Positions 1 through 64,000 are shown, numbered from the stretch's first letter. The stretch is 64,000 nt of DNA from a virus (IMGVR_UViG_3300042868_005761:64001-128000); one strand, 5' to 3'. The notes: a model not told the origin generated them from the sequence alone. Program-made: numbers and translations.

Positions 1-1
1 A

Positions 2-958
2 CTCCTATTTGAAGATCAGTCTTACGATTGTCTACAGCCGGATTACGGGTTTACTAATGTTGTGGACGATGTCTTTTATACTGGAGTGAAAGAGTTAGGA
101 AACATAAATCATCCTAGTCTATCTCTTCACTATCTTTCTCCATCTAGTCCTTTGTATCAGGGACTAGGAGGACTAAGAAGAAGTATTTTTAAGATAACTA
201 CTGAGGAAATCTTTGAATGGCTTAAGCTTAATGTTACAGATGAAGACATCTTAAAAGCCGAATCAGATCTTTCTGATGATATGCTTGATGACTTTGAGCT
301 GACAGATGAAGAGATTAAGGATAGAGAAGCTACATTAGAAAAACAGATAGCAAAAATTCCGGATATCTCCCAAGACCCATTTTTAAATGACACTAGTTTT
401 GAGAAATATGATACTCAAAGGATTACAGTAAAAGAAACCTCTGATACTGCTTTGCGACTAATTGAACAGTTAAAAAGAGCAGGTAAGAAAAATAAATCTA
501 ACCCTTCTTGGGCTAAGTATAACTGCGTACTTCCTGGAGTATTGCCTGGTCATGAGAAAACTACTCGCCCTCTAATTGCTTGTATTCTTGATACAAGTGG
601 TAGCATTGACTTGTTGCTTGCTCAAAAATTTGTATCTTATATAAAGAAGTTATCAAGGCATGCAAACATACATTACCTGATGGGTGATACGGTTGTTAGA
701 GAAGAATTAGTAAAGACAAAGAACAGAAGCTTTGCAGATAGTATTGATTGGAAAGGTGGTGGCGGAACAGATTTGAATCCTGCAATAAAAAGAATTAATC
801 AACATAACGGTAGATACAAATATGACGCAATATTATGTTTCACTGATGGGATAATTCCAGAAATAAATAAAAGTAATATTACAAATAAATTTTATCTAGT
901 TGTGCCGAAGGAGACAGTCAATCGTAAATTACCTAACTTGAACAAGATCTATTTGTAA
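2..958 (+). CDS. vWA-domain protein (DUF2201-like); 5' end lies outside the window
   Basis: MIDAS motif ILDTSGS, plus GGGGTD and FTDG motifs; the frame is open from position 2, so the GTG at 62 is probably not the true start. Confidence 0.75.
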   Translation, partial: LLFEDQSYDCLQPDYGFTNVVDDVFYTGVKELGNINHPSLSLHYLSPSSPLYQGLGGLRRSIFKITTEEIFEWLKLNVTDEDILKAESDLSDDMLDDFELTDEEIKDREATLEKQIAKIPDISQDPFLNDTSFEKYDTQRITVKETSDTALRLIEQLKRAGKKNKSNPSWAKYNCVLPGVLPGHEKTTRPLIACILDTSGSIDLLLAQKFVSYIKKLSRHANIHYLMGDTVVREELVKTKNRSFADSIDWKGGGGTDLNPAIKRINQHNGRYKYDAILCFTDGIIPEINKSNITNKFYLVVPKETVNRKLPNLNKIYL

Positions 959-966
959 GGAACTCA

Positions 967-1869
967 ATGCAAGAGCCAAAGGAAGTATTTCATCCGTCAA
1001 TAATCGATGTGGAATATTCAGCAGATCTAGGGCCTTTATTCACGGACGACCCTGTTACTATTGATGATCTTGACTTTGATCCATGGTTTGAGATGACACC
1101 ACCACCAGTTAATAGCTATTGGTGCTTTAGACATGGAAGCTATAGTGCTCTTAAACGTTGGAATGGAGAAGCTTTAGTCAATATAAATCTACCTACAGTT
1201 AAGAAATTTGCGCCTAAGAACTTAGAGCAAAAATATTTACTGTCTGCTTTATATGATCAAAATATCCCAATGCTTACAGTTTTTGGTGGCGCTGGCTCAG
1301 GTAAAACCTATGTGACAATGGTTGCTGCCATTAATATGCTTGATGAAAAGAAATTCGAAAGAATTATTCTAACTAAGAGTAGAGCCCAAGCTACGACTGC
1401 TAGCGGTGGTAGAATTGGCGATGTTCCAGGCACGATCATAGATAAGATGAAACCTGTTTTTAGCTCTTACGAACGCGCTCTTGCAAAGATTTGGGGTAAA
1501 ACTTACCTAAAGATCTTTGAACAGAAGCTTGAAGAAGGCAAGATTGAATGCATTCCTTTGGAATATATGCGCGGTGAAGACTTTACAAATGCTTTAGTCA
1601 TTTGTGATGAAGCCCAGAACGTTGAGATCCATCAGTTTAAGACTCTAATAACTCGTTTAGGTGAGAAGAGTAAGTTAATACTTATGGCTGATACAGATCA
1701 GATTGACGAAAAAGAAAACCGTAAAGGTAAACTTTGCCCAGTCCTTCAAACAATCGGACTTGACATTTACCAAGAGAGTCCACTTACTAGCTTCGTAGAA
1801 CTTATTGAAATTGAGCGCAGTCCTTTGGCTGAGCTTGGAATACAGATCTGCAAGAAACTAGTCGCTTAA
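967..1869 (+). CDS. phoH: PhoH-family ATPase (PhoH2/YlaK-type ATPase domain, no PIN domain seen)
   Basis: PKNLEQ, Walker A GGAGSGKT, IGDVPG, YMRGEDF, Walker B ICDEAQN, TRLGEKSK, ADTDQID, ERSPLAEL. Confidence 0.9.
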   Translation: MQEPKEVFHPSIIDVEYSADLGPLFTDDPVTIDDLDFDPWFEMTPPPVNSYWCFRHGSYSALKRWNGEALVNINLPTVKKFAPKNLEQKYLLSALYDQNIPMLTVFGGAGSGKTYVTMVAAINMLDEKKFERIILTKSRAQATTASGGRIGDVPGTIIDKMKPVFSSYERALAKIWGKTYLKIFEQKLEEGKIECIPLEYMRGEDFTNALVICDEAQNVEIHQFKTLITRLGEKSKLILMADTDQIDEKENRKGKLCPVLQTIGLDIYQESPLTSFVELIEIERSPLAELGIQICKKLVA

Positions 1870-1881
1870 TACTTTTTGCTA

Positions 1882-1910
1882 TTGCAAACCATGTGGTGAC
1901 GGGCTATACT
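1882..1910 (+). promoter_or_regulatory. sigma70-type promoter upstream of dnaE-N, embedded in an inverted repeat
   Basis: TTGCAA (1882-1887), 17-bp spacer, TATACT (1905-1910). Confidence 0.55.
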
Positions 1911-1962
1911 TAGCCTTGTCACCTATTGGTGTTTGTTCATTTTTAACATAAGAGAGAATGAT

Positions 1963-3243
1963 ATGGGAATGGTACATCTTCACGCACATAGTTATTATTC
2001 ATTGCTTGATGGCTTACAGCCAGCTGATCAAATGGGCAAGATTGTTGCGTCTAGAGGGATGAATGCAGTTGCTTTGACCGACCATGGATATATGGGTGGC
2101 ATTCCAGAGTTTGTAAAAGGTTGCCGGGCTGCTAATGTAAAGCCTATTATTGGCAATGAGACTTATCTTGCATTTAATGATGCTAAGACTAAGTCTGATT
2201 TTATGCCTGAGAACGGTGTTGCAGAGAAAGCAGTTAACAATGGTCATTTCTTATTGCTTGCTAAGAATGAAGAAGGTTATAAGAACCTAATGAAGCTTAC
2301 TAAGTATTCATATGAGGATGGCTTTTATCGTTATCCTCGCATTGACTTGGAGATGTTTAAGCAGCATGCTAAGGGCTTGATTGCTACTAGTACTTGTATC
2401 AGTAGTCAGTGCTTTAAGTACTGGCACTGGGGTGAACATGCAAAGATTGATAGATGGTGTGATGAAGTTAGAGAGGCAGTCGGCGACGACAGCTTCTTCC
2501 TTGAGCTTCAGCATAACAATGTTGAAAAGCAATATGGCTATAATCAATATCTAATTGATCTAAGTAAGCGCAAGAATATTCCCCTTGTCCTTACTGCAGA
2601 TGCACATCATCAGAACCAAGATCAGTATAAACTACGTAGCTATGTTATGTGTGTGAGTATGCATAAGACTCCAGATACAATGCCATATGAAGTCCAAGAT
2701 CACAATGCTTGGATGTATGATGCCGAATTTGCTAAGAGTTTATGCGACGATTGGCAATTGCCACACGAAGCAATTACTAATACTCAGCATGTAGCAGATC
2801 TTGTAGATGGTGACTACTTTGAAAGAGTCACTAGAGCTCCCAATCTTCAGCTTGAAGGTCTTACTCCGGAAGGCACAAGCTTAATGTTGCTTAAGAAGGC
2901 TAAGGCTGGACTTATAGCTAGACTTGGCGTAGCTACCTGGGCGGATGTTCCTAAGGCATATAAGGATAGAATTAAATACGAGTTCCAAGTCATTGACGAG
3001 GCTCGTTATAGTTCTTATTTCCTTGTCGTTCAGGACTATGTTAGTCTTGCTAAGGGTATGGGTATACCCGTTGGCCCAGCACGTGGTTCTGGTGGCGGAT
3101 CTTTGATCTCATGGTCACTTGGAATCACTGCCAAGCATCTTGATCCTGTTAAGCATGGCTTACTCTTTGAGCGCTTCCTGAATCCTGGTCGAGTAAGAAT
3201 ATCTTTAGACTTCTCAGAGGATATGAAGGAATTAAATGCTTAA
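1963..3243 (+). CDS. dnaE: DNA polymerase III alpha, N-terminal part (PHP domain plus first half of the palm)
   Basis: HLHAHSYYSLLDG, ALTDHG, GNETY, HFLLLAKNEEGYKNLMKL, TADAHH, GPARGSGGGSLISWSLGIT, LLFERFLNPGR, then stops; ATG at 1963 follows AGAGAG. Confidence 0.93.
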   Translation: MGMVHLHAHSYYSLLDGLQPADQMGKIVASRGMNAVALTDHGYMGGIPEFVKGCRAANVKPIIGNETYLAFNDAKTKSDFMPENGVAEKAVNNGHFLLLAKNEEGYKNLMKLTKYSYEDGFYRYPRIDLEMFKQHAKGLIATSTCISSQCFKYWHWGEHAKIDRWCDEVREAVGDDSFFLELQHNNVEKQYGYNQYLIDLSKRKNIPLVLTADAHHQNQDQYKLRSYVMCVSMHKTPDTMPYEVQDHNAWMYDAEFAKSLCDDWQLPHEAITNTQHVADLVDGDYFERVTRAPNLQLEGLTPEGTSLMLLKKAKAGLIARLGVATWADVPKAYKDRIKYEFQVIDEARYSSYFLVVQDYVSLAKGMGIPVGPARGSGGGSLISWSLGITAKHLDPVKHGLLFERFLNPGRVRISLDFSEDMKELNA

Positions 3244-3526
3244 AAATATAAAGATAGATATGCCAGAGGTTCCTTATCGCAACACAATTGCAGAAGAATT
3301 TGTTTACAATACAGAAACTCAAAGCATAGAGTCTCTAAAGGAGTCTTTTATTCTTAAGTCTATATTTAACAAGAAGAACTTCTGGGCTATCAAGCATCCT
3401 TTTTTAATATTACTTGCTTTATTCTTTAGATACATTATGATTAATAACCAAGTATCTAATGCACATCATAAGCGTAAAGAAACTTTACACTTATTTAAAT
3501 CTATTGCCCGTCAATGCTGGAGTTAG
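3236..3526 (+). CDS. Small hypothetical protein with one hydrophobic segment, lying between the dnaE halves
   Basis: 96 aa; ATG overlaps the end of dnaE-N and follows AAGGA; hydrophobic stretch PFLILLALFFRYIMI; stop lies 1 nt before the dnaE-C ATG. Confidence 0.6.
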   Translation: MLKNIKIDMPEVPYRNTIAEEFVYNTETQSIESLKESFILKSIFNKKNFWAIKHPFLILLALFFRYIMINNQVSNAHHKRKETLHLFKSIARQCWS

Positions 3527-3527
3527 A

Positions 3528-5945
3528 ATGTCAATTACTATAGAAAACATACGATCTTTCTTTGACAAGGAAAGGTTGCCAGCTGTTAATAAAGACTATT
3601 TGGAGTTTGAGATTAAGTATCTTACTCCTGAAACTCTAGTATTTATAAACAATGCTTATGATTCACAGAAATCATTGTCTAATAAGTCTAATAGTGCAAT
3701 TCTATATTTGCTTAATTTGTCTGACAATTATAATTCCGATTCACGTATAACTTATAACGTAGACGGCGAAGGTCCAGACATTGACACTGACTTTTGTAAT
3801 GTCCGTGCTGATGATCTAATCAAAGCACTCCAAACTAAATATGGTCATGACCGTGTTCTTCGTGTCTCAACTTATAAGCCATGGTCTCTTAAGACCAGTG
3901 TTAAGGCTTTTACTAAGTTACTCAAGAACGCAGATGGATCATACAGAACTATTGCTGACGCAGAACGTCTTGCTGATAGTTTGCCTGAGAGTCACCGTGG
4001 TAAATACGTAACTTACAAAGAGCTTATCGAAGATAATAGTGAGCACATTAAGAAGATTGTAGAAGCTAATCAAGATATCTTTAGTCTTTGCGGACCAGTA
4101 GATGGCCAAGCTAAGGAAGTTAGCGTTCATGCTAGCGCAGTTCTAATTGGTACAAGTCCAGTAGACCAGATGATTCCAATTCGCAAAAGCAAGACTGAAG
4201 GCGCAGACTGGTTTAATCTTACGCAGTGGGAAGGTCCAACTCTAGAAAAGATGAACTTTATTAAGTTCGATATCCTTAGAATTGACTGTCTTACTATTAA
4301 TGATCTTACCTGTAAGCGTATTGGCAAGTCCCTTAAATGGCTAGAGGAAGAAGTTCCTACTGATGATCCAGCCGTGTTTGAGTTAATCAATAAGGGATTT
4401 ACAGCTGGACTATTCCAGATGGAAGAGACCTATCTCCTAAAGCTTGTAGCTGATCTTAAGCCACAGAGCGTTCAGGATCTTGCAGTTTTCTCAGCTCTTA
4501 ATCGTCCTGGTCCTCGTGACTCTGGTCTTCTCCAAGACTATATTGATTACAAGACAACTAAAGAGACTCAGAATAAATTACATCCCTTGCTTGATGGTAT
4601 ACTTGCTGAGACCGGAGGTGTTCTTATTTACCAAGAACAAATTATGGCAGCATGTCAAATTCTTGCAGGTGTAACCTTACAAGAAGCTGATAAGATTAGA
4701 AAAGCAATGGGCAAGAAGGACGCTATTCTAATGGAGGAGTATCGCACACTTTTTGTGGATGGCTGTGGACGTCTTCATCAGATTAATACTAGCGAAGCAA
4801 CTCGTATATGGAATATCATTGCAGCATTTGCTGAGTATGGATTTAATAAAAGTCATGCTCTTGCTTATGCTTTCATTACATATTTCAATGCATATCTTAA
4901 AACTTACTACCCTACAGACTTTATGCTTACGCTAATGACTGTTAGGAGTGGTAAGCCAGAGAAACTGGTTCGTTATATCAACGAGTATCGGCAGATGGGA
5001 TACAATATTCTTCCACCTAGCATTAACAATAGTGATATTGGTTTTACTAAGTTGGATGATAACACTATCCTATTTGGCCTTGGCATGATCAATGGCATTG
5101 GTAACAAAGCTAGCGATCTTATACTCAAGGCTCGTGGCCGGAAGTCCTTTACAAGCATGGCTGATTTCTTTACTAGAATTAATCGAACAAAGATTAATGC
5201 TGGCGTTGTTAGCATACTTGCAAAGGTTGGTGCCTTTGATAGCTTTGGATATGACAGAGTTAAGCTTGTAGAGAAACTTTCTGATATCTTTGATTACTAT
5301 ACAAAGGTTGAAAACTATCAAACAAGAATAGTTCAAGCTTTTGAACGTAACAAAGAGCTAGATGCTTATCCTGCATTGCTCGATGACTGGACTACCAAAG
5401 TAAAAGCTGGTGTCATTACAGTACAACTAGATTCTGACAGTAAGAAGGTTTACTCTGAACTAAGACCTAAGAAGCCATTGGTACTCAAAGTTCCAGAACA
5501 GCCTGTCTTTCCTGACCTAGAGTCTATCAAGAAAAGTCTGGGATACAAAGTCCCACTTCAAATTGTCAAATGGGAATCTGAATATTGTAAGTTCTTTATT
5601 AGCCGCCATCCTCTGTCCTATATCACTAAGACGCCTCCTGGCATTTTAATTAGTCAAATAGAGGATATAGATGAAACAAATAGTAACGAAGGCAATCTGC
5701 TCGTTGCGGTATCTCATATTAAAGAACAGCAAATTAAAAGTGGTAAATCGAAAGGAAAATTAATGGCAACATTGACAATCGAAGATTTATCTTCTATATC
5801 AGAAGTCACATTGTTCTCAGATCAATATGAAGAATTGAAAGACAAACTTGACTATTGTTCCCTATTATTTTTCCCCTACAAAGCAACTAAGAAAGATGAC
5901 TTCTTACGGATTCGCCCAGTAGGAAAAATTACTTTAATAAAGTAA
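3528..5945 (+). CDS. dnaE: DNA polymerase III alpha, C-terminal part (catalytic Asp motifs, fingers, HhH, OB fold)
   Basis: PDIDTDF (from 3774), SVHASAV, KFDILR, GLFQME, LNRPGP, ETGGVLIYQEQIM, IRKAMGKK, FAEYGFNKSHALAY, FGLGMINGIG, OB fold GKLMATLTIED; GGAG RBS at 3519-3522 supports ATG 3528 over 3459. Confidence 0.93.
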   Translation: MSITIENIRSFFDKERLPAVNKDYLEFEIKYLTPETLVFINNAYDSQKSLSNKSNSAILYLLNLSDNYNSDSRITYNVDGEGPDIDTDFCNVRADDLIKALQTKYGHDRVLRVSTYKPWSLKTSVKAFTKLLKNADGSYRTIADAERLADSLPESHRGKYVTYKELIEDNSEHIKKIVEANQDIFSLCGPVDGQAKEVSVHASAVLIGTSPVDQMIPIRKSKTEGADWFNLTQWEGPTLEKMNFIKFDILRIDCLTINDLTCKRIGKSLKWLEEEVPTDDPAVFELINKGFTAGLFQMEETYLLKLVADLKPQSVQDLAVFSALNRPGPRDSGLLQDYIDYKTTKETQNKLHPLLDGILAETGGVLIYQEQIMAACQILAGVTLQEADKIRKAMGKKDAILMEEYRTLFVDGCGRLHQINTSEATRIWNIIAAFAEYGFNKSHALAYAFITYFNAYLKTYYPTDFMLTLMTVRSGKPEKLVRYINEYRQMGYNILPPSINNSDIGFTKLDDNTILFGLGMINGIGNKASDLILKARGRKSFTSMADFFTRINRTKINAGVVSILAKVGAFDSFGYDRVKLVEKLSDIFDYYTKVENYQTRIVQAFERNKELDAYPALLDDWTTKVKAGVITVQLDSDSKKVYSELRPKKPLVLKVPEQPVFPDLESIKKSLGYKVPLQIVKWESEYCKFFISRHPLSYITKTPPGILISQIEDIDETNSNEGNLLVAVSHIKEQQIKSGKSKGKLMATLTIEDLSSISEVTLFSDQYEELKDKLDYCSLLFFPYKATKKDDFLRIRPVGKITLIK

Positions 5946-5952
5946 GGTTTCC

Positions 5953-7113
5953 ATGAATACAGTTATTTGGCAGAAAGAGGATCTTGATACTTGGATCCCA
6001 GGTACTTTACTTTGTATTAAGTACAATATATCTCGACATACGCTAGAGCGCCTTGCCAAGAGGGGAGCCATAGAAGTACAGAAGGGTGAAAATCCTAAAG
6101 CTACTTCTACCTTGAATAAGATTATTAATTACTATAAGATCCCAAGTAGTAAGAACATCAAGACTAAGAAGATTGGCCCTACTAAGCCAACTGTTATCCA
6201 AGCTCTAGCAAGCGCAGAAGACCCCAAGGATGTCACAAAGGATGTTGAGAAGGCAGGTAGTATACAAGCTTATCTCGATGCCGTTAAGGACGCGAAGGAC
6301 AAGGTCTTCTTAACAAAGAAGGCTAGCACTGCAGAAGCAGCAATTAAGATTCTTAGTTTAAGTGATATTCACTTTCCATTCCAGAACCAAGAAATAATTG
6401 ATGAAGTTATTGAGTTACATAAGGATGCAGACATTCTTGTACTTAATGGCGACTTACTAGATGGTTACGCCGCTAGTAGCTTTGCCAAGGATAAGAATAT
6501 TCCTATGCATCTAGAGTATACAATGGCTTTAGAGTTTGTTCGTAAAGTTTCTGGAATCTTTCCTCAAGTTTATATCGTACGTGGCAACCACGAGCATAGA
6601 CTTGAAAAATACTTTGCTAATAAGATTGATCCGACCATGCAGATGTTTGCATGCAAGGACACTCTGTATTACCTAGCAAAGGGTTATATCCTAGATGAGG
6701 ATGGTGCTCATATTGGCACTGTAGAACTACCAAACGTTATATACAATCCACAGGGTAATCCTTGGATCCTTCAACTAAACAAGACCGTATTTTTACACCC
6801 AAGCACTTATCTTAGCGCTCCTCTCGGCACTGTAGTTAAAGCTTGCGATTATTTGCAAAACTTCCTAGAATGGGATAGTTATGATTGCGTTGTTATGGGA
6901 CATACACATAAGCTGGGTAAGCTTGTCTACAAGGGTAAACTTGTAATGGAACAAGGTTGCTTAGTTAAGTTGATGGACTATCAGCGCAGTGCTAAGTTCA
7001 CAAAGGAAGCAGTTACATTAGGATATGCAGTCGTTTACCAAGACCAAGATGGCAATACATTATTTAACGAGACTGACGTTAAGTATTGCGGAACATTAAA
7101 CTATTTAAAGTAA
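5953..7113 (+). CDS. Calcineurin-like metallophosphoesterase with an N-terminal HTH-like region
   Basis: SDIHFP, NGDLLD, RGNHE, GHTHK; N-terminal YNISRHTLERLAKRGAI resembles an excisionase-type HTH. Confidence 0.85.
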   Translation: MNTVIWQKEDLDTWIPGTLLCIKYNISRHTLERLAKRGAIEVQKGENPKATSTLNKIINYYKIPSSKNIKTKKIGPTKPTVIQALASAEDPKDVTKDVEKAGSIQAYLDAVKDAKDKVFLTKKASTAEAAIKILSLSDIHFPFQNQEIIDEVIELHKDADILVLNGDLLDGYAASSFAKDKNIPMHLEYTMALEFVRKVSGIFPQVYIVRGNHEHRLEKYFANKIDPTMQMFACKDTLYYLAKGYILDEDGAHIGTVELPNVIYNPQGNPWILQLNKTVFLHPSTYLSAPLGTVVKACDYLQNFLEWDSYDCVVMGHTHKLGKLVYKGKLVMEQGCLVKLMDYQRSAKFTKEAVTLGYAVVYQDQDGNTLFNETDVKYCGTLNYLK

Positions 7114-7123
7114 GAGGTACAAG

Positions 7124-7498
7124 ATGATTGAACAAGATAACCTACAAGACAATACCGCAGAGCCCGAGTACAGCGAAGACTTTCTTAAGGGTTCACCTAC
7201 CCGTGAAGAAGTCAATCAATACATGAATAATGTATATATGGCTGTTAACAATAGCGTTGGCCTCTATCAGGGATACATGGTTTCAGCACTAGTTGATACT
7301 CTGGTTGACACTCTTGCTGCTAATGGTATAGCCATTGAGAAGGACAAGTTTATGGCAGAATTCCTTAGACGGAATGGCGAGTTTGCAAAGATTGCAAATG
7401 AAAAGATGAGAGAGATGTCAGACGAAGATCTAGCGTCCCCAGACGCTCAGCCTATGCCTGCTCCTTCTGTTCCTGCACCTGAGATTAAGCTGATTTAA
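7124..7498 (+). CDS. Hypothetical protein
   Basis: 124-aa ORF, GAGG RBS, tightly packed in the operon. Confidence 0.75.
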   Translation: MIEQDNLQDNTAEPEYSEDFLKGSPTREEVNQYMNNVYMAVNNSVGLYQGYMVSALVDTLVDTLAANGIAIEKDKFMAEFLRRNGEFAKIANEKMREMSDEDLASPDAQPMPAPSVPAPEIKLI

Positions 7499-7502
7499 TC
7501 TG

Positions 7503-7536
7503 TTGACATTGTTTTAAAATAGTCTATTATTATAAT
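7503..7536 (+). promoter_or_regulatory. sigma70-type promoter upstream of the tRNA
   Basis: Consensus TTGACA (7503-7508) followed by overlapping TATTAT (7525, 7528) and TATAAT (7531) candidates for the -10 box. Confidence 0.6.
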
Positions 7537-7540
7537 CAAT

Positions 7541-7613
7541 TCTGGCTTAGCTCAGTAGGTAGAGCAAGGGACTGTTAATCCCTGGGTCACAGGTTCGAAT
7601 CCTGTAGCCAGAG
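7541..7613 (+). tRNA. tRNA-Asn (GTT), CCA not encoded
   Basis: Cloverleaf: acceptor TCTGGCT/AGCCAGA, D stem GCTC/GAGC, anticodon stem AGGGA/TCCCT with loop CTGTTAA (GTT at 7574-7576), T arm ACAGG-TTCGAAT-CCTGT, discriminator G. Confidence 0.97.
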
Positions 7614-7640
7614 CTGATTATCTATATTTTAAGGAAAACA

Positions 7641-8822
7641 ATGGCGAAGAAACCAAAGAAAGATACAAAGGTTTCATTCCCAAGCTTAGAACATAAATTT
7701 TCCTTTTGGGGCACACTAGATCGAAGTATTGCTAATCAACCTAGCAGAATTCGTCCAGATATTAATCTGTATCCCAGTGAGGCAAGCGCTAAAATTAAAA
7801 ACGAGCACAACGAAGATATAATTATCGGCGGTTGTGTTCGCAAGTCATGGTTCAGAGCTATGATTCAGCGCATGGAAGCTACCAGCATCAAGCCTAATCT
7901 TGATCATGTGCTAGCTGCTGAACCTTTTACCCCGAAGGAACTTTGGAAGTTTTCATTAAGTAAGTACGCAGAAATAGCAATTACTGATGAAAGCAAAAGA
8001 GCTTGTGTATATGAAACAAATAGTCTTAGATTTAAATGGGAACTTCCATTCCCGTATAAATTATTGAAACCAGTAATTAGTGGTGAATTAGATCTTGCAG
8101 TTACAATACCTGACAAAGAAGACTATGAACTCCCAACCTTTGATCGAGACGGCAATCCTTCAATAACTTCTAGTGATATTAAGACTAATAACATTGTTGG
8201 CATTGAGATTAAAAGTATCTCAGGATACAAAGGACCTCGACAAGTATTTGGAGTAAAGAGCAAGAAAGGCCACTGGATTAGTTTACCTGAGCCAAAGCCT
8301 GAGCATTTACTTCAGTCAATCCTTTACCATATGTATTTCTGTATTCTTAAAAAGGAATATAGATACTGGAAGCTTGCATATATCAACCGTGAAAACGGTG
8401 AGCGAAAAGAATTTGATATTGATCTTATAAAAGAGAAAGTCGCAAATGGTAAGTTCTTACATAGAGTTTACGTAGACAGAGAGCCATACAAGCATGTCTT
8501 GTATGCCGAACATATACTTCAACGCTATCAGGAACTTCATACTCACTTAGAGAATGAAACACTTCCAAACAGAGACTTCGAACTTTTCTATGATCAAACT
8601 AAAATAGCGATCTTAGCTAGCAGAAAAGAATTATCTAAGATGGACACAGAGCTTTTTGACAAAGGCAAGAAAGTCAAGAAAGGTGATTGGAATTGCAGCT
8701 ATTGTCCATTCAAGAATATATGCTATGAAGCCAATGGTACTCCTAGAGATTTAACGAAATTGGATGTTACTGACATAGAAAGAATTAGCACAATGGAGGG
8801 TTCCGATGAAGAAGACGAATAG
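7641..8822 (+). CDS. Cas4/AddB-like PD-(D/E)XK exonuclease with a probable Fe-S cluster
   Basis: YPSEAS..GGCVRKSWF, SGELDL, GIEIKS, QSILY, C-terminal CSYCPFKNIC (1+3 Cys arrangement). Confidence 0.8.
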   Translation: MAKKPKKDTKVSFPSLEHKFSFWGTLDRSIANQPSRIRPDINLYPSEASAKIKNEHNEDIIIGGCVRKSWFRAMIQRMEATSIKPNLDHVLAAEPFTPKELWKFSLSKYAEIAITDESKRACVYETNSLRFKWELPFPYKLLKPVISGELDLAVTIPDKEDYELPTFDRDGNPSITSSDIKTNNIVGIEIKSISGYKGPRQVFGVKSKKGHWISLPEPKPEHLLQSILYHMYFCILKKEYRYWKLAYINRENGERKEFDIDLIKEKVANGKFLHRVYVDREPYKHVLYAEHILQRYQELHTHLENETLPNRDFELFYDQTKIAILASRKELSKMDTELFDKGKKVKKGDWNCSYCPFKNICYEANGTPRDLTKLDVTDIERISTMEGSDEEDE

Positions 8823-9903
8823 CAACTCGGTAGTTAGTCTGAATACATTAGTTCCTAAGAAAACAAGGAACTATACACTCAGTCTTGAGCCTCGAATCTC
8901 TGACTCTTCTTCTGTAATCTATGGAATGGAAAAGGATAGTATTGCTTATCTTAGCGACTACATTAAAAACCATCCTAGAATGAAAGATGCCGAGATGCAT
9001 CGTCTTGCTTGTAAATACTTCTACTTGAAGCAGCAGTATACACATTTAAAAGACCGCTTAGGTGCTGTTGAACTTAAACTAGAATCACCCAATGACGCTA
9101 TAACAACTAGTCTTTTAGTTGCCGAGAAAGAAGAGTTATCTTATCTTCTAGAATTAATTCCATACAAGGAAGTTTTTCTAGAACTAGAAGAGACTCTAGT
9201 CGCACATAATCTTCGTTTGATAGTGAAAATTGCAAGTAGCTATGGCGGTAAAGGATTATCTGTCGATGACCTAATACAAGAAGGTGTCTTTGGGTTTATG
9301 TATGCAATAGATAGATATGACCCAAACAAAAACGTTAAACTCGGAACATATGCGACTTGGTGGATTAAGCAGAAGATTACTCGTGCTTTGTCTAATAAAG
9401 CTAGATTAATTCGCTTGCCAGTCCATCTAACAATTGATATAACTAAAGTCCTTGGAGCAATACGGAAACATAATATTCCTTACTCTAGTAAGAATATTGG
9501 TAAACTTTCTAACCTTACCAGGATGAAAGAGTCAAGTGTTTCTCATGCCTTTGGTTATATTTATAGCTATACACCATACAATCAGATTGCCTTATACAAT
9601 AATGATCAGGCATTTTCTGAAGATCCGATGACACTTATAGTGGACAAGGAAAAGAAAGATGAACAAATCGAAGATGTAAATTTGAACTTAGATCAAAAAA
9701 CTTTTTGTTCTAATTTCTCTTCGGTAATTGACAAATTGAATACTCTTGAACAAGAGTTCATCTATAGAAAATATGGTATTCAAGGCTACAATGAGCATAC
9801 TCCAATTGAAATAAGAGAATGGCTTAAGAGTGTTAATATTAAACAACCTATCTTTTTTAAGAAAACTGTTCTTATAAAGATAGCTACTGAAATACTAAAA
9901 TAG
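8806..9903 (+). CDS. sigma70-family RNA polymerase sigma factor (RpoD/RpoS-like region 2)
   Basis: LVAHNLRLIVKIA, DLIQEG, AIDRYDP, TYATWWIKQKITRALSNKARLIRLPVH; region 4 diverged. Confidence 0.92.
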   Translation: MKKTNSNSVVSLNTLVPKKTRNYTLSLEPRISDSSSVIYGMEKDSIAYLSDYIKNHPRMKDAEMHRLACKYFYLKQQYTHLKDRLGAVELKLESPNDAITTSLLVAEKEELSYLLELIPYKEVFLELEETLVAHNLRLIVKIASSYGGKGLSVDDLIQEGVFGFMYAIDRYDPNKNVKLGTYATWWIKQKITRALSNKARLIRLPVHLTIDITKVLGAIRKHNIPYSSKNIGKLSNLTRMKESSVSHAFGYIYSYTPYNQIALYNNDQAFSEDPMTLIVDKEKKDEQIEDVNLNLDQKTFCSNFSSVIDKLNTLEQEFIYRKYGIQGYNEHTPIEIREWLKSVNIKQPIFFKKTVLIKIATEILK

Positions 9904-9911
9904 AGGAATGT

Positions 9912-12461
9912 ATGATTACGAATCTGAGTGAGTTAGTAGAAACAATTGATAGAATCCCAGTCTCTCAGTACCTTGAGAAGATTGGTGTTGAGGTTACAAA
10001 GAATAAGAAAGTTGTCTGTGTCAATCCAGACCATGACGACCATAATCCTAGTATGCATGTTTACGATGACCGTGGATATGTAAAGTGTTTTAGTTGCGGC
10101 TTTTATGGTAGTTCTTTGAACGTCCACGCAATTAGAACTGGCCGGCAACTTGCTGGTGATGAGTTTGTTGATGTTGCTAAGGAAGTAGCAGATCTATTTG
10201 CTATTGACTATAACTTTGGCAAGCCAAGCCCAGAGGAAATCGAGCGTCAAAAGTATTTTCAAGTATATCATGAGGTCTCCTCATCTATTACCAAGATTAC
10301 TGATACTGCTCACCCAGATTTGTATAAGTACATTGCAGAGCGCTCATGGAATGCAGATAAGCTGCTTGAAATGGGCGTTGGCTATGTAGAGATTGGAGAT
10401 GGGCTTACTGTACTAGATAAGCTAAGAGAAGAGCGTCCTGACCAGGGATTCGGCATTTATGACACAAGTATGTTTGCCGATCCTCAGAACAAACTAGTAA
10501 CCACATTCTATGACGAGAAGGGCAGAACCGTTGGCTTTGCAGCTCGTAAGATTACTTGGCAAAAAGGCGACAAGGATAAGTGGGTAAACACTAGTGGCAT
10601 TGTTCCAATCTTTGATAAGAGCAACCTGCTTTATAATCATAAGATTGCCAAGCAAGCTATTAAGGCAGGAGCTGATACTCTGTATGTCTTTGAAGGTCAG
10701 AGTAGTGCAATTACTTGTTACCATAACGGCCTTAAAGCTGCTGTGGCAGCAGGTGGTTCTAGTCTAACTCCCGGTCAAGCTAGACTTCTTAAGAATCTTA
10801 ATCCTAGTAAGTATGTACTTTGCTTTGACCCTGATGATGCAGGTATTAAATGCACCATCAATGCCATTAGAGAACATGCTAGCACTCTAGGCGGCCATAA
10901 GCTTTATGTTAAAGATCTTCGTGTTAACGGCGATCTTGACCCAGATGAGTTTATCAGAGCTAATGACATTGAAGTATTCAAGACTGTTGAGAATGTTCCT
11001 GCTTTTGACTGGCTTTTCGGTGAGCTAACTAGAGAGAATGGATCCCGCGAGGTTATGCTTGATCTTATTAAGCTTATCTCTAGCTTCCATAGTCCTCTGG
11101 AGCGAGAAGATCTAGCTCGTAGTCTTAGTATGAAGACTGGTTACAGCTTCAATACTATTACTGAAGAGATTGATAATATTGTAAATGAGAAGGAACTTAC
11201 TCAGAAGCAGAAGGTAAAAGACCTTACTGATCAGGCTATGCTTGATATCCGTAAGAATCCTACCAGTGCTATCTCAGTTCTTGATGGTCTTAGAACCAGG
11301 ATTGAGAGCATTCAGGCTGATACTAATACCAGTGTTAGCAGCGGTGACTTCTATCTTCAAGAGATGCTTCGTTTTCAAGATGAGGCAGAAGCTTTCGAGG
11401 CTGTGTTCCCTGGCTTCCAAATGCCACTCATGCCCGGATTTGCCAGCGCATTTAACAATGACTGGTCAAGAGGTCGCATGATTTGTATTGGCGGCGAAGA
11501 GAATGCAGGTAAGAGTTCATTCAGTAGTTTTACATGTTACAACTTAGCACTACCAGAAGCTGACAACAATCTTCATGTTCTTTACATGACTATTGACGAT
11601 AGCGTTCCTGAGTTGTTTCCTAAGTTTGTAGCTATGGCTGGTCGTCATCGTACTCGTGGTTATCGCGGATATGAGGATGGCTTTCCTTTAGAGATCAACC
11701 ATATCGTTCGTCCTAAGTATTGGGGCAAGATCCTTAGGGATATTGATCCCCAGCTAGAGCAAGATATGCTTTATGCTTACAAGGTTGGCTATCAAGAGAT
11801 TATGAAGATGGCCCGCGAAGAACGTCTAGTGCTTTTCGGCATTCCACATGCCCAGAACCTAGAAGACTTTGAGCGTGCTATTGCTAGCTTCCGCAAGAAG
11901 TATCCTAGCGATAACATCTTTGCTTACTTGGATAATATCCATAAGCTTCCACTTGGTAACGCTGATGCACGTCTTGCATTCAAGGATATCTCTAATCGCG
12001 TTAAGATGGCTTCAGTCCGTCACAACATTGCTATTGGCGGTACCCTAGAATACAACAGCGACTCGAATAAGAGGCAGAAGGATCAGCGCCCGACTAACTC
12101 TAGCCTAGCAGAGTCTCGTGCCTTTAGATACGACGCTAGCGCCATTGTACACGTTTATAATCATAAGCATGTATTTGGTGATAAGAGTAACTGGTACCAT
12201 GAGACTAAGAGCGTTAGCCGTCCTGGTGTAGTCCAGAAGTTCCCAGTCATCGAAGCAATCATTGGCAAGAACAAGATCTCAGGTGACAAAGACACTCACT
12301 GTTTCCTATTTCATCCTACGAGTTCTTGGTTCGAAGAAGTTGACACCTATGAGATTGCTCAGGTTGTCAATGCCAGAGACCAGGCTGATGATAAGAACAA
12401 CAAAGACTATGCCAAGAAAGAAGATGTTGACGTCTGGGCTTTAGAGGATGACGATGCCTAG
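9912..12461 (+). CDS. Fused DnaG-type primase and DnaB-type (SF4) helicase
   Basis: Zn finger CVNPDH..KCFSC, VGFAAR, KWVNT, TOPRIM VFEG..FDPDDAG..DPDEFI; helicase GGEENAGKS, YLDNIH, LAESRAFRYDA, IIGKNK. Confidence 0.88.
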   Translation: MITNLSELVETIDRIPVSQYLEKIGVEVTKNKKVVCVNPDHDDHNPSMHVYDDRGYVKCFSCGFYGSSLNVHAIRTGRQLAGDEFVDVAKEVADLFAIDYNFGKPSPEEIERQKYFQVYHEVSSSITKITDTAHPDLYKYIAERSWNADKLLEMGVGYVEIGDGLTVLDKLREERPDQGFGIYDTSMFADPQNKLVTTFYDEKGRTVGFAARKITWQKGDKDKWVNTSGIVPIFDKSNLLYNHKIAKQAIKAGADTLYVFEGQSSAITCYHNGLKAAVAAGGSSLTPGQARLLKNLNPSKYVLCFDPDDAGIKCTINAIREHASTLGGHKLYVKDLRVNGDLDPDEFIRANDIEVFKTVENVPAFDWLFGELTRENGSREVMLDLIKLISSFHSPLEREDLARSLSMKTGYSFNTITEEIDNIVNEKELTQKQKVKDLTDQAMLDIRKNPTSAISVLDGLRTRIESIQADTNTSVSSGDFYLQEMLRFQDEAEAFEAVFPGFQMPLMPGFASAFNNDWSRGRMICIGGEENAGKSSFSSFTCYNLALPEADNNLHVLYMTIDDSVPELFPKFVAMAGRHRTRGYRGYEDGFPLEINHIVRPKYWGKILRDIDPQLEQDMLYAYKVGYQEIMKMAREERLVLFGIPHAQNLEDFERAIASFRKKYPSDNIFAYLDNIHKLPLGNADARLAFKDISNRVKMASVRHNIAIGGTLEYNSDSNKRQKDQRPTNSSLAESRAFRYDASAIVHVYNHKHVFGDKSNWYHETKSVSRPGVVQKFPVIEAIIGKNKISGDKDTHCFLFHPTSSWFEEVDTYEIAQVVNARDQADDKNNKDYAKKEDVDVWALEDDDA

Positions 12462-13203
12462 AATCTCTGCACCCATTGATGATCTAGTTGATACAGGTAA
12501 AAAACTTCGTGCTCTTAACGTGAATCAATTAGTTAGCTTTATGAGGTGCGGAGAGTATTTTAGGAATGAGATACTCGATCGTGTTGTTGCTTGGGATTTC
12601 TCTAAGGATCCATATAGTTTACTACTACACCATTTAATGGTATATGTTTTAAATTATTATGGAAAGAAAGGAGATTTCCCAAGTGACACCGACATAGTCC
12701 TAAGATTTTCGATAGCTCAAAATCTTTTGAAGAAAGCAGGGAATAGTTTTATTTTTCATAATAAAAATAATGATATTCTTTTCTCTATATTCAAATGGAG
12801 ATCTTACTTAAAAGAACTTTCAATTACTGATGTCAATCATATTGAGTTCTATGAAAGCTCAGGGGTAACAGTTAATTTTGCTATTCCTTTAATTACTGAA
12901 AAAGCTATCTATTTATTTAGTTTTTTCCCTAAAAAGGAATTCATTAAAACACCTTACTTCCACTTACCATTGCTAAAGCATTGGAATAAGAAAATATATA
13001 TTGTATATTTGAGTGGATCTAATTATAATATAGAGAATTTCACAGATAAAGATATTGATCTGAGGAAATTAAATAGCGTATACGCGAGTACACTTTTTGC
13101 TTACAAGAAAAATGTTTACTTGCCAATTTTTAATTGTAAATTACAAACATGTCCATTGTATACAAAATGCAATAGCATGTATTCAGATAGCAAGGAGAGC
13201 TAA
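12448..13203 (+). CDS. Possible degenerate Cas4/AddB-like (PD-(D/E)XK fold) protein
   Basis: N-terminal LNVNQLVSFMRC and C-terminal CKLQTCPLYTKC; no recognisable catalytic D..(D/E)xK motif. Confidence 0.45.
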   Translation: MTMPRISAPIDDLVDTGKKLRALNVNQLVSFMRCGEYFRNEILDRVVAWDFSKDPYSLLLHHLMVYVLNYYGKKGDFPSDTDIVLRFSIAQNLLKKAGNSFIFHNKNNDILFSIFKWRSYLKELSITDVNHIEFYESSGVTVNFAIPLITEKAIYLFSFFPKKEFIKTPYFHLPLLKHWNKKIYIVYLSGSNYNIENFTDKDIDLRKLNSVYASTLFAYKKNVYLPIFNCKLQTCPLYTKCNSMYSDSKES

Positions 13204-13577
13204 TGGAACCCATTGACTTTGATAATCCTGTTACTGCTATTCAACCAGCAACAGATAGCCTAGACGCCCCCAGAACAAGACGCATATACGGCGATGAAGC
13301 TAATATGCTAAGAATGCATAATGCATATAGACCTAATCCAGGTGGCAAGTACGATATTGACCGTCTCTATCGCAAGAGAGCAGAGTACGAACTAAGACAA
13401 TTGCAAAACGCAATTTTCAAAGAGAGGACTCTATACTGCGAAGAGAATGGAATTTCATTTATGGATTTCCAAAGTCAAGCTGCCGAAGACCCTTCAGTTA
13501 TGGAGACTTTATACGCAAGAGCAATAGTCAAGATCCCAAGAACCTGCAAGACAATTCTTGGAAACAATTATAAGTAA
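13203..13577 (+). CDS. Hypothetical protein
   Basis: 124 aa; GGAGAG RBS; TAATG stop/start overlap. Confidence 0.75.
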   Translation: MEPIDFDNPVTAIQPATDSLDAPRTRRIYGDEANMLRMHNAYRPNPGGKYDIDRLYRKRAEYELRQLQNAIFKERTLYCEENGISFMDFQSQAAEDPSVMETLYARAIVKIPRTCKTILGNNYK

Positions 13578-13599
13578 TATTTAATTTATTGAGGTAAAG

Positions 13600-14160
13600 A
13601 TGTCAGATTATATTTATGTTTTAGCAACAAACAGAGACACTGCTAATTTGATGACAGCTAAGATGTCTTCTAATTACGAAGCTAAAACACTTGATTTATT
13701 TTTCAATATTCCAGATAATTTTCTTCTGCTTGGCAGACAGAATAGCGAAGATCAATTAACTTATATGATTCCACTTGGATTCAAGACTTACGCTCCACAT
13801 GGTGCGGATATGCTTCTACTTCCTAGGAGTAGCTCTGGTAATCTACGTAAGCTTGCTCCGACTATAGATGACCCTCCTTACCTTGAGGCTTGTAAAAATG
13901 CTAATATTAAAGTCTTTGATGCAGATGCAATTCATCTATCCAACACAATGGGCTACATTGATTGGGATTATAGAAACGAATGGCAGTCTTTAGTCTATGT
14001 AGATAGAGACTTCAGGGTTGACTCTAATAGGGCCTATCTTCAAGCTATTCCGATGGAGCCTACTAAGTTTTCATTTAAACTTGTAGATGATATTAGTCAG
14101 ATCCCTAAAGAGTATCTTAATACTCAAAGAGGAGAGAATGGATTTGGTAGTTCAGGCTAA
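13600..14160 (+). CDS. dut: Trimeric-type dUTPase (divergent)
   Basis: PRSSSG, NTMGYIDWDYRNE, YLQAI, C-terminal RGENGFGSSG. Confidence 0.85.
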   Translation: MSDYIYVLATNRDTANLMTAKMSSNYEAKTLDLFFNIPDNFLLLGRQNSEDQLTYMIPLGFKTYAPHGADMLLLPRSSSGNLRKLAPTIDDPPYLEACKNANIKVFDADAIHLSNTMGYIDWDYRNEWQSLVYVDRDFRVDSNRAYLQAIPMEPTKFSFKLVDDISQIPKEYLNTQRGENGFGSSG

Positions 14161-14168
14161 GGATATAC

Positions 14169-14474
14169 ATGGCAACTTTTAATAAATACTTTGGATCACT
14201 TCAAGTAACAGACGGTAATCAATATGAGCTAACGAATGCAATGCCGAATCCAACTGGCAAAACTATTGTTAAACATATTTGTACTGTCACAAAAGGATTT
14301 CGAACATTCTGTATGGTTACGATTGAAACAGGGCCAGATCAGAAGTGGTACCTGAACGAGACAACTAGTGGGCAGTTCGAAGTAATCCAGGATGACGAAG
14401 AGTATAAAGAAATAGCCAAGTTTGTTGATGATTGGCTTAGTGATATAAGTGGCATTAAATTTGGTAAAGAATGA
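14169..14474 (+). CDS. Hypothetical protein
   Basis: 101 aa, AGGA RBS; the end FEVIQDDEEYKEI loosely resembles DUF1292. Confidence 0.7.
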   Translation: MATFNKYFGSLQVTDGNQYELTNAMPNPTGKTIVKHICTVTKGFRTFCMVTIETGPDQKWYLNETTSGQFEVIQDDEEYKEIAKFVDDWLSDISGIKFGKE

Positions 14475-15031
14475 TTTATCAAGATAGTGCTAGTCAATAT
14501 CATAAAGCAATGGGCGCTCTCCTTGAAGAGTTAAATTTAACTGGCCTTGGTATTTACCAGGAACAGAATGTTAAGGAGATTTGCCCAGATCATCCTAATC
14601 CTTTAGATAGATTTGATTTTTATATACCTGCTCTTAGCCTTGTTGTTGAGGTGCATGGCGAGCAACACTATAAAGCTGTTAGATTTGGTGGTATCTCAGA
14701 AGAGAAGGCATCTTTTAACTTTGCAAAAGGTTCTTTACGTGATGTAGAGAAAGCCCTGTCTGCCAAAAGATCGGGGCTTATCTACATTGCTTTTAGTTAT
14801 AAAGATAACTTTACGCAGGAAGTGTTTGACAACAAACACAAAGAAGCTATACTTGAACTTGGGAATCATGGCTTTACAAAAATTGCCGTGGAACCTAATC
14901 AAGATATCCTTGATCATAAAAAACTTGTATCTTCTATGAGTAAAGAATATACAAAGCGTATATACCAAGAACAGAAAGAGAACGGGAATACCGGATTCAA
15001 ATCGAATACAGGATTCTTCAAAAAGAAATAA
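14471..15031 (+). CDS. DUF559/Vsr-like PD-(D/E)XK endonuclease
   Basis: RFDFYIPALSLVVEVHGEQHY, then RDVEK; ATGA overlap with the upstream gene. Confidence 0.75.
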   Translation: MIYQDSASQYHKAMGALLEELNLTGLGIYQEQNVKEICPDHPNPLDRFDFYIPALSLVVEVHGEQHYKAVRFGGISEEKASFNFAKGSLRDVEKALSAKRSGLIYIAFSYKDNFTQEVFDNKHKEAILELGNHGFTKIAVEPNQDILDHKKLVSSMSKEYTKRIYQEQKENGNTGFKSNTGFFKKK

Positions 15032-15039
15032 GGAATTGC

Positions 15040-15582
15040 TTGAGTCAAGTTAGCCTATTTAGAATTGTTATTGATGGCGAACCTATTAGCAAAAGCAATG
15101 CTACTATGAGTAGGTTTAATTGGAAGACAAAGAAAAGTGAAGTTTACGTACCTGAAAAGTTTCTAGACTATGAGAAGCTTATTACTCATCAGATAGATCA
15201 ATATCTTAATGAGTTCCCAGGTGTTGAACGGCCGCTTTTCAAAGTTGGTCCAGTTCAGATGAACATACATTACTTCCTAGGCACTAAGCGACGCAAAGAC
15301 TTACCTAATCTTCCAAAGACAACCTGTGACGCTTTGACTGGTCAAGTCTATGGAGACGATTGTCAGATTGTTTCCATGACCTTATTCAAGCATTATGATC
15401 CACTCAACCCTAGGGTAGTAATCGAAGTCTTACCTATCCTAGATGGAGTAGAGTATCCCATTCCCAATACTTTATTGGCGACTGAGGATCAGAAGAAAAC
15501 CAAGCCAAAGAAAAAGTCTACAGATGCAAAACCTACCAAAAGTAAAAATACTCGTAAACCTAGAAAAAAATCTAATAAATAA
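15040..15582 (+). CDS. rusA: RusA-family Holliday junction resolvase with a basic C-terminal tail
   Basis: GEPISKSN, RRKDLPNLPKTTCDALTGQVYGDDCQIV, NPRVVIEV; TTG start after AGGA. Confidence 0.87.
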   Translation: MSQVSLFRIVIDGEPISKSNATMSRFNWKTKKSEVYVPEKFLDYEKLITHQIDQYLNEFPGVERPLFKVGPVQMNIHYFLGTKRRKDLPNLPKTTCDALTGQVYGDDCQIVSMTLFKHYDPLNPRVVIEVLPILDGVEYPIPNTLLATEDQKKTKPKKKSTDAKPTKSKNTRKPRKKSNK

Positions 15583-15748
15583 GTTAGATATAATAAAAAA
15601 ATATGATAAAATGCCACCCACTCTTCGTTCATTTGTGAGATCTTACTTTTTAGGAATGACTCAAATTGAAATACAAGACATTATGTCTATTACAGTAAAT
15701 GAGTATAAACAACTAAAACAAGAAATGATAAATATATTAAATGATTAA
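15524..15748 (+). CDS. Small sigma-region-4-like HTH protein (start uncertain, possibly 15611)
   Basis: YFLGMTQIEIQDIMSIT fits an HTH pattern; fills the gap between rusA and the next gene. Confidence 0.4.
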   Translation: MQNLPKVKILVNLEKNLINKLDIIKKYDKMPPTLRSFVRSYFLGMTQIEIQDIMSITVNEYKQLKQEMINILND

Positions 15749-15757
15749 GGAGATAAA

Positions 15758-16477
15758 ATGGCAAAAGCAAAAGGCATGTTACCTGTTGTAAGTGGAAGAC
15801 CAAATGGTGAAGAGCTATTGACAGAAGAACTAAGGCGCGAGCTACAAGATCAGCCTGAGATTAAAAACATTATTGTTAACGCAACTTCACAAACAGACAT
15901 TGTAAACAAGATGAAAGAGTTTGCACCTGTAAGTTCAAACATTCATGTTTTTACAAATCCTGCTCTTCTAGTGCCAAGCGGAGAAGTATTCTTAAAGCAA
16001 GAACTACTTACTACCAGTATCCATACTGCAATTAGTTCCTATGGTAGCCTTACTGAGTTGCGCCTAGTTTGTGGCCCAAGTTATGATTATATTCCCGTTA
16101 AGCATGAGATTGCTAACCCTACCAGGATTAGTAAGATTGATGCTGCTGAACTAATTAGTAAATTAGTTTATACTAATCCAAAAGCAATTGGGTTTAGTTA
16201 CCGTCAAGACTCTAAAGTTGTAGATGGTAATACCCGCTGGTTTTGGACCTTAGATATTTTTATTAGCAGAGACAAGACAAGACAAGACCTTCTAAGCGAA
16301 CACCTTATTAAGGAGCCTGAACTTAAGGCTAAGCTTGATAAGGAATGGATTGCGAGAAAGGAAGAGCTTGCTACCTTTGGTAATCCTGAAAAAGTTTATA
16401 ATGCTTTAAAGAAAGATATTTATAAGAATGTTGCCTGGAACCCTGCATATTACGCAGTTGTTCTTCCCACTAATTAA
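15758..16477 (+). CDS. Hypothetical protein
   Basis: 239 aa, AAGGAG RBS. Confidence 0.8.
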   Translation: MAKAKGMLPVVSGRPNGEELLTEELRRELQDQPEIKNIIVNATSQTDIVNKMKEFAPVSSNIHVFTNPALLVPSGEVFLKQELLTTSIHTAISSYGSLTELRLVCGPSYDYIPVKHEIANPTRISKIDAAELISKLVYTNPKAIGFSYRQDSKVVDGNTRWFWTLDIFISRDKTRQDLLSEHLIKEPELKAKLDKEWIARKEELATFGNPEKVYNALKKDIYKNVAWNPAYYAVVLPTN

Positions 16478-16491
16478 GAATGGAGATTAAA

Positions 16492-17025
16492 ATGAATAAG
16501 ATTAAGTTTACCCTAGTTTCGTTTCTTGCTACCCTACTTGTAGCTTCAACTGCTTACGCTACTGAGTGCGTCACCACTGCAGATTGCGCTACCGGCGAAG
16601 TCTGTGCTGCTGTTGCTAGTGCAGAGTGTCCTCCTTGTGCCGAAGGCTCAGCCTGTGACTCTTGTGCTACCGAGCTACTTGCTTGTGTCCCAGAGGAAGT
16701 TCCTGCTCCTTGCGATACCGCTACTTCAGGTTCCGGTTCAGGTTCTGAGGGCTCAGCTGCCGTTGATCCTGATTGTGGATCTGGAGAAGCTGATGCTGGT
16801 GGTTCAGGTTCAGGTGAAGTCACTCCCGTAGATGGTAGTGGTGCTGACGCTGGTGCTGACACTGCTCTTACTGAGACTGATGGTAGCGGCTCAGGAGCGG
16901 CCGCCACTGCCGATAAAAGCAAGGACCAGTCTGGGTGTTCAGTGGTTTCTAATACTGCTGGCGTCTTCGGTCTTTTTGCTATAATTGGCGCTGTGGTTTT
17001 CTTCCGCAGACGTAACAATATCTAA
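16492..17025 (+). CDS. Secreted Cys-rich protein with a MYXO-CTERM-like C-terminal sorting signal
   Basis: Signal peptide ending AYA; CVTTADCATGEVC Cys repeat; Gly/Ser/Asp linker; C-terminal GCSV + transmembrane helix + RRR; GGAG RBS at 16482-16485 favours ATG 16492. Confidence 0.75.
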   Translation: MNKIKFTLVSFLATLLVASTAYATECVTTADCATGEVCAAVASAECPPCAEGSACDSCATELLACVPEEVPAPCDTATSGSGSGSEGSAAVDPDCGSGEADAGGSGSGEVTPVDGSGADAGADTALTETDGSGSGAAATADKSKDQSGCSVVSNTAGVFGLFAIIGAVVFFRRRNNI

Positions 17026-17107
17026 TGAATGGCGATAAAAACGCCTTCTTACATGGTGTTGTAGCCATACTCATTTTTATTATTTTTCGTTATTGTTAAG
17101 GTGAAAT

Positions 17108-17572
17108 ATGGAATCAGATATTAAATTAGTAGATCTACGTACGCAGTCTTTAAGAGTAGTAAAGGAGTGCATTAAGATTGCAGAGTCTCTTGGCGCTACA
17201 TCTTTTCGTTTTTATGTTAATCCAACATATATTCGCAATGGTTTAGTAGTCACTAGCATTGTAAAACTAATTGGCGAAGCTCCTCCTGATACTCAGTATC
17301 TAATTGACTTGGCTGGTCTAAAGAATCTTAAGGCTACTGTTGACTTTGCCAAGAAGGTTCTTATCGACGATGGCGAGGCAAACGTAGAAGAGCGTGAAGA
17401 GCTTTTTGTTCCAGCTGTTACTGAAGCTGCTATTGAGTCAGAGAAGGAAGAAGATTCAACATCTATGCCAACACAGAAGTCTGCTTCTAAGAAGCGTGGC
17501 CGTAAGAAAGTTGCCGTAGAAAGCGATGAGCCTTCTGATTCTGATGATCTAGAAACTGAGGAGTCTGAATAA
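17108..17572 (+). CDS. Hypothetical protein with an acidic tail and a KKRGRKK patch
   Basis: 154 aa, AAGGTG RBS. Confidence 0.75.
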   Translation: MESDIKLVDLRTQSLRVVKECIKIAESLGATSFRFYVNPTYIRNGLVVTSIVKLIGEAPPDTQYLIDLAGLKNLKATVDFAKKVLIDDGEANVEEREELFVPAVTEAAIESEKEEDSTSMPTQKSASKKRGRKKVAVESDEPSDSDDLETEESE

Positions 17573-17988
17573 TGCCTGGTTTAACTTATGGTGAAAAAGT
17601 TAATACGGAAATGCTGACTTACAATCACAGCGAGTTTTTTGGACTTGCTGAACTTCCATTTATTACAAATGGAGCAGGAGATGGTAGTCAAGCTACTATA
17701 ATTAATTGCAGTAGCCTTAGTGCATCTCAGGGTCGCTCAAAAAGCATAAGAGTCCAAGCTTCCGATAGTGGAAACCTACCTATTGTTTTTAATCTTTGGT
17801 TTGGTTGCAATCTACCTGAGATTGAACAAGCAATACTTACTGGTACTCCTGCTCAAATACTTTCTATAGGAAGCGTTGATATGACATTTCCAATTGGAAC
17901 AGAATACTTTGCTATTGATTACGATGCTGCTTTAAGTGGTGTATCAATAGCACCTGAGACATTAACAATGTCGATTACAATCGTCTAA
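17572..17988 (+). CDS. Hypothetical protein (last + strand gene)
   Basis: 138 aa, GAGGAG RBS, TAATG overlap. Confidence 0.75.
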   Translation: MPGLTYGEKVNTEMLTYNHSEFFGLAELPFITNGAGDGSQATIINCSSLSASQGRSKSIRVQASDSGNLPIVFNLWFGCNLPEIEQAILTGTPAQILSIGSVDMTFPIGTEYFAIDYDAALSGVSIAPETLTMSITIV

Positions 17989-18000
17989 ATTGAAATAGAC

Positions 18001-18040
18001 AAAAGAAAACCCCAGTCATTGATTTGGCTGGGGTTTTTTA
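18001..18040. terminator. Bidirectional rho-independent terminator at the strand-convergence point
   Basis: AAAACCCCAGTCA (18006-18018), loop TTGATT, TGGCTGGGGTTTT (18025-18037); A-tract before and T-tract after. Confidence 0.9.
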
Positions 18041-18057
18041 TTTCTATCTAATCTAGT

Positions 18058-18258
18058 CTACTTATTTTCAAGTTTCTCAACTCTAGCAGTTAGATCAAAT
18101 AGCTTGCTGTTCATATCTTTTTGTTCTTGCTCTAGCACTGCTTTCAGAGCTCCTACTTGGCGCAGTTTAGGAATACCTTCAATAATCTTTTGAAGATCAT
18201 TGATACGTTTTTCAATAGCACCAATTCTTTCTAGAATATAGTTATTATCAATAGCCAT
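18058..18258 (-). CDS. Small coiled-coil protein at the end of the lysis cassette
   Basis: 66 aa with heptad pattern; GGAGGAG RBS; TAATG overlap. Confidence 0.7.
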   Translation of the reverse strand: MAIDNNYILERIGAIEKRINDLQKIIEGIPKLRQVGALKAVLEQEQKDMNSKLFDLTARVEKLENK

Positions 18259-18557
18259 TACTCCTCCACCTTATCTTCTTTTATTTTTGTATCCGTGCCT
18301 CTTGTTCTATCTATAACATTAGCACCCATATATAATCCTACAAGTCCTACAAAAGCAGTAGTAAATACATCGTCGCCCATTAGCTGAGGAATGATGTAAA
18401 GACCAGTAGCTTGTCCCACTGGACTCATAAGATATAAAAATGTTAACGTATGCAAGGCCCAGTATACCAGGCCAAGCTTACGACTAATATAGCTACTCTT
18501 GTCCCCAAGAAAAGCTCCACTAAATCTTTTGAAGAGTATAGCGGAAAGATTAAACAT
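18258..18557 (-). CDS. Holin-like membrane protein
   Basis: Two hydrophobic segments (SRKLGLVYWALHTLTFLYLM; FTTAFVGLVGLYMGAN), charged C-terminus, directly after the endolysin. Confidence 0.6.
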   Translation of the reverse strand: MFNLSAILFKRFSGAFLGDKSSYISRKLGLVYWALHTLTFLYLMSPVGQATGLYIIPQLMGDDVFTTAFVGLVGLYMGANVIDRTRGTDTKIKEDKVEE

Positions 18558-19102
18558 TATTTCTTACCTAGGTAACGCACAAATCCCACAAGCTTAGCTT
18601 CGTCAAGGTTACGCGAGCGATGATAGACACCGCCACCTTCACGGCTACCGGCCTCATTAGTGTTGCCTTCTATTGTGCCAAACTTAGTAGCGCTAAACAT
18701 AATGCCATCACATATACCAACATGGCCAGTATGTCCTTTAATAAGTCCAGACTGCACTCTTGGTACTTTGACCGGATCACTGCATAGAACAAAAAGATCA
18801 CCTGGCTCAATCTTGAACTTACCAGCTTTTACATCAGCTGGAAGAAAACGTACAAAGTCTTCACGAGTTCTATTACGCGCCCAAAAGCCCATTATAGCTG
18901 AGCTTTGCTTGCCAGCAGGGTTAGCACCAGGATAGGCTTGTCCAAAGACCCAAGCAACAAATGCAGCGCACCAGGCACCACCTACAAGCCAAGCACCAAC
19001 GTACTTCTGAAACTCTTCAACACGAGGTCCGCGGTTACTGTTAGTTGGAATTTCACGCACACCAACTTCTTTTAAAGCAATATCTACAAGATTTTGATTC
19101 AT
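18557..19102 (-). CDS. CHAP-domain endolysin
   Basis: EVGVRE..NRGPRV, AWCAAFVAW (catalytic Cys), PGDLFV, GHVGI (His), TIEGNT. Confidence 0.9.
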   Translation of the reverse strand: MNQNLVDIALKEVGVREIPTNSNRGPRVEEFQKYVGAWLVGGAWCAAFVAWVFGQAYPGANPAGKQSSAIMGFWARNRTREDFVRFLPADVKAGKFKIEPGDLFVLCSDPVKVPRVQSGLIKGHTGHVGICDGIMFSATKFGTIEGNTNEAGSREGGGVYHRSRNLDEAKLVGFVRYLGKK

Positions 19103-19121
19103 AACAATCCTTTTTTAAACG

Positions 19122-20720
19122 CTAGGTCGGCTGTCCTGCCGGTGGTGTAGGTACTGCACAGGGTTGTTCAGTTCCCATAAATCTTAAAATAACATTAAAT
19201 TTATGTTTATCAGAATTAATTTTATGCTGTTGTGAGGTTAGTCCTCTACCGTCTGTTGCACCAATAGATTTAAGATCAGCACTTCTCATTTTGCTATATC
19301 TTGCAGGCCAACTTCCATCAGGTCCTGGATCTGTCCATTCAGGTATATTATGATAATACCAAGCAGCATTCTCTGCTGTTTGATTTTGCCATCCATAAAC
19401 ATTTCTTCCATTACTATCTTGTACTCTTGCTGAGTAGTTCTCAACATTTGAGTACCAACCTGGAACAGTTGTTCCACCATTTCCTTCTATTGAGTAGAAA
19501 ACAAAGTTTTTACCAGTTGCTTCAAACGGGATAACACCTCCGCTTGTTGAAACTAAACTCCTAACCATAGCAATATGACTAAGGCTTAGACTTGATCCTT
19601 TCCCATAAAGGCCATTGTAGTATTTCAATGCTAGCTCTGAGGTAAGCTGCGATGGATCAGTAATTTCTCTATTCATAACGCGAAGACATTGAACAAAATC
19701 AGGACTTCCAATTTTAGGTTTATTGTCCATAAAGAAGTATAAGTCTCCTTGTTGAAGATGTTCTCTTCCATTCAATACATCTTGGACTGTAATCTGTTTC
19801 CATCTTTTGTCTTTGAAAGATCCACCCCATATACCACTGCAACTTCCAAAGTTTCCAGTACCTCGAACTGGAGACGTAAAAGTGGGCTCTCCTTTACTAA
19901 CTGACAAATAGTCTGCCCAATAGTCTGACAGTGCAGTCTGCAAAAAAGCACACCACATACCTAATGAAGGAGTAGGGGCTGGCCCTTGTAAGTCATCATT
20001 GCCTACTCTCCGGGCTCCACTTAAAGCCTGGGCTAAGTTGCTAGTAGAACTATTCATTGTTGTGGAAACTAATGTAATTGGCGGAGTATTAGGTGGCAAA
20101 TCTAGTCCGTCATCAGGATATTGTCCACTTTCACTTGGATTTGATTTTGATAGACATTCTATATATATAGGAGAAGAAATAGCTACATTAGGAATTAGTA
20201 AACCATTTTGCTCATCGCTTTCATCTTCTGGATAATTAAATTTTATTTTAAAAACAAAAGCAAAAGATCCTGCATATGGAGAGTCTATATATTCTTGTTT
20301 ATCTGCCTTTACTAGTCCACCTTTATTCCTTAAAGAGCCAATTTTTTGCGAGGCTGAGCCTGCTCCTAAAAGCGTAAAATGCCCACCTCGCAAATATCCA
20401 CTTCCAATATTTGGATATCTTTCTCCGATCGGATCACTAACATAATTTCCAGAAATATAAGGAGGGGCCCATGCATTTTTTGTTGCTTCTGAGTCTACCT
20501 TTAAGGTGTATAGCTTATGAGATGGGCTAGACCCATCTTCTCCATTTATATAAATACCTGACTCAGAAGGGTTAAACCCATATGGGGAATACACATAAAA
20601 AGATAAAGGAATACCTACGTCATCTATAACTTGGCTATTATGCTTAACAAGAACAGAAAAAATTTCCTCACTAAAGGAAAACTGATCAACTAATGTTCCG
20701 TCTGTAGGATTTGGTAACAT
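19122..20720 (-). CDS. Large protein with an insertion-rich CHAP-like domain
   Basis: MWCAF, QGDLYFF, SHIAMV, SIEGN in CHAP order. Confidence 0.6.
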   Translation of the reverse strand: MLPNPTDGTLVDQFSFSEEIFSVLVKHNSQVIDDVGIPLSFYVYSPYGFNPSESGIYINGEDGSSPSHKLYTLKVDSEATKNAWAPPYISGNYVSDPIGERYPNIGSGYLRGGHFTLLGAGSASQKIGSLRNKGGLVKADKQEYIDSPYAGSFAFVFKIKFNYPEDESDEQNGLLIPNVAISSPIYIECLSKSNPSESGQYPDDGLDLPPNTPPITLVSTTMNSSTSNLAQALSGARRVGNDDLQGPAPTPSLGMWCAFLQTALSDYWADYLSVSKGEPTFTSPVRGTGNFGSCSGIWGGSFKDKRWKQITVQDVLNGREHLQQGDLYFFMDNKPKIGSPDFVQCLRVMNREITDPSQLTSELALKYYNGLYGKGSSLSLSHIAMVRSLVSTSGGVIPFEATGKNFVFYSIEGNGGTTVPGWYSNVENYSARVQDSNGRNVYGWQNQTAENAAWYYHNIPEWTDPGPDGSWPARYSKMRSADLKSIGATDGRGLTSQQHKINSDKHKFNVILRFMGTEQPCAVPTPPAGQPT

Positions 20721-20721
20721 C

Positions 20722-21102
20722 TTATATGTTTCCTTTTAGTCGTTTTTCCGCATATACTCTTCTTGTATTTGCACCACCACTATTAAGCATACTTATATCT
20801 TTTAGAATTGGTTCTATATTCTTTACATTTACTTTTCTATAATAATGGTACCAGTAAGGAACTGCTGTAGTTGGAAGACTTCCCCCTGGACCTGGATTAA
20901 TTCCTATTCCAGTTTCAAGATCTACAAATCTAAAACCCTCAGGTGACTTAAAACTTAAATCTTCCCATGGTCCAAAAACGCCACTTCGTCTACTAAGTGA
21001 CGTATCATGGTTAAATTTTTCATCTGGTCCAAGGAATATTTCACCTATTTCTACTAGTTTTTCATAGTCAGCTTGAGTTAATGTTATGTTTACATTTGCC
21101 AT
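20722..21102 (-). CDS. Hypothetical protein
   Basis: 126 aa, AGGAG RBS, between the two CHAP-like genes. Confidence 0.7.
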   Translation of the reverse strand: MANVNITLTQADYEKLVEIGEIFLGPDEKFNHDTSLSRRSGVFGPWEDLSFKSPEGFRFVDLETGIGINPGPGGSLPTTAVPYWYHYYRKVNVKNIEPILKDISMLNSGGANTRRVYAEKRLKGNI

Positions 21103-21111
21103 AATATCTCC

Positions 21112-23058
21112 TTAAACTCTAGGAATTCCAATCTGACAGGCACCAGGCTTGCTTCCATCCATATTACCAACATACGTAACAAAGGCTACACAATTATTGT
21201 TATCTTCGATATCAGTGTGTAAAGATCTTGTAAACTTACAAAACATAGACCCTCCATTAGCACTTTGAGCCATATTAGTATTACCTTCTATTGTCTCATA
21301 GCATGTTGGAACTCCAACAGTACCTCCTAAAACTGTATATGTTAATACTGAATTTTGAACAGTCTTTGCCTCTCCAGTCGTAACACCTGCTGCTGCTTTA
21401 TAAGTATTAGGCCCAACCGAATTAACTTGTAGTCTGAAATTTGCTACTGCATGTAAATCATATCTAGACAAGTCATAATTAGCACCTCTACTTGTTCTTG
21501 GGCCTGCGTAGTCAAATCCTACTTCATTACCAAAGTCTTTTGGTACTAGGATGTCACCTTGAGCATATCCACTTCCTCTAAATTCTTTTATATAAGACCA
21601 AGGAGTCAATGCAACATAATATTTATTACCCCATTCTGGATAGCTAGAGTTTATTAGTGGATTCTGTCCAGCTGTAGGAAGAATATGTCCATGTGTTCTA
21701 GACTGTCCACTGTCCTCGCCGTTAGGGCCTAAAAAGTTATTACCTTTTGGACCAAATAAAGGTCTTTTTCTATCAAGATATTTCCATGGTCTAACCATAT
21801 CTGTTTTAATTGTATAAGGAAAGAGTGAATGATTTAGTTTTTCTTTCCAAGGCTCCACTGTTAACTCAAGTATTAAGGCTTCACCATTGAATGCTGCTCT
21901 TTTTGCAGGATCCTCATGATGCATCTTAATAAGAAGTTTATGTGCTCCTGTTACAAATCCTGTATGTGTACAACGTGGACTGCCTTTTCCGATTTTACTT
22001 GCTTGAGTTTCTGCAACAGTAGGAGTACCATTGGTCCAAACAGCTATATCACCAGGTGATAGGTGGTAAGGCTGAATAGGACTTAAACTAAATGGATCTA
22101 TCATTTTTGAACCATCAGGCATTATTTGCTCTTTCATTAGAACATCTTCTGGAAAATAAAAAGCCCATCTATGATCTTTGCTTCCCCCATTTGCAAAATT
22201 ACCTGGGCCTATAGCCGTATAGATACCACTGCTACTTCCCCAATTAACCTTACTGGTTGCATGTACATTAATGTTATCAGACGGTCTTATTGGAGGACTA
22301 TAAAAATCTGGAATACCATTTTCAAGTAACTTTTCTCTTACTTCCAGAATTCGATTCCAATAACTCCATAAATAATAATCTACAGTATCTCCACACCAAT
22401 ATCTATACCCAAAACAAAGCCTATTTGGTTCTGGTTTCCAAGGAGCTCCTCCAGCTCCAAGCAACGTAACACTACTGGGAATTCCAGTATTGTTTGGGTT
22501 ATAAGCATTTGTAGTCCATACTACATCTTTTGCAAAACGAGTAATCCTATCTATACCCTGATAGTACATAAAATCGCCTTTTGGCCCGCTTTTACCTCTT
22601 ATTGCAGCTGGAATACTATTAGGATTAGGTATTGCCCAATTAGGACCAAAGCTTATAGGGCCACACCATCCATCTCTTGTTACTCTAGATATTCCAGCTA
22701 TACCTCTATTACCATCAAGTCTTAACTCAGAACCTTCATCGCAGATGTACATTAATGGTCGACCATTTCCTATATATTTAAAACCCATTACATCATTGAA
22801 GAATATATCGAATGAATTAAATTGAGGACCATACTCTAGAGTAACAAGCTGAGGCAAGTAACGCGAGGGTAAACAATATTGATTTACTACCTTCTGACCA
22901 TTTTTAACTTCTTCAAGAGATTCAATCCTATGATTAAAAACATCTGAATTTGTAACATTTTTATGTGCACTTTCAAAAGCCCCAGGATACCAATTAGAAC
23001 CATCGGTTTTTTTAATTGCAGGTAAGAATCGAAATGTATGTATAGGATCTCTTGCCAT
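21112..23058 (-). CDS. Large protein with an insertion-rich CHAP-like domain
   Basis: YWCGDTVDY, PGDIAVW, THTGFV, TIEGNTN..ANGG in CHAP order. Confidence 0.65.
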   Translation of the reverse strand: MARDPIHTFRFLPAIKKTDGSNWYPGAFESAHKNVTNSDVFNHRIESLEEVKNGQKVVNQYCLPSRYLPQLVTLEYGPQFNSFDIFFNDVMGFKYIGNGRPLMYICDEGSELRLDGNRGIAGISRVTRDGWCGPISFGPNWAIPNPNSIPAAIRGKSGPKGDFMYYQGIDRITRFAKDVVWTTNAYNPNNTGIPSSVTLLGAGGAPWKPEPNRLCFGYRYWCGDTVDYYLWSYWNRILEVREKLLENGIPDFYSPPIRPSDNINVHATSKVNWGSSSGIYTAIGPGNFANGGSKDHRWAFYFPEDVLMKEQIMPDGSKMIDPFSLSPIQPYHLSPGDIAVWTNGTPTVAETQASKIGKGSPRCTHTGFVTGAHKLLIKMHHEDPAKRAAFNGEALILELTVEPWKEKLNHSLFPYTIKTDMVRPWKYLDRKRPLFGPKGNNFLGPNGEDSGQSRTHGHILPTAGQNPLINSSYPEWGNKYYVALTPWSYIKEFRGSGYAQGDILVPKDFGNEVGFDYAGPRTSRGANYDLSRYDLHAVANFRLQVNSVGPNTYKAAAGVTTGEAKTVQNSVLTYTVLGGTVGVPTCYETIEGNTNMAQSANGGSMFCKFTRSLHTDIEDNNNCVAFVTYVGNMDGSKPGACQIGIPRV

Positions 23059-23062
23059 CTTA

Positions 23063-23596
23063 CTAAAGTCTCCATACGGTCAATATAACACTTGGTACGG
23101 CCGGTCTTTCAAGACCTGGGGTTGTCACTGCTGCTGCAGAAACAATATGAATATTATGATCAGTCGGACTCCACATTAACTGAAAGTAATCGCCCGCCTC
23201 TGCACTGACTACGAAATTCCATGCTGCTACAACTTTAGCTGCGTTTATATTTCCAGTTAATGTAACTTTAGTATCAGTTCTTGGTACATCGTAAGCAGAT
23301 GTTTCCCCATTCTTTCTAAGCCAAATATTCACTTCAGCATGGCCAGAACTTGCAACTCTATCTAACTGAGCAGAGAATGCAATGTTATATACTCCAGTTC
23401 TATTGACTGTAATCTTTGTAGGCTTAGGAGTAGGGCTTTGACTATCAGGCTCAACAGTAATGTTATGACCTTCCTCAAACGTATCGAATTGCATAACATA
23501 CTTTGCATTATTTACTGTTGCTTCTTGAGTACTCATGTCACTGTACACACAGTAATCAACGCTGTTATACTTATTTACTTCACTTGTATATTTCAT
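23063..23596 (-). CDS. C1q/BclA-like jelly-roll virion or tail-tip protein
   Basis: TGVYNIAFSAQL, IWLRKNG, AAWNFVV, GDYFQLMW, PSVILTV. Confidence 0.6.
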   Translation of the reverse strand: MKYTSEVNKYNSVDYCVYSDMSTQEATVNNAKYVMQFDTFEEGHNITVEPDSQSPTPKPTKITVNRTGVYNIAFSAQLDRVASSGHAEVNIWLRKNGETSAYDVPRTDTKVTLTGNINAAKVVAAWNFVVSAEAGDYFQLMWSPTDHNIHIVSAAAVTTPGLERPAVPSVILTVWRL

Positions 23597-23618
23597 ATGC
23601 CCCCAGAATTTCTATTCT

Positions 23619-24662
23619 TTAAGTATATCTAATAGCTTGAGCATATGCAACCTTTAAGGTTGAACTATAAGTTCCACTTGCTGATGGCTGAACAACAGCA
23701 AACAAGCCAAAAGCTTTTGCAGCTGTAGCTCTTTGGAGCCCCGAAAAAACTCTTACATTCTTCCAAGGATTATTACCAACTTTAACAAATGCTCTTTCTC
23801 CTTCTACGTAAAGCTGTACGAGTGTTTCTGATGTCATAACATCTTCAGTATTTGTTCCGCCCGCAGCTGTTGTATAAGTAGTACAATTCTGAGCATTAAA
23901 GAATAGACCATCTTTAGTACCGCCACTTCCCGAGCTGTCATATCCTCCAAAATCAACACTTGAAGATCCATTTTCATATTGCAATCTTATATTAACAGAT
24001 CCACTTATGCCACCGCCCCCGCGCACTAATGATTGGCTAACCAATCCTTTAAAATAAAATTTTGTTGTAGTGGATATATTAGTATCTGTAAAAGTATATG
24101 CTGTATATGCTCCGGTGCTAAGATTCTGAGTTGCAGTTGCTCCTAACGTTAAAGCAGTAGGCCCGCCTACACTAATAGCTGAAGTTGTTGCAGTTGCAAC
24201 ACCGAGAGTACCAGTTCCAGAGCCATTTGATAGTGTCTGAGTCCACCCAGTTGGACTAGTTGAGTCGCCTTTTATAGATTTAATATTATCAATAGTTTTA
24301 CCTACAAGACGAGTCGGTAAGAACACATTATTACTAGTATTCCAAACCCAAGACTCATTATAAGTAGTGTCTATAATTTCGCATTTGCTACTTGTATTAA
24401 GACTCAGACCAGTGCCAACCCACACACCACTACCAAATTCTGCTGCTCCTAAGTTTACGTAGGTACATCTTGCATTTTCTAATTTCCATTGCTCGTCTTC
24501 CCAAACACAGACAACAGGATAACTACTACTAAAAAGACTTGTTTCTCCTGTTACTAATATTCTTTGGTCTACATCACCAGACACAGGTAGGTCTCCAAAT
24601 GTAGCAACAGAAACGGCCGGAGCTCCTCCAAAAACATCACTTGTATATACTAGTCCTGCCAT
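23619..24662 (-). CDS. Putative tail fibre / receptor-binding protein
   Basis: Thr/Gly/Ser-rich, beta-strand composition, within the fibre cluster. Confidence 0.5.
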   Translation of the reverse strand: MAGLVYTSDVFGGAPAVSVATFGDLPVSGDVDQRILVTGETSLFSSSYPVVCVWEDEQWKLENARCTYVNLGAAEFGSGVWVGTGLSLNTSSKCEIIDTTYNESWVWNTSNNVFLPTRLVGKTIDNIKSIKGDSTSPTGWTQTLSNGSGTGTLGVATATTSAISVGGPTALTLGATATQNLSTGAYTAYTFTDTNISTTTKFYFKGLVSQSLVRGGGGISGSVNIRLQYENGSSSVDFGGYDSSGSGGTKDGLFFNAQNCTTYTTAAGGTNTEDVMTSETLVQLYVEGERAFVKVGNNPWKNVRVFSGLQRATAAKAFGLFAVVQPSASGTYSSTLKVAYAQAIRYT

Positions 24663-24663
24663 A

Positions 24664-26454
24664 TTATCTTCCGTACATCATTAGCCACATTTGGTTGCCT
24701 ACATATTTAAGATTAAGTAAGCCATAGTCTGTATCTATGGCTATACCACTTGATGCACCTACAATACCATCTGATGCTCCAGCAAGGATTGTAATATTAT
24801 TAGCGGCTGCTCCACCAGTTATATCTGCAACAGTAATTTCATAGCCTACCTTTAACCAAGTTTCTGTAGAGTCTGGAAGTGTTATCTGAGGAGAGTCTGG
24901 AGAAACACTAAAGTCAACTAAGATTATATTAGAAACGTTGGTTAAGGTATACGGCCCATCTGAGCTTGCTACTGTACTAACACGGTTACCACCACCAGTC
25001 AAAGAAGACCCATCTCCTGCATCCAATAAGTCTTTTGTTGCCGGAACAGTCATATATCCGAGACTGTTGAATTGCCATTCATTGGTTCCGACTGCAGTTT
25101 GATTAGTCTTTATAGAAACTTTTCCATCAGCAAAGCTCCCATAATTTGATTCGATTGTTACATCTCCCCCAGTACCATCAAAACTTTGACCACCTAAGAT
25201 ATGGACTAATCCACCATCTCCTACTCCATTAGCATTACCACCGTAGACGTGGACATAACCACCGGTACCAGATCCTTCTGCTGTTCCACCTTCAAGATTT
25301 ACATATCCACCATTACCACTTCCAGCTCCTTTTGCATCACCACCTTGAATATTTGCATATCCACCATATCCAGTACCATATGCAAATCCTCCTCGGACTT
25401 TTACGTCACCTCCTTGGGCGCTTTCTGTATTGTCTGCAAGGCCTAGATAGTCTCCGCAACCTCCCCAGATATAAACATCACCACCTTCGCCAGTTCCGTA
25501 TCCTTGTTGCCCTTGAATAATAAGACGCTGGGCATTTGGATAGTCACTATTTGCAGCTGGTCCAGTGATAATAGTTTCAACATTAGGGCTACCTAATTGT
25601 AGCGTATTTCCTTCTAGGATGTAATCGTAGTCATATCCAATAGTTTGTTTTGTAGGAAGAGTAACTTTTCCATCATTCCCGAATACCCAATCATAAAATA
25701 ACTCATCTGCATCATTATAGGTCCGAATAGAAACTGTATTGTCTCTTGTGTTACCTAAGTCATTATCATTATTTGATACTCGAACATGGGTATTTTCTCC
25801 TCCTAAAAAGAGTACCCCGTTTGATTCATCTTGTTCTCCTCCTGCGCGAATATGGATATGACTAGGAGTAGTAGGGTCAATAATTAAATATTGATCATAG
25901 ATATATCTATTAGCAGATGGAACAAGTTCCATTGTGCCATAGCCACCAAGGTCACCGCTAGCTGTTCCTGCACCAATAATTTTTACATTATCAAATGTAA
26001 TCAATCCAGTATTTGCAGCTCCGCCATTGTTAGTCGCACTAAGTACCGCTTGATATCTAGTAGCTATTTGTGTATCTATATATTCCATCATCTTTAGGAA
26101 AGACTCATATATAGTAGCTGGTCTTACCTCTGTTGTAACTAGGTTATTAGTTACTAGAAATAATGGACTCTTTAGTAGGTAATCGGTGCCGGCATAGGTA
26201 TAGATAGTAGTACCATCTAGTCCGTTTGCGCTGTCGTTTATACTGCCATTTGTAGTCAAAGTAGAGGGCACAGGAAATGTCCATCTAGTGTCAGATATGC
26301 GAACAGGAGATCTTTGACCGGACGTAAAGATAGTTGAAAGCAAGTTAATTCTATTGCCAACAATTTCATAGGACTTAGCAATTTGACGAGTAAAGGTATT
26401 TGGATTTATAAAAATACCAACATCAACTGTTCCTACTGGAGTTATCTGCGCCAT
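24664..26454 (-). CDS. Tail fibre protein with GGxVxIxGG repeats
   Basis: About 7 repeats of GG(D/Y/L)(V/A)x(I/L/V)xGG; C-terminal ITLP..GYEITVAD..GAAANNITI module typical of phage fibres. Confidence 0.7.
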   Translation of the reverse strand: MAQITPVGTVDVGIFINPNTFTRQIAKSYEIVGNRINLLSTIFTSGQRSPVRISDTRWTFPVPSTLTTNGSINDSANGLDGTTIYTYAGTDYLLKSPLFLVTNNLVTTEVRPATIYESFLKMMEYIDTQIATRYQAVLSATNNGGAANTGLITFDNVKIIGAGTASGDLGGYGTMELVPSANRYIYDQYLIIDPTTPSHIHIRAGGEQDESNGVLFLGGENTHVRVSNNDNDLGNTRDNTVSIRTYNDADELFYDWVFGNDGKVTLPTKQTIGYDYDYILEGNTLQLGSPNVETIITGPAANSDYPNAQRLIIQGQQGYGTGEGGDVYIWGGCGDYLGLADNTESAQGGDVKVRGGFAYGTGYGGYANIQGGDAKGAGSGNGGYVNLEGGTAEGSGTGGYVHVYGGNANGVGDGGLVHILGGQSFDGTGGDVTIESNYGSFADGKVSIKTNQTAVGTNEWQFNSLGYMTVPATKDLLDAGDGSSLTGGGNRVSTVASSDGPYTLTNVSNIILVDFSVSPDSPQITLPDSTETWLKVGYEITVADITGGAAANNITILAGASDGIVGASSGIAIDTDYGLLNLKYVGNQMWLMMYGR

Positions 26455-26455
26455 A

Positions 26456-28621
26456 CTATTCTCCTAACTTTATTTTATAACTACCTAAGATAGGTGTTTT
26501 TGATGTGTTTGTTGTTTTAAGTTTAGCAATCAAAGACACTTCTTTGTTTTGTGTTGCAAATCCAGTTTGTCTGGGAAATTCAACATAAGCATCTTTTATA
26601 TCTACTTGATTATGTAATACTAGAATGTATTGAGTCGGGTCTACTGCCATAAGATAAAAGTTTTCCTTTCCAAGATTTGCTAGACTATGACAACGCGTAA
26701 ACTTTTTCTTTGCTCTTATCTTGAAACCTCTATATGGATCAAGATTAAGATTAGTTCCTTCTATTAGATATTTTCCATTATATGGATATTTAGTATCTAG
26801 ATTTTTTAAACTTTCATTGTCTGTAAAAAAATCTTCTCCTACATCTGTATAAGATGTAATAGGAATTTTAACTTTAAACCATCCATTCTTCGTGAATTTA
26901 TATGTTCTATTCGTAGGGTTCAATCCTTCAAATATAACTCCAGAATCTCCTACATTGATCTCAGAATTAATTGTTCCATCAACGTATACCCAAGTTATAT
27001 AATATCCGTCTTTAGATTCAAGTAAATCTTCTGCAGAATTTTTTGAAACATAATTACCAAAAAGATTAATTGAATCAAGGGAGTTTATAGTTGGGCTTAG
27101 TATTTGGTTTACATAGTGATAGTTGTATTCTTGTAAGAAACCATAAGATCCAAGTGATGTTAATATTTCTGAACTACCTTTACTGCTTTCTAAAGTATTA
27201 GGAGTAATATAATTATTTGTTATATTGTTTTCATTTAAACTAAAGAAATAAGGAGCAGAACCAGGAGGCTTATTAAGAGGAGTGATCTCGGCAACTTGAC
27301 CTAATGAATAAGTTCCACTTACAATCTCAAAGTCTACAAGACCACCAGATCCGTCTACGTCTAATACTCTAATATAAAGATCATTATCAGGAGACTGACT
27401 TCCAAGTTCGTCTCCACGAAACATAAGAAGGTCGTTTACTTCATAGTTGGTGCCAGCTTCATTAACCGTAAAGTAGGAAAGTACATCAGAGTAGTAGCCG
27501 GCTTCATCGCCAGGATCAGATATTGAAAGACTTGAATAGTCAAATGCTAAACGTGCATTAAGTCCAATGCTACCCCCAACTACATTAGCAACTGCAGAGT
27601 CAACTAATCCAGGTAAGTTTTTTGAAACAATATAATAATGAATTGCTGTCTCATCATCTTCAAAGTCACAAACTTCTATTGCAAACTTAGACGCTTGTAC
27701 GCTTTCTCCTACAGATCTGAATTTGCCTTCTGTCTTGTATCCATCTGTAGAAACTTTTATAGCAAGTCGTTTGATATGGAAAATATATCTATACTTTCCA
27801 CTATCATACTTCTCATCATAATTAGATTTTGTAATTTGTATATTAATCTTCTTTACCGCTCTATTTACTAGAACAGTATTCGTATTAGTAATAGCTTGCG
27901 CCTGAACAATTGGCGTCGCAACGTTTTCACTATCTATTGATATTGCGTCTATCGACCCACTCAATGAAGAGTCAATAACTGATATTGCTAGCTCGCCAAC
28001 TTCTCTTGTTTCAGGAAAAACAATTTCAAGAATTATTGAAACTTTTTTAGGTTCGTCTGTTACAACTTGCCCAGTCCAGCTAGACATACTACTTGCAAAA
28101 AGATTAGTTAAGTTACTTCCATATACTGGAACAATTCTGTCATTACCAGAACCTGGAGCCATATACATATTAATTGAATACGCGCCCGCCGGTAAAGTTA
28201 ACTTTGCAGGCTCTGTAGAGTGTTCTAGAGATACACTATGTAAAGCTTCATCAAGTACAACTTGACTGCTTAAAGCCTGATCAAACTTAGAAGACGTAGT
28301 AAAGTTGTCTCCTATTACTCTGAAGAAGCCGTCGCTGTCGCTTCTAAGAAACAACTGGTCATTGATATGTTTCTCATATTCCTCTAGCTGTACAAGCATT
28401 TTAGGATATGTAAGATTCCAATCAATTATTTGTCTCTCTAGACTAACAGCTTTTCTATAAATTAGATCTTGTAACTGATCACTTCTTTGTCTTAGTTCTG
28501 TTATTTTCCCTGACAAAGCAGAAGGATTATTAAACAGATTCTTATCAACAGGAATAAGTGATTCCGTTAATGAGTCTTCTATCTTTCCATGAAAGAGTTT
28601 ATTTTCAAATGTTATATTCAT
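26456..28621 (-). CDS. Putative virion structural (baseplate/tail) protein
   Basis: 721 aa; N-terminal coiled coil; C-terminal LKTTNTSKTPILGSYKIK; structural operon context. Confidence 0.6.
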   Translation of the reverse strand: MNITFENKLFHGKIEDSLTESLIPVDKNLFNNPSALSGKITELRQRSDQLQDLIYRKAVSLERQIIDWNLTYPKMLVQLEEYEKHINDQLFLRSDSDGFFRVIGDNFTTSSKFDQALSSQVVLDEALHSVSLEHSTEPAKLTLPAGAYSINMYMAPGSGNDRIVPVYGSNLTNLFASSMSSWTGQVVTDEPKKVSIILEIVFPETREVGELAISVIDSSLSGSIDAISIDSENVATPIVQAQAITNTNTVLVNRAVKKINIQITKSNYDEKYDSGKYRYIFHIKRLAIKVSTDGYKTEGKFRSVGESVQASKFAIEVCDFEDDETAIHYYIVSKNLPGLVDSAVANVVGGSIGLNARLAFDYSSLSISDPGDEAGYYSDVLSYFTVNEAGTNYEVNDLLMFRGDELGSQSPDNDLYIRVLDVDGSGGLVDFEIVSGTYSLGQVAEITPLNKPPGSAPYFFSLNENNITNNYITPNTLESSKGSSEILTSLGSYGFLQEYNYHYVNQILSPTINSLDSINLFGNYVSKNSAEDLLESKDGYYITWVYVDGTINSEINVGDSGVIFEGLNPTNRTYKFTKNGWFKVKIPITSYTDVGEDFFTDNESLKNLDTKYPYNGKYLIEGTNLNLDPYRGFKIRAKKKFTRCHSLANLGKENFYLMAVDPTQYILVLHNQVDIKDAYVEFPRQTGFATQNKEVSLIAKLKTTNTSKTPILGSYKIKLGE

Positions 28622-31218
28622 TAGCCAATGATTCCTATAGAAAAAGACTTTATTACTGGACTAAAGTAAGGTAGGAGTTCACTTAAATCCTTTTGATTTG
28701 AAGCAATAACTCCATATTCATTTGGATTCCAAATTTCTTTCTTATTAACTTCTATTGCAACTTCAAAGTCTTTCAGTAGTAGACTTGTATAAGAGAATTT
28801 TATATTTCCAGTAAACGTACTTAAACTATTTGTATAGATTCTATTATGTAAATAATCTACGCTAAAAGTATTCTCTGCTTCAGTGGTAGTAATTGTTACT
28901 GGAATACTAGAAGGCGGCTTTTGGTCTAGCTTTATAAAGAGAGATCCTCCTAGTAATGACACAACTGTGTCACTTTCAAAGTAGTAGTCTCCTTCATTTA
29001 AAATTTCATGTCTAAATGTTTTTCTATTCGAGAAATATACATCTTGAATTTCTATTTTTGAAGAAAACAAATTACCTGGGATTCGAGACTGGTGTCTTAT
29101 CTTGTATTGATGTAAAGAATTTGCTTGCCCAACATAATCATAATAAACAAAGACCTTGCTTTCATCATTTAGCTCATCAATACCATTGTAGAATAGCATC
29201 TCTTTTTTTGAAGAATCACCCACTAAAACAACAGAACCTCTAAGCAAAGACAATGCAGGCGGAAGTTGAATGTAGTTCAACTCAGTATTCACATTAACTT
29301 TTAATACGTTATCTTTATGATAGCTAGAGAAATTTACCTTACTTAGATTACCAATACTACTATTAACATTAAGAATAGAAATACCTGAGTTATCACGTCT
29401 TTCGCTTTGTTCTATCTTTGGAATCTTTATTGAGTAGGTATCATGCAGTAACTTTGTTGAATGCATTCTACTCTTAAAGTGCACTATTGAAGCTCTTCCA
29501 GTGATATTTGTTCCTCTGTATAGGAATCCATTAGCATAATCAACTGAGTAATTGTTAACTCCTAAAACAGCACCTAAAGGCTTTTCTGTAAAAGCTGCAT
29601 TGTTAATTGATAATTTAATAATATTTTTATAGTCTAAGTTCATAATTGATGAACTACTATCAATTACTTTAGAAGTCAGAACTTGAGTAGCAGGATAATC
29701 GAATGCAATTGTTGTTCCAAGACCTAGCCATGGAAAAACTATTTTGTAATCATTTTCTACTCTCTCAACATAAGATGGACATCCATTTAGATTTATAAGT
29801 ATTTCAGAGTTCTGTACAAGACTTTTGAACTTAAGAACGTAACCATCTCCGGTAAATATAACCTTGTAGGTCTTACCATCATAAGTGTCAGACTCTGCAA
29901 TCTGCGAGTATCTTTCACCGTTAACTTTAACAACAAAAAAACTTTCAAAGTTCTTAATATTTAATGGGAATAGCACTAAGTTTTCTTCCTCATTGCCTGG
30001 AATATTTCTTGTAATCTTATAAGCATCTTCAGTCATTATAGAGGAAAAAAGCCTATAAGAATCGTTGATCTGATCTATCCTACACTTCTCATACTCAAGA
30101 TCTCCCAAGTACTCTAAGAGAGTATTAGGGTCCTTTAAAGTACAAGTAAATTCAAAGTTAGGATCAATATATGGTCCACTTAATTGTTCTTCATCTTTTA
30201 GAGCAAATAGCTTTTCATTATTAGACTTAACTTCAAAATTGAGAAGAGACTTGTGAGAAGGATACTGTAACGTTACATCTTCAAGTGTAAGATACTTACC
30301 TGAGAACGATGGCATATTTACTGTAGTGGCTTTTAATCCATAGGTACTATTCCCCAAAGAATTTCGGAATGTCTTTCTATAGAAAGCTATCTCAATAATA
30401 TCTAGCTGGTTTCCTTGGATAGCAGTAGATGTAATAATCATTTCTAGTCCAGATGTTTTAACTGGCTTTTCAAAGACAATAGGTTCAGGACTATATAGAC
30501 CAGAGTAAACTAGCTCTTGACTTTCAATATCATAAAGAGCTATTTTAACTTCTTGGCCTGGCTTCTCAATAAGCTTAATAGCTAACTCATTAATAATTTC
30601 TTTTTTCTTTTTGAATTCAAAGAACATAATGAGACTTAGATTTGTTCCATCGCGTCGATGTACTGAGAAAAGATCGTTTTGATTTGAGCTAAAAATACTA
30701 TCAGCTATAGAGTTTAAGATTTTATTCCGAGAGTCTCCAACAACAATATTAGAGTCTGTGCTAATTCCAAAAGTCTTAGGACTAACTAATTCTATCTTTG
30801 TTGGCTTAGCAGTAATTCCTGAATTAACAAACTCATAAGTATTGCCTGCTACAAGTAACTTCTTATCATTTAACTGTATAGCCGCGCTCTTTACTCCTAG
30901 ACCTAGGCCAGTTAATCCTTGCTTTCTTAGTCTTAGGAGATCATATCTTTGCTTTAAATTCTTTAACTGATATTCTCTGCTATTGTAAAAAACAGTAGAG
31001 AGTCTAAGTAAGTCAGCATAACATAACTCTAAAGATTGCATTTCCGCATTTACTAGAGTAATAGGATCTGAGGTGTTAAGCTTAACAAGAGTACTATGTC
31101 TAAGGACGGTTGGGATAGCTAAAGTATCACCTGGGGCACTTATTTCGATTGGGGCAATGAAGTTTCCACTTACCTTTGACTCAATATCGTATAGTTTGTT
31201 TTTGATTTTCTTTATCAT
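28621..31218 (-). CDS. Putative virion structural protein
   Basis: 865 aa; repeated (Y/F)SVDY motif; C-terminal FSPVIKSFSI; operon context. Confidence 0.6.
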   Translation of the reverse strand: MIKKIKNKLYDIESKVSGNFIAPIEISAPGDTLAIPTVLRHSTLVKLNTSDPITLVNAEMQSLELCYADLLRLSTVFYNSREYQLKNLKQRYDLLRLRKQGLTGLGLGVKSAAIQLNDKKLLVAGNTYEFVNSGITAKPTKIELVSPKTFGISTDSNIVVGDSRNKILNSIADSIFSSNQNDLFSVHRRDGTNLSLIMFFEFKKKKEIINELAIKLIEKPGQEVKIALYDIESQELVYSGLYSPEPIVFEKPVKTSGLEMIITSTAIQGNQLDIIEIAFYRKTFRNSLGNSTYGLKATTVNMPSFSGKYLTLEDVTLQYPSHKSLLNFEVKSNNEKLFALKDEEQLSGPYIDPNFEFTCTLKDPNTLLEYLGDLEYEKCRIDQINDSYRLFSSIMTEDAYKITRNIPGNEEENLVLFPLNIKNFESFFVVKVNGERYSQIAESDTYDGKTYKVIFTGDGYVLKFKSLVQNSEILINLNGCPSYVERVENDYKIVFPWLGLGTTIAFDYPATQVLTSKVIDSSSSIMNLDYKNIIKLSINNAAFTEKPLGAVLGVNNYSVDYANGFLYRGTNITGRASIVHFKSRMHSTKLLHDTYSIKIPKIEQSERRDNSGISILNVNSSIGNLSKVNFSSYHKDNVLKVNVNTELNYIQLPPALSLLRGSVVLVGDSSKKEMLFYNGIDELNDESKVFVYYDYVGQANSLHQYKIRHQSRIPGNLFSSKIEIQDVYFSNRKTFRHEILNEGDYYFESDTVVSLLGGSLFIKLDQKPPSSIPVTITTTEAENTFSVDYLHNRIYTNSLSTFTGNIKFSYTSLLLKDFEVAIEVNKKEIWNPNEYGVIASNQKDLSELLPYFSPVIKSFSIGIIG

Positions 31219-32592
31219 TTAACTAATTCCTATTTGTCCAAGTGGAAAAATAAAATTCAAAAGTTCACTATTCCAGTTGAACTGATTGTAACCAGATGTT
31301 ATTCTTGCAGTAATCTGCATAGGTCCAGTTACTTTGCACTCAATTTTTGCACCTGTCCATAAGAATTTTTTATCTTCACTAAGAGGCCAACTACAGTTTA
31401 AAGTTTGAGTTCCAGCATAGCTTGCATATCCACTATCGCAGAATGTATTTACTTTAATGTATAACTCTTTTTTAGTAGCTGTAAAATCTGTGACAGGGTA
31501 TACTTGTTCAAAATCACTAAGCTTTTCAGCCGGCTCCCAAGGCCCTGATGGACTAGTAAAACTATATTCCCAATTAAGTATTGGAACACCTGTATTCAAA
31601 TTTCTATAAATATTGATTGGCGACTGTATGTCCACAGGGAATGGAAACTTAAAGTAAGTTGTGTTTAGGTCAGGAGAATAGCGTAGAAGATCTAATCTAG
31701 AAAAATTATTACTAAATGCACTTCCACACTGCATCTTATAAACTTTACCTTCCGCAATAATAGTCAAATCACAGACATTGTGTTCGCCTAAACTCATTAG
31801 TGAAATATTAGATATCTCAGTGTCAGTTTTCCAAGTTTCCTCTCCAGTTATAATTTCATCTCTTAGAGCTTCTACTGGATAAGCTTTTACATATAGATAG
31901 TTTCTTTTATCTATAAGCGTGTTCTTATAGAAAACAATTAACTCAGAAACCATTGTTGGAACAATTAACTGGTCTTGGCTATCAGCTAAGCCTATAGCGC
32001 CATCTAAGATATCCTCATACAAAGTAAAATCACTTGCTGGTGTTTTTATATATATTTGATATATATTATTTTTCTTTCCAACTTTATCTTTAGGAATTTC
32101 AATTATAACGGGAGCAACTTTTCCTGAGGCAAGTCTATAGTGAACTCTTGTGTATACTCCTAGAGTATCTGTATCTATACTGGCGATTACATTATCAACT
32201 ATCTGAGCTTTAAAGTCTCCTTGGATTATTTCAAATTCCTCAGAAACCTTATCCATTACCATAGAGTCCCATTCAAGAATTGGCCAAGATGATTGCCAGA
32301 CATTAAAAGTATCTTTTGCTTTCGTTATGCCTAGTGAAGAGAAGACTTGCTCTATATATAAATCACTAGTTACATCTCTCATAAAGTTCATTAAAGTAGA
32401 TTGCTGCTTTCTTTGTCTATTCATTAGAATATCTAAGCCAATCATTCCTCTTTGGATTGTTGCAGATAGATCGCCAAACATAGACTCAACAGTCTGCACT
32501 CTTCCTGCAATATCTAATGTATTGAAGTAAGGTTGTGCTACAGTTGTATTAGTAGTAAAGTTAGGATTTATAAAGTAACATTGTTCAGACAT
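31219..32592 (-). CDS. Putative virion structural protein
   Basis: 457 aa; abutting genes in the late operon. Confidence 0.55.
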   Translation of the reverse strand: MSEQCYFINPNFTTNTTVAQPYFNTLDIAGRVQTVESMFGDLSATIQRGMIGLDILMNRQRKQQSTLMNFMRDVTSDLYIEQVFSSLGITKAKDTFNVWQSSWPILEWDSMVMDKVSEEFEIIQGDFKAQIVDNVIASIDTDTLGVYTRVHYRLASGKVAPVIIEIPKDKVGKKNNIYQIYIKTPASDFTLYEDILDGAIGLADSQDQLIVPTMVSELIVFYKNTLIDKRNYLYVKAYPVEALRDEIITGEETWKTDTEISNISLMSLGEHNVCDLTIIAEGKVYKMQCGSAFSNNFSRLDLLRYSPDLNTTYFKFPFPVDIQSPINIYRNLNTGVPILNWEYSFTSPSGPWEPAEKLSDFEQVYPVTDFTATKKELYIKVNTFCDSGYASYAGTQTLNCSWPLSEDKKFLWTGAKIECKVTGPMQITARITSGYNQFNWNSELLNFIFPLGQIGIS

Positions 32593-32594
32593 AG

Positions 32595-32984
32595 TTATCC
32601 TATAACTTTACCTTGAGAATTGACTGAAAATTCAATTGCTTTTCTTCTTTCACTAACTAGCAAGCGACGTTGGCGTTTACCAGAAAGACTATTTATTGTT
32701 TTGATAATTGGAAAGATAAGATCAACTTTTGTTTCTCTACTTTCTAATTCTTCAATTCCAACAAACTTACTAGCTGTAAAGATTTCTTCAACAGTTACTT
32801 TGTAAACTATCTCATAACTATTATCTCTTATAATTCTTCTTTTCCTGATTGAATATATACCAGATAAGTCAATAACAATATTTTTATTAGGAAAACTTAA
32901 TGTAATTCCTGCCGATCTTAGATTAAAGACTGGTGCTTTCTCGATAGACCAAATATTATTATTTCCTTTTTCCTGCCACATCAT
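32595..32984 (-). CDS. Hypothetical protein
   Basis: 129 aa, AAGGA RBS, abutting neighbours. Confidence 0.65.
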   Translation of the reverse strand: MMWQEKGNNNIWSIEKAPVFNLRSAGITLSFPNKNIVIDLSGIYSIRKRRIIRDNSYEIVYKVTVEEIFTASKFVGIEELESRETKVDLIFPIIKTINSLSGKRQRRLLVSERRKAIEFSVNSQGKVIG

Positions 32985-33605
32985 TTATATTTCCTTTATG
33001 CATGTTGCGTTTAGTCTAATCTTTGAAAGAAAAGAACCATAATTACTTTCTGATGGAGGAACAACTAGTCTTAGGGTGACATAAAGAGAACCTTTACCTT
33101 CATTATTCGTATCTAAAGCTCCTTCATTTATGCCAAGATTAGTTCTTTTTGTATAAACTGTTCCGTTGTATGTGTAGGACTCTGATAGTAGAATAGGATT
33201 TATTACACTATTTCCTTTAGTCCAAGATACTTTAAACTTAGAAAGCAATTCTAAGTCATCAGAGTCTTCTATTGGTACGCCATAAGCCGGGCTAGTAGGA
33301 TCATTTGTTACCCATCCAAAAAGTACATAAAGCCCATACGGACTTTCATCATCGTCATTCTTAAGACTAGCTAAGTCTAAGATTTTGTTTTTATCTTCTG
33401 GGCTATCAGAGTCAATATAAAATCCAAAATTAACTAATTCCCCAAGGACTGTATTGGGCAATTCATTTCCATTATTGACTACCCAGAAATCAATAGAACT
33501 AGTACCAACAACTCCAGCCTCATACGTACTATTGATAACAGTGTTATCATCAATTAGGTTGTTTGCTGTTGTAAATGGCAAAGAATTAAACCATGATAAA
33601 TTCAT
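32985..33605 (-). CDS. Hypothetical (probably structural) protein
   Basis: 206 aa, AGGAG RBS, TAATG overlap. Confidence 0.65.
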   Translation of the reverse strand: MNLSWFNSLPFTTANNLIDDNTVINSTYEAGVVGTSSIDFWVVNNGNELPNTVLGELVNFGFYIDSDSPEDKNKILDLASLKNDDDESPYGLYVLFGWVTNDPTSPAYGVPIEDSDDLELLSKFKVSWTKGNSVINPILLSESYTYNGTVYTKRTNLGINEGALDTNNEGKGSLYVTLRLVVPPSESNYGSFLSKIRLNATCIKEI

Positions 33606-35842
33606 TAGAGACTCCTATCTATGTAATAACAAGACACCTGTGATTTTGGACCAATCAAAGCTTCTGTCCCAGTTCCAAGGTCATAATTATAAGACTCAAA
33701 GGCAAGATACACAAAATCTTTTACAGTATCATTCAACGTTGAGTCATCTGCAGACTCTGGCACTAAATTTACTTCCTTAGTGTAACGTGTTGTTATGTCT
33801 CTATCAAAGCCTTGGAAGTCTTCTGTTTCTAGTGGGTCTGACCCTGAGTAGTCTTCTACGTCCAATGTAGTCAATAGAGTATCTTTACTAGATACACCAT
33901 TCGGATCGTTTACTACATAGATTGCAAGTCTATTTCCTTTATGAGCTACTTCCATATTTATAGTCAGAATCTGCTCTCCTGCTTCAGTTCTACCTTTAAT
34001 GTGTAGATAATTAATATCTACATAGCTTATATTCTTCTGATGCCCTACTAAAGTAACAGGAAGATTTCTATTGATAATGTCTTTAAAATTCATATCATCA
34101 AAGGAATCAGAATAGAAGCTTTCATCTTTGTCAATGTAGACAAAAACCTGAGAACTACTATCTACATTAATAAAGCCAGAAGCATTTAAGATATTAGAAA
34201 AAACAGCGTTCTTGTTCTTCTTTTCAATCTCATAGTCTTCTTTAAGCGCACTTAGCACTCTTAGATCTTTAACAGAGGAAGACTCGGTATACTTCTTTTT
34301 CTTAAAAGAAGCAGAACATATTGGTAAGAATTGCATATCAGCTGTAAAACTGTCAGGAACATAACTATCTACAAAGTTATAAGTACACATATCTTTAAAT
34401 TCAGAAATAAACATTCCTAGAATTAAAGACTTATTTGGATAGTTTGTATCATAGACATATTCTGAGTATGCAGATATTTGGCTATTGTATCTATCTTTCA
34501 TCCATGCCCAATATATCTTAGAATTCTGAGCTTCTGTTTTTGGAGTAGCAAAGAAAAATAGATATCCATCAAGGACTTTCTTGTTGTGCAAAGGATTAAC
34601 GTTATAGAAGTTATATTCACTTTCTTCTTCTTTAACTACATACTCTGCAATGATCTTGTCTCTTGGATTAAGAGGAACTTGATCTGATATAGTAACTATT
34701 CCAAGTGAGTAGTCTACTGAACCAGTAAACTTAGTATATTTAATAATGTTGTTATCTATATAGTTACCAGATATTTTCTTACCAACGTAAACAAGATCAC
34801 TTGACTGGGCAAACAATAACTTATAGTCCTTGGTGACATCTGAATATCTATAAACTTTAAATGTCAGATGAATGTTCTCTGAAGGGTTCACAACAATATG
34901 ACTATTTAAAACTTGAAAACTATTCCTGTTAACATAGTAACCTTGTTTTTTCAATGTTAGATAAGGATAGTAAGGAAACCACCTATCAGCATCTGGGTTT
35001 GTCCAATTATAAGTTATACTCGGCCCTTGGCCTGGTTTAACTGTAAGAGAACTACCAATGATTTCTATTGGCCAACTATAGTTTAATGGCAAGCCAGTAT
35101 TCATTCTTGCTGACAACTTTGCTTGCCTATACTCAGTATAGTATAAAGTCTCATTCACCGGTTTGACAAATTCATACTTCCATTTTCCGTCGGGTTCTTG
35201 AGTCTTGTAGTAGACCGGGGCATTTTGGTTTATCTCTAGAGTTTCTTCGTCATAATCAAAGACTGTTTGCTCTGAGAACAATGGCTCTCTTTTATAGATT
35301 TCCTTAATAGACTGACCACTTTGAGCATAGATTGAACTTGAAACAGTTGTATACTGTACAAAGTTAGCGTTGTATCTTCCAATCTCAACATCAAGATCAT
35401 TCATAAGATCAGAAAAAATAGCATTGTATTTTTCTAAATAAATCCAGCTGGAAGAATCTGTCCCATTCTTCCAAGGAATAAAGCTTACATTAGAAACTTT
35501 TCCTTTTATCTTGTGACAAAAGAATAATGGTTTTTTACCGTATGACTCCGGCGCAGTTACCGTAGTAAAGATAAGGTTACTCTTCTCGCTATATACTACG
35601 TTTTCTTTTGTACTGTATACTGTTGTATCAATTGGCGGAATAATATTTTCCAAATAAGAATTTAATTCGATTGCTTCATGTGAAAGAATAGGTAATGTTT
35701 CTAAGTAGGCAAGTTGAATCTCGTTAGACTTAACTTCTTGTCTATAGTAAATATAATCACGTTGAACATGAGTATATACTTGAATATCATATTCATACTC
35801 AACTGGATTACCAGTTACTCTTATTGTAAGTGCAATACTCAT
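33605..35842 (-). CDS. Putative virion structural protein
   Basis: 745 aa; SVDYSLGIV, YNVNPLHN; operon context. Confidence 0.6.
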   Translation of the reverse strand: MSIALTIRVTGNPVEYEYDIQVYTHVQRDYIYYRQEVKSNEIQLAYLETLPILSHEAIELNSYLENIIPPIDTTVYSTKENVVYSEKSNLIFTTVTAPESYGKKPLFFCHKIKGKVSNVSFIPWKNGTDSSSWIYLEKYNAIFSDLMNDLDVEIGRYNANFVQYTTVSSSIYAQSGQSIKEIYKREPLFSEQTVFDYDEETLEINQNAPVYYKTQEPDGKWKYEFVKPVNETLYYTEYRQAKLSARMNTGLPLNYSWPIEIIGSSLTVKPGQGPSITYNWTNPDADRWFPYYPYLTLKKQGYYVNRNSFQVLNSHIVVNPSENIHLTFKVYRYSDVTKDYKLLFAQSSDLVYVGKKISGNYIDNNIIKYTKFTGSVDYSLGIVTISDQVPLNPRDKIIAEYVVKEEESEYNFYNVNPLHNKKVLDGYLFFFATPKTEAQNSKIYWAWMKDRYNSQISAYSEYVYDTNYPNKSLILGMFISEFKDMCTYNFVDSYVPDSFTADMQFLPICSASFKKKKYTESSSVKDLRVLSALKEDYEIEKKNKNAVFSNILNASGFINVDSSSQVFVYIDKDESFYSDSFDDMNFKDIINRNLPVTLVGHQKNISYVDINYLHIKGRTEAGEQILTINMEVAHKGNRLAIYVVNDPNGVSSKDTLLTTLDVEDYSGSDPLETEDFQGFDRDITTRYTKEVNLVPESADDSTLNDTVKDFVYLAFESYNYDLGTGTEALIGPKSQVSCYYIDRSL

Positions 35843-35843
35843 A

Positions 35844-38800
35844 CTAATCTACCATTGCATTTGGAACAGGAGCTGTTACTACTTTAATTACAATTTTTCC
35901 TCTTAGTTCTACGTAGATAGGAATAACGGCAGTGTCCTCAATACCAAATGCAGCACTTCCATCGGCATATTTCCAATCAAGGGAATTTACACTTGCTTTT
36001 CTATAGACAGGACGGCCATCAAAATCCGCTACATATACCCTGTACGGAACTGCAAAATTATAATTTTCACGATTTAAAACATCGTCTGTTAGTCTTGAAA
36101 AATAAAAATCTGGAATATTAACAACTGGAACAAATAATTGATTTATTATGCCTGTTCCCGTGTTAACATCATAGAGGAAGTCTGTATTTACGTATTCACG
36201 AAGTGAATATAATTCTTTAAATAATGGAAATTTACTGTTATAACTAGTCATTCCTGAGTTGGCCATTATAGTACCAAGAAAATCTTGATAACCAACTATA
36301 GCATTTGGATTGTTTCTATTAGTTAAAGTTGAGTTATTGTTTGAACTTCCGGCATTGGTCATGTAAGACTGGGGTTGTCTTCCTGCCATAACAACGTTTA
36401 ATCTATTTAAACCTTGTTGATTTATACTGTCAGAAAATGGTGGATCCATTTCATATGGATCACTAACACTTGCCGCTCCAGTCACACCATGACCAGATGC
36501 CGGAACCATAACATTGTACCCAATAAGAACTCGCCCATAAGAAAAAACATCCCGAGAACTACTAGGTGATAGGCCGTATTTGCCACTGTGCGGAGAATTT
36601 TCATCTGACTGATTACTTGTAGATTCGCTTATTGTTCCACCAGCTATATCACATACTCTTCTACCAATGAAATACTCAAGATTAACTTTAAAGTCGACAA
36701 GACACCTAGGAAAAGCATTGTTATAAGAGCTTGAGCTATTCTGAAGGAATATTTCTTCACTTCCTCTTATTAGCTCGTCGATCGAAGGTAAATCACTCTC
36801 AACAATATTCGCAAAAACTAACTTACCCCCATAATAGTCAACAGGAGAAACACTCATTGAGTTTCTTAAGACAATATTTTTCTGACAAATTAATTTCGTA
36901 ATATCGTCTTCGCTCGTGTCGTATGTTATATCTCCAGTCTCATAATCAATACCGTCAATATAATCACTTATACGTTTACCTGTATCTATGATTGCTCTGA
37001 AAGGATAGACATACTCTGCCATATATGGCTGCAGAGGATCATGACGAACGCCTTGAAAGGCATCTACATATGATGCATTTCTTATTGCAGACCCATAATT
37101 AGCAGGGTTAGAAGAGCCCAGTGATATAGCACGAGCGTTAAGCCAAGGACTAACATCCGTTTGATTCCCGCCGCTAAGAGCTCCACTTAGAGTTGATAAA
37201 TCTTTTCCAAATCTTTTATATGGTTGCCCAAACCCATATAGTAAATTAATATTACCACCCTGTGTGTGAGAGTAATCAAATGGACTATAGACAGTTGGAG
37301 AGACAGGAGTAGTCTTGCTATTTTTGCCCCAAAATCTAAACTCTCTATGTATAAATTCATTTTCTTCAGCACTAAGAATAGCTTTATCTGGACCCCAAAG
37401 ATTTTTTGAGTCCCATAGTTTGAACCCAGTCTTAAAATCTGTAGATAGATTTTCCAACTGAGAGCTTGAGCAAAAATCAATTCCGTATGTTCCTCTTAAT
37501 AAAGGTCTACCAAATGGCCACTTACCAAGGTTATCATCGGCATCTATCGGTGTATCAGCTGATAAAGTTGAAGTAGCAACTGCACCAGTATCTGGATTAA
37601 TATCTTTTTTATTAGCATCTGGGGCAAAATTAAATATGTCTAATAAAGACCCTGGACTAAATCTAAAATTCCATGTATCCATTTTTGTTGTTGCAAAACT
37701 TTGGTTATCCCAAAGTTGAGCAAAACTATAATTATTTGAGATATTACTAGCCCAGGGAATTGTATAGTCGTTGTAGAGCCCTTGGTTTGTAACTAAAGCA
37801 CCTGGACTTGTAAATAGGCCGGCACCAGATGATACTTGCTCTTTGAATTCATTTAAAGTAGTAAGTGAAAAGGCACCACCTTGTGTAGACTCTAATGAGT
37901 AAGAAGATGGAATATAACTGGATTCTATAGAAATAGTACCCGGTAAACCTGATAAGCTATTTCCTGTGTGGACAGTTGGAAATTGGCTTATATATGTAGG
38001 ATTATCAGCACTTCCCGCAGACAGCCAAATGCTAGAACCTTTTGTTGCTCTTACATTGAAGCCATCTCTATATGCGGAATTGCTTTTTATTGCACTATTC
38101 GTATTCTTACCAGCGTTATTGTTACCTGTAGTTACTACGTTAAATTCACTTGTTCTCCAGAACGCACTTGACTCTGTTCTTTCTTCTTCAGTCGTTAGTC
38201 TGCCATTAAGTATGTCTTCTCTGTATCCAAAGAATAAATTGCCCCATCCAATATTTAAGCCTTTCCCAGGAGTTCCATTTCCTGTAAAATTACCAGGTAC
38301 AAACCCATGACGCCATAGCCTCCATTCAACTCCAGTATTGTCGTAAGAGGTGCTAGCTAAGAAATTATGAGATTCATAATATAATTTTGTAGCTCCGTAT
38401 GAATACTTTTCAGGGGCAGTATTACTGGGCCATCCAAAAATAAACGCATGACCTCTTCGATTTGCAAAACTATCTGTACTATCAGAAAGATTACTCAGAT
38501 CCCAAGTAATTTCTTCAATATTTTCCCCTGAAGAGACTGCAGCGTTATAAGCAGATAGTGTTGACCATAAATATGGTGCAGAATTTTTGTATATTGGATA
38601 AAATATTAAATCGCCATGCATTGCATTCAGATCAACAGCTTTTGTGTTATCCAAATCGGCATAGTAACCTTGACTTCCACCAAATCTATAACCAAGCCTA
38701 TTCAGATATTGTGTATGTGGATTGTCTTCTACTCCGCTAAAAGCAAGTTGTCTATTATAGTTAATGAAGTCTAGGCCACCATTACTTCCGTCTTGATCAT

Positions 38801-40145
38801 CTGCAAATCCTTGAATATTATTTTCTGCATCAAGAAGATCTCTATGGCTAATCTTATAAGAATCTAATCCATTATGCCTATGTCTTGCATAGTTTAATGT
38901 AGTCTGAGCAAGTGTATCAGAGATATTTGTACCAAGACAAAATAAAACAAAATCTTTGCTATTAAAAGATGAAGTGCTACTAGACAATAACGTTGTTCCA
39001 TTATCATCTACAAATTGATTTTTTAATGATAGAGGTCCGTAAAAATATAAGACGCATTCATTATTAGTTCTTTCCCACTTTAAATTAAGACTATAGCTTT
39101 TTCCTCTTCCAGAATCATATAGACTAAGAACATTTTCAGTTAAATTAACATCTGCTAATGGATAAAGTTCAGGATTTAATGTATAACGTTTACCTGAAGT
39201 TGGTATCCCAAGGGGCGCGTCTGCTACAACATATTTACCAAACGGTTCAAAGGCATCACTGTCATTTGTAGCAGAAAATCCTCTTCCATCTAAGTTAACA
39301 AGACTATCTTTTGTTGATATGATTTTTGGCAATATTACTCGCCATTTTGAATAAGAACCGCTTGATTCTATATAGCTTACAATCAGTGCTCCCTTATGTG
39401 CCAATTCGTCGTATAAAGTTGTACGTACGATGTCACTCATAGAGAAAATAGATAAGTCAGGAATGCAATTGTAACCTGAGCCTAGCACTCCAAAAGTATT
39501 AGGCACACGCAAGGTATACTTAATAAAATCTCCATCAGTAAAAGCTTGATTAGAATAAAGAGTTCCATCAGCAGCTAAGTGCCAAACCTTATCGGTTTCA
39601 GTTGTCAAACACTCGCTTGGTGTTCCAACTGGTTTCCAAGCAGAGGATAGAATTCCACCACTCCATATCTCTACACCGTAGCCACAACTCCAACTGTCAT
39701 CGAGCGCTTGTGTATAGGCATTTCCACCTGTATAAGGAGGGAAAGGCAACTGTTGAACTTTTTTGCTACTATCTAAAAGCCATCCAGTTCCCTGTTCTGT
39801 TTTTGTATGTATTGATCCTGGAAGATAGGTAGGATTTAAAGAAGCATGAGGTCCAATAATTCTTGCAAGATTAAAGCTATCTACTATAGCTCTTTCAGCA
39901 TCGTCCGCTAGAGTCTCCTGTTCCGAAGGCGACATCCTTCCATATGTATAAGAGGAAACTATTTTTCCTAGACTATTAAATGAAGGATTATCATTCTCCA
40001 AAGGTCCTAGGATTTTACATACAGTGTTTAAAGCTCGATAATAGCTATTAAACGTAACATTGAACTTCCTTGCTGTTGGCTGCTCTCCTGCCGTCCAGAT
40101 AGTTGACACTACATTGGTAGCCGGAGTCTTAAGAAAATCACTCAT
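35844..40145 (-). CDS. Large tail/baseplate-associated structural protein
   Basis: 1433 aa; N-terminal WTAGEQPTARKFN; HRHNG and DNPHTQYL motifs seen in phage fibres. Confidence 0.65.
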   Translation of the reverse strand: MSDFLKTPATNVVSTIWTAGEQPTARKFNVTFNSYYRALNTVCKILGPLENDNPSFNSLGKIVSSYTYGRMSPSEQETLADDAERAIVDSFNLARIIGPHASLNPTYLPGSIHTKTEQGTGWLLDSSKKVQQLPFPPYTGGNAYTQALDDSWSCGYGVEIWSGGILSSAWKPVGTPSECLTTETDKVWHLAADGTLYSNQAFTDGDFIKYTLRVPNTFGVLGSGYNCIPDLSIFSMSDIVRTTLYDELAHKGALIVSYIESSGSYSKWRVILPKIISTKDSLVNLDGRGFSATNDSDAFEPFGKYVVADAPLGIPTSGKRYTLNPELYPLADVNLTENVLSLYDSGRGKSYSLNLKWERTNNECVLYFYGPLSLKNQFVDDNGTTLLSSSTSSFNSKDFVLFCLGTNISDTLAQTTLNYARHRHNGLDSYKISHRDLLDAENNIQGFADDQDGSNGGLDFINYNRQLAFSGVEDNPHTQYLNRLGYRFGGSQGYYADLDNTKAVDLNAMHGDLIFYPIYKNSAPYLWSTLSAYNAAVSSGENIEEITWDLSNLSDSTDSFANRRGHAFIFGWPSNTAPEKYSYGATKLYYESHNFLASTSYDNTGVEWRLWRHGFVPGNFTGNGTPGKGLNIGWGNLFFGYREDILNGRLTTEEERTESSAFWRTSEFNVVTTGNNNAGKNTNSAIKSNSAYRDGFNVRATKGSSIWLSAGSADNPTYISQFPTVHTGNSLSGLPGTISIESSYIPSSYSLESTQGGAFSLTTLNEFKEQVSSGAGLFTSPGALVTNQGLYNDYTIPWASNISNNYSFAQLWDNQSFATTKMDTWNFRFSPGSLLDIFNFAPDANKKDINPDTGAVATSTLSADTPIDADDNLGKWPFGRPLLRGTYGIDFCSSSQLENLSTDFKTGFKLWDSKNLWGPDKAILSAEENEFIHREFRFWGKNSKTTPVSPTVYSPFDYSHTQGGNINLLYGFGQPYKRFGKDLSTLSGALSGGNQTDVSPWLNARAISLGSSNPANYGSAIRNASYVDAFQGVRHDPLQPYMAEYVYPFRAIIDTGKRISDYIDGIDYETGDITYDTSEDDITKLICQKNIVLRNSMSVSPVDYYGGKLVFANIVESDLPSIDELIRGSEEIFLQNSSSSYNNAFPRCLVDFKVNLEYFIGRRVCDIAGGTISESTSNQSDENSPHSGKYGLSPSSSRDVFSYGRVLIGYNVMVPASGHGVTGAASVSDPYEMDPPFSDSINQQGLNRLNVVMAGRQPQSYMTNAGSSNNNSTLTNRNNPNAIVGYQDFLGTIMANSGMTSYNSKFPLFKELYSLREYVNTDFLYDVNTGTGIINQLFVPVVNIPDFYFSRLTDDVLNRENYNFAVPYRVYVADFDGRPVYRKASVNSLDWKYADGSAAFGIEDTAVIPIYVELRGKIVIKVVTAPVPNAMVD

Positions 40146-40161
40146 TTATAATTCCTTATAT

Positions 40162-43101
40162 TTAATCCTCAGTTGATTTTAAAGTCAAGCCCAAGGACGA
40201 AGAATCTGTTTTGTATGCTGTGCCTGAATAAATAATACCATTGCCATCTAGGTAGGAAATCAAAGGAAACTTATGACTTGAAAAGGAATTTCCTGAGCTT
40301 ACATTGATTGTAAGAAATGTTTCCATATCTATAGTTGAACTTCCTGCGTAGTTCACATCATCTCTTATTCTAAAACCGTAAGGTACATATTTATTTAATA
40401 ATGTCTTTACAACACCTTTATCTCTATCATTCAAAGTTATATAGAACTGAGCTTTATTAGAGTAAATTGGAATGTTATATTTCCCTAAGGTTGTTGCTTG
40501 TAAAGTTGCAAATTTTTCTGGGAATAAAGAAAATCCTGCAATTACTTTACTTGGATCATTTGAATCTGATAAAGGTAACACAGAATTTACTGTGAACCTT
40601 TTTGTATTTGAGTTATATGTACTAGTAAACACAGGGCCAAATATTGGCTTATCAATTGAATAATCATCTATACTTGGATGTAACCAATTCTCCCGAGGGG
40701 TTTTTGATTCTGCAATAACAACTCTTCTTCCATTTAATTCAGCGTCATCATATTGCACGTCTGAAGAGGTAAAGAAAGAAGCTACTGCTATAGTGTTTAT
40801 ATCTGCTACATTGGTTAATTCATCAGTAGCTATTTCTTCAATGAGAACTAGATAAGTATTAAATCGGTAATCAATAATATCTTTAGGATATTCATACTCA
40901 TAAACAAGTGGATCTACAGTACGCCAAACTTCAGGATAACTTTGTATATCTTTAATTACAAAGTCTGCTTCACTATCAAAGCCTGAGTATGAGAGATAAG
41001 ATAATTTAACTTTTCCACCAACATACTTAGCAACATCTTCTTCACTGAAGAAATCAAAAATATAAAATCCATATGATCCTCTGCCTTCGAATCGATCTCC
41101 AAAGGGTCCGGTTAACATTTTCTTATATTCTTGACTAGGAGATACCCCAGACAATAGACTATCTTTACTCCCAAGTATTAACCTATTACCTAATGTACCA
41201 AGACTACCATCATCTTTTAATATTGTATATACAATGACTTGTTGATCACCACTGTTAATGTATTCAAATAACTTAGAATCATTATAGTCACTATTAGCAT
41301 GTAGGGTTGTAGAAGTCGCACCTCTTACAATATCCCCGTCTTTAAAGTTTAACCAAGCAGCTCGTGAGGATTTAGGATCATAAGAAGTATAAAACTTACC
41401 TTCATCGTCTGTTGTTGCAACAATTGATACTTCGCCGTCAAGATTTCCTTCTCCTGTTAAAACATTTACAGTAACATCACATTCTATAACAGGCTGACCA
41501 TCATAAGATGTAACTTCTCCCTCTAGGAGAACTATCTCTGCTCCATTGTATAGTGGTCCATATACACTAATGCCATCTTTTGTATAAAGATAAGGTGTCT
41601 CTATTGGTTTTAAAGAGATGTAATATGGGTAAACCTTTTCACTCTTTGAAAGAACAGCAATTGTTCTTTGCTTCTTCCAAAGCCAAGGCTTTATTTCTGA
41701 GAATAAAAACTCTCTTTTTGCAGTCGGAACTTCTTTCTGAAATTCAATTACTGCGTCATAAAGTGCATATACCTTTGCATTTTCTTCTGGAATAAACATT
41801 GCACAATAAGGAGATATATAAATCTTATCTCCAAATGTCTCTCTGATATATAAAGGATCTCCCTCGTATTCTTCAAAGTCTGGCCATCTAAACTGTACTG
41901 TTTTACTACCAATCTTATTAAAGATTAGAACATTGTTCTTACTGGAATAACTGTCTAAGCCATCTATCCGAACAAGACCGCAGTCGTCAAACATATTAGC
42001 AATTGCAGGCTCTTCAAAGTTAATTACAAAATAAGGATTTTCACTAGGATCTAATTCTCCGCCTGTTAGGTACTGACTTGGGATAGTTACTCCATCTACA
42101 ATCACGCCGCTATCTTCACTAGGAAGCGTTAGCGAAGTAATTGGTCCTGATAGAGTTTGTTTGCCAAAAAAGACTTCACCTTTATATCTATTCACATAGC
42201 AAGCTTTTGCTTCGACAGCAGAAACTAAAGGATTGTCTACTATCTGCTTAAGTATTTCTTCTAGCCCAAACAGCTCGGCTTCCATATAAGAATTCTTTAA
42301 TGTATAGAAATCTATAGTCCCATCTGTGTCTACCGCAATATGTGTTTTGCTATCGGTAAGAGTTCCAGGAGTAGTTGTTATTTCTGTCATAGGAGAATAT
42401 TCAGTACTAAAATACTGATTACTTTGACCGGTTGAAACGCCAAGAATCTCTCCGTGTAACTCTAAACTTTCACTCGATATATCAAAGTCTGCTTCGTAAA
42501 AACGTTTACTAACAACCGGCAATTTAACTTCTGATTCTCTATAAACATAATTATTAACCCAAAGGTTTTGATCGTCTGTAAAGCTATAACCTATATAGTT
42601 CTGTGGGCTATACTCACCAGCAATATTATGCTCACTGGGAGACATCCAGAAAGACTCGTTCTTGTAGACTGCTGCTTTAAAAAAGTTCAGACTAGGTTTA
42701 GTAGCGTAGACTGGTACAGTTAATAGTTCTTGGGCTAATGTACTAGTTGCTAGGTTCTGGTAGTTTAAATAATTAAGGTAAATAACTGTGCCTTCAATAC
42801 TGTACTCTCCAGGCTTAACGTAAAAAACTCCATCCTGAAGGAACGAAGTTAAATCATTAAAGTTCTCAACACCACTTCTATAAGAAGATCTTGGTATTTC
42901 ATTGTTTGGCATATAGACAGGAAAGAACTTATTACCTACAACTTCATTGAAAAAGTTACCTTGACCAAAAGTACTATTGTAATTAAGTCCTGAGTCTTTA
43001 GGATATTCTTTCTTTGCCTCATCTACGTCTTTAATATAGCTATAGATATTAATTGGAAAATTAATTTCTTGTATACTATTTCCTATATTCTTAAGAGGCA
43101 T
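40162..43101 (-). CDS. Putative baseplate wedge protein with an Ig-like segment
   Basis: LGVSTGQSNQYF, VNRYKGEVFFG; GEVTSYDGQPV..TTDDEGKF Ig-like segment; the ATG at 43101 (MPLKN) overlaps the upstream stop and is the likely start. Confidence 0.6.
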   Translation of the reverse strand: MPLKNIGNSIQEINFPINIYSYIKDVDEAKKEYPKDSGLNYNSTFGQGNFFNEVVGNKFFPVYMPNNEIPRSSYRSGVENFNDLTSFLQDGVFYVKPGEYSIEGTVIYLNYLNYQNLATSTLAQELLTVPVYATKPSLNFFKAAVYKNESFWMSPSEHNIAGEYSPQNYIGYSFTDDQNLWVNNYVYRESEVKLPVVSKRFYEADFDISSESLELHGEILGVSTGQSNQYFSTEYSPMTEITTTPGTLTDSKTHIAVDTDGTIDFYTLKNSYMEAELFGLEEILKQIVDNPLVSAVEAKACYVNRYKGEVFFGKQTLSGPITSLTLPSEDSGVIVDGVTIPSQYLTGGELDPSENPYFVINFEEPAIANMFDDCGLVRIDGLDSYSSKNNVLIFNKIGSKTVQFRWPDFEEYEGDPLYIRETFGDKIYISPYCAMFIPEENAKVYALYDAVIEFQKEVPTAKREFLFSEIKPWLWKKQRTIAVLSKSEKVYPYYISLKPIETPYLYTKDGISVYGPLYNGAEIVLLEGEVTSYDGQPVIECDVTVNVLTGEGNLDGEVSIVATTDDEGKFYTSYDPKSSRAAWLNFKDGDIVRGATSTTLHANSDYNDSKLFEYINSGDQQVIVYTILKDDGSLGTLGNRLILGSKDSLLSGVSPSQEYKKMLTGPFGDRFEGRGSYGFYIFDFFSEEDVAKYVGGKVKLSYLSYSGFDSEADFVIKDIQSYPEVWRTVDPLVYEYEYPKDIIDYRFNTYLVLIEEIATDELTNVADINTIAVASFFTSSDVQYDDAELNGRRVVIAESKTPRENWLHPSIDDYSIDKPIFGPVFTSTYNSNTKRFTVNSVLPLSDSNDPSKVIAGFSLFPEKFATLQATTLGKYNIPIYSNKAQFYITLNDRDKGVVKTLLNKYVPYGFRIRDDVNYAGSSTIDMETFLTINVSSGNSFSSHKFPLISYLDGNGIIYSGTAYKTDSSSLGLTLKSTED

Positions 43102-43993
43102 AGAATGTTCCGTTTGCAGATATGGGGCTTGTCTGATTACTCTTCCAGGTTTTACTTGTAACAAAGATATCCCAAAGAATATCTATATCGCTATCCGACA
43201 CAGGTATGACTGAAGAGGCAGTTTCAACATTTGAAGCCATGGTTTGTAATATTTTGTATGCACTAACCACTTTTACTGGACAATAGTAAATTGGTATGTA
43301 TCTATGCACTACTGAATATGATACTTGAATATTGCCAAACGTACTAGAATCATAAATAATTAATTTATCTACTCCGTCATAATAGTAGTCTCCGGCAGAT
43401 AGAACTTCTCTTATACTTGATTTTCTATTTCTAATAACAACGCTATCAGAGATAAAAGAATCTGGAGCTATATTTCTATGAGGTAATCTATTAACACCGG
43501 GTCTTACATTTGCGGAAAGATCATCTTCGTAATTCTTGAATGGCAGCATTGATAATAGTTTTTTATTATTAAACCTTGGATCTATAATTTCATATCTGGC
43601 AATGTTATCAAGTGCAAGAAAACTTCCAGAATCAGTTATTGATGTCTCGGCAGTCAATTTTGTATAAAGAGTTCCGCCCGGAGAAGATCTACTCCCAACT
43701 CCACTTTCTACCATCAGTGTATATCCATCAAAATTAATCCTTGTTGGAGCCACGTCTGGGTTCAGTTTGGTATCGATATAGCCAGCAAGGTATGGCCTGG
43801 TGTTAAAGGCCCTTGCAAGCGTTGCAGAGATGCCTTGGTCAGTTAGTGATGAGCTATGTGTAAACAAAGAAAGAACACGTCTTTTAAAATCCTTAATAGA
43901 TTCTTTGTTTCCTCTTACAAGTCCAAATTTAAAAGCAACATTGTCTATATCTATGCTAGACTTTGGCGAATCAATTTTTTGAAAAGTAGACAT
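43091..43993 (-). CDS. Putative baseplate wedge subunit (P2 gpI-like N-terminus)
   Basis: IDNVAFKFGLVRGNKESIKDFKRRVL matches the LD...G..R...E....(Y/F)R.R pattern; two genes downstream of baseplate J. Confidence 0.55.
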   Translation of the reverse strand: MSTFQKIDSPKSSIDIDNVAFKFGLVRGNKESIKDFKRRVLSLFTHSSSLTDQGISATLARAFNTRPYLAGYIDTKLNPDVAPTRINFDGYTLMVESGVGSRSSPGGTLYTKLTAETSITDSGSFLALDNIARYEIIDPRFNNKKLLSMLPFKNYEDDLSANVRPGVNRLPHRNIAPDSFISDSVVIRNRKSSIREVLSAGDYYYDGVDKLIIYDSSTFGNIQVSYSVVHRYIPIYYCPVKVVSAYKILQTMASNVETASSVIPVSDSDIDILWDIFVTSKTWKSNQTSPISANGTFYAS

Positions 43994-45675
43994 TAATACC
44001 CCGTTACAAGTTCATCAAACTCTACATTTGTATAAATAGCATTACTTGTTGCATCATAAATCCAGCCATCCTTCATAAAGGATAAGTGCTTTATTTCATT
44101 AATACTTTTTGTAACTTCAAGCTCTTGGTCTGGATTGAAACCTAATTCGTATCCAGTGTAATTTGCATCTAGAACAAAAGTTTTATAGGGAATCTTATAA
44201 TCAACATTAATAATTTTTTTACCAATTATTAGTCTTGTATCAACATCAAATACTGTGAAAACAAAAGTTCCTACCACGTCAGTGGGAAGAGTATATTTCC
44301 ATCTTACTTCTTGATTCTTTAAATCAAAAGCTCTAACTGGACCTGGATCCCAAGGATCTTCTTCTGTAAAGAAATTGCCATCAGCCCCAATGTAATTTTT
44401 AAGGCCACTTTCAATGTTTTCAACTTCCATTACAAATTTTCTTAGTTTGTTTCCATAAAGAAATTCTACTGGTCGGCTTTCAAGATATATCTCGTCTCCC
44501 GGCCGATAGTCAATTTTGTCACAGACAACATTCATTGCATAAGTAGTATTGTCATTGTATATACTGTGAGCTCCATGTAAAAACAAATCGTACATATGAA
44601 GTTTACTAGGCTCTTCTAGATCACTTGGATTCTCAAGAGCATACATAATTACATCTTTTTTCAAGAAAGAAGAAGGATATACTGTTTCATTATTGTCATC
44701 AAATAGAAGATAACTATCAAGTACAAAATCTGTAGTCTCTTCAACATAGTCAATGCTTTGAACAATTAGATAATCATCTTCTATGCACATATAAGCTGTT
44801 TTATTTGCGTTTTCAATTGTATAGTTTCTGCTATATAGTGTCTTCTTTCTTGAAGAAGGAAACGAATTGTTTATTACTAGTTGTACATAGAAATTATCTA
44901 GCTGGCTTTCAAGTAGCAAATCAAACTTAAGAACATACATACCAGGAACAATAACTCCCTCAAATGAATGCTCGTACTTTGGCAACATATTAATAACTGA
45001 TACATTATTAGTTGTTTGATACTCAGTCAGTATTGCATTACCAAAGATGTAGGCGCTTCTTCCTGCTGAGTTTTTTCTCTTTGCAAAGAAATCTTCCTTT
45101 ACAATTGCAAGAGTTTCATCTTTTGGTACTAAGGCAAACCCTAAATAGATTGGCTCTTTAACAAAAATAATAAACTCGCTTTTGCTTTTTACATTATCAA
45201 AAAAGCCAATATATGGATTAGAGCCATTGGCATTTATTGCTTCTAACACTGAGACTCTTGGTTCTCTATGAATAGATTCTTCAAAGGTTAAGAACTGTCT
45301 ATTGCTTAGATCTAGAATGTCACCATAAGAGCAAGGCGTTAGTTCGTATGTTGTTGCGCCAAGTTTTCCAGTGACGGTAACTGGTGGCAAATTAAAACTT
45401 CCCGCTCCTGTTGTAAAGAAAACGCTACCATCATCAGAGTACTTATAGTAGTAGGCTGGTAGAGTAACATCTTGCTCTGGATGAAACTGGCTATTGTAGT
45501 TGTTGTGTACAAGAAAAGAGAACATGTCAAGTTGCTCTGACATGTCAGACATTATTGTTTGAAAGTTACTATGCTTATCTGAACGAGCAAGAGACCAATC
45601 TGGAAAAGAGTTGGCAAGCTTTTGCGCGCTTAATGAATAGTAAGGTCTTTTTCTTAGCTCTTTGTAAACGCTCAT
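43993..45675 (-). CDS. Putative baseplate-associated protein
   Basis: 560 aa, directly downstream of baseplate J. Confidence 0.55.
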   Translation of the reverse strand: MSVYKELRKRPYYSLSAQKLANSFPDWSLARSDKHSNFQTIMSDMSEQLDMFSFLVHNNYNSQFHPEQDVTLPAYYYKYSDDGSVFFTTGAGSFNLPPVTVTGKLGATTYELTPCSYGDILDLSNRQFLTFEESIHREPRVSVLEAINANGSNPYIGFFDNVKSKSEFIIFVKEPIYLGFALVPKDETLAIVKEDFFAKRKNSAGRSAYIFGNAILTEYQTTNNVSVINMLPKYEHSFEGVIVPGMYVLKFDLLLESQLDNFYVQLVINNSFPSSRKKTLYSRNYTIENANKTAYMCIEDDYLIVQSIDYVEETTDFVLDSYLLFDDNNETVYPSSFLKKDVIMYALENPSDLEEPSKLHMYDLFLHGAHSIYNDNTTYAMNVVCDKIDYRPGDEIYLESRPVEFLYGNKLRKFVMEVENIESGLKNYIGADGNFFTEEDPWDPGPVRAFDLKNQEVRWKYTLPTDVVGTFVFTVFDVDTRLIIGKKIINVDYKIPYKTFVLDANYTGYELGFNPDQELEVTKSINEIKHLSFMKDGWIYDATSNAIYTNVEFDELVTGY

Positions 45676-45676
45676 G

Positions 45677-46852
45677 TTATTCGATTACGTCTATGATTAC
45701 AGCGGGAGCACCATCTGGTGAACCTAATGTTGCAATTTGAGTATCTAAAATAGTAATGGTTTCTCTTGGCCCTGCTATATATTTAAACTTTGCACTTCCT
45801 TCATATGTTGTATAAACAACAGAATCAAAACTGTTTGATCCAGATCCTAAACTCTTAACACCAGGCACTGAACTTGTTACTCGTGAAGCAAGAGCACTCA
45901 GTGAGACAGCTTGCCCTCCACTAAGTCCGTTAAAGTAATCACTAATTGCAATCTTTACACTGTCAATAAGATTACTTGCTGTAAAGCCTGCTTTAGCTGA
46001 AATTGTTGTTTTAAAAACAAACCCAACTGGATCATAGTTCTTAACTAAGACTTTTCTTCCAGCCCCTATCTCCATCTCTAGCTTTGCTTGTAAGTCCCGG
46101 ATTGTTGACTCAGGATAAACAACTCCAGAATAAGGTTGGACACAAACCATCAAAGCACCAGGGCCATCATAGTTTCTTATTACTGTAGTTTTACCTAGAC
46201 CAGACAATCTTGAGATTGCACTATTTAGAATAAATTCAGTATTAGCATTTGATTCAATTTTTTCAAGGATTCTATTTCTTATAGAGTCCATTGTCTCTAA
46301 ATCTTCTCCGTTTAGTATTGCTCTTGTATTTGTAACGGTAAGTCCTTGATAAGATTTCTCAAATCTATTTAACTCACCCTTAGCAACATTAAAGTCAGAA
46401 CCTAAGGCATAAGCCTGGACTCCTACATAAGCACTTGACTGCGAGTAGCCATTAGGCTCGATCTCTGTTACAAAGTATTTCTTATTTCCACTTAAAAGGG
46501 TTATACCTACTATTTCAATATTATTTAATCTTAGATTAGCGCTAATAGACAACCCATTAGTTGAGCTAACTAGCACATTAAAATCAGCTGACTCAGACTT
46601 GGCTTTTCTACCAATCTTTCTTCTGACATTGAAATCTTCTGCATACTTTGAAATTTGATCTTCTGTAATCGTATTGAAATGTATGTCTCTTATGATCTGT
46701 TCTTGTTGTGCTTCTAACTGCGCAATTTGTCTGCTTATATCAGTGGCAAGACCATCTAGCATTGAGCCAGATCCATAGTACGTAGCACCAAGTCTACGCT
46801 TTGAATCGTTGATGATTTCTTTTCTTATAGCGTTTTCAGATCTTATTGCCAT
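45677..46852 (-). CDS. Baseplate J-like wedge protein
   Basis: GSMLDGL, FNVRRK, VQAYALGSDFNVAKGEL, VTNTRAILNGEDLETMDSIRNRI, GPGALMV, ISDYFNGLSGG. Confidence 0.88.
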   Translation of the reverse strand: MAIRSENAIRKEIINDSKRRLGATYYGSGSMLDGLATDISRQIAQLEAQQEQIIRDIHFNTITEDQISKYAEDFNVRRKIGRKAKSESADFNVLVSSTNGLSISANLRLNNIEIVGITLLSGNKKYFVTEIEPNGYSQSSAYVGVQAYALGSDFNVAKGELNRFEKSYQGLTVTNTRAILNGEDLETMDSIRNRILEKIESNANTEFILNSAISRLSGLGKTTVIRNYDGPGALMVCVQPYSGVVYPESTIRDLQAKLEMEIGAGRKVLVKNYDPVGFVFKTTISAKAGFTASNLIDSVKIAISDYFNGLSGGQAVSLSALASRVTSSVPGVKSLGSGSNSFDSVVYTTYEGSAKFKYIAGPRETITILDTQIATLGSPDGAPAVIIDVIE

Positions 46853-46854
46853 TC

Positions 46855-47328
46855 TTATTCTCCAAAGCCTGTAATTGTTTTAAGTTCTTGCGTGCCATCA
46901 TAGAATACAGAGTTAATCATAACTGGTATTGTGCCACCGCCACCTGTAGGTACATTTAGTTGCACGTGAATAATAACTGCTTCTTTGTTGATTGGATCGG
47001 GGATTACATCAACTTTCAATGCATATCTATTTGGATTGATATTACTATTAACCATATTCTGATATATATAAGATCTCAACTGCGCCATTCCATTTGAAGT
47101 GACAAGACTTTTCTTTCCTTTAGGAGATGCCCCAAATTGTAAGTTAGTCTTATATGTTCCTACTGCTGTACTTAGACATAATCTAATTACTTGTTTAAAA
47201 GTATCAAGACTTGACTCATCTGTAAAAGCAAGATCCGAATAGCCCTCTGGTCTAGTAGTCAATGCAAAATCCCAATTAGATGAAATTTTTATATCTTTTA
47301 CTCCATATGGATCTTGGATAGAAGCCAT
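46855..47328 (-). CDS. gp25/gpW-like baseplate (sheath initiator) protein
   Basis: DLAF..KQVIRLCLSTAVGTYKTNLQFGAS; directly upstream of baseplate J. Confidence 0.75.
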   Translation of the reverse strand: MASIQDPYGVKDIKISSNWDFALTTRPEGYSDLAFTDESSLDTFKQVIRLCLSTAVGTYKTNLQFGASPKGKKSLVTSNGMAQLRSYIYQNMVNSNINPNRYALKVDVIPDPINKEAVIIHVQLNVPTGGGGTIPVMINSVFYDGTQELKTITGFGE

Positions 47329-47645
47329 TAAAGCATACCTACAGCGCCACCTATTAGTGCATTCATTGCAAACATATTGGCAAAGGCAAGTAATGGACCT
47401 GGACTAATCATGTACTTTGGACCAATTGGGAACATTCCAGCAATTGGGTTAACATGCGTTAGCATTCCATAGTAAGTCATCTGGTCAGGGCTCATTTGCC
47501 AGTTCATAGAACCAGCTCCTGCATTCATAGACTTCTTGTCTAGTACAAGGAACGTTTCTGTTCCTGCTCCTATTCTGACATAGTCCAACCCAACCTCAAT
47601 AAAAGCTTCCCCATCGGGAAGTTTAATAATTTTTGTTTCAGCCAT
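47328..47645 (-). CDS. Possible baseplate spike-related small protein
   Basis: 105 aa of short beta-strand repeats; sits between the hub gene and the gp25-like gene. Confidence 0.4.
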   Translation of the reverse strand: MAETKIIKLPDGEAFIEVGLDYVRIGAGTETFLVLDKKSMNAGAGSMNWQMSPDQMTYYGMLTHVNPIAGMFPIGPKYMISPGPLLAFANMFAMNALIGGAVGML

Positions 47646-47653
47646 TTTGTTCC

Positions 47654-48229
47654 TTAAAACCCGGGAATCTTTGTATTGTTTAGCATTGCTGAGAAGATTT
47701 GAATAGCATTACCAGACCTATTCTTGTTTTGTGTATACGACCATTGCTCTGGAGAGATCTCTCCTCCATTACCAAATCTAGAATCTGAAATTATAGTAGC
47801 CGTGCCAGATAGAAAGGTTGTAGGATGGAATGTATATTCAATAACAGGTTGAATTCTTTCTATTGTCTGCTTTGATCCAAAGCTAGTAAACAATTCTTGA
47901 GGAGTAGAAGTCAAGAGAAATACTGTAGGATTTTCAGTTCTAGAGTTGTTTTCAAGTATATTATTCCACTCAACATCTAGAATTTCTCCATATGCAGCAT
48001 TTTTATTTCCGCTTTTATCTCTACCTTGTATTAGGCTAACTCTAAAGTCAATATAAACGTTATTGCCAATAAGCTGAGTACCTGAAGGCAAAATATCACC
48101 TGGAAAGAATATTGATTTAATATAACCTTTAGCGCTTATAAGACTATGTAACCCAGGACTACCTACTGACTGATGGTCAAAAGATTTGTTTAACTTATAG
48201 CCAATATTTGTCTTTGGTACTTTTGGCAT
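47654..48229 (-). CDS. Hypothetical baseplate-region protein
   Basis: 191 aa; TAATG overlap with the hub gene. Confidence 0.6.
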   Translation of the reverse strand: MPKVPKTNIGYKLNKSFDHQSVGSPGLHSLISAKGYIKSIFFPGDILPSGTQLIGNNVYIDFRVSLIQGRDKSGNKNAAYGEILDVEWNNILENNSRTENPTVFLLTSTPQELFTSFGSKQTIERIQPVIEYTFHPTTFLSGTATIISDSRFGNGGEISPEQWSYTQNKNRSGNAIQIFSAMLNNTKIPGF

Positions 48230-51200
48230 TATTGCTTCTTTACGTTGGGGAACAGATATTTATTTGCAAGCGTACCACCAATATCTTCAAACATCTTATC
48301 ATAAGTAAAGCCTAGGTCGTCTGCTGTAAACTGCGCTTCAAGAAGAGTATTATCCATTGATGCACCATATCTTAATCTTGCATTTGCAGTTTTCATTATA
48401 GAATCTGCTCTTGTCATAGATTGTCCTAGGCCACCATCCATCCAGTACTGACGGATGTATTGACCAGGGGACTTATACATACCAGTACTCATGCCTATGT
48501 TTGTGCCTGCCACCATAGGAATACCCTCTCTTGCTAAAGGAATCATCATATAAGCGCGACCTTCTGCGATGTAGTTGTATATGACTGAAGTTAAAGATGA
48601 AGATGCATAGAAGTAAGCCAAACTTCCAGCAATTGCAGAACCAAGAAGAACACTAGCAGTGCTACCAAGTGCACCTCCTCCATACATAAATCTTTTGGTA
48701 CTTAATGCAAGGGCGCCGCCAGAAATTACGCCAAGAGTACCAGCCCCAATTGATATGTTTTCAGTAAAATCCTGAGCAGCATTTACCTCTTCTTGCATCT
48801 TTAAAACTTTTTGTCTGTAATTTTCCATTACCTCACTTAAGCTATCAAGATAGTACTGCCCTTCACTTGTCATATTATTTTTCTCACCCCAATTGGGGAA
48901 AGCTGCAAGCGCTAATTCCATATAGTACTGAGTTCTTGTGTAGACACTACTTTGTAGTCCATTGAAAATAATATAAGGAGTAACATCTTCTTCTATAACA
49001 AAAGTGTCTGGGTAAAGCTGAGTGATGTATCCAGTTTCTGGACTAAAGATATGATGCACTTCTTCAACTTCAATAGGTCCATAGATATTGTTATAAGTAT
49101 CATTTATGATGCATACATCGTAAGGCTTTATATGCGGATTCCCCATAATGGTCATTGAACCTTTGTACATCTCTTTTGCTTGCTTTGCAAGTATTGATCT
49201 TGCATAAGTTGACGCCATTCCTTTACTTTTACAGTTAGGAAACTGATATGAAGTTTTTCTTATAAACTGAGGAGATAGATCTACGTTTGCCTTTCTTGTA
49301 ACAGTGTTCTGCTCTTGCCAGTCAATAAACGCGTTTAAGTTCCTAACGTCTGGTGCACTAGCAGTGCGAATGGCCGCATCATTCCATTGTACTTCAACTT
49401 CTGTATACCAGCCATCAGCTGTTGCTTCTATATCATTGCTGATAATATCTGTATAAGAATTAAGATTATGCCAAGTTCTAAATGGTCTAAAACGTCTTCT
49501 TGCTATTCTTATAAAATTTGCAATCTCTTCAGAACTAACACTTGGCACATTTCCGTAATCAGGAAGAGTATAGTCACCTGACGCATCTCTTCTTGTTTGC
49601 TGTAGGAAAGGACTACCTTCTTCTAATTGTCCACCTGACTTTAGTATCTTTCTGAAGATTTTATTTTGCCGATAAACATCCAAAGGATCTCCGCAATATT
49701 CCCACATATTCTGATCTGGAAGACCAAAAAACATAGTCATACGATTACTATTCTTATAAATTCTAGGATGCTTAACATAGCTAGGATGACGATATGTCAT
49801 CTCTTCAAATACATCCCAAATTGTAGAATAAAAAACATTGTAATATAAAGTTTCAGGAGAGTACACAGAAATTAACATTGGACTATTTTTATACTCACTA
49901 TCGTTAGCGTTTTTCTTGGCAAGAGCATGTCTATCCAAAATACCAGTGCCGTGGTTTCTAGCTCCTTGGAGTTCCTTTTCTACAGCATCCTTGTCCGTTA
50001 AGAAATAGTCAGCTGTGTAATACGCAGCTGTAGCCATTGCCTGAATGACCACTTTAAGTACAACTCCAAAAGCTACAGCCCCTGCAACTATAAGACCTAT
50101 CTTTGTCTTGGTAATATTACCTGCAGCTGAGCCAACCTTCCAGGCCGTTGGGAGAGCTATGGCTCCAGCTGTCCATCCAGCCGCAGCAGGAATTCCAAGC
50201 TTCTTTGCTTTATCCTCAAACTCTTTTACCTGTCCATCTTCAACTTGAACAACACGAGCTGTGCCGTCTCTTGTCAATGCCCCAGTCCAAGTACCAAACC
50301 AGTCATACCAGTAATAGCCTTGTAGCGGTTGATAGCTAGGAATATAAAGATTGTCATCCTGAGGTCCTTGGTTGGGCTTTATAACATAGGCTTTATTTGC
50401 ATCATTCTTCCAGTTCTCTAATGCGTCATAAGTTCCATCAATCCAATTCAGATCAAAGCTATCTTCAAACGTATAAAGATAGTTTATAAACCCGCCTTTT
50501 CTTCTTGCATTGTGCATACCTCCAACAGCAAATCCTTCCTTATAAGCTAAGTTTGAAGCAGCAATGCTTTTGTCTTCACCAAAGGAAATAATACTGTCAA
50601 ACTTTTTCTTACCAAAGTGTATGACTTCTGGTTCAAACATTAATCTAGCTAATAGATCAAATGTATCCAGATGTTGAACTGATGTTTCTTTTTTAGTAGT
50701 ACCTTTTAACTTTGCAACTAATTCAGCACCATAAGACTGAGCAACAACTTCAATCTTATTACCAGACCCATCTAGATTAATGTCGGTAATTTCACCAAGG
50801 AATACTTCTTCTAGCTTATTAGCATCATTGCTAAATCCTAAGCAAACTTTGATCTTCATGCCAGCATTCAAAACAAATCCAATATCAGACTGTTCAAATT
50901 CTGTTCCTCTTACAAGAGCATTGCTAGATTCAAACTCTAATCCAGTTCCAACGTTAGCTAATCTTTCTGTGACCTTATCATCACTGATTAATATAGAATT
51001 AGCTGCTTTTGCAAATTGATTAAAACCAGTAAGAACTCCATTTGGATCTACAAATGTAAGTCTGCATATAGAGCTTGGGCGCTTGCGGCTGTCAGCAATC
51101 TCTAGTCGCTCAATCTTAGAGTAGGTATAAATTTCATCTAACTCTACATACTCTGTATTGTAAATATCATCTTCTTCTATTAGATAAACTTTGCAAACAG

Positions 51201-54200
51201 GATAAGCTCTTCTTGCTGCTAATTTCTTTCTGCCAATGCTTTTCAGGCCATCATGTAGTCTAGTTAAATTCGCATATTTTTGAGTTGAGAACTGTAACAA
51301 AACTGAAGGATCTCCCGCTCCACAATCGTCATCAAAGAAATTATAAAGATTAAAATTTGGTGGCGTCCTAGACTGATTGTTTTCTTCTTCTTGTCCAAAT
51401 CTTGCTCTTGGTCTTTCTGCAGTTCCAATTCGCGGAGGCACACATAGGTTTTCAGGAGTAGGTTGTTCTGATCCGTCAGGGCCGACAGCACCTTGACCTG
51501 TTTCTCCAGCCTCTGGACGCTTAATAGTTTCTAAGAAATCCTCATAATCTCCTCGAAGATATTCTTGCATTCTAAGAATATAGTCTTCGCCCTTAACTCT
51601 ATTAAAATCTTGAAGAGTAACGTTAGCAAGCGTACTCATTCTTAACTTTTGATTTTCTTCATCATCTTTATTAAAATTCATAGACATAGGAGCAAGTAAA
51701 TCTTGGTTAGGTCCAAGCCATAGTGATAAGTTAGCCCAATCATCTTTTGAGCTCTTTGCCTTTGGATATGTAAGACTATCACCGTCATCGCCCACTTTGT
51801 CATCATTATCAAGGTTAGGAGTTTGCTTAGGTACAACTTGAGTATCATGAATTTCGTTATTCCAAGCTCCAATTACTCCTTCCATCAAATCTGATGCGGC
51901 GTTGTTTGCTTTTTCTTTAAACTTGGCTATAAAATCTTTCCTAGTCGCAGTAGTTCCCGCACGTAAGTCTGCGTTTAATGGGCTACCTGTCTTGCCAAGT
52001 CTCTCTATATCTCCAGCAGCAAGATTAGCTGACATATTAATGTTAAAGTTATATATATCTTCAGCAGACCATCTTGCACTTAGTTTAGTTTTTTCAATCT
52101 GCCTATCTGCAAGTAACTCGTCATTGCCATCAATTGACGGATTGTAAAGATAGAAGTCTGGTTCAGTAAAGCTATTTCCTCTTGAGAAATTGGCAATAAC
52201 TTGGTTATCAGGCATATCTTGATTTTGATAAAAATTATTTACAACTGCATCAAAACCAAGAGCACTTACTCTTTGATTCCAATAAGGATGCAAAGGAAGA
52301 TCTAGGTCTTCGTAAGCAGGCTCAACTAAGCTTTGTTCTTGTGCAATTAATAGTTCTCTTGTCTTTGGGAAGAATTCTGTCTCAGTGCTAATCTTATAAA
52401 TATTCTCAAAATCAAAAACGTTATTTAAGTAAGGAATAATTAAATAGTTCCAAGCATAATCCATAAAGTATTGGTTTGGAACAGTTAACTTCATCCATCC
52501 ATTTGATCCTGGATTATCAATGATCTCTTCAAATTCAGTCACAAAATCAACAACTCTACGACCCCCTTTGTATCCTTTTTTGTTTTTCAACATAAGAGGT
52601 GCTCCAGGGCCTTTTTTATTGACATATCCTGCAGCCTCCTTGAAAAGTTCAGTATCCTTATTATTTAATACAACTGAGTCCTGATCATAGTTCGGATTTC
52701 CACCATTGATTCTTCTATTATGAAAATCATAAAAGAAACTTTCAACTGCCAATTGAGCATTAGCAGAATTAATACCAAAGCCACCAACACTATTGTTAAT
52801 TCTTTTTTCTGCTAATTCATCATTAAGCTGACCTGTAGTTGCTATATTATTAAAAAGGTCAGTTAGATCTTCACCTGCTATTGAAGCACCAGTAATCAAT
52901 GTTTGTTTTCCTGAAACAAATTGTACACTTCTCATACCAGGATCAACAGGACCACGAATTGGCTTCTTACCAGCTGCTATTAAGGCATCTTGGGCAGCTA
53001 CACGGTCTCTTATTCTACCAGTGGCGGCACCTTTACCTGTGAAAAGTTTACCAGGCGCGCCAATTACGCCAGGAGTTCCACCAGCTGCATTCTTTATTGC
53101 GCCTGCTGCATTCTTTATTAGAATATCACCACTTCTAATAAAACTACGAGCTGATTGCGTGTTCCAAAGAAGCCAATGCCTAAAAGCTGAAAGTTTTTGT
53201 GTACAGGCTACAACAAAACCACTTGTTTTCCACCATGCAGCAACAGCCCCTGCAGTGTGTGTTACCGTTGAGCCTGCTTTAGTATTAGCGGCAACTACCG
53301 CACCGGCCTTGGCTGCTGCTTTTCCTTTACCAATAATAAAAGATCCAACCTTTACAACTCCTGATCCTATTTTTGCAACTACGAATTCACCACCCCAGAC
53401 TAATGCAATGTCAAGAATCATATCTTTAACATCAAAACCTTTCCAAGGCTTGAATAACATCTTAGCGCCGGGCTTCATAATAGTATAAGGATTACTTGTA
53501 GAGACATCATCTCCGTCTTTGAATCCTCCACCAATATCATCTTGTGGGAACATTAAAGTTTCAAGACTTGTAATAGGCTTAACTAACTCAAAGATATTAA
53601 CACCGTATTCCTTAGCTGAGGTACTCAAACCTCTAAGAAAATTAGGACCAAACACTTCTTCTTGGAAGATTTCATTGGGTGCAAAGCGTCTAACATAATT
53701 CCAATTTTCACGAATAGCTGTATTAGTCTTATTTTCATTAGAATCGAAATACTCAATTAATACACGAGGAGTACCTTCAATTAAAGATGCCGCATCGCCT
53801 AGTGCACTATTTCCAGTACCAGCTTCTTGTAATAGAGAAACTCGCCACATCCAAAGAAACCAAGTATTTCTTGCAAGAGCAAGCACAGATCTATGACTTC
53901 TAATATAGGGAGCTATTGGGTTTGTTGTTATATCTCCTGACAACGACCAATCATTTAATGCGTCAGCATAAGAACTTTGTCCTTCACCATCTGCAAAGGT
54001 AAAAGCTTCAATACGAAGTGGTAACTCACTTAAATCATATTCAGTATGCTCAAACTCAAGTTTAAAATCCCAGTAAGCGGGAGCAATAGGATCAAGAGCA
54101 ATAGGAGCAAACAGCTGGAAAAAACTAAATTGTTGTCCAAATACTGTCCCCATGCCCCCTTGTAAAAACTCACCTTCATATTTTTGAGTGTAGTCTTTGA

Positions 54201-56427
54201 GCCAGAGATAAGGTTGATCATATAGAAGAGTAGAATGTAAGAACCCAGTTCCTTTGCGATAAAACAAATCGATTATCTCTTTTCCTTCTGGAATTTTTAA
54301 TCGATAAGCACTATCTACAAGTCTATGGCCATTAGGAATAATTAACCTATTACAAAGATTAATAGTGCCACAAATTTTTTGCATAAATGCTTTGTGACCT
54401 TCTCCTAAACCTTGAATAGTATCGTTGTACCAAACACTTCTTGTTGTGTTCCAATACAGGAAAAGCTGATCCCGAATAACATCAAGACCTGGACTTGACA
54501 GATCTATTGTAGGTACGTTTGCGTCAGTTGCTGTAATGGGTGTAGGGGCACAGTTATCAGATATACAATCAACATTTGTAATTATAGGAGTATCAATTTG
54601 TCGGTCTACCCCATACTCAACACTTGTTCTTGAAAGCAACTCATCTATAAAAGTTCTCTTAATATCTTTACTGCTTACCAATGATTGTCTTTTAATCTTT
54701 GGATTCTTAATGTAAATGTCATTAGCAGTTAATCGCATTTCAGTTGCATAAGTACCTGGCGTTTCAGGTAGTGTTGCACTATCTAATCCATTAATTACAA
54801 AGTATAGATCTCCCATCGCATTAATAAAGTTATTCTCTACTCTTAGAACATAAGACTCAGGAATAAACTTATACTGTATAGCTTGTTTCTTTAAAGTATC
54901 TTTTATGACTTCTATTTGACGAACAGAATCTAAACCAAGAGACTTAAATGAAACTAAGAAACTGTTATCAGCACGCCCAAGAAATTGGGCAGTTGGCATA
55001 CTAATTCCTTGAATAGGTAATTTCTTAAATACGTTAAAAGATGTTGCAGATATAAAGTCACAAAATAAGTGATTAGAAGTATAAACATTATCAATGCTTG
55101 TTCCAGATCTATTGAATTTCATATCTGGATTGCTTGATGTTGGAATTATCAACGTATTTTCTTTATAGAACAAATCAAATGAAGTTAAATCTTTTGTGTA
55201 AAGATTCCATCCCATTTTCTTAAGTTCTTCAATCTGCTTCTTATATTTCCTAACAGCAAGTAAAAGTTCGCCTTCAGGTTCTACTTCTGCTGGTGGGGTA
55301 ATTTCTGGCTTAGCAGGCTCTTCAGGCGGGGGTACTGGCGCTGGGGTAGGCGCGGGAACCACTTCTGCAGGAGGGGGCGGAGGAGGCGTAGCCTCTACTG
55401 CAGGAGGTGCTGGTAGCACCTTCACAGCAGGAGGAGGCGGTAAAACTACTGCTGGGGTTTCAATTGGTGGAGTAGGGGGATCGACTTGTGCAACCTCAAT
55501 AGGTCGTAGACCAAGAGCTTCTCTGAACCTAGCCGCACTTTCTTCTGCGCTTTGTGGTAACAAGAATGTTCCCCAATTTTGAACACCAACGCTGACAGGA
55601 AGCAATTGGCCTAACTCATTTTTTTCTGGGATTCCTTCTCTTTTTCCATAATTTCTTAACCATCTACGCACTTCTTCTGAAGCTCCATTCAGAAAACTGC
55701 CGCCGTCGAAATCGCCACCGCCACCAAAATCAAAGTGCATAGCGTCGCCAGTGATATTACCAGAATGAAGATATCCGAGCCAACGAAGGCAAACTCCATT
55801 ATTTGGGACACCAGCACCATCACCACCTCTTTGATATTCAGAACCTAGAGCATCTCCTTGATCATTAGTTGGACCTCTTGAATGTCCAGTACCTCCTCGA
55901 ACAAGATCACTCCAGTCATATGCGTCTCCATTGTCCTTGACAACTAACCCCTCTTTTATACACTTAACAACTATTTGTGCAAATAACTCATAGACTCTAA
56001 AATACTTTGCACTTCTAATGTTAGGCATTAGCATGTTATTTTCGTTTATAAGAGCAATATCTATAGCTCTACCTCTTGGGTGATGAGCTTTGTTACCTGG
56101 CACAGCTCTGAGAAGAGTCGCGGGTCGGGCGTTACTCTTGGCTCTTGTAGGCCAAGGCTTAAACTCTACTTCTCGAAGGCGCTCATGTGGTTCATTTACC
56201 GAACCTTTATTTGTAACCTGCCAACCTGGAGGTAAGAACTTACTTGCCGCTTTGATCATAGCCTCTAGACGAGGATCAGCATCTACTTTACATTTCCAAC
56301 TCTCTGGGCAATCAGTTAATGGATTTCGTTTAGTAGGGTCTTTCCTATAGTAAGTTTTTGACGCGCAAGGATTAGGAACATACCTATCAGTTCCAAAAGT
56401 ATATGTACTTTTTCTTTGTTCACTCAT
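48229..56427 (-). CDS. Giant multidomain tail protein: N-terminal M15-like peptidase, Pro-rich linker, C-terminal baseplate hub (gp27/Mu gp44-like)
   Basis: HHPRGRAIDI and DAMHFDF; Pro-rich run near 55270-55500; LNAGMKIKVCLGF..VFLGEITDI, YKGSMTIMGNPHIKPYD..EVEEVHHIFSPETGYIT. Confidence 0.75.
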   Translation of the reverse strand: MSEQRKSTYTFGTDRYVPNPCASKTYYRKDPTKRNPLTDCPESWKCKVDADPRLEAMIKAASKFLPPGWQVTNKGSVNEPHERLREVEFKPWPTRAKSNARPATLLRAVPGNKAHHPRGRAIDIALINENNMLMPNIRSAKYFRVYELFAQIVVKCIKEGLVVKDNGDAYDWSDLVRGGTGHSRGPTNDQGDALGSEYQRGGDGAGVPNNGVCLRWLGYLHSGNITGDAMHFDFGGGGDFDGGSFLNGASEEVRRWLRNYGKREGIPEKNELGQLLPVSVGVQNWGTFLLPQSAEESAARFREALGLRPIEVAQVDPPTPPIETPAVVLPPPPAVKVLPAPPAVEATPPPPPPAEVVPAPTPAPVPPPEEPAKPEITPPAEVEPEGELLLAVRKYKKQIEELKKMGWNLYTKDLTSFDLFYKENTLIIPTSSNPDMKFNRSGTSIDNVYTSNHLFCDFISATSFNVFKKLPIQGISMPTAQFLGRADNSFLVSFKSLGLDSVRQIEVIKDTLKKQAIQYKFIPESYVLRVENNFINAMGDLYFVINGLDSATLPETPGTYATEMRLTANDIYIKNPKIKRQSLVSSKDIKRTFIDELLSRTSVEYGVDRQIDTPIITNVDCISDNCAPTPITATDANVPTIDLSSPGLDVIRDQLFLYWNTTRSVWYNDTIQGLGEGHKAFMQKICGTINLCNRLIIPNGHRLVDSAYRLKIPEGKEIIDLFYRKGTGFLHSTLLYDQPYLWLKDYTQKYEGEFLQGGMGTVFGQQFSFFQLFAPIALDPIAPAYWDFKLEFEHTEYDLSELPLRIEAFTFADGEGQSSYADALNDWSLSGDITTNPIAPYIRSHRSVLALARNTWFLWMWRVSLLQEAGTGNSALGDAASLIEGTPRVLIEYFDSNENKTNTAIRENWNYVRRFAPNEIFQEEVFGPNFLRGLSTSAKEYGVNIFELVKPITSLETLMFPQDDIGGGFKDGDDVSTSNPYTIMKPGAKMLFKPWKGFDVKDMILDIALVWGGEFVVAKIGSGVVKVGSFIIGKGKAAAKAGAVVAANTKAGSTVTHTAGAVAAWWKTSGFVVACTQKLSAFRHWLLWNTQSARSFIRSGDILIKNAAGAIKNAAGGTPGVIGAPGKLFTGKGAATGRIRDRVAAQDALIAAGKKPIRGPVDPGMRSVQFVSGKQTLITGASIAGEDLTDLFNNIATTGQLNDELAEKRINNSVGGFGINSANAQLAVESFFYDFHNRRINGGNPNYDQDSVVLNNKDTELFKEAAGYVNKKGPGAPLMLKNKKGYKGGRRVVDFVTEFEEIIDNPGSNGWMKLTVPNQYFMDYAWNYLIIPYLNNVFDFENIYKISTETEFFPKTRELLIAQEQSLVEPAYEDLDLPLHPYWNQRVSALGFDAVVNNFYQNQDMPDNQVIANFSRGNSFTEPDFYLYNPSIDGNDELLADRQIEKTKLSARWSAEDIYNFNINMSANLAAGDIERLGKTGSPLNADLRAGTTATRKDFIAKFKEKANNAASDLMEGVIGAWNNEIHDTQVVPKQTPNLDNDDKVGDDGDSLTYPKAKSSKDDWANLSLWLGPNQDLLAPMSMNFNKDDEENQKLRMSTLANVTLQDFNRVKGEDYILRMQEYLRGDYEDFLETIKRPEAGETGQGAVGPDGSEQPTPENLCVPPRIGTAERPRARFGQEEENNQSRTPPNFNLYNFFDDDCGAGDPSVLLQFSTQKYANLTRLHDGLKSIGRKKLAARRAYPVCKVYLIEEDDIYNTEYVELDEIYTYSKIERLEIADSRKRPSSICRLTFVDPNGVLTGFNQFAKAANSILISDDKVTERLANVGTGLEFESSNALVRGTEFEQSDIGFVLNAGMKIKVCLGFSNDANKLEEVFLGEITDINLDGSGNKIEVVAQSYGAELVAKLKGTTKKETSVQHLDTFDLLARLMFEPEVIHFGKKKFDSIISFGEDKSIAASNLAYKEGFAVGGMHNARRKGGFINYLYTFEDSFDLNWIDGTYDALENWKNDANKAYVIKPNQGPQDDNLYIPSYQPLQGYYWYDWFGTWTGALTRDGTARVVQVEDGQVKEFEDKAKKLGIPAAAGWTAGAIALPTAWKVGSAAGNITKTKIGLIVAGAVAFGVVLKVVIQAMATAAYYTADYFLTDKDAVEKELQGARNHGTGILDRHALAKKNANDSEYKNSPMLISVYSPETLYYNVFYSTIWDVFEEMTYRHPSYVKHPRIYKNSNRMTMFFGLPDQNMWEYCGDPLDVYRQNKIFRKILKSGGQLEEGSPFLQQTRRDASGDYTLPDYGNVPSVSSEEIANFIRIARRRFRPFRTWHNLNSYTDIISNDIEATADGWYTEVEVQWNDAAIRTASAPDVRNLNAFIDWQEQNTVTRKANVDLSPQFIRKTSYQFPNCKSKGMASTYARSILAKQAKEMYKGSMTIMGNPHIKPYDVCIINDTYNNIYGPIEVEEVHHIFSPETGYITQLYPDTFVIEEDVTPYIIFNGLQSSVYTRTQYYMELALAAFPNWGEKNNMTSEGQYYLDSLSEVMENYRQKVLKMQEEVNAAQDFTENISIGAGTLGVISGGALALSTKRFMYGGGALGSTASVLLGSAIAGSLAYFYASSSLTSVIYNYIAEGRAYMMIPLAREGIPMVAGTNIGMSTGMYKSPGQYIRQYWMDGGLGQSMTRADSIMKTANARLRYGASMDNTLLEAQFTADDLGFTYDKMFEDIGGTLANKYLFPNVKKQ

Positions 56428-56498
56428 TAGTAATCTTCCTTTTAGATCTCTATACTATATTAAGCAAGGAGATCATTTATTTATTTACTTACTATATT

Positions 56499-57986
56499 CT
56501 ATCTTTTTCCTGGCCCGCGCATGAATCGCTCCCAACCTGTTCTTAACGCTGACTTCTGACTTGTTGTACTTGTTGTAACTATTGGAACAATTGCAGGCTC
56601 TTCATCAGGGCGGTTGTTTCTTTCATTATACAGAGTCCCTACAGGATTCACCCAACGACTTGCCCAAGGACTCAGCGGATCTGCCATTGTTGGAATTAGA
56701 GAAGCTCTTACTTCAAGGTTAGGCGGGGGTCTTATCCCTAAGGTTTCTTCCCACATTTGTTTACAGTCCTCCGGTGTGCTAGGTAATCGCATATTTTTTA
56801 CTATAGAGTCTGTCGTAGGTCTATGAGCTACAAGGATGTCTTGGTTGGTGCCATTTTTTTCAGCAGGGACGCATAAAGTCTGGGCACCCTTTCCGATAGA
56901 CCAGATTGACTCGCCGGGCCGAAAATCATAATGCATGCTATCCCAACCAATATTCGGAAAATCAGGATGATTTGCATTTACAAATTCATGTGGAACTATA
57001 ACTTCACCGGCCTTGTTTGTTTTTAATACTTGAACACGGTTTCCTTCCTTGTCCCACATTGGTATTAAGCTTTTATCCCATCTACCAACTTCAGGTAGAT
57101 AGGTAATAATCTTACCTTCGCCTGTATGTAACATTTGTTGCTCTTTTTTTCCCATATCTCTTTCCATATGATATTTTGTATTTCCAAAATATCCTCCCCA
57201 TCTTACACCGTATTTGGGAGCTGTCCTTGGTACAAAACCAAAAGAACCAGTTATTTTTCCATTTGGTATATCCTTTATTAACTGTCCATTATCATTATGG
57301 GAGAAGAACTCTTTTCTTACCATTACTCCACTGCCATTATCTTCCATTCTAAATTGTCGACGGGCTCCTAATTCACCACTTGAACCACCTGTCCTGACAA
57401 TCCCATCTGTATCTGGTTTCCCCAGGACTAAGTCACCCCAGTTGCAAATAGTTCCATCTTCGTAGGATATATAACCAGGATGCCCAACTACAGTAGGATC
57501 TCCCTGTATAAGTCTACAGATAAGCTGATATAAGAGCTCATATGTTCTATAAGATCTGCCGTTTCTGATATTACAAAGAAGTGTTCCATCATTAATTCGT
57601 ATACCTACATCTATTGCTAATCCACTAAAGTGGTTTATTGTATCTCTTAGCCCTCTAAGAAGAACACCGTTTCCAGCCTTCATATACTCCTCTTTCGTAA
57701 TGTCTTGTTGCGCGCATATATTATAAATCTGCCAACCACTAGGCATAAATTTACTTGCTGTTTGCATCATAGCTTCAAGTCTTGGGTCTGCATCTACCAT
57801 GCATTTCATGTCTTCAGGGGCGGTTCCGTGGCGGGCGTTTTTGTGACTATGTTCTTCAGTAGTGCGATAGTAATACTTATATCCTCCTCCAACATACCTA
57901 TGAGGCATTAGGTTAAGAGGCGTACCACTTCCAATCAAGCAAGGAAAATCGGCTTCTCTCTTTGCTATTATTTCTTCTCTTGTCAT
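56499..57986 (-). CDS. M15-family (LAS-type) Zn peptidase-like protein, paralog of the hub N-terminus
   Basis: VDADPRLEAM shared with the hub protein; NHFSGLAIDV, VRWGGYF, WDSMHYDF. Confidence 0.7.
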   Translation of the reverse strand: MTREEIIAKREADFPCLIGSGTPLNLMPHRYVGGGYKYYYRTTEEHSHKNARHGTAPEDMKCMVDADPRLEAMMQTASKFMPSGWQIYNICAQQDITKEEYMKAGNGVLLRGLRDTINHFSGLAIDVGIRINDGTLLCNIRNGRSYRTYELLYQLICRLIQGDPTVVGHPGYISYEDGTICNWGDLVLGKPDTDGIVRTGGSSGELGARRQFRMEDNGSGVMVRKEFFSHNDNGQLIKDIPNGKITGSFGFVPRTAPKYGVRWGGYFGNTKYHMERDMGKKEQQMLHTGEGKIITYLPEVGRWDKSLIPMWDKEGNRVQVLKTNKAGEVIVPHEFVNANHPDFPNIGWDSMHYDFRPGESIWSIGKGAQTLCVPAEKNGTNQDILVAHRPTTDSIVKNMRLPSTPEDCKQMWEETLGIRPPPNLEVRASLIPTMADPLSPWASRWVNPVGTLYNERNNRPDEEPAIVPIVTTSTTSQKSALRTGWERFMRGPGKR

Positions 57987-58047
57987 AGTATTAACCTTTT
58001 AAAATAAGTATTAATCCTTTATCTTTATCTATCTTTATAAGATACTA

Positions 58048-60444
58048 TTACTGCTTGCCACTTCCCTCTGACGGGATAATTCCACCAATCTTATCTCCTT
58101 CGGCTGCTGTTGGGGCTGCTGTTGGGGCTGAAAGTCTTTCTGTATCTTTCATAAGGCGAGTCTCACCAGACTCATTTGTGATGATCCAATGCTCTTTTCT
58201 TAGTTCATCTTCTAATGTTTCTATTCTTCTAGCAAGTTTCTGCGCAGCATTAATTACATCTTCAGTTACATTAATTCCAGTTTTTTGACCTGCTGCTTCT
58301 CCATATAAACCATAACCTATGTTGGCTGCACATAGGCTATAAAAATTAAAAAAATGATCAAAAATATCACCCATTAAATCGCTTGTTACGCGCTCGCGCC
58401 GTGCTATTTGACTTTTACCACCGTAAGGAGCCCCAGGTAAATTTTTATTAAAAATTTCTATCGCAGTAATGTCTGGGGATTCTTGTTCTAGTCCTGTGAG
58501 AGCCCTATAGTAATTATCTTTCCTGGAATAGTAGTCTTTAATTCTTTCGCCGCAGTCTGAAAATAATAGCAATTGCTCTTTACCCGCAGGCTGAAACGCA
58601 CTTAACTTCAAAGAATTAGAAGCTCCAGATAGAGTAGGTGCAAGATATTTATTATAATTATTTACATAATATTCAAGAATATCATTTTCCATATCTCCTA
58701 TCACTACATCCCAAGTACTCCCAAAAAACCAAACCCTATACGCAGGAGTAGTCTCAGTTTTGGGCACCATAGTTGAAGTCATTATATGACCTGCTATATA
58801 ACTGGGATGACTTTTATGTAAATTATTGTTGATATCACTTTCTCTATAAAATCTCTTACTGGTGCTAGGATCCACCACAGTTGCAAACTTGTGATTTTTA
58901 ACAAAATTATAGCTCATTTGCCAACTGCTTTCTATTTCAGCATCAATCTTCCAGCGACTCTGAGGGTTCTCTCCGGTAACTGTAAGACCTAAGCTTGGAC
59001 TTGTCCATTGAACTTTATTTCTAATATTTGCTGCTTTTAGAATACCGTCAGTTTGAATCCACCATTTTGATCCATTAGCACCAAGAAAATGGGAAATATA
59101 CATCATCCAATAAGGAAAAACTCCATCAAAAGTACCAACAAGTTTTAGGTTTCTTTCGTTGACAGTTTCTATCCCTTTTTTATTTCTACTACCTGCACTA
59201 CCTGCACTACCTGTTGTACTAAGCTCTGGAAGTATGTCTTGTTTTATTAGCTTTTTGGTTTCCGGATCTTCAGTTTGAAAGTAGCTGTTATTTATTACAG
59301 CCTGAACTTGCCCTTCAAGCAATCCTCCAAAGGTATCTATAAATGCAAGTTCATCTGGCGCAAATCGGGAATCTAAGTATCTCATAGAAGTAAAATCACT
59401 ATCCATTCTTGTATCTAGATAAACAAAAGGATAAGGATTTCTAGCATCTCTAAATTTCATTTGGTCAGGATTCTCCGGGTCAACTTCAAGAAAAGCTGAC
59501 TCAACATAGTTCTTTGTTCCTCTGTTAGCCGCTTGGAATTGAGTCACAAGGAATTGATTTCTTCCCCATTCCGCCTTTTCTCGATCATATTTAGCTATAT
59601 ATTCAGGATTATTGATCATTAATCTTCTATATTCATGTGCCGCAACTACATAGCGATCTCTCATAGCTGTATGGCTTTGATACTGTAAGTATCCGGTTGC
59701 TGCCGAATCATTTATGGCATAAACAGTATTACCAGATTCTCTCTCAGCGACAGCTAATCTAAATAAAGTAGCATTAAACTTAAGAAGATAAGAATTTTCT
59801 GCTGAAAGATTATCTAATTGAAATACGTTTAAGTATCTCAAGTCAAAAGGTTTCATTCCACCACCAGGAGTACCTGGGTTAAAAGTAAGTATACTACTTG
59901 CATCAAGTTTGACACCAGGAAGAGCTTCATTGCGAGGAGGCGCTCCACTACCACTACCACTTCCAGAACCACTGCCGTCACCACTGCCGCTAGGGGCTCC
60001 CTGTCCAAAAATTCCCCCTGTCTCCGGATCAGTCCAAGCATCGGCAACTTGCCCGACATACTCAAACAGGCTCGGTAGGGATTCGTCTGAATCGTCTTCT
60101 TGATTATCACCAATGTAATCACTGGCTAATGCAGTAAGTCCGACTCCTCCTACAGCAAGAGGAACCCACAAGGGCGCGGTGGTCGCAAGCGCTCCGACAC
60201 CTCCGACTGTTAAAAATGTTCCTGCTATCGTAGTTACGTCTCCCTGTCGCCATCGTTCACCGTATGCATTGCCGAACCGTGCAATCGCGTCAAAAGCGCC
60301 TTGCTGTACTGGAACGTCTTGCTGTACTGGAGCAGCAATAGTACTTCCAGGAACTACTGCAGGGGTAGGAGTAGGAGGGGCACCTGAACCTTCAGCAACA
60401 CCAGAACCTTCTTCTCCTGTATATCCTCTTTGTTCTGCTGGCAT
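58048..60444 (-). CDS. Lysozyme-like / lytic transglycosylase-domain virion protein
   Basis: AERESGN..AIN.SAATGYLQY (catalytic Glu and GxxQ motif), distal YISHFLGANG; hydrophobic hairpin near the N-terminus. Confidence 0.65.
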   Translation of the reverse strand: MPAEQRGYTGEEGSGVAEGSGAPPTPTPAVVPGSTIAAPVQQDVPVQQGAFDAIARFGNAYGERWRQGDVTTIAGTFLTVGGVGALATTAPLWVPLAVGGVGLTALASDYIGDNQEDDSDESLPSLFEYVGQVADAWTDPETGGIFGQGAPSGSGDGSGSGSGSGSGAPPRNEALPGVKLDASSILTFNPGTPGGGMKPFDLRYLNVFQLDNLSAENSYLLKFNATLFRLAVAERESGNTVYAINDSAATGYLQYQSHTAMRDRYVVAAHEYRRLMINNPEYIAKYDREKAEWGRNQFLVTQFQAANRGTKNYVESAFLEVDPENPDQMKFRDARNPYPFVYLDTRMDSDFTSMRYLDSRFAPDELAFIDTFGGLLEGQVQAVINNSYFQTEDPETKKLIKQDILPELSTTGSAGSAGSRNKKGIETVNERNLKLVGTFDGVFPYWMMYISHFLGANGSKWWIQTDGILKAANIRNKVQWTSPSLGLTVTGENPQSRWKIDAEIESSWQMSYNFVKNHKFATVVDPSTSKRFYRESDINNNLHKSHPSYIAGHIMTSTMVPKTETTPAYRVWFFGSTWDVVIGDMENDILEYYVNNYNKYLAPTLSGASNSLKLSAFQPAGKEQLLLFSDCGERIKDYYSRKDNYYRALTGLEQESPDITAIEIFNKNLPGAPYGGKSQIARRERVTSDLMGDIFDHFFNFYSLCAANIGYGLYGEAAGQKTGINVTEDVINAAQKLARRIETLEDELRKEHWIITNESGETRLMKDTERLSAPTAAPTAAEGDKIGGIIPSEGSGKQ

Positions 60445-60465
60445 TTTAATTCCTTATTTCTAAAA

Positions 60466-61815
60466 TTAAGGCATGTTTCCGTTTCCGTTAGGTCCGGTAT
60501 TACTACCACTTGTGCTCATTGCGTGTTCTAATTCTCTGAAGGCCGCTAATTGCTGCTTGTCATATCCATCTGCAGTAACCTGTCCGTCTTCTTGGAATCT
60601 AATCTTAAATAGTCTTGCACGATCAAGTGCTAGTTTTCTTTTAAAATAAGTTCTTATTATATCCGCGACTTCTGGATCAATTGAGATGGACTTAAATTCT
60701 TTCCACTTTAATATTATAGAATCTCCTAGATTATGATTCTCAGACCCATAAGGGCTAATTTGAGTAAAGTCATATCTATTTAATTCATTCTCTTTATTAT
60801 TATTAACAATTTTTTGTGCCCATCTTGCATGTAGCCAATCAATGTATTGTTTGTAAAGGCTACTCTCATATGCAAACTGTGTAACGTCACTCTTTAACAT
60901 ATAGTTCTGATCAAGACTATTAATAGAATCAATTGTTTGATATGCAGGATTAACAACTGACAAATCACTTTCAGTTGTAGTTACTTGACTTGCACTATCG
61001 GCGCTAAGTTTAGGATTAACTGTCCACTCTTTTGATCCAAAATAATATGTAGTCTTCTCTGGGTCCAGATCTGATTCTTGCAATCTAGAAGGATACTTAT
61101 TCCAGTTTGGTAACTTACTCTGTATTCCAGCGTAGTTCATATTAACATCATAGAAAGATGATCCACTCTTAGCATCCCAATTCTTTTTAAATAACCACTT
61201 ATCGCTATATGGAGTATAGCCCATTGGACTTACTGTAAGAGTAGCAACAATAGTACCCGGCTCGCCTGGGCTTGTTGAGATTGCTAAGTTATGCATGCAA
61301 AATACCATATTATGTGTATGGGGTATTTTTAGTTTTGCTCGCAAAAAAGCATTCTCAATTACTGAGAATGGAATATGTTTGAACTGGATTATTAAGTCTA
61401 GAATGCCACCGCGCTTCTGAGTATTATTAATATTAAAATCTTCGTTGAGTGCTCCACTCTCAGAAGTTCTATCATCAATATTAATAATTGAATTCTTACT
61501 TGGGATATTTAAGTTGATAGAGAAAATTTCACTTGCAATACCTACTGGTACTTTTGAAGCAGAATTGCTTCTTAAGCTCTGAAATTCCGCATATGAATTT
61601 TCTTCTTGAGAACTTATTCTTTCTGGAGGCACTTCAAAATATAAATCGTTGACCCAGAATCCATGATTAAACTTATCACCATAAGTTGAATATCCACCTG
61701 CTGAATTAGCTGCAGCTGATATATCTCCGTCAACTGTGCTGTCTAAATAGTTTTTTGCATTGTAAGCATCTGGAAGAACTGTTCCAATGCTTGGTAAATA
61801 TCTTTTTGAAGCCAT
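60466..61815 (-). CDS. Putative tail protein (tube-initiator-like fold)
   Basis: FEVPPERIS..QSLRS; VIENAFL..TSPGEPGTIVATL is similar to a segment of the hub protein. Confidence 0.5.
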   Translation of the reverse strand: MASKRYLPSIGTVLPDAYNAKNYLDSTVDGDISAAANSAGGYSTYGDKFNHGFWVNDLYFEVPPERISSQEENSYAEFQSLRSNSASKVPVGIASEIFSINLNIPSKNSIINIDDRTSESGALNEDFNINNTQKRGGILDLIIQFKHIPFSVIENAFLRAKLKIPHTHNMVFCMHNLAISTSPGEPGTIVATLTVSPMGYTPYSDKWLFKKNWDAKSGSSFYDVNMNYAGIQSKLPNWNKYPSRLQESDLDPEKTTYYFGSKEWTVNPKLSADSASQVTTTESDLSVVNPAYQTIDSINSLDQNYMLKSDVTQFAYESSLYKQYIDWLHARWAQKIVNNNKENELNRYDFTQISPYGSENHNLGDSIILKWKEFKSISIDPEVADIIRTYFKRKLALDRARLFKIRFQEDGQVTADGYDKQQLAAFRELEHAMSTSGSNTGPNGNGNMP

Positions 61816-64000
61816 TATAGTTGTCTCTCCAAGTCTGTAGGTATATTGTAATTATGATTGATACTTACCCCAACTTGAGCTCCAGGAATTATTCCTTGAA
61901 TTGATCTGGCATATTCAACTGGATTTGTCTTATCAACAATCATTCCTCTATTTGATATCCTGACACTAGCATTGTTTAAGTAAGACTTAGCAGCAATGCT
62001 ATTAGGTGCAGTCATTGTTCCTGACATCTCAGGGGAGCCTGCACTTCTTGCCATTTCTTCATCATTGGCTTGGCTATAGTTAGAATAGTTGTCACTAAGT
62101 AGATTGCCACTATTAATAAGTTGCATATCTGCATTAGTTGGGGTCATCATCATTCTACCAGGTGGAGGGGGAGGAAGATCAGTAAGTGGCTCATCATCGT
62201 ATCCAGAGTTGAATAAAGCATATGCGCCAGTCATAACAGCAGCACCAACCATACCAGCTCTTGCAAACTTATTAGCAAATAGAGATTTAGATGCTTCCTT
62301 TGCATCTTTCAATTCTGCTCTTGCTAGCTGTGCAGCTGAAGTGTTTTTTGTTCTAGCGGCAGCTTTTGCTTTTTCTGATTGGTTTAATTGAGATAGACTA
62401 TCTCCAAGCGCAGTGCCTCCTCTGCCAGTTAATCCTTCCTTAAATTCAGCTACTCTTTTCTTAAATTCCTCTTGTCTTCCTTTGGGTAAGGCTGACACGG
62501 CAAAGTCTAATAGCATATCACTTCTACCAGAATCTAATTGATGTAATGCAAAATCAGAATCTGCACTTCCTGAAAGATAAGAATTTAGTGCGTCTTCTGC
62601 TGTCATCTTCTCAGCTTTTTGTCCGCCACCTACAAGAGATGCTCTTGCAAGAGAGAATGAGCCAAGGGCTTGATCACTATTTGTATCAATCTTGTCTGCG
62701 TCTCTAAAACCTAAGTCTTTTAGTAGAGACTTATACTGCGCAAAACCTTGCTCTACGTTTTCATTTGCAATAGCGCTATGGAAACGCTGATACAACATAG
62801 CACGTGGAGACGTAGCCATATGTTTGAAACCAACAGCTTTCTGCTCCATTGCTTGTAAGAAGTTTGTCATTTCTTCTGAAGAACTACTATCAATTCCACC
62901 AGTGCCTTTCATTACATAATTCATTCTATGCATGGCTCTAGCAGTATTTGAAATTAAACCAACATCTTCTTGACCGGCTTGTCTTAGGAAAGCTTCTTGT
63001 TTTCTAGTAGACTTAACTCCGCCGCCTTTAAGTAAGTCTTTAAAAGACTTCTCTAGGGTAGCTTCATTGCTTTGGCTTCTTAAATCGTATTTCTTTTGAC
63101 GTTCAAATTGTTGCTTTAGACTAGGTTGACTAATAAGATCACTTTGCTGTTGCCAGTAATCAGCTATATTCTTACCAGATCTATTTCTATCACCAGCACC
63201 AACCATCATTACAGCAGCGGTATCACCGTCAAAGTCTGATGAAGTCTTTCCTGTGATAAATCCACCAAGTCTTTTCCAGATCTTTGCTCCTTCAAAGTCT
63301 ACTTGTTCTCCAAGAATATTAGCTGTATAACCTCCAGTTACGTCTCTACGCTTATCGTAATAGCCCGCCATTGTAGACACAGACTCAGGACCTATCTGAG
63401 GATTTTGCCAGCCCATAACAGCGTAGTATTTGCCTTCTTCAAGAACACCTTTCTTCATTTTCTTTAGATAGTTCTTTTCACTTTTAGAGGCAGTTCTCAT
63501 TGCTTCATTAAAGTGTTCTTCGATAACTCTTTTGCTCATACCAACGCCATAGCCTTGAGTTTCTTTTGCAATCTTGTCATCTAGGTTTGCAATAACCATT
63601 CCATACTCTGCTCCACGTAGTCTTCCTTCAAAGGGTGCATTAAAAGCTTCCATTCCTTTTCTTGCTCCAACTTGCATAAGTTGGCTACGTAAAGTAGAAA
63701 ATACTTTTTTATCTACGTCATTTATATTTGTTTCAACACTTCTAAGTATCTCAGTAATCATTTCTTCAAGATCAGTATCTTCAACATTACGACCAGCTCT
63801 CGAATCTTTTAAAGACAATTTCTTTAAATCATCTGCACCAGGTATATAAATCTGACCAGTTTCATGCTTTAAGAAACCACCTTTTGCTTTGATTGTTGAT
63901 AGCATTTTGCGACGATCTGCCTCGCTTGTCTTTGTATCAGAGAAATCTAATACTTTATCTTTCTTTGTCAATTCACGAATTGAATTCTTTGAAAAACTAC
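61815..64000 (-). CDS. C-terminal part of a large protein with a two-barrel RNA polymerase-like DFDGD motif; 5' end lies outside the window
   Basis: WQNPQIGPES, SSDFDGDTAAV (DFDGD at 63222-63236), VGLISN; the frame stays open to the window edge. Confidence 0.65.
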   Translation of the reverse strand, partial: SFSKNSIRELTKKDKVLDFSDTKTSEADRRKMLSTIKAKGGFLKHETGQIYIPGADDLKKLSLKDSRAGRNVEDTDLEEMITEILRSVETNINDVDKKVFSTLRSQLMQVGARKGMEAFNAPFEGRLRGAEYGMVIANLDDKIAKETQGYGVGMSKRVIEEHFNEAMRTASKSEKNYLKKMKKGVLEEGKYYAVMGWQNPQIGPESVSTMAGYYDKRRDVTGGYTANILGEQVDFEGAKIWKRLGGFITGKTSSDFDGDTAAVMMVGAGDRNRSGKNIADYWQQQSDLISQPSLKQQFERQKKYDLRSQSNEATLEKSFKDLLKGGGVKSTRKQEAFLRQAGQEDVGLISNTARAMHRMNYVMKGTGGIDSSSSEEMTNFLQAMEQKAVGFKHMATSPRAMLYQRFHSAIANENVEQGFAQYKSLLKDLGFRDADKIDTNSDQALGSFSLARASLVGGGQKAEKMTAEDALNSYLSGSADSDFALHQLDSGRSDMLLDFAVSALPKGRQEEFKKRVAEFKEGLTGRGGTALGDSLSQLNQSEKAKAAARTKNTSAAQLARAELKDAKEASKSLFANKFARAGMVGAAVMTGAYALFNSGYDDEPLTDLPPPPPGRMMMTPTNADMQLINSGNLLSDNYSNYSQANDEEMARSAGSPEMSGTMTAPNSIAAKSYLNNASVRISNRGMIVDKTNPVEYARSIQGIIPGAQVGVSINHNYNIPTDLERQL

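Follow-up and report, generated by a model that had tools for sequence, protein, structure and literature searches.

An uncultured phage with a 176-kb genome carries its dnaE-type DNA polymerase on two separate genes, with the nucleotide-binding motif on one chain and the metal-binding aspartates on the other. Both genes lie in the window analysed here, a stretch of 64,000 nucleotides from this virus (IMGVR_UViG_3300042868_005761:64001-128000). The products probably form an obligate-heterodimer replicase that arose by duplication of part of the palm and subsequent fission, the disabled copies at the junction now acting as a clasp between the subunits. Sequence comparison and structure prediction are what lead us to infer the heterodimer, the clasp and the duplication.

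Gene Layout of the Split Polymerase

DnaE in this phage is not a single continuous polypeptide. It is encoded by two ORFs in different frames, dnaE-C beginning at the ATG at 3528, and between them stand a stop codon, a 96-amino-acid ORF and a new ribosome-binding site (Table 1). The dnaE-N product ends ...RGS...FERFLNPGRVRISLDFSEDMKELNA, the stop lying 17 residues past ...FLNPG, and 82 residues precede PDIDTDF in dnaE-C. The two dnaE ORFs and their sequences are as set out in the initial annotation, which had described the second ORF as having its own GGAG and about 80 extra residues. Nor is the split that it took to be real an assembly artefact, since the same layout recurs in six independent IMG/VR contigs and in more distant metagenomic contigs. 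A scan of the region between the halves returned no promoter-like sites above shuffle expectation and no terminator-like sites.

The 96-amino-acid ORF is absent from the initial annotation. It evolves fast, with 28-32% identity between two clades, and is present as an ORF in L003-L008. The same slot holds ORFans of 185 and 181 amino acids in L009 and L010, which are unrelated to the ORF of the window and to each other, and it is empty in L011. As the content of the slot varies in this way, the ORF is not a conserved part of the enzyme. Neither the ORF of the window nor the intervening ORFs of L005, L009 and L010 could be assigned to a Pfam or PHROGs family, and the intervening ORF may be a decayed or unrecognised homing endonuclease.

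Table 1. Features of the split dnaE locus, in window coordinates
Feature	Position	Strand	Remarks
dnaE-N	1963..3243	+	426 aa; PHP domain and first (NTP-binding) palm part; coding 1963-3240, then TAA 3241-3243
GS (triphosphate-binding) motif R374-G375-S376	3082..3090	+	N chain; invariant in 22 N-halves
N tail RVRISLDFSEDMKELNA	3190..3240	+	putative degenerate catalytic-strand copy, predicted inter-subunit strand
96-aa ORF with hydrophobic stretch	3236..3526	+	between the halves; overlaps the dnaE-N stop; ends 1 nt before the dnaE-C start
GGAG ribosome-binding site of dnaE-C	3519..3522	+	read from the sequence; 5 nt upstream of ATG 3528
dnaE-C	3528..5945	+	805 aa; leader, DxD strand, thumb, remaining palm, fingers, HhH, weakly OB-like C-terminal region
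82-residue leader	3528..3773	+	probable copy of the first palm subdomain, diverged and catalytically disabled
Catalytic metal-binding strand D84-I-D86-T-D88	3777..3791	+	C chain; HMMER-aligned to PDIDIDF of 5lew
K246-F-D248	4263..4271	+	conserved in at least 90% of 44 C-halves

Domains and Catalytic Residues on the Two Chains

The defining features of a C-family DnaE, an N-terminal PHP domain and a palm of the Pol-beta-like type that carries a GS motif and three catalytic aspartates, are all found, spread over two chains. The PHP domain of dnaE-N (PF02811, E=9e-41) has residues suited to metal binding at nine of nine ligand positions (H5, H7, D16, H41, E66, H95, C145, D213 and H215). The Pfam profile PF07733 is itself divided, its positions 5-109 falling on dnaE-N and 101-259 on dnaE-C, with an overlap of about nine positions located on the catalytic strand. 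When compared by phmmer with M. tuberculosis DnaE1 (5lew), residues 3-417 of dnaE-N align to residues 4-420 and residues 82-299 of dnaE-C to residues 413-634, in keeping with the initial reading of the two ORFs as parts of one DnaE.

Across the 22 N-halves recovered, R404, F405, N407, G409 and R410 are invariant, as is the GS motif, and none of D84, D86 and D88 varies among 44 C-halves. K246 and D248 presumably correspond, by position, to K553 and the third catalytic aspartate D555 of the E. coli enzyme. The fingers and HhH regions of dnaE-C are recognised through matches to PF17657 (E=7e-43) and PF14579 (E=3e-23), and the OB match is weak (PF01336, E=0.063). An AF2 model of dnaE-C residues 1-300 (pLDDT 86.6) was aligned by VIA to 5lew with a Z of 13.5 and an rmsd of 3.6 Å over 179 aligned residues. 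Both halves are under purifying selection, and in the last 100 codons of dnaE-N the window and L005 differ by 32 synonymous and 7 non-synonymous changes.

Distribution and Genome Context

In the tree, a branch with a support of 100 has all 22 N-halves, with identity down to 37%, on the same side. A profile of the leader matched 68 protein clusters, in each case within the N-terminal stretch from residue 1 to about 99. The region gave no match to phage records by megablast, and two leaders searched by tblastn against 50,697 phage records gave none either. The DnaE matches that a C-half does have among phage records begin at query residue 86 or beyond; a cultured phage that has the leader thus did not come to light. 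An unsplit syntenic relative is seen in L017, where P0189 is a single protein of 1,121 amino acids with an ordinary junction, ...FERFLNKERNDFPDIDLDF....

The completeness of the phage genome was estimated by CheckV at 100%. No family A or B polymerase (including PF00136) is detectable in this genome, estimated to be complete, and the split DnaE is the sole recognisable DNA polymerase of the phage.

The Tail, the Leader and the Predicted Complex

The initial annotation had read the end of dnaE-N as a decayed DxD strand and the start of dnaE-C as a decayed copy of the palm, and both readings are supported by profile and structure comparison. For the N tail, HMMER places ISLDF opposite the IDIDF of 5lew, and the motif x[IV]xLDFsxDL is found in most of the 22 N-halves, having diverged in P0021 and P0028. 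Over the last 22 codons of dnaE-N (3175-3240), the window and L005 differ by nine synonymous and five non-synonymous changes. If the dnaE-N frame is read through its TAA, the PF07733 match runs on as far as profile position 131; the second clade does not conserve this stretch, and the extension was for that reason treated as chance.

The leader probably derives from a copy of the first palm subdomain that has since diverged. Its likeness to the palm escapes simple searches, with nothing found in Pfam or PHROGs, by BLASTP against dnaE-N or in a word-based protein search. When a leader profile was aligned by hhalign to the canonical palm segment, the match had a P of 4.3e-4 and a score of 26.1, with a probability of only 34%; 150 column shuffles scored 11.4 +/- 2.2 (maximum 19.8), and none reached 26.1. 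The best alignment is colinear over 49 columns and in the register that had been proposed by eye. With the whole N-half as target the same register is still the best local alignment, at a P of 0.04-0.06. The leader is modelled with a pLDDT of 91-97 within dnaE-C and of 80.8 on its own. With the leader-alone model Foldseek returned nothing at E<=0.001, and in an exhaustive VIA search the top seven of 48,161 PDB chains were all C-family polymerases, with every alignment beginning at the start of the palm, a result that is striking by its ranking, the Z values (5.1 to 3.0) being low. The invariant residues of the leader are E28, N52, N55, S56 and G80.

Prediction of the complex of the two chains gave an ipSAE of 0.87, the best control giving 0.00, a score that partly reflects what the predictor has learned from single-chain Pol III alpha structures, the two proteins being the halves of a split gene; the ipSAE mark applied is attained by 58 of 80 solved complexes and by 2 of 110 mismatched pairs. 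At least 96% of the contacts are common to the runs, with a partner pLDDT of 83 or more. Both of the arrangements that had been suggested from the sequence, an active site assembled in trans and the pairing of RVRISLDF with RITYNV, are present in the predicted complex. Residues 368-370 of the N chain (the IPV strand just before the RGS motif) are predicted to contact F89 of the C chain, beside the DxD strand, and the N tail to pair with a leader strand through contacts of residues 413-416 with residues 76-77 of the C chain. The tail-leader contact is the only one in the complex without a solved counterpart.

Proposed Mechanism and Alternative Explanations

In the heterodimer that we favour, dnaE-N would bring a PHP domain that is probably active as a proofreading nuclease, together with the palm half that binds NTP and has the RGS motif and R410, and dnaE-C would bring the metal-binding DxD strand, the third aspartate, the lysine, the thumb, the fingers and the DNA-binding domains. 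As the catalytic residues are divided between two gene products, one active site would be formed from two chains, with no protein or RNA splicing. The origin would most likely be a partial tandem duplication of about 115 palm codons, followed by fission inside the duplicate, such that each half retained one working copy and one copy without catalytic residues, the latter being the N tail (RVRISLDF...) and the 82-residue leader. These copies have probably been conserved because they now hold the halves together, with the strand of the N tail lying against the leader strand RITYNV, just ahead of the DxD strand, and the helices of the leader packing on the N half. Against this arrangement, some alignments of the model of dnaE-C alone seat the leader at about the canonical position of the first palm subdomain (rmsd 7.1 Å), for which reason its position in the real complex is uncertain. 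That the split serves to gate polymerase activity is speculation.

The leader could be cast in another role within the same history of tandem duplication. In the free C-half, the disabled copy might fill the site of the missing NTP-binding subdomain and keep the protein folded but inactive, until it is displaced by the docking N-half and becomes part of the clasp; P0189 would then be a reversion, perhaps by collapse of the repeat, and assembly would switch on both polymerase and proofreading activity. Such a placeholder is unlikely. It is quite unlikely that the heterodimer is real but its tail and leader are newly evolved docking extensions, their likeness to the palm being convergent or due to chance. 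This would suit a leader similarity that BLASTP and Pfam do not see, an hhalign probability of at most 34% and the weaker P against the full N-half, a fold Z of at most 5.1 and a leader profile search that found no protein with the duplication in one chain. It sits poorly with a 49-column colinear alignment, in the predicted register, that outscores every shuffle, with C-family polymerases as the seven best of all structural matches, with the alignment of the tail's ISLDF to IDIDF, and with the location of the leader directly upstream of the DxD strand, the place of the copied segment in canonical DnaE. More doubtful again is a self-sufficient dnaE-C whose leader replaces the NTP-binding subdomain in cis, leaving dnaE-N mainly as a separate PHP proofreading subunit. 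The high pLDDT of the leader in the AF2 model of dnaE-C alone, the two alignments that lay it over residues 315-400 of E. coli alpha or over Taq alpha from 356, and the invariance of N55 and S56 all speak for this idea, but the leader has neither an RGS motif nor a FERFLNPxR segment, the invariance of both in the N-halves would be unexpected if they were redundant, the complex model seats the IPV strand of the N chain beside the DxD strand, and the rmsd is 7.1 Å where the leader is part of the alignment.

That the N tail is a beta-clamp-binding peptide instead of an inter-subunit strand is very improbable. The tail loosely resembles QxxLxF motifs, and the phage would need the clamp of its host, as no beta-clamp gene of its own was found above threshold in its genome. 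However, the 22 tails do not conserve a glutamine at the first position, the hydrophobic residues alternate as in a beta strand, and residues 410-421 and 423-424 lie inside the predicted interface with low expected error. Hardly to be credited is a rejoining of the halves into one chain, whether by protein trans-splicing, RNA splicing or translational bypass, despite two precedents: phage dnaE broken by split inteins with a gene between is known (PMC2677866), and group I introns occur in the dnaE-C genes of relatives. The absence of intein motifs, claimed at the outset, was upheld, and signals of inteins and introns alike are absent at the split. By eye the tail resembles block A of an intein and the HNS of the leader an intein C-terminus, but the split intein was rejected because the nucleophile is not conserved, the parts are too short and no HINT match was found. 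In detail, no intein or Hint family of Pfam matched dnaE-N, dnaE-C or the leader, the first residue of the tail is not conserved as Cys, Ser or Thr across the 22 N-halves, the residue preceding PDID is G, A, S or P, and the tail and leader together amount to about 95 amino acids, which is insufficient for the HINT fold. A group I intron is likewise wanting, as Rfam (RF00028) finds nothing at E<=10 within 2800-4200, although the same model detects five introns, at 61-87 bits, in the dnaE-C genes of L013 and L015. Genes on the opposite strand stand between the halves in L012 (three) and L015 (six), which also argues against rejoining.

Comparison with Known Systems

Among published systems, the split 'minimal' Pol III alpha that Iyer et al. 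2021 (Viruses 13:63, PMC7824862) described in the group 2.2 (T4-like) jumbo phages comes closest. [quoted passage not shown] The group 2.2 enzyme is minimal, without PHP and other Pol III domains, and exists beside a family B polymerase with its two genes far apart, whereas the DnaE described here is of full size (with PHP, fingers and HhH, and OB weakly detected), is the sole recognisable polymerase and is encoded by adjacent genes. Its halves also carry conserved, putatively disabled copies of the junction, which go unmentioned in the accessible text of PMC7824862.

The cyanobacterial dnaE, split over two genes with a split intein (Wu, Hu and Liu 1998, cited in PMC2677866), and the metagenomic 'fractured' dnaE genes with split inteins (Dassa et al. 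2009, PMC2677866) share with the present case a dnaE on two genes, and the fractured genes can also have a free-standing gene between them. Among the fractured genes the integration points vary, and they are also distinct from the cyanobacterial site (PMC2677866). In those systems the halves carry split inteins with all HINT motifs and N parts of 88-105 amino acids, and they are ligated into one chain (PMC2677866). Here, in contrast, there are no intein motifs and the intervening ORFs match no endonuclease family; to judge from the sequences, the product must stay two chains.

To our knowledge, a duplicated junction segment with overlap has not been reported in the intein-less split family B polymerases or in other 'genes in pieces'. 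These include PolB of M. thermautotrophicus, gp43 of some T4-like phages and NrdA of Aeh1 (cited in PMC2677866), and, as they are cited there, an essential replication enzyme is likewise made as two non-covalently associated polypeptides, the break being sometimes accompanied by an inserted gene. They differ in belonging to other polymerase families and folds. If the overlapping copies did arise as proposed, they would illustrate how an essential gene could be divided with no lethal intermediate on the way, through steps in which the junction is duplicated, the break occurs inside the duplication and the spare copies become the interface. The pair would also offer a natural two-part polymerase for the study of assembly-dependent activity. 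Such halves may be mislabelled as truncated dnaE, as is suggested by the 'partial' labels on DnaE fragments of similar length in a protein search.

With the canonical single-chain DnaE1 (M. tuberculosis 5lew/7pu7, T. aquaticus 2hpi and E. coli 5fku), the domains and catalytic residues are colinear, and the differences lie in the break, which falls after the GS-motif helix region and before the DxD strand, and in the extra tail of 17 amino acids and the leader of 82. Replicative C-family polymerases are regarded as catalytic subunits of a single chain, whereas a whole phage lineage here appears to use an active site of two chains.

Organization of the split gene

The DnaE polymerase of this phage is divided between two genes, dnaE-N and dnaE-C, in a 176-kb IMG/VR phage record that is complete by CheckV estimate and contains the window as bases 64001-128000. 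The dnaE-N product ends in ...FERFLNPGRVRISLDFSEDMKELNA, and that of dnaE-C comprises, in order, 82 residues (the leader), PDIDTDF, PF07733 positions 101-259, the fingers, an HhH domain and a weak OB signal. When aligned to Mycobacterium tuberculosis DnaE1 (5lew), dnaE-N was covered over residues 4-420, with its ISLDF facing IDIDF, while dnaE-C residues 82-299 matched residues 413-634, and the two proteins therefore overlap across the catalytic strand. The initial annotation had described this split correctly, as the ORFs and the 5lew alignments confirm, but had omitted the 96-aa ORF between the halves, which contains the hydrophobic stretch PFLILLALFF. The block around dnaE is kept in relatives.

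Coordinates of the split dnaE genes and the flanking block (window numbering)
Feature	Position	Strand	Length	Content
Upstream block	1-1869			RecA, DUF2201/vWA-like protein, PhoH
dnaE-N	1963-3243	+	426 aa	PHP domain; Pfam DNA_pol3_alpha (PF07733) profile positions 5-109
Intervening ORF	3236-3526		96 aa	Overlaps dnaE-N stop; ends one base short of dnaE-C start
dnaE-C	3528-5945	+	805 aa	Frame differs from dnaE-N; GGAG 5 nt upstream
Downstream block	5953-9903			Mre11-like metallophosphatase, 393-aa protein, sigma-70-type factor

The residues expected of an active enzyme are distributed over both proteins. All nine PHP metal-ligand positions are present in dnaE-N, and R374, G375 and S376 (the GS motif), R404, F405, N407, G409 and R410 are invariant in the N-halves. 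Among 44 C-halves D84, D86 and D88 show no variation, and K246 and D248 almost none. No family A or B polymerase was detected in the phage genome, so that the split DnaE is its only recognisable DNA polymerase and, judged by sequence, presumably must function in the phage. No beta clamp gene was detected in the genome either.

Recurrence among related phages

The same breakpoint, sought in phage genomes, recurs in six IMG/VR contigs and in more distant ones. The six carry the same three cistrons and fall into two clades (87-98% identity over the first 291 dnaE-C residues), and the protein sequence of the leader and of the tail, the last 17 residues of dnaE-N, is kept across them though synonymous changes are many. 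The split is no assembly artefact. A protein search with dnaE-N gave 22 N-halves of 396-440 aa, with identity down to 37%, every one of which stops shortly past FERFLNPGR; most have the tail pattern x[IV]xLDFsxDL, with P0021 and P0028 divergent. The intervening ORF evolves fast, with 28-32% identity between the two clades, compared with 87-88% for the N-terminal parts of their dnaE-C. In distant contigs the slot holds unrelated ORFans of 181 and 185 aa (L009 and L010), nothing (L011), three opposite-strand genes (L012) or six of them (L015 and L016 each).

Other interruptions were also seen. In L011, a 116-kb relative, dnaE-C is called as three successive overlapping genes of 418, 197 and 185 aa (L011:5793-8108), which may reflect either additional natural breaks or errors that shift the frame. 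P0025, a Patescibacteria protein of 407 aa that is annotated as DNA polymerase III alpha and has the C-terminus ...LLFERFLAIQEKFYITKKDFGIHD, leaves the DnaE sequence at nearly the same point as the N-halves, and may be an independent interruption at that site. In relatives, group I introns also target the DxD codons: RF00028 introns interrupt dnaE-C twice in L015 (5001-9712) and three times in L013 (5001-10032), several adjoin LAGLIDADG endonuclease ORFs and some carry such genes. The first intron lies directly 3' of ...GGSPPD, within the catalytic DxD codons, which accounts for the "leader-only" gene calls of 80-98 aa.

Separate or rejoined halves

The halves could in principle be rejoined at the level of RNA, translation or protein. 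Cis-splicing and translational bypass are ruled out for the family by the opposite-strand genes that lie between the halves in L012, L015 and L016. In the window itself, Rfam (E<=10) found no intron within 2800-4200, a negative that carries weight because the five dnaE-C introns of L013 and L015 score 61-87 bits with this model. That the gene is intein-less, as first annotated, was borne out as well: neither dnaE-N nor dnaE-C matched an intein or HINT family, and the first tail residue is no conserved nucleophile among the 22 N-halves. Tail and leader together, at about 95 aa, are below the size needed for a HINT fold.

The leader and tail as probable palm copies

A leader profile built from 7 sequences, run exhaustively against 1.84 billion representative proteins by HMM search, matched 68 clusters, of which 24 reached E<=1e-10. 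The match always lay at protein residues 1 to ~99 and never inside a full-length DnaE. The family consensus is ..DxDFLxFEE..EDL.LI...L.NPHNSILLYxTGLTDxFDFxKxRSDTIGGSPPDIDxDF. Neither pairwise BLAST nor Pfam detected a relation between leader and palm. Comparison of a 75-sequence leader profile with one of 106 sequences for the canonical palm segment gave a colinear local alignment of 49 columns (score 26.1, P = 4.3e-4, probability 34%), in which DfLeFE faces RLeYEL and NphNSiLLYxtGLTDeFDf faces GRGSaaGSLVayxLGITxiDPik. In 150 column shuffles the score was 11.4 +/- 2.2 (maximum 19.8), and the reversed profile scored 10.0. Against the whole N-half the same register was again the best local alignment, but with P only 0.04-0.06.

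The leader was modelled with a pLDDT of 91-97 within dnaE-C 1-300 and of 80.8 alone. When the leader-alone model was compared, independently of Foldseek, with 48,161 PDB representatives, ranks 1-7 all went to C-family polymerases (5lew, 7pu7, 9qpc, 5m1s, 5fku, 3f2b and 2hpi), at Z-scores of 5.1 to 3.0, which are low, the ranking being the informative part. All seven alignments begin at the start of the palm; that to PolC 3f2b spans 827-932, a range that precedes the catalytic aspartates. The profile alignment, in the register first proposed and above all shuffles, and the fold search thus uphold the proposal of a decayed palm copy. The leader is probably a second, diverged version of the first palm subdomain, corresponding to about N residues 306-417 but no longer carrying the RGS motif. 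The N tail, we further conclude, duplicates the start of the DxD strand in diverged form; on this computational evidence we hold with moderate confidence that both originated by duplication.

Predicted complex

When N was co-folded with C residues 1-300, the ipSAE was 0.87, against 0.00 for the best control, with at least 96% of contacts agreeing between runs and a partner pLDDT of at least 83. Of 80 solved complexes 58 reach this mark, as do 2 of 110 mismatched pairs. Since N and C are halves of a split gene, the score shows likeness, not binding, and most of the interface may be carried over from single-chain structures. In the prediction N 368-370, the IPV strand directly before the RGS motif, contacts F89 of the DxD strand, so that the canonical palm sheet would form in trans. 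The RISLDF/RITYNV strand pairing postulated in the initial annotation is present (N 413-416 with leader 76-77), a contact that has no counterpart among solved structures, and leader 27-59 likewise falls within the interface. That the split gates polymerase activity is speculation, if a plausible one.

Origin of the split and comparison with known systems

In a tree with 45 cellular DnaE sequences, a branch of support 100 has all 22 N-halves on the same side. An unsplit DnaE of 1,121 aa (P0189, L017:4001-7366), encoded in a syntenic 160-kb relative with the order DUF2201-PhoH-dnaE...sigma70, has an ordinary junction with neither tail nor leader and joins the main split clade with support 100, a three-way unresolved fork standing at the base of the clade. 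Leader homology extends across both split lineages, and a single origin of the split is therefore the more economical reading, with P0189 as what may be a later re-fusion; the root is not fixed.

A survey of ~2,000 bacterial genomes mentioned only intein-split or frameshifted fragments (PMC3919608), and full-text literature searches gave no description of an intein-less, two-gene, full-size DnaE. The products of split-intein dnaE genes, cyanobacterial and "fractured", are ligated into one chain (PMC2677866), which sets them apart from the dnaE of the window. The closest published case comes from group 2.2 jumbo phages, whose "minimal" Pol III alpha was found by computational analysis to be divided between an NTP-binding and a Mg2+/DNA-binding protein (PMC7824862). 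By that account, the enzyme in the window differs in being full size and the sole recognisable polymerase of its phage, and in having adjacent genes, each half with its junction copy.
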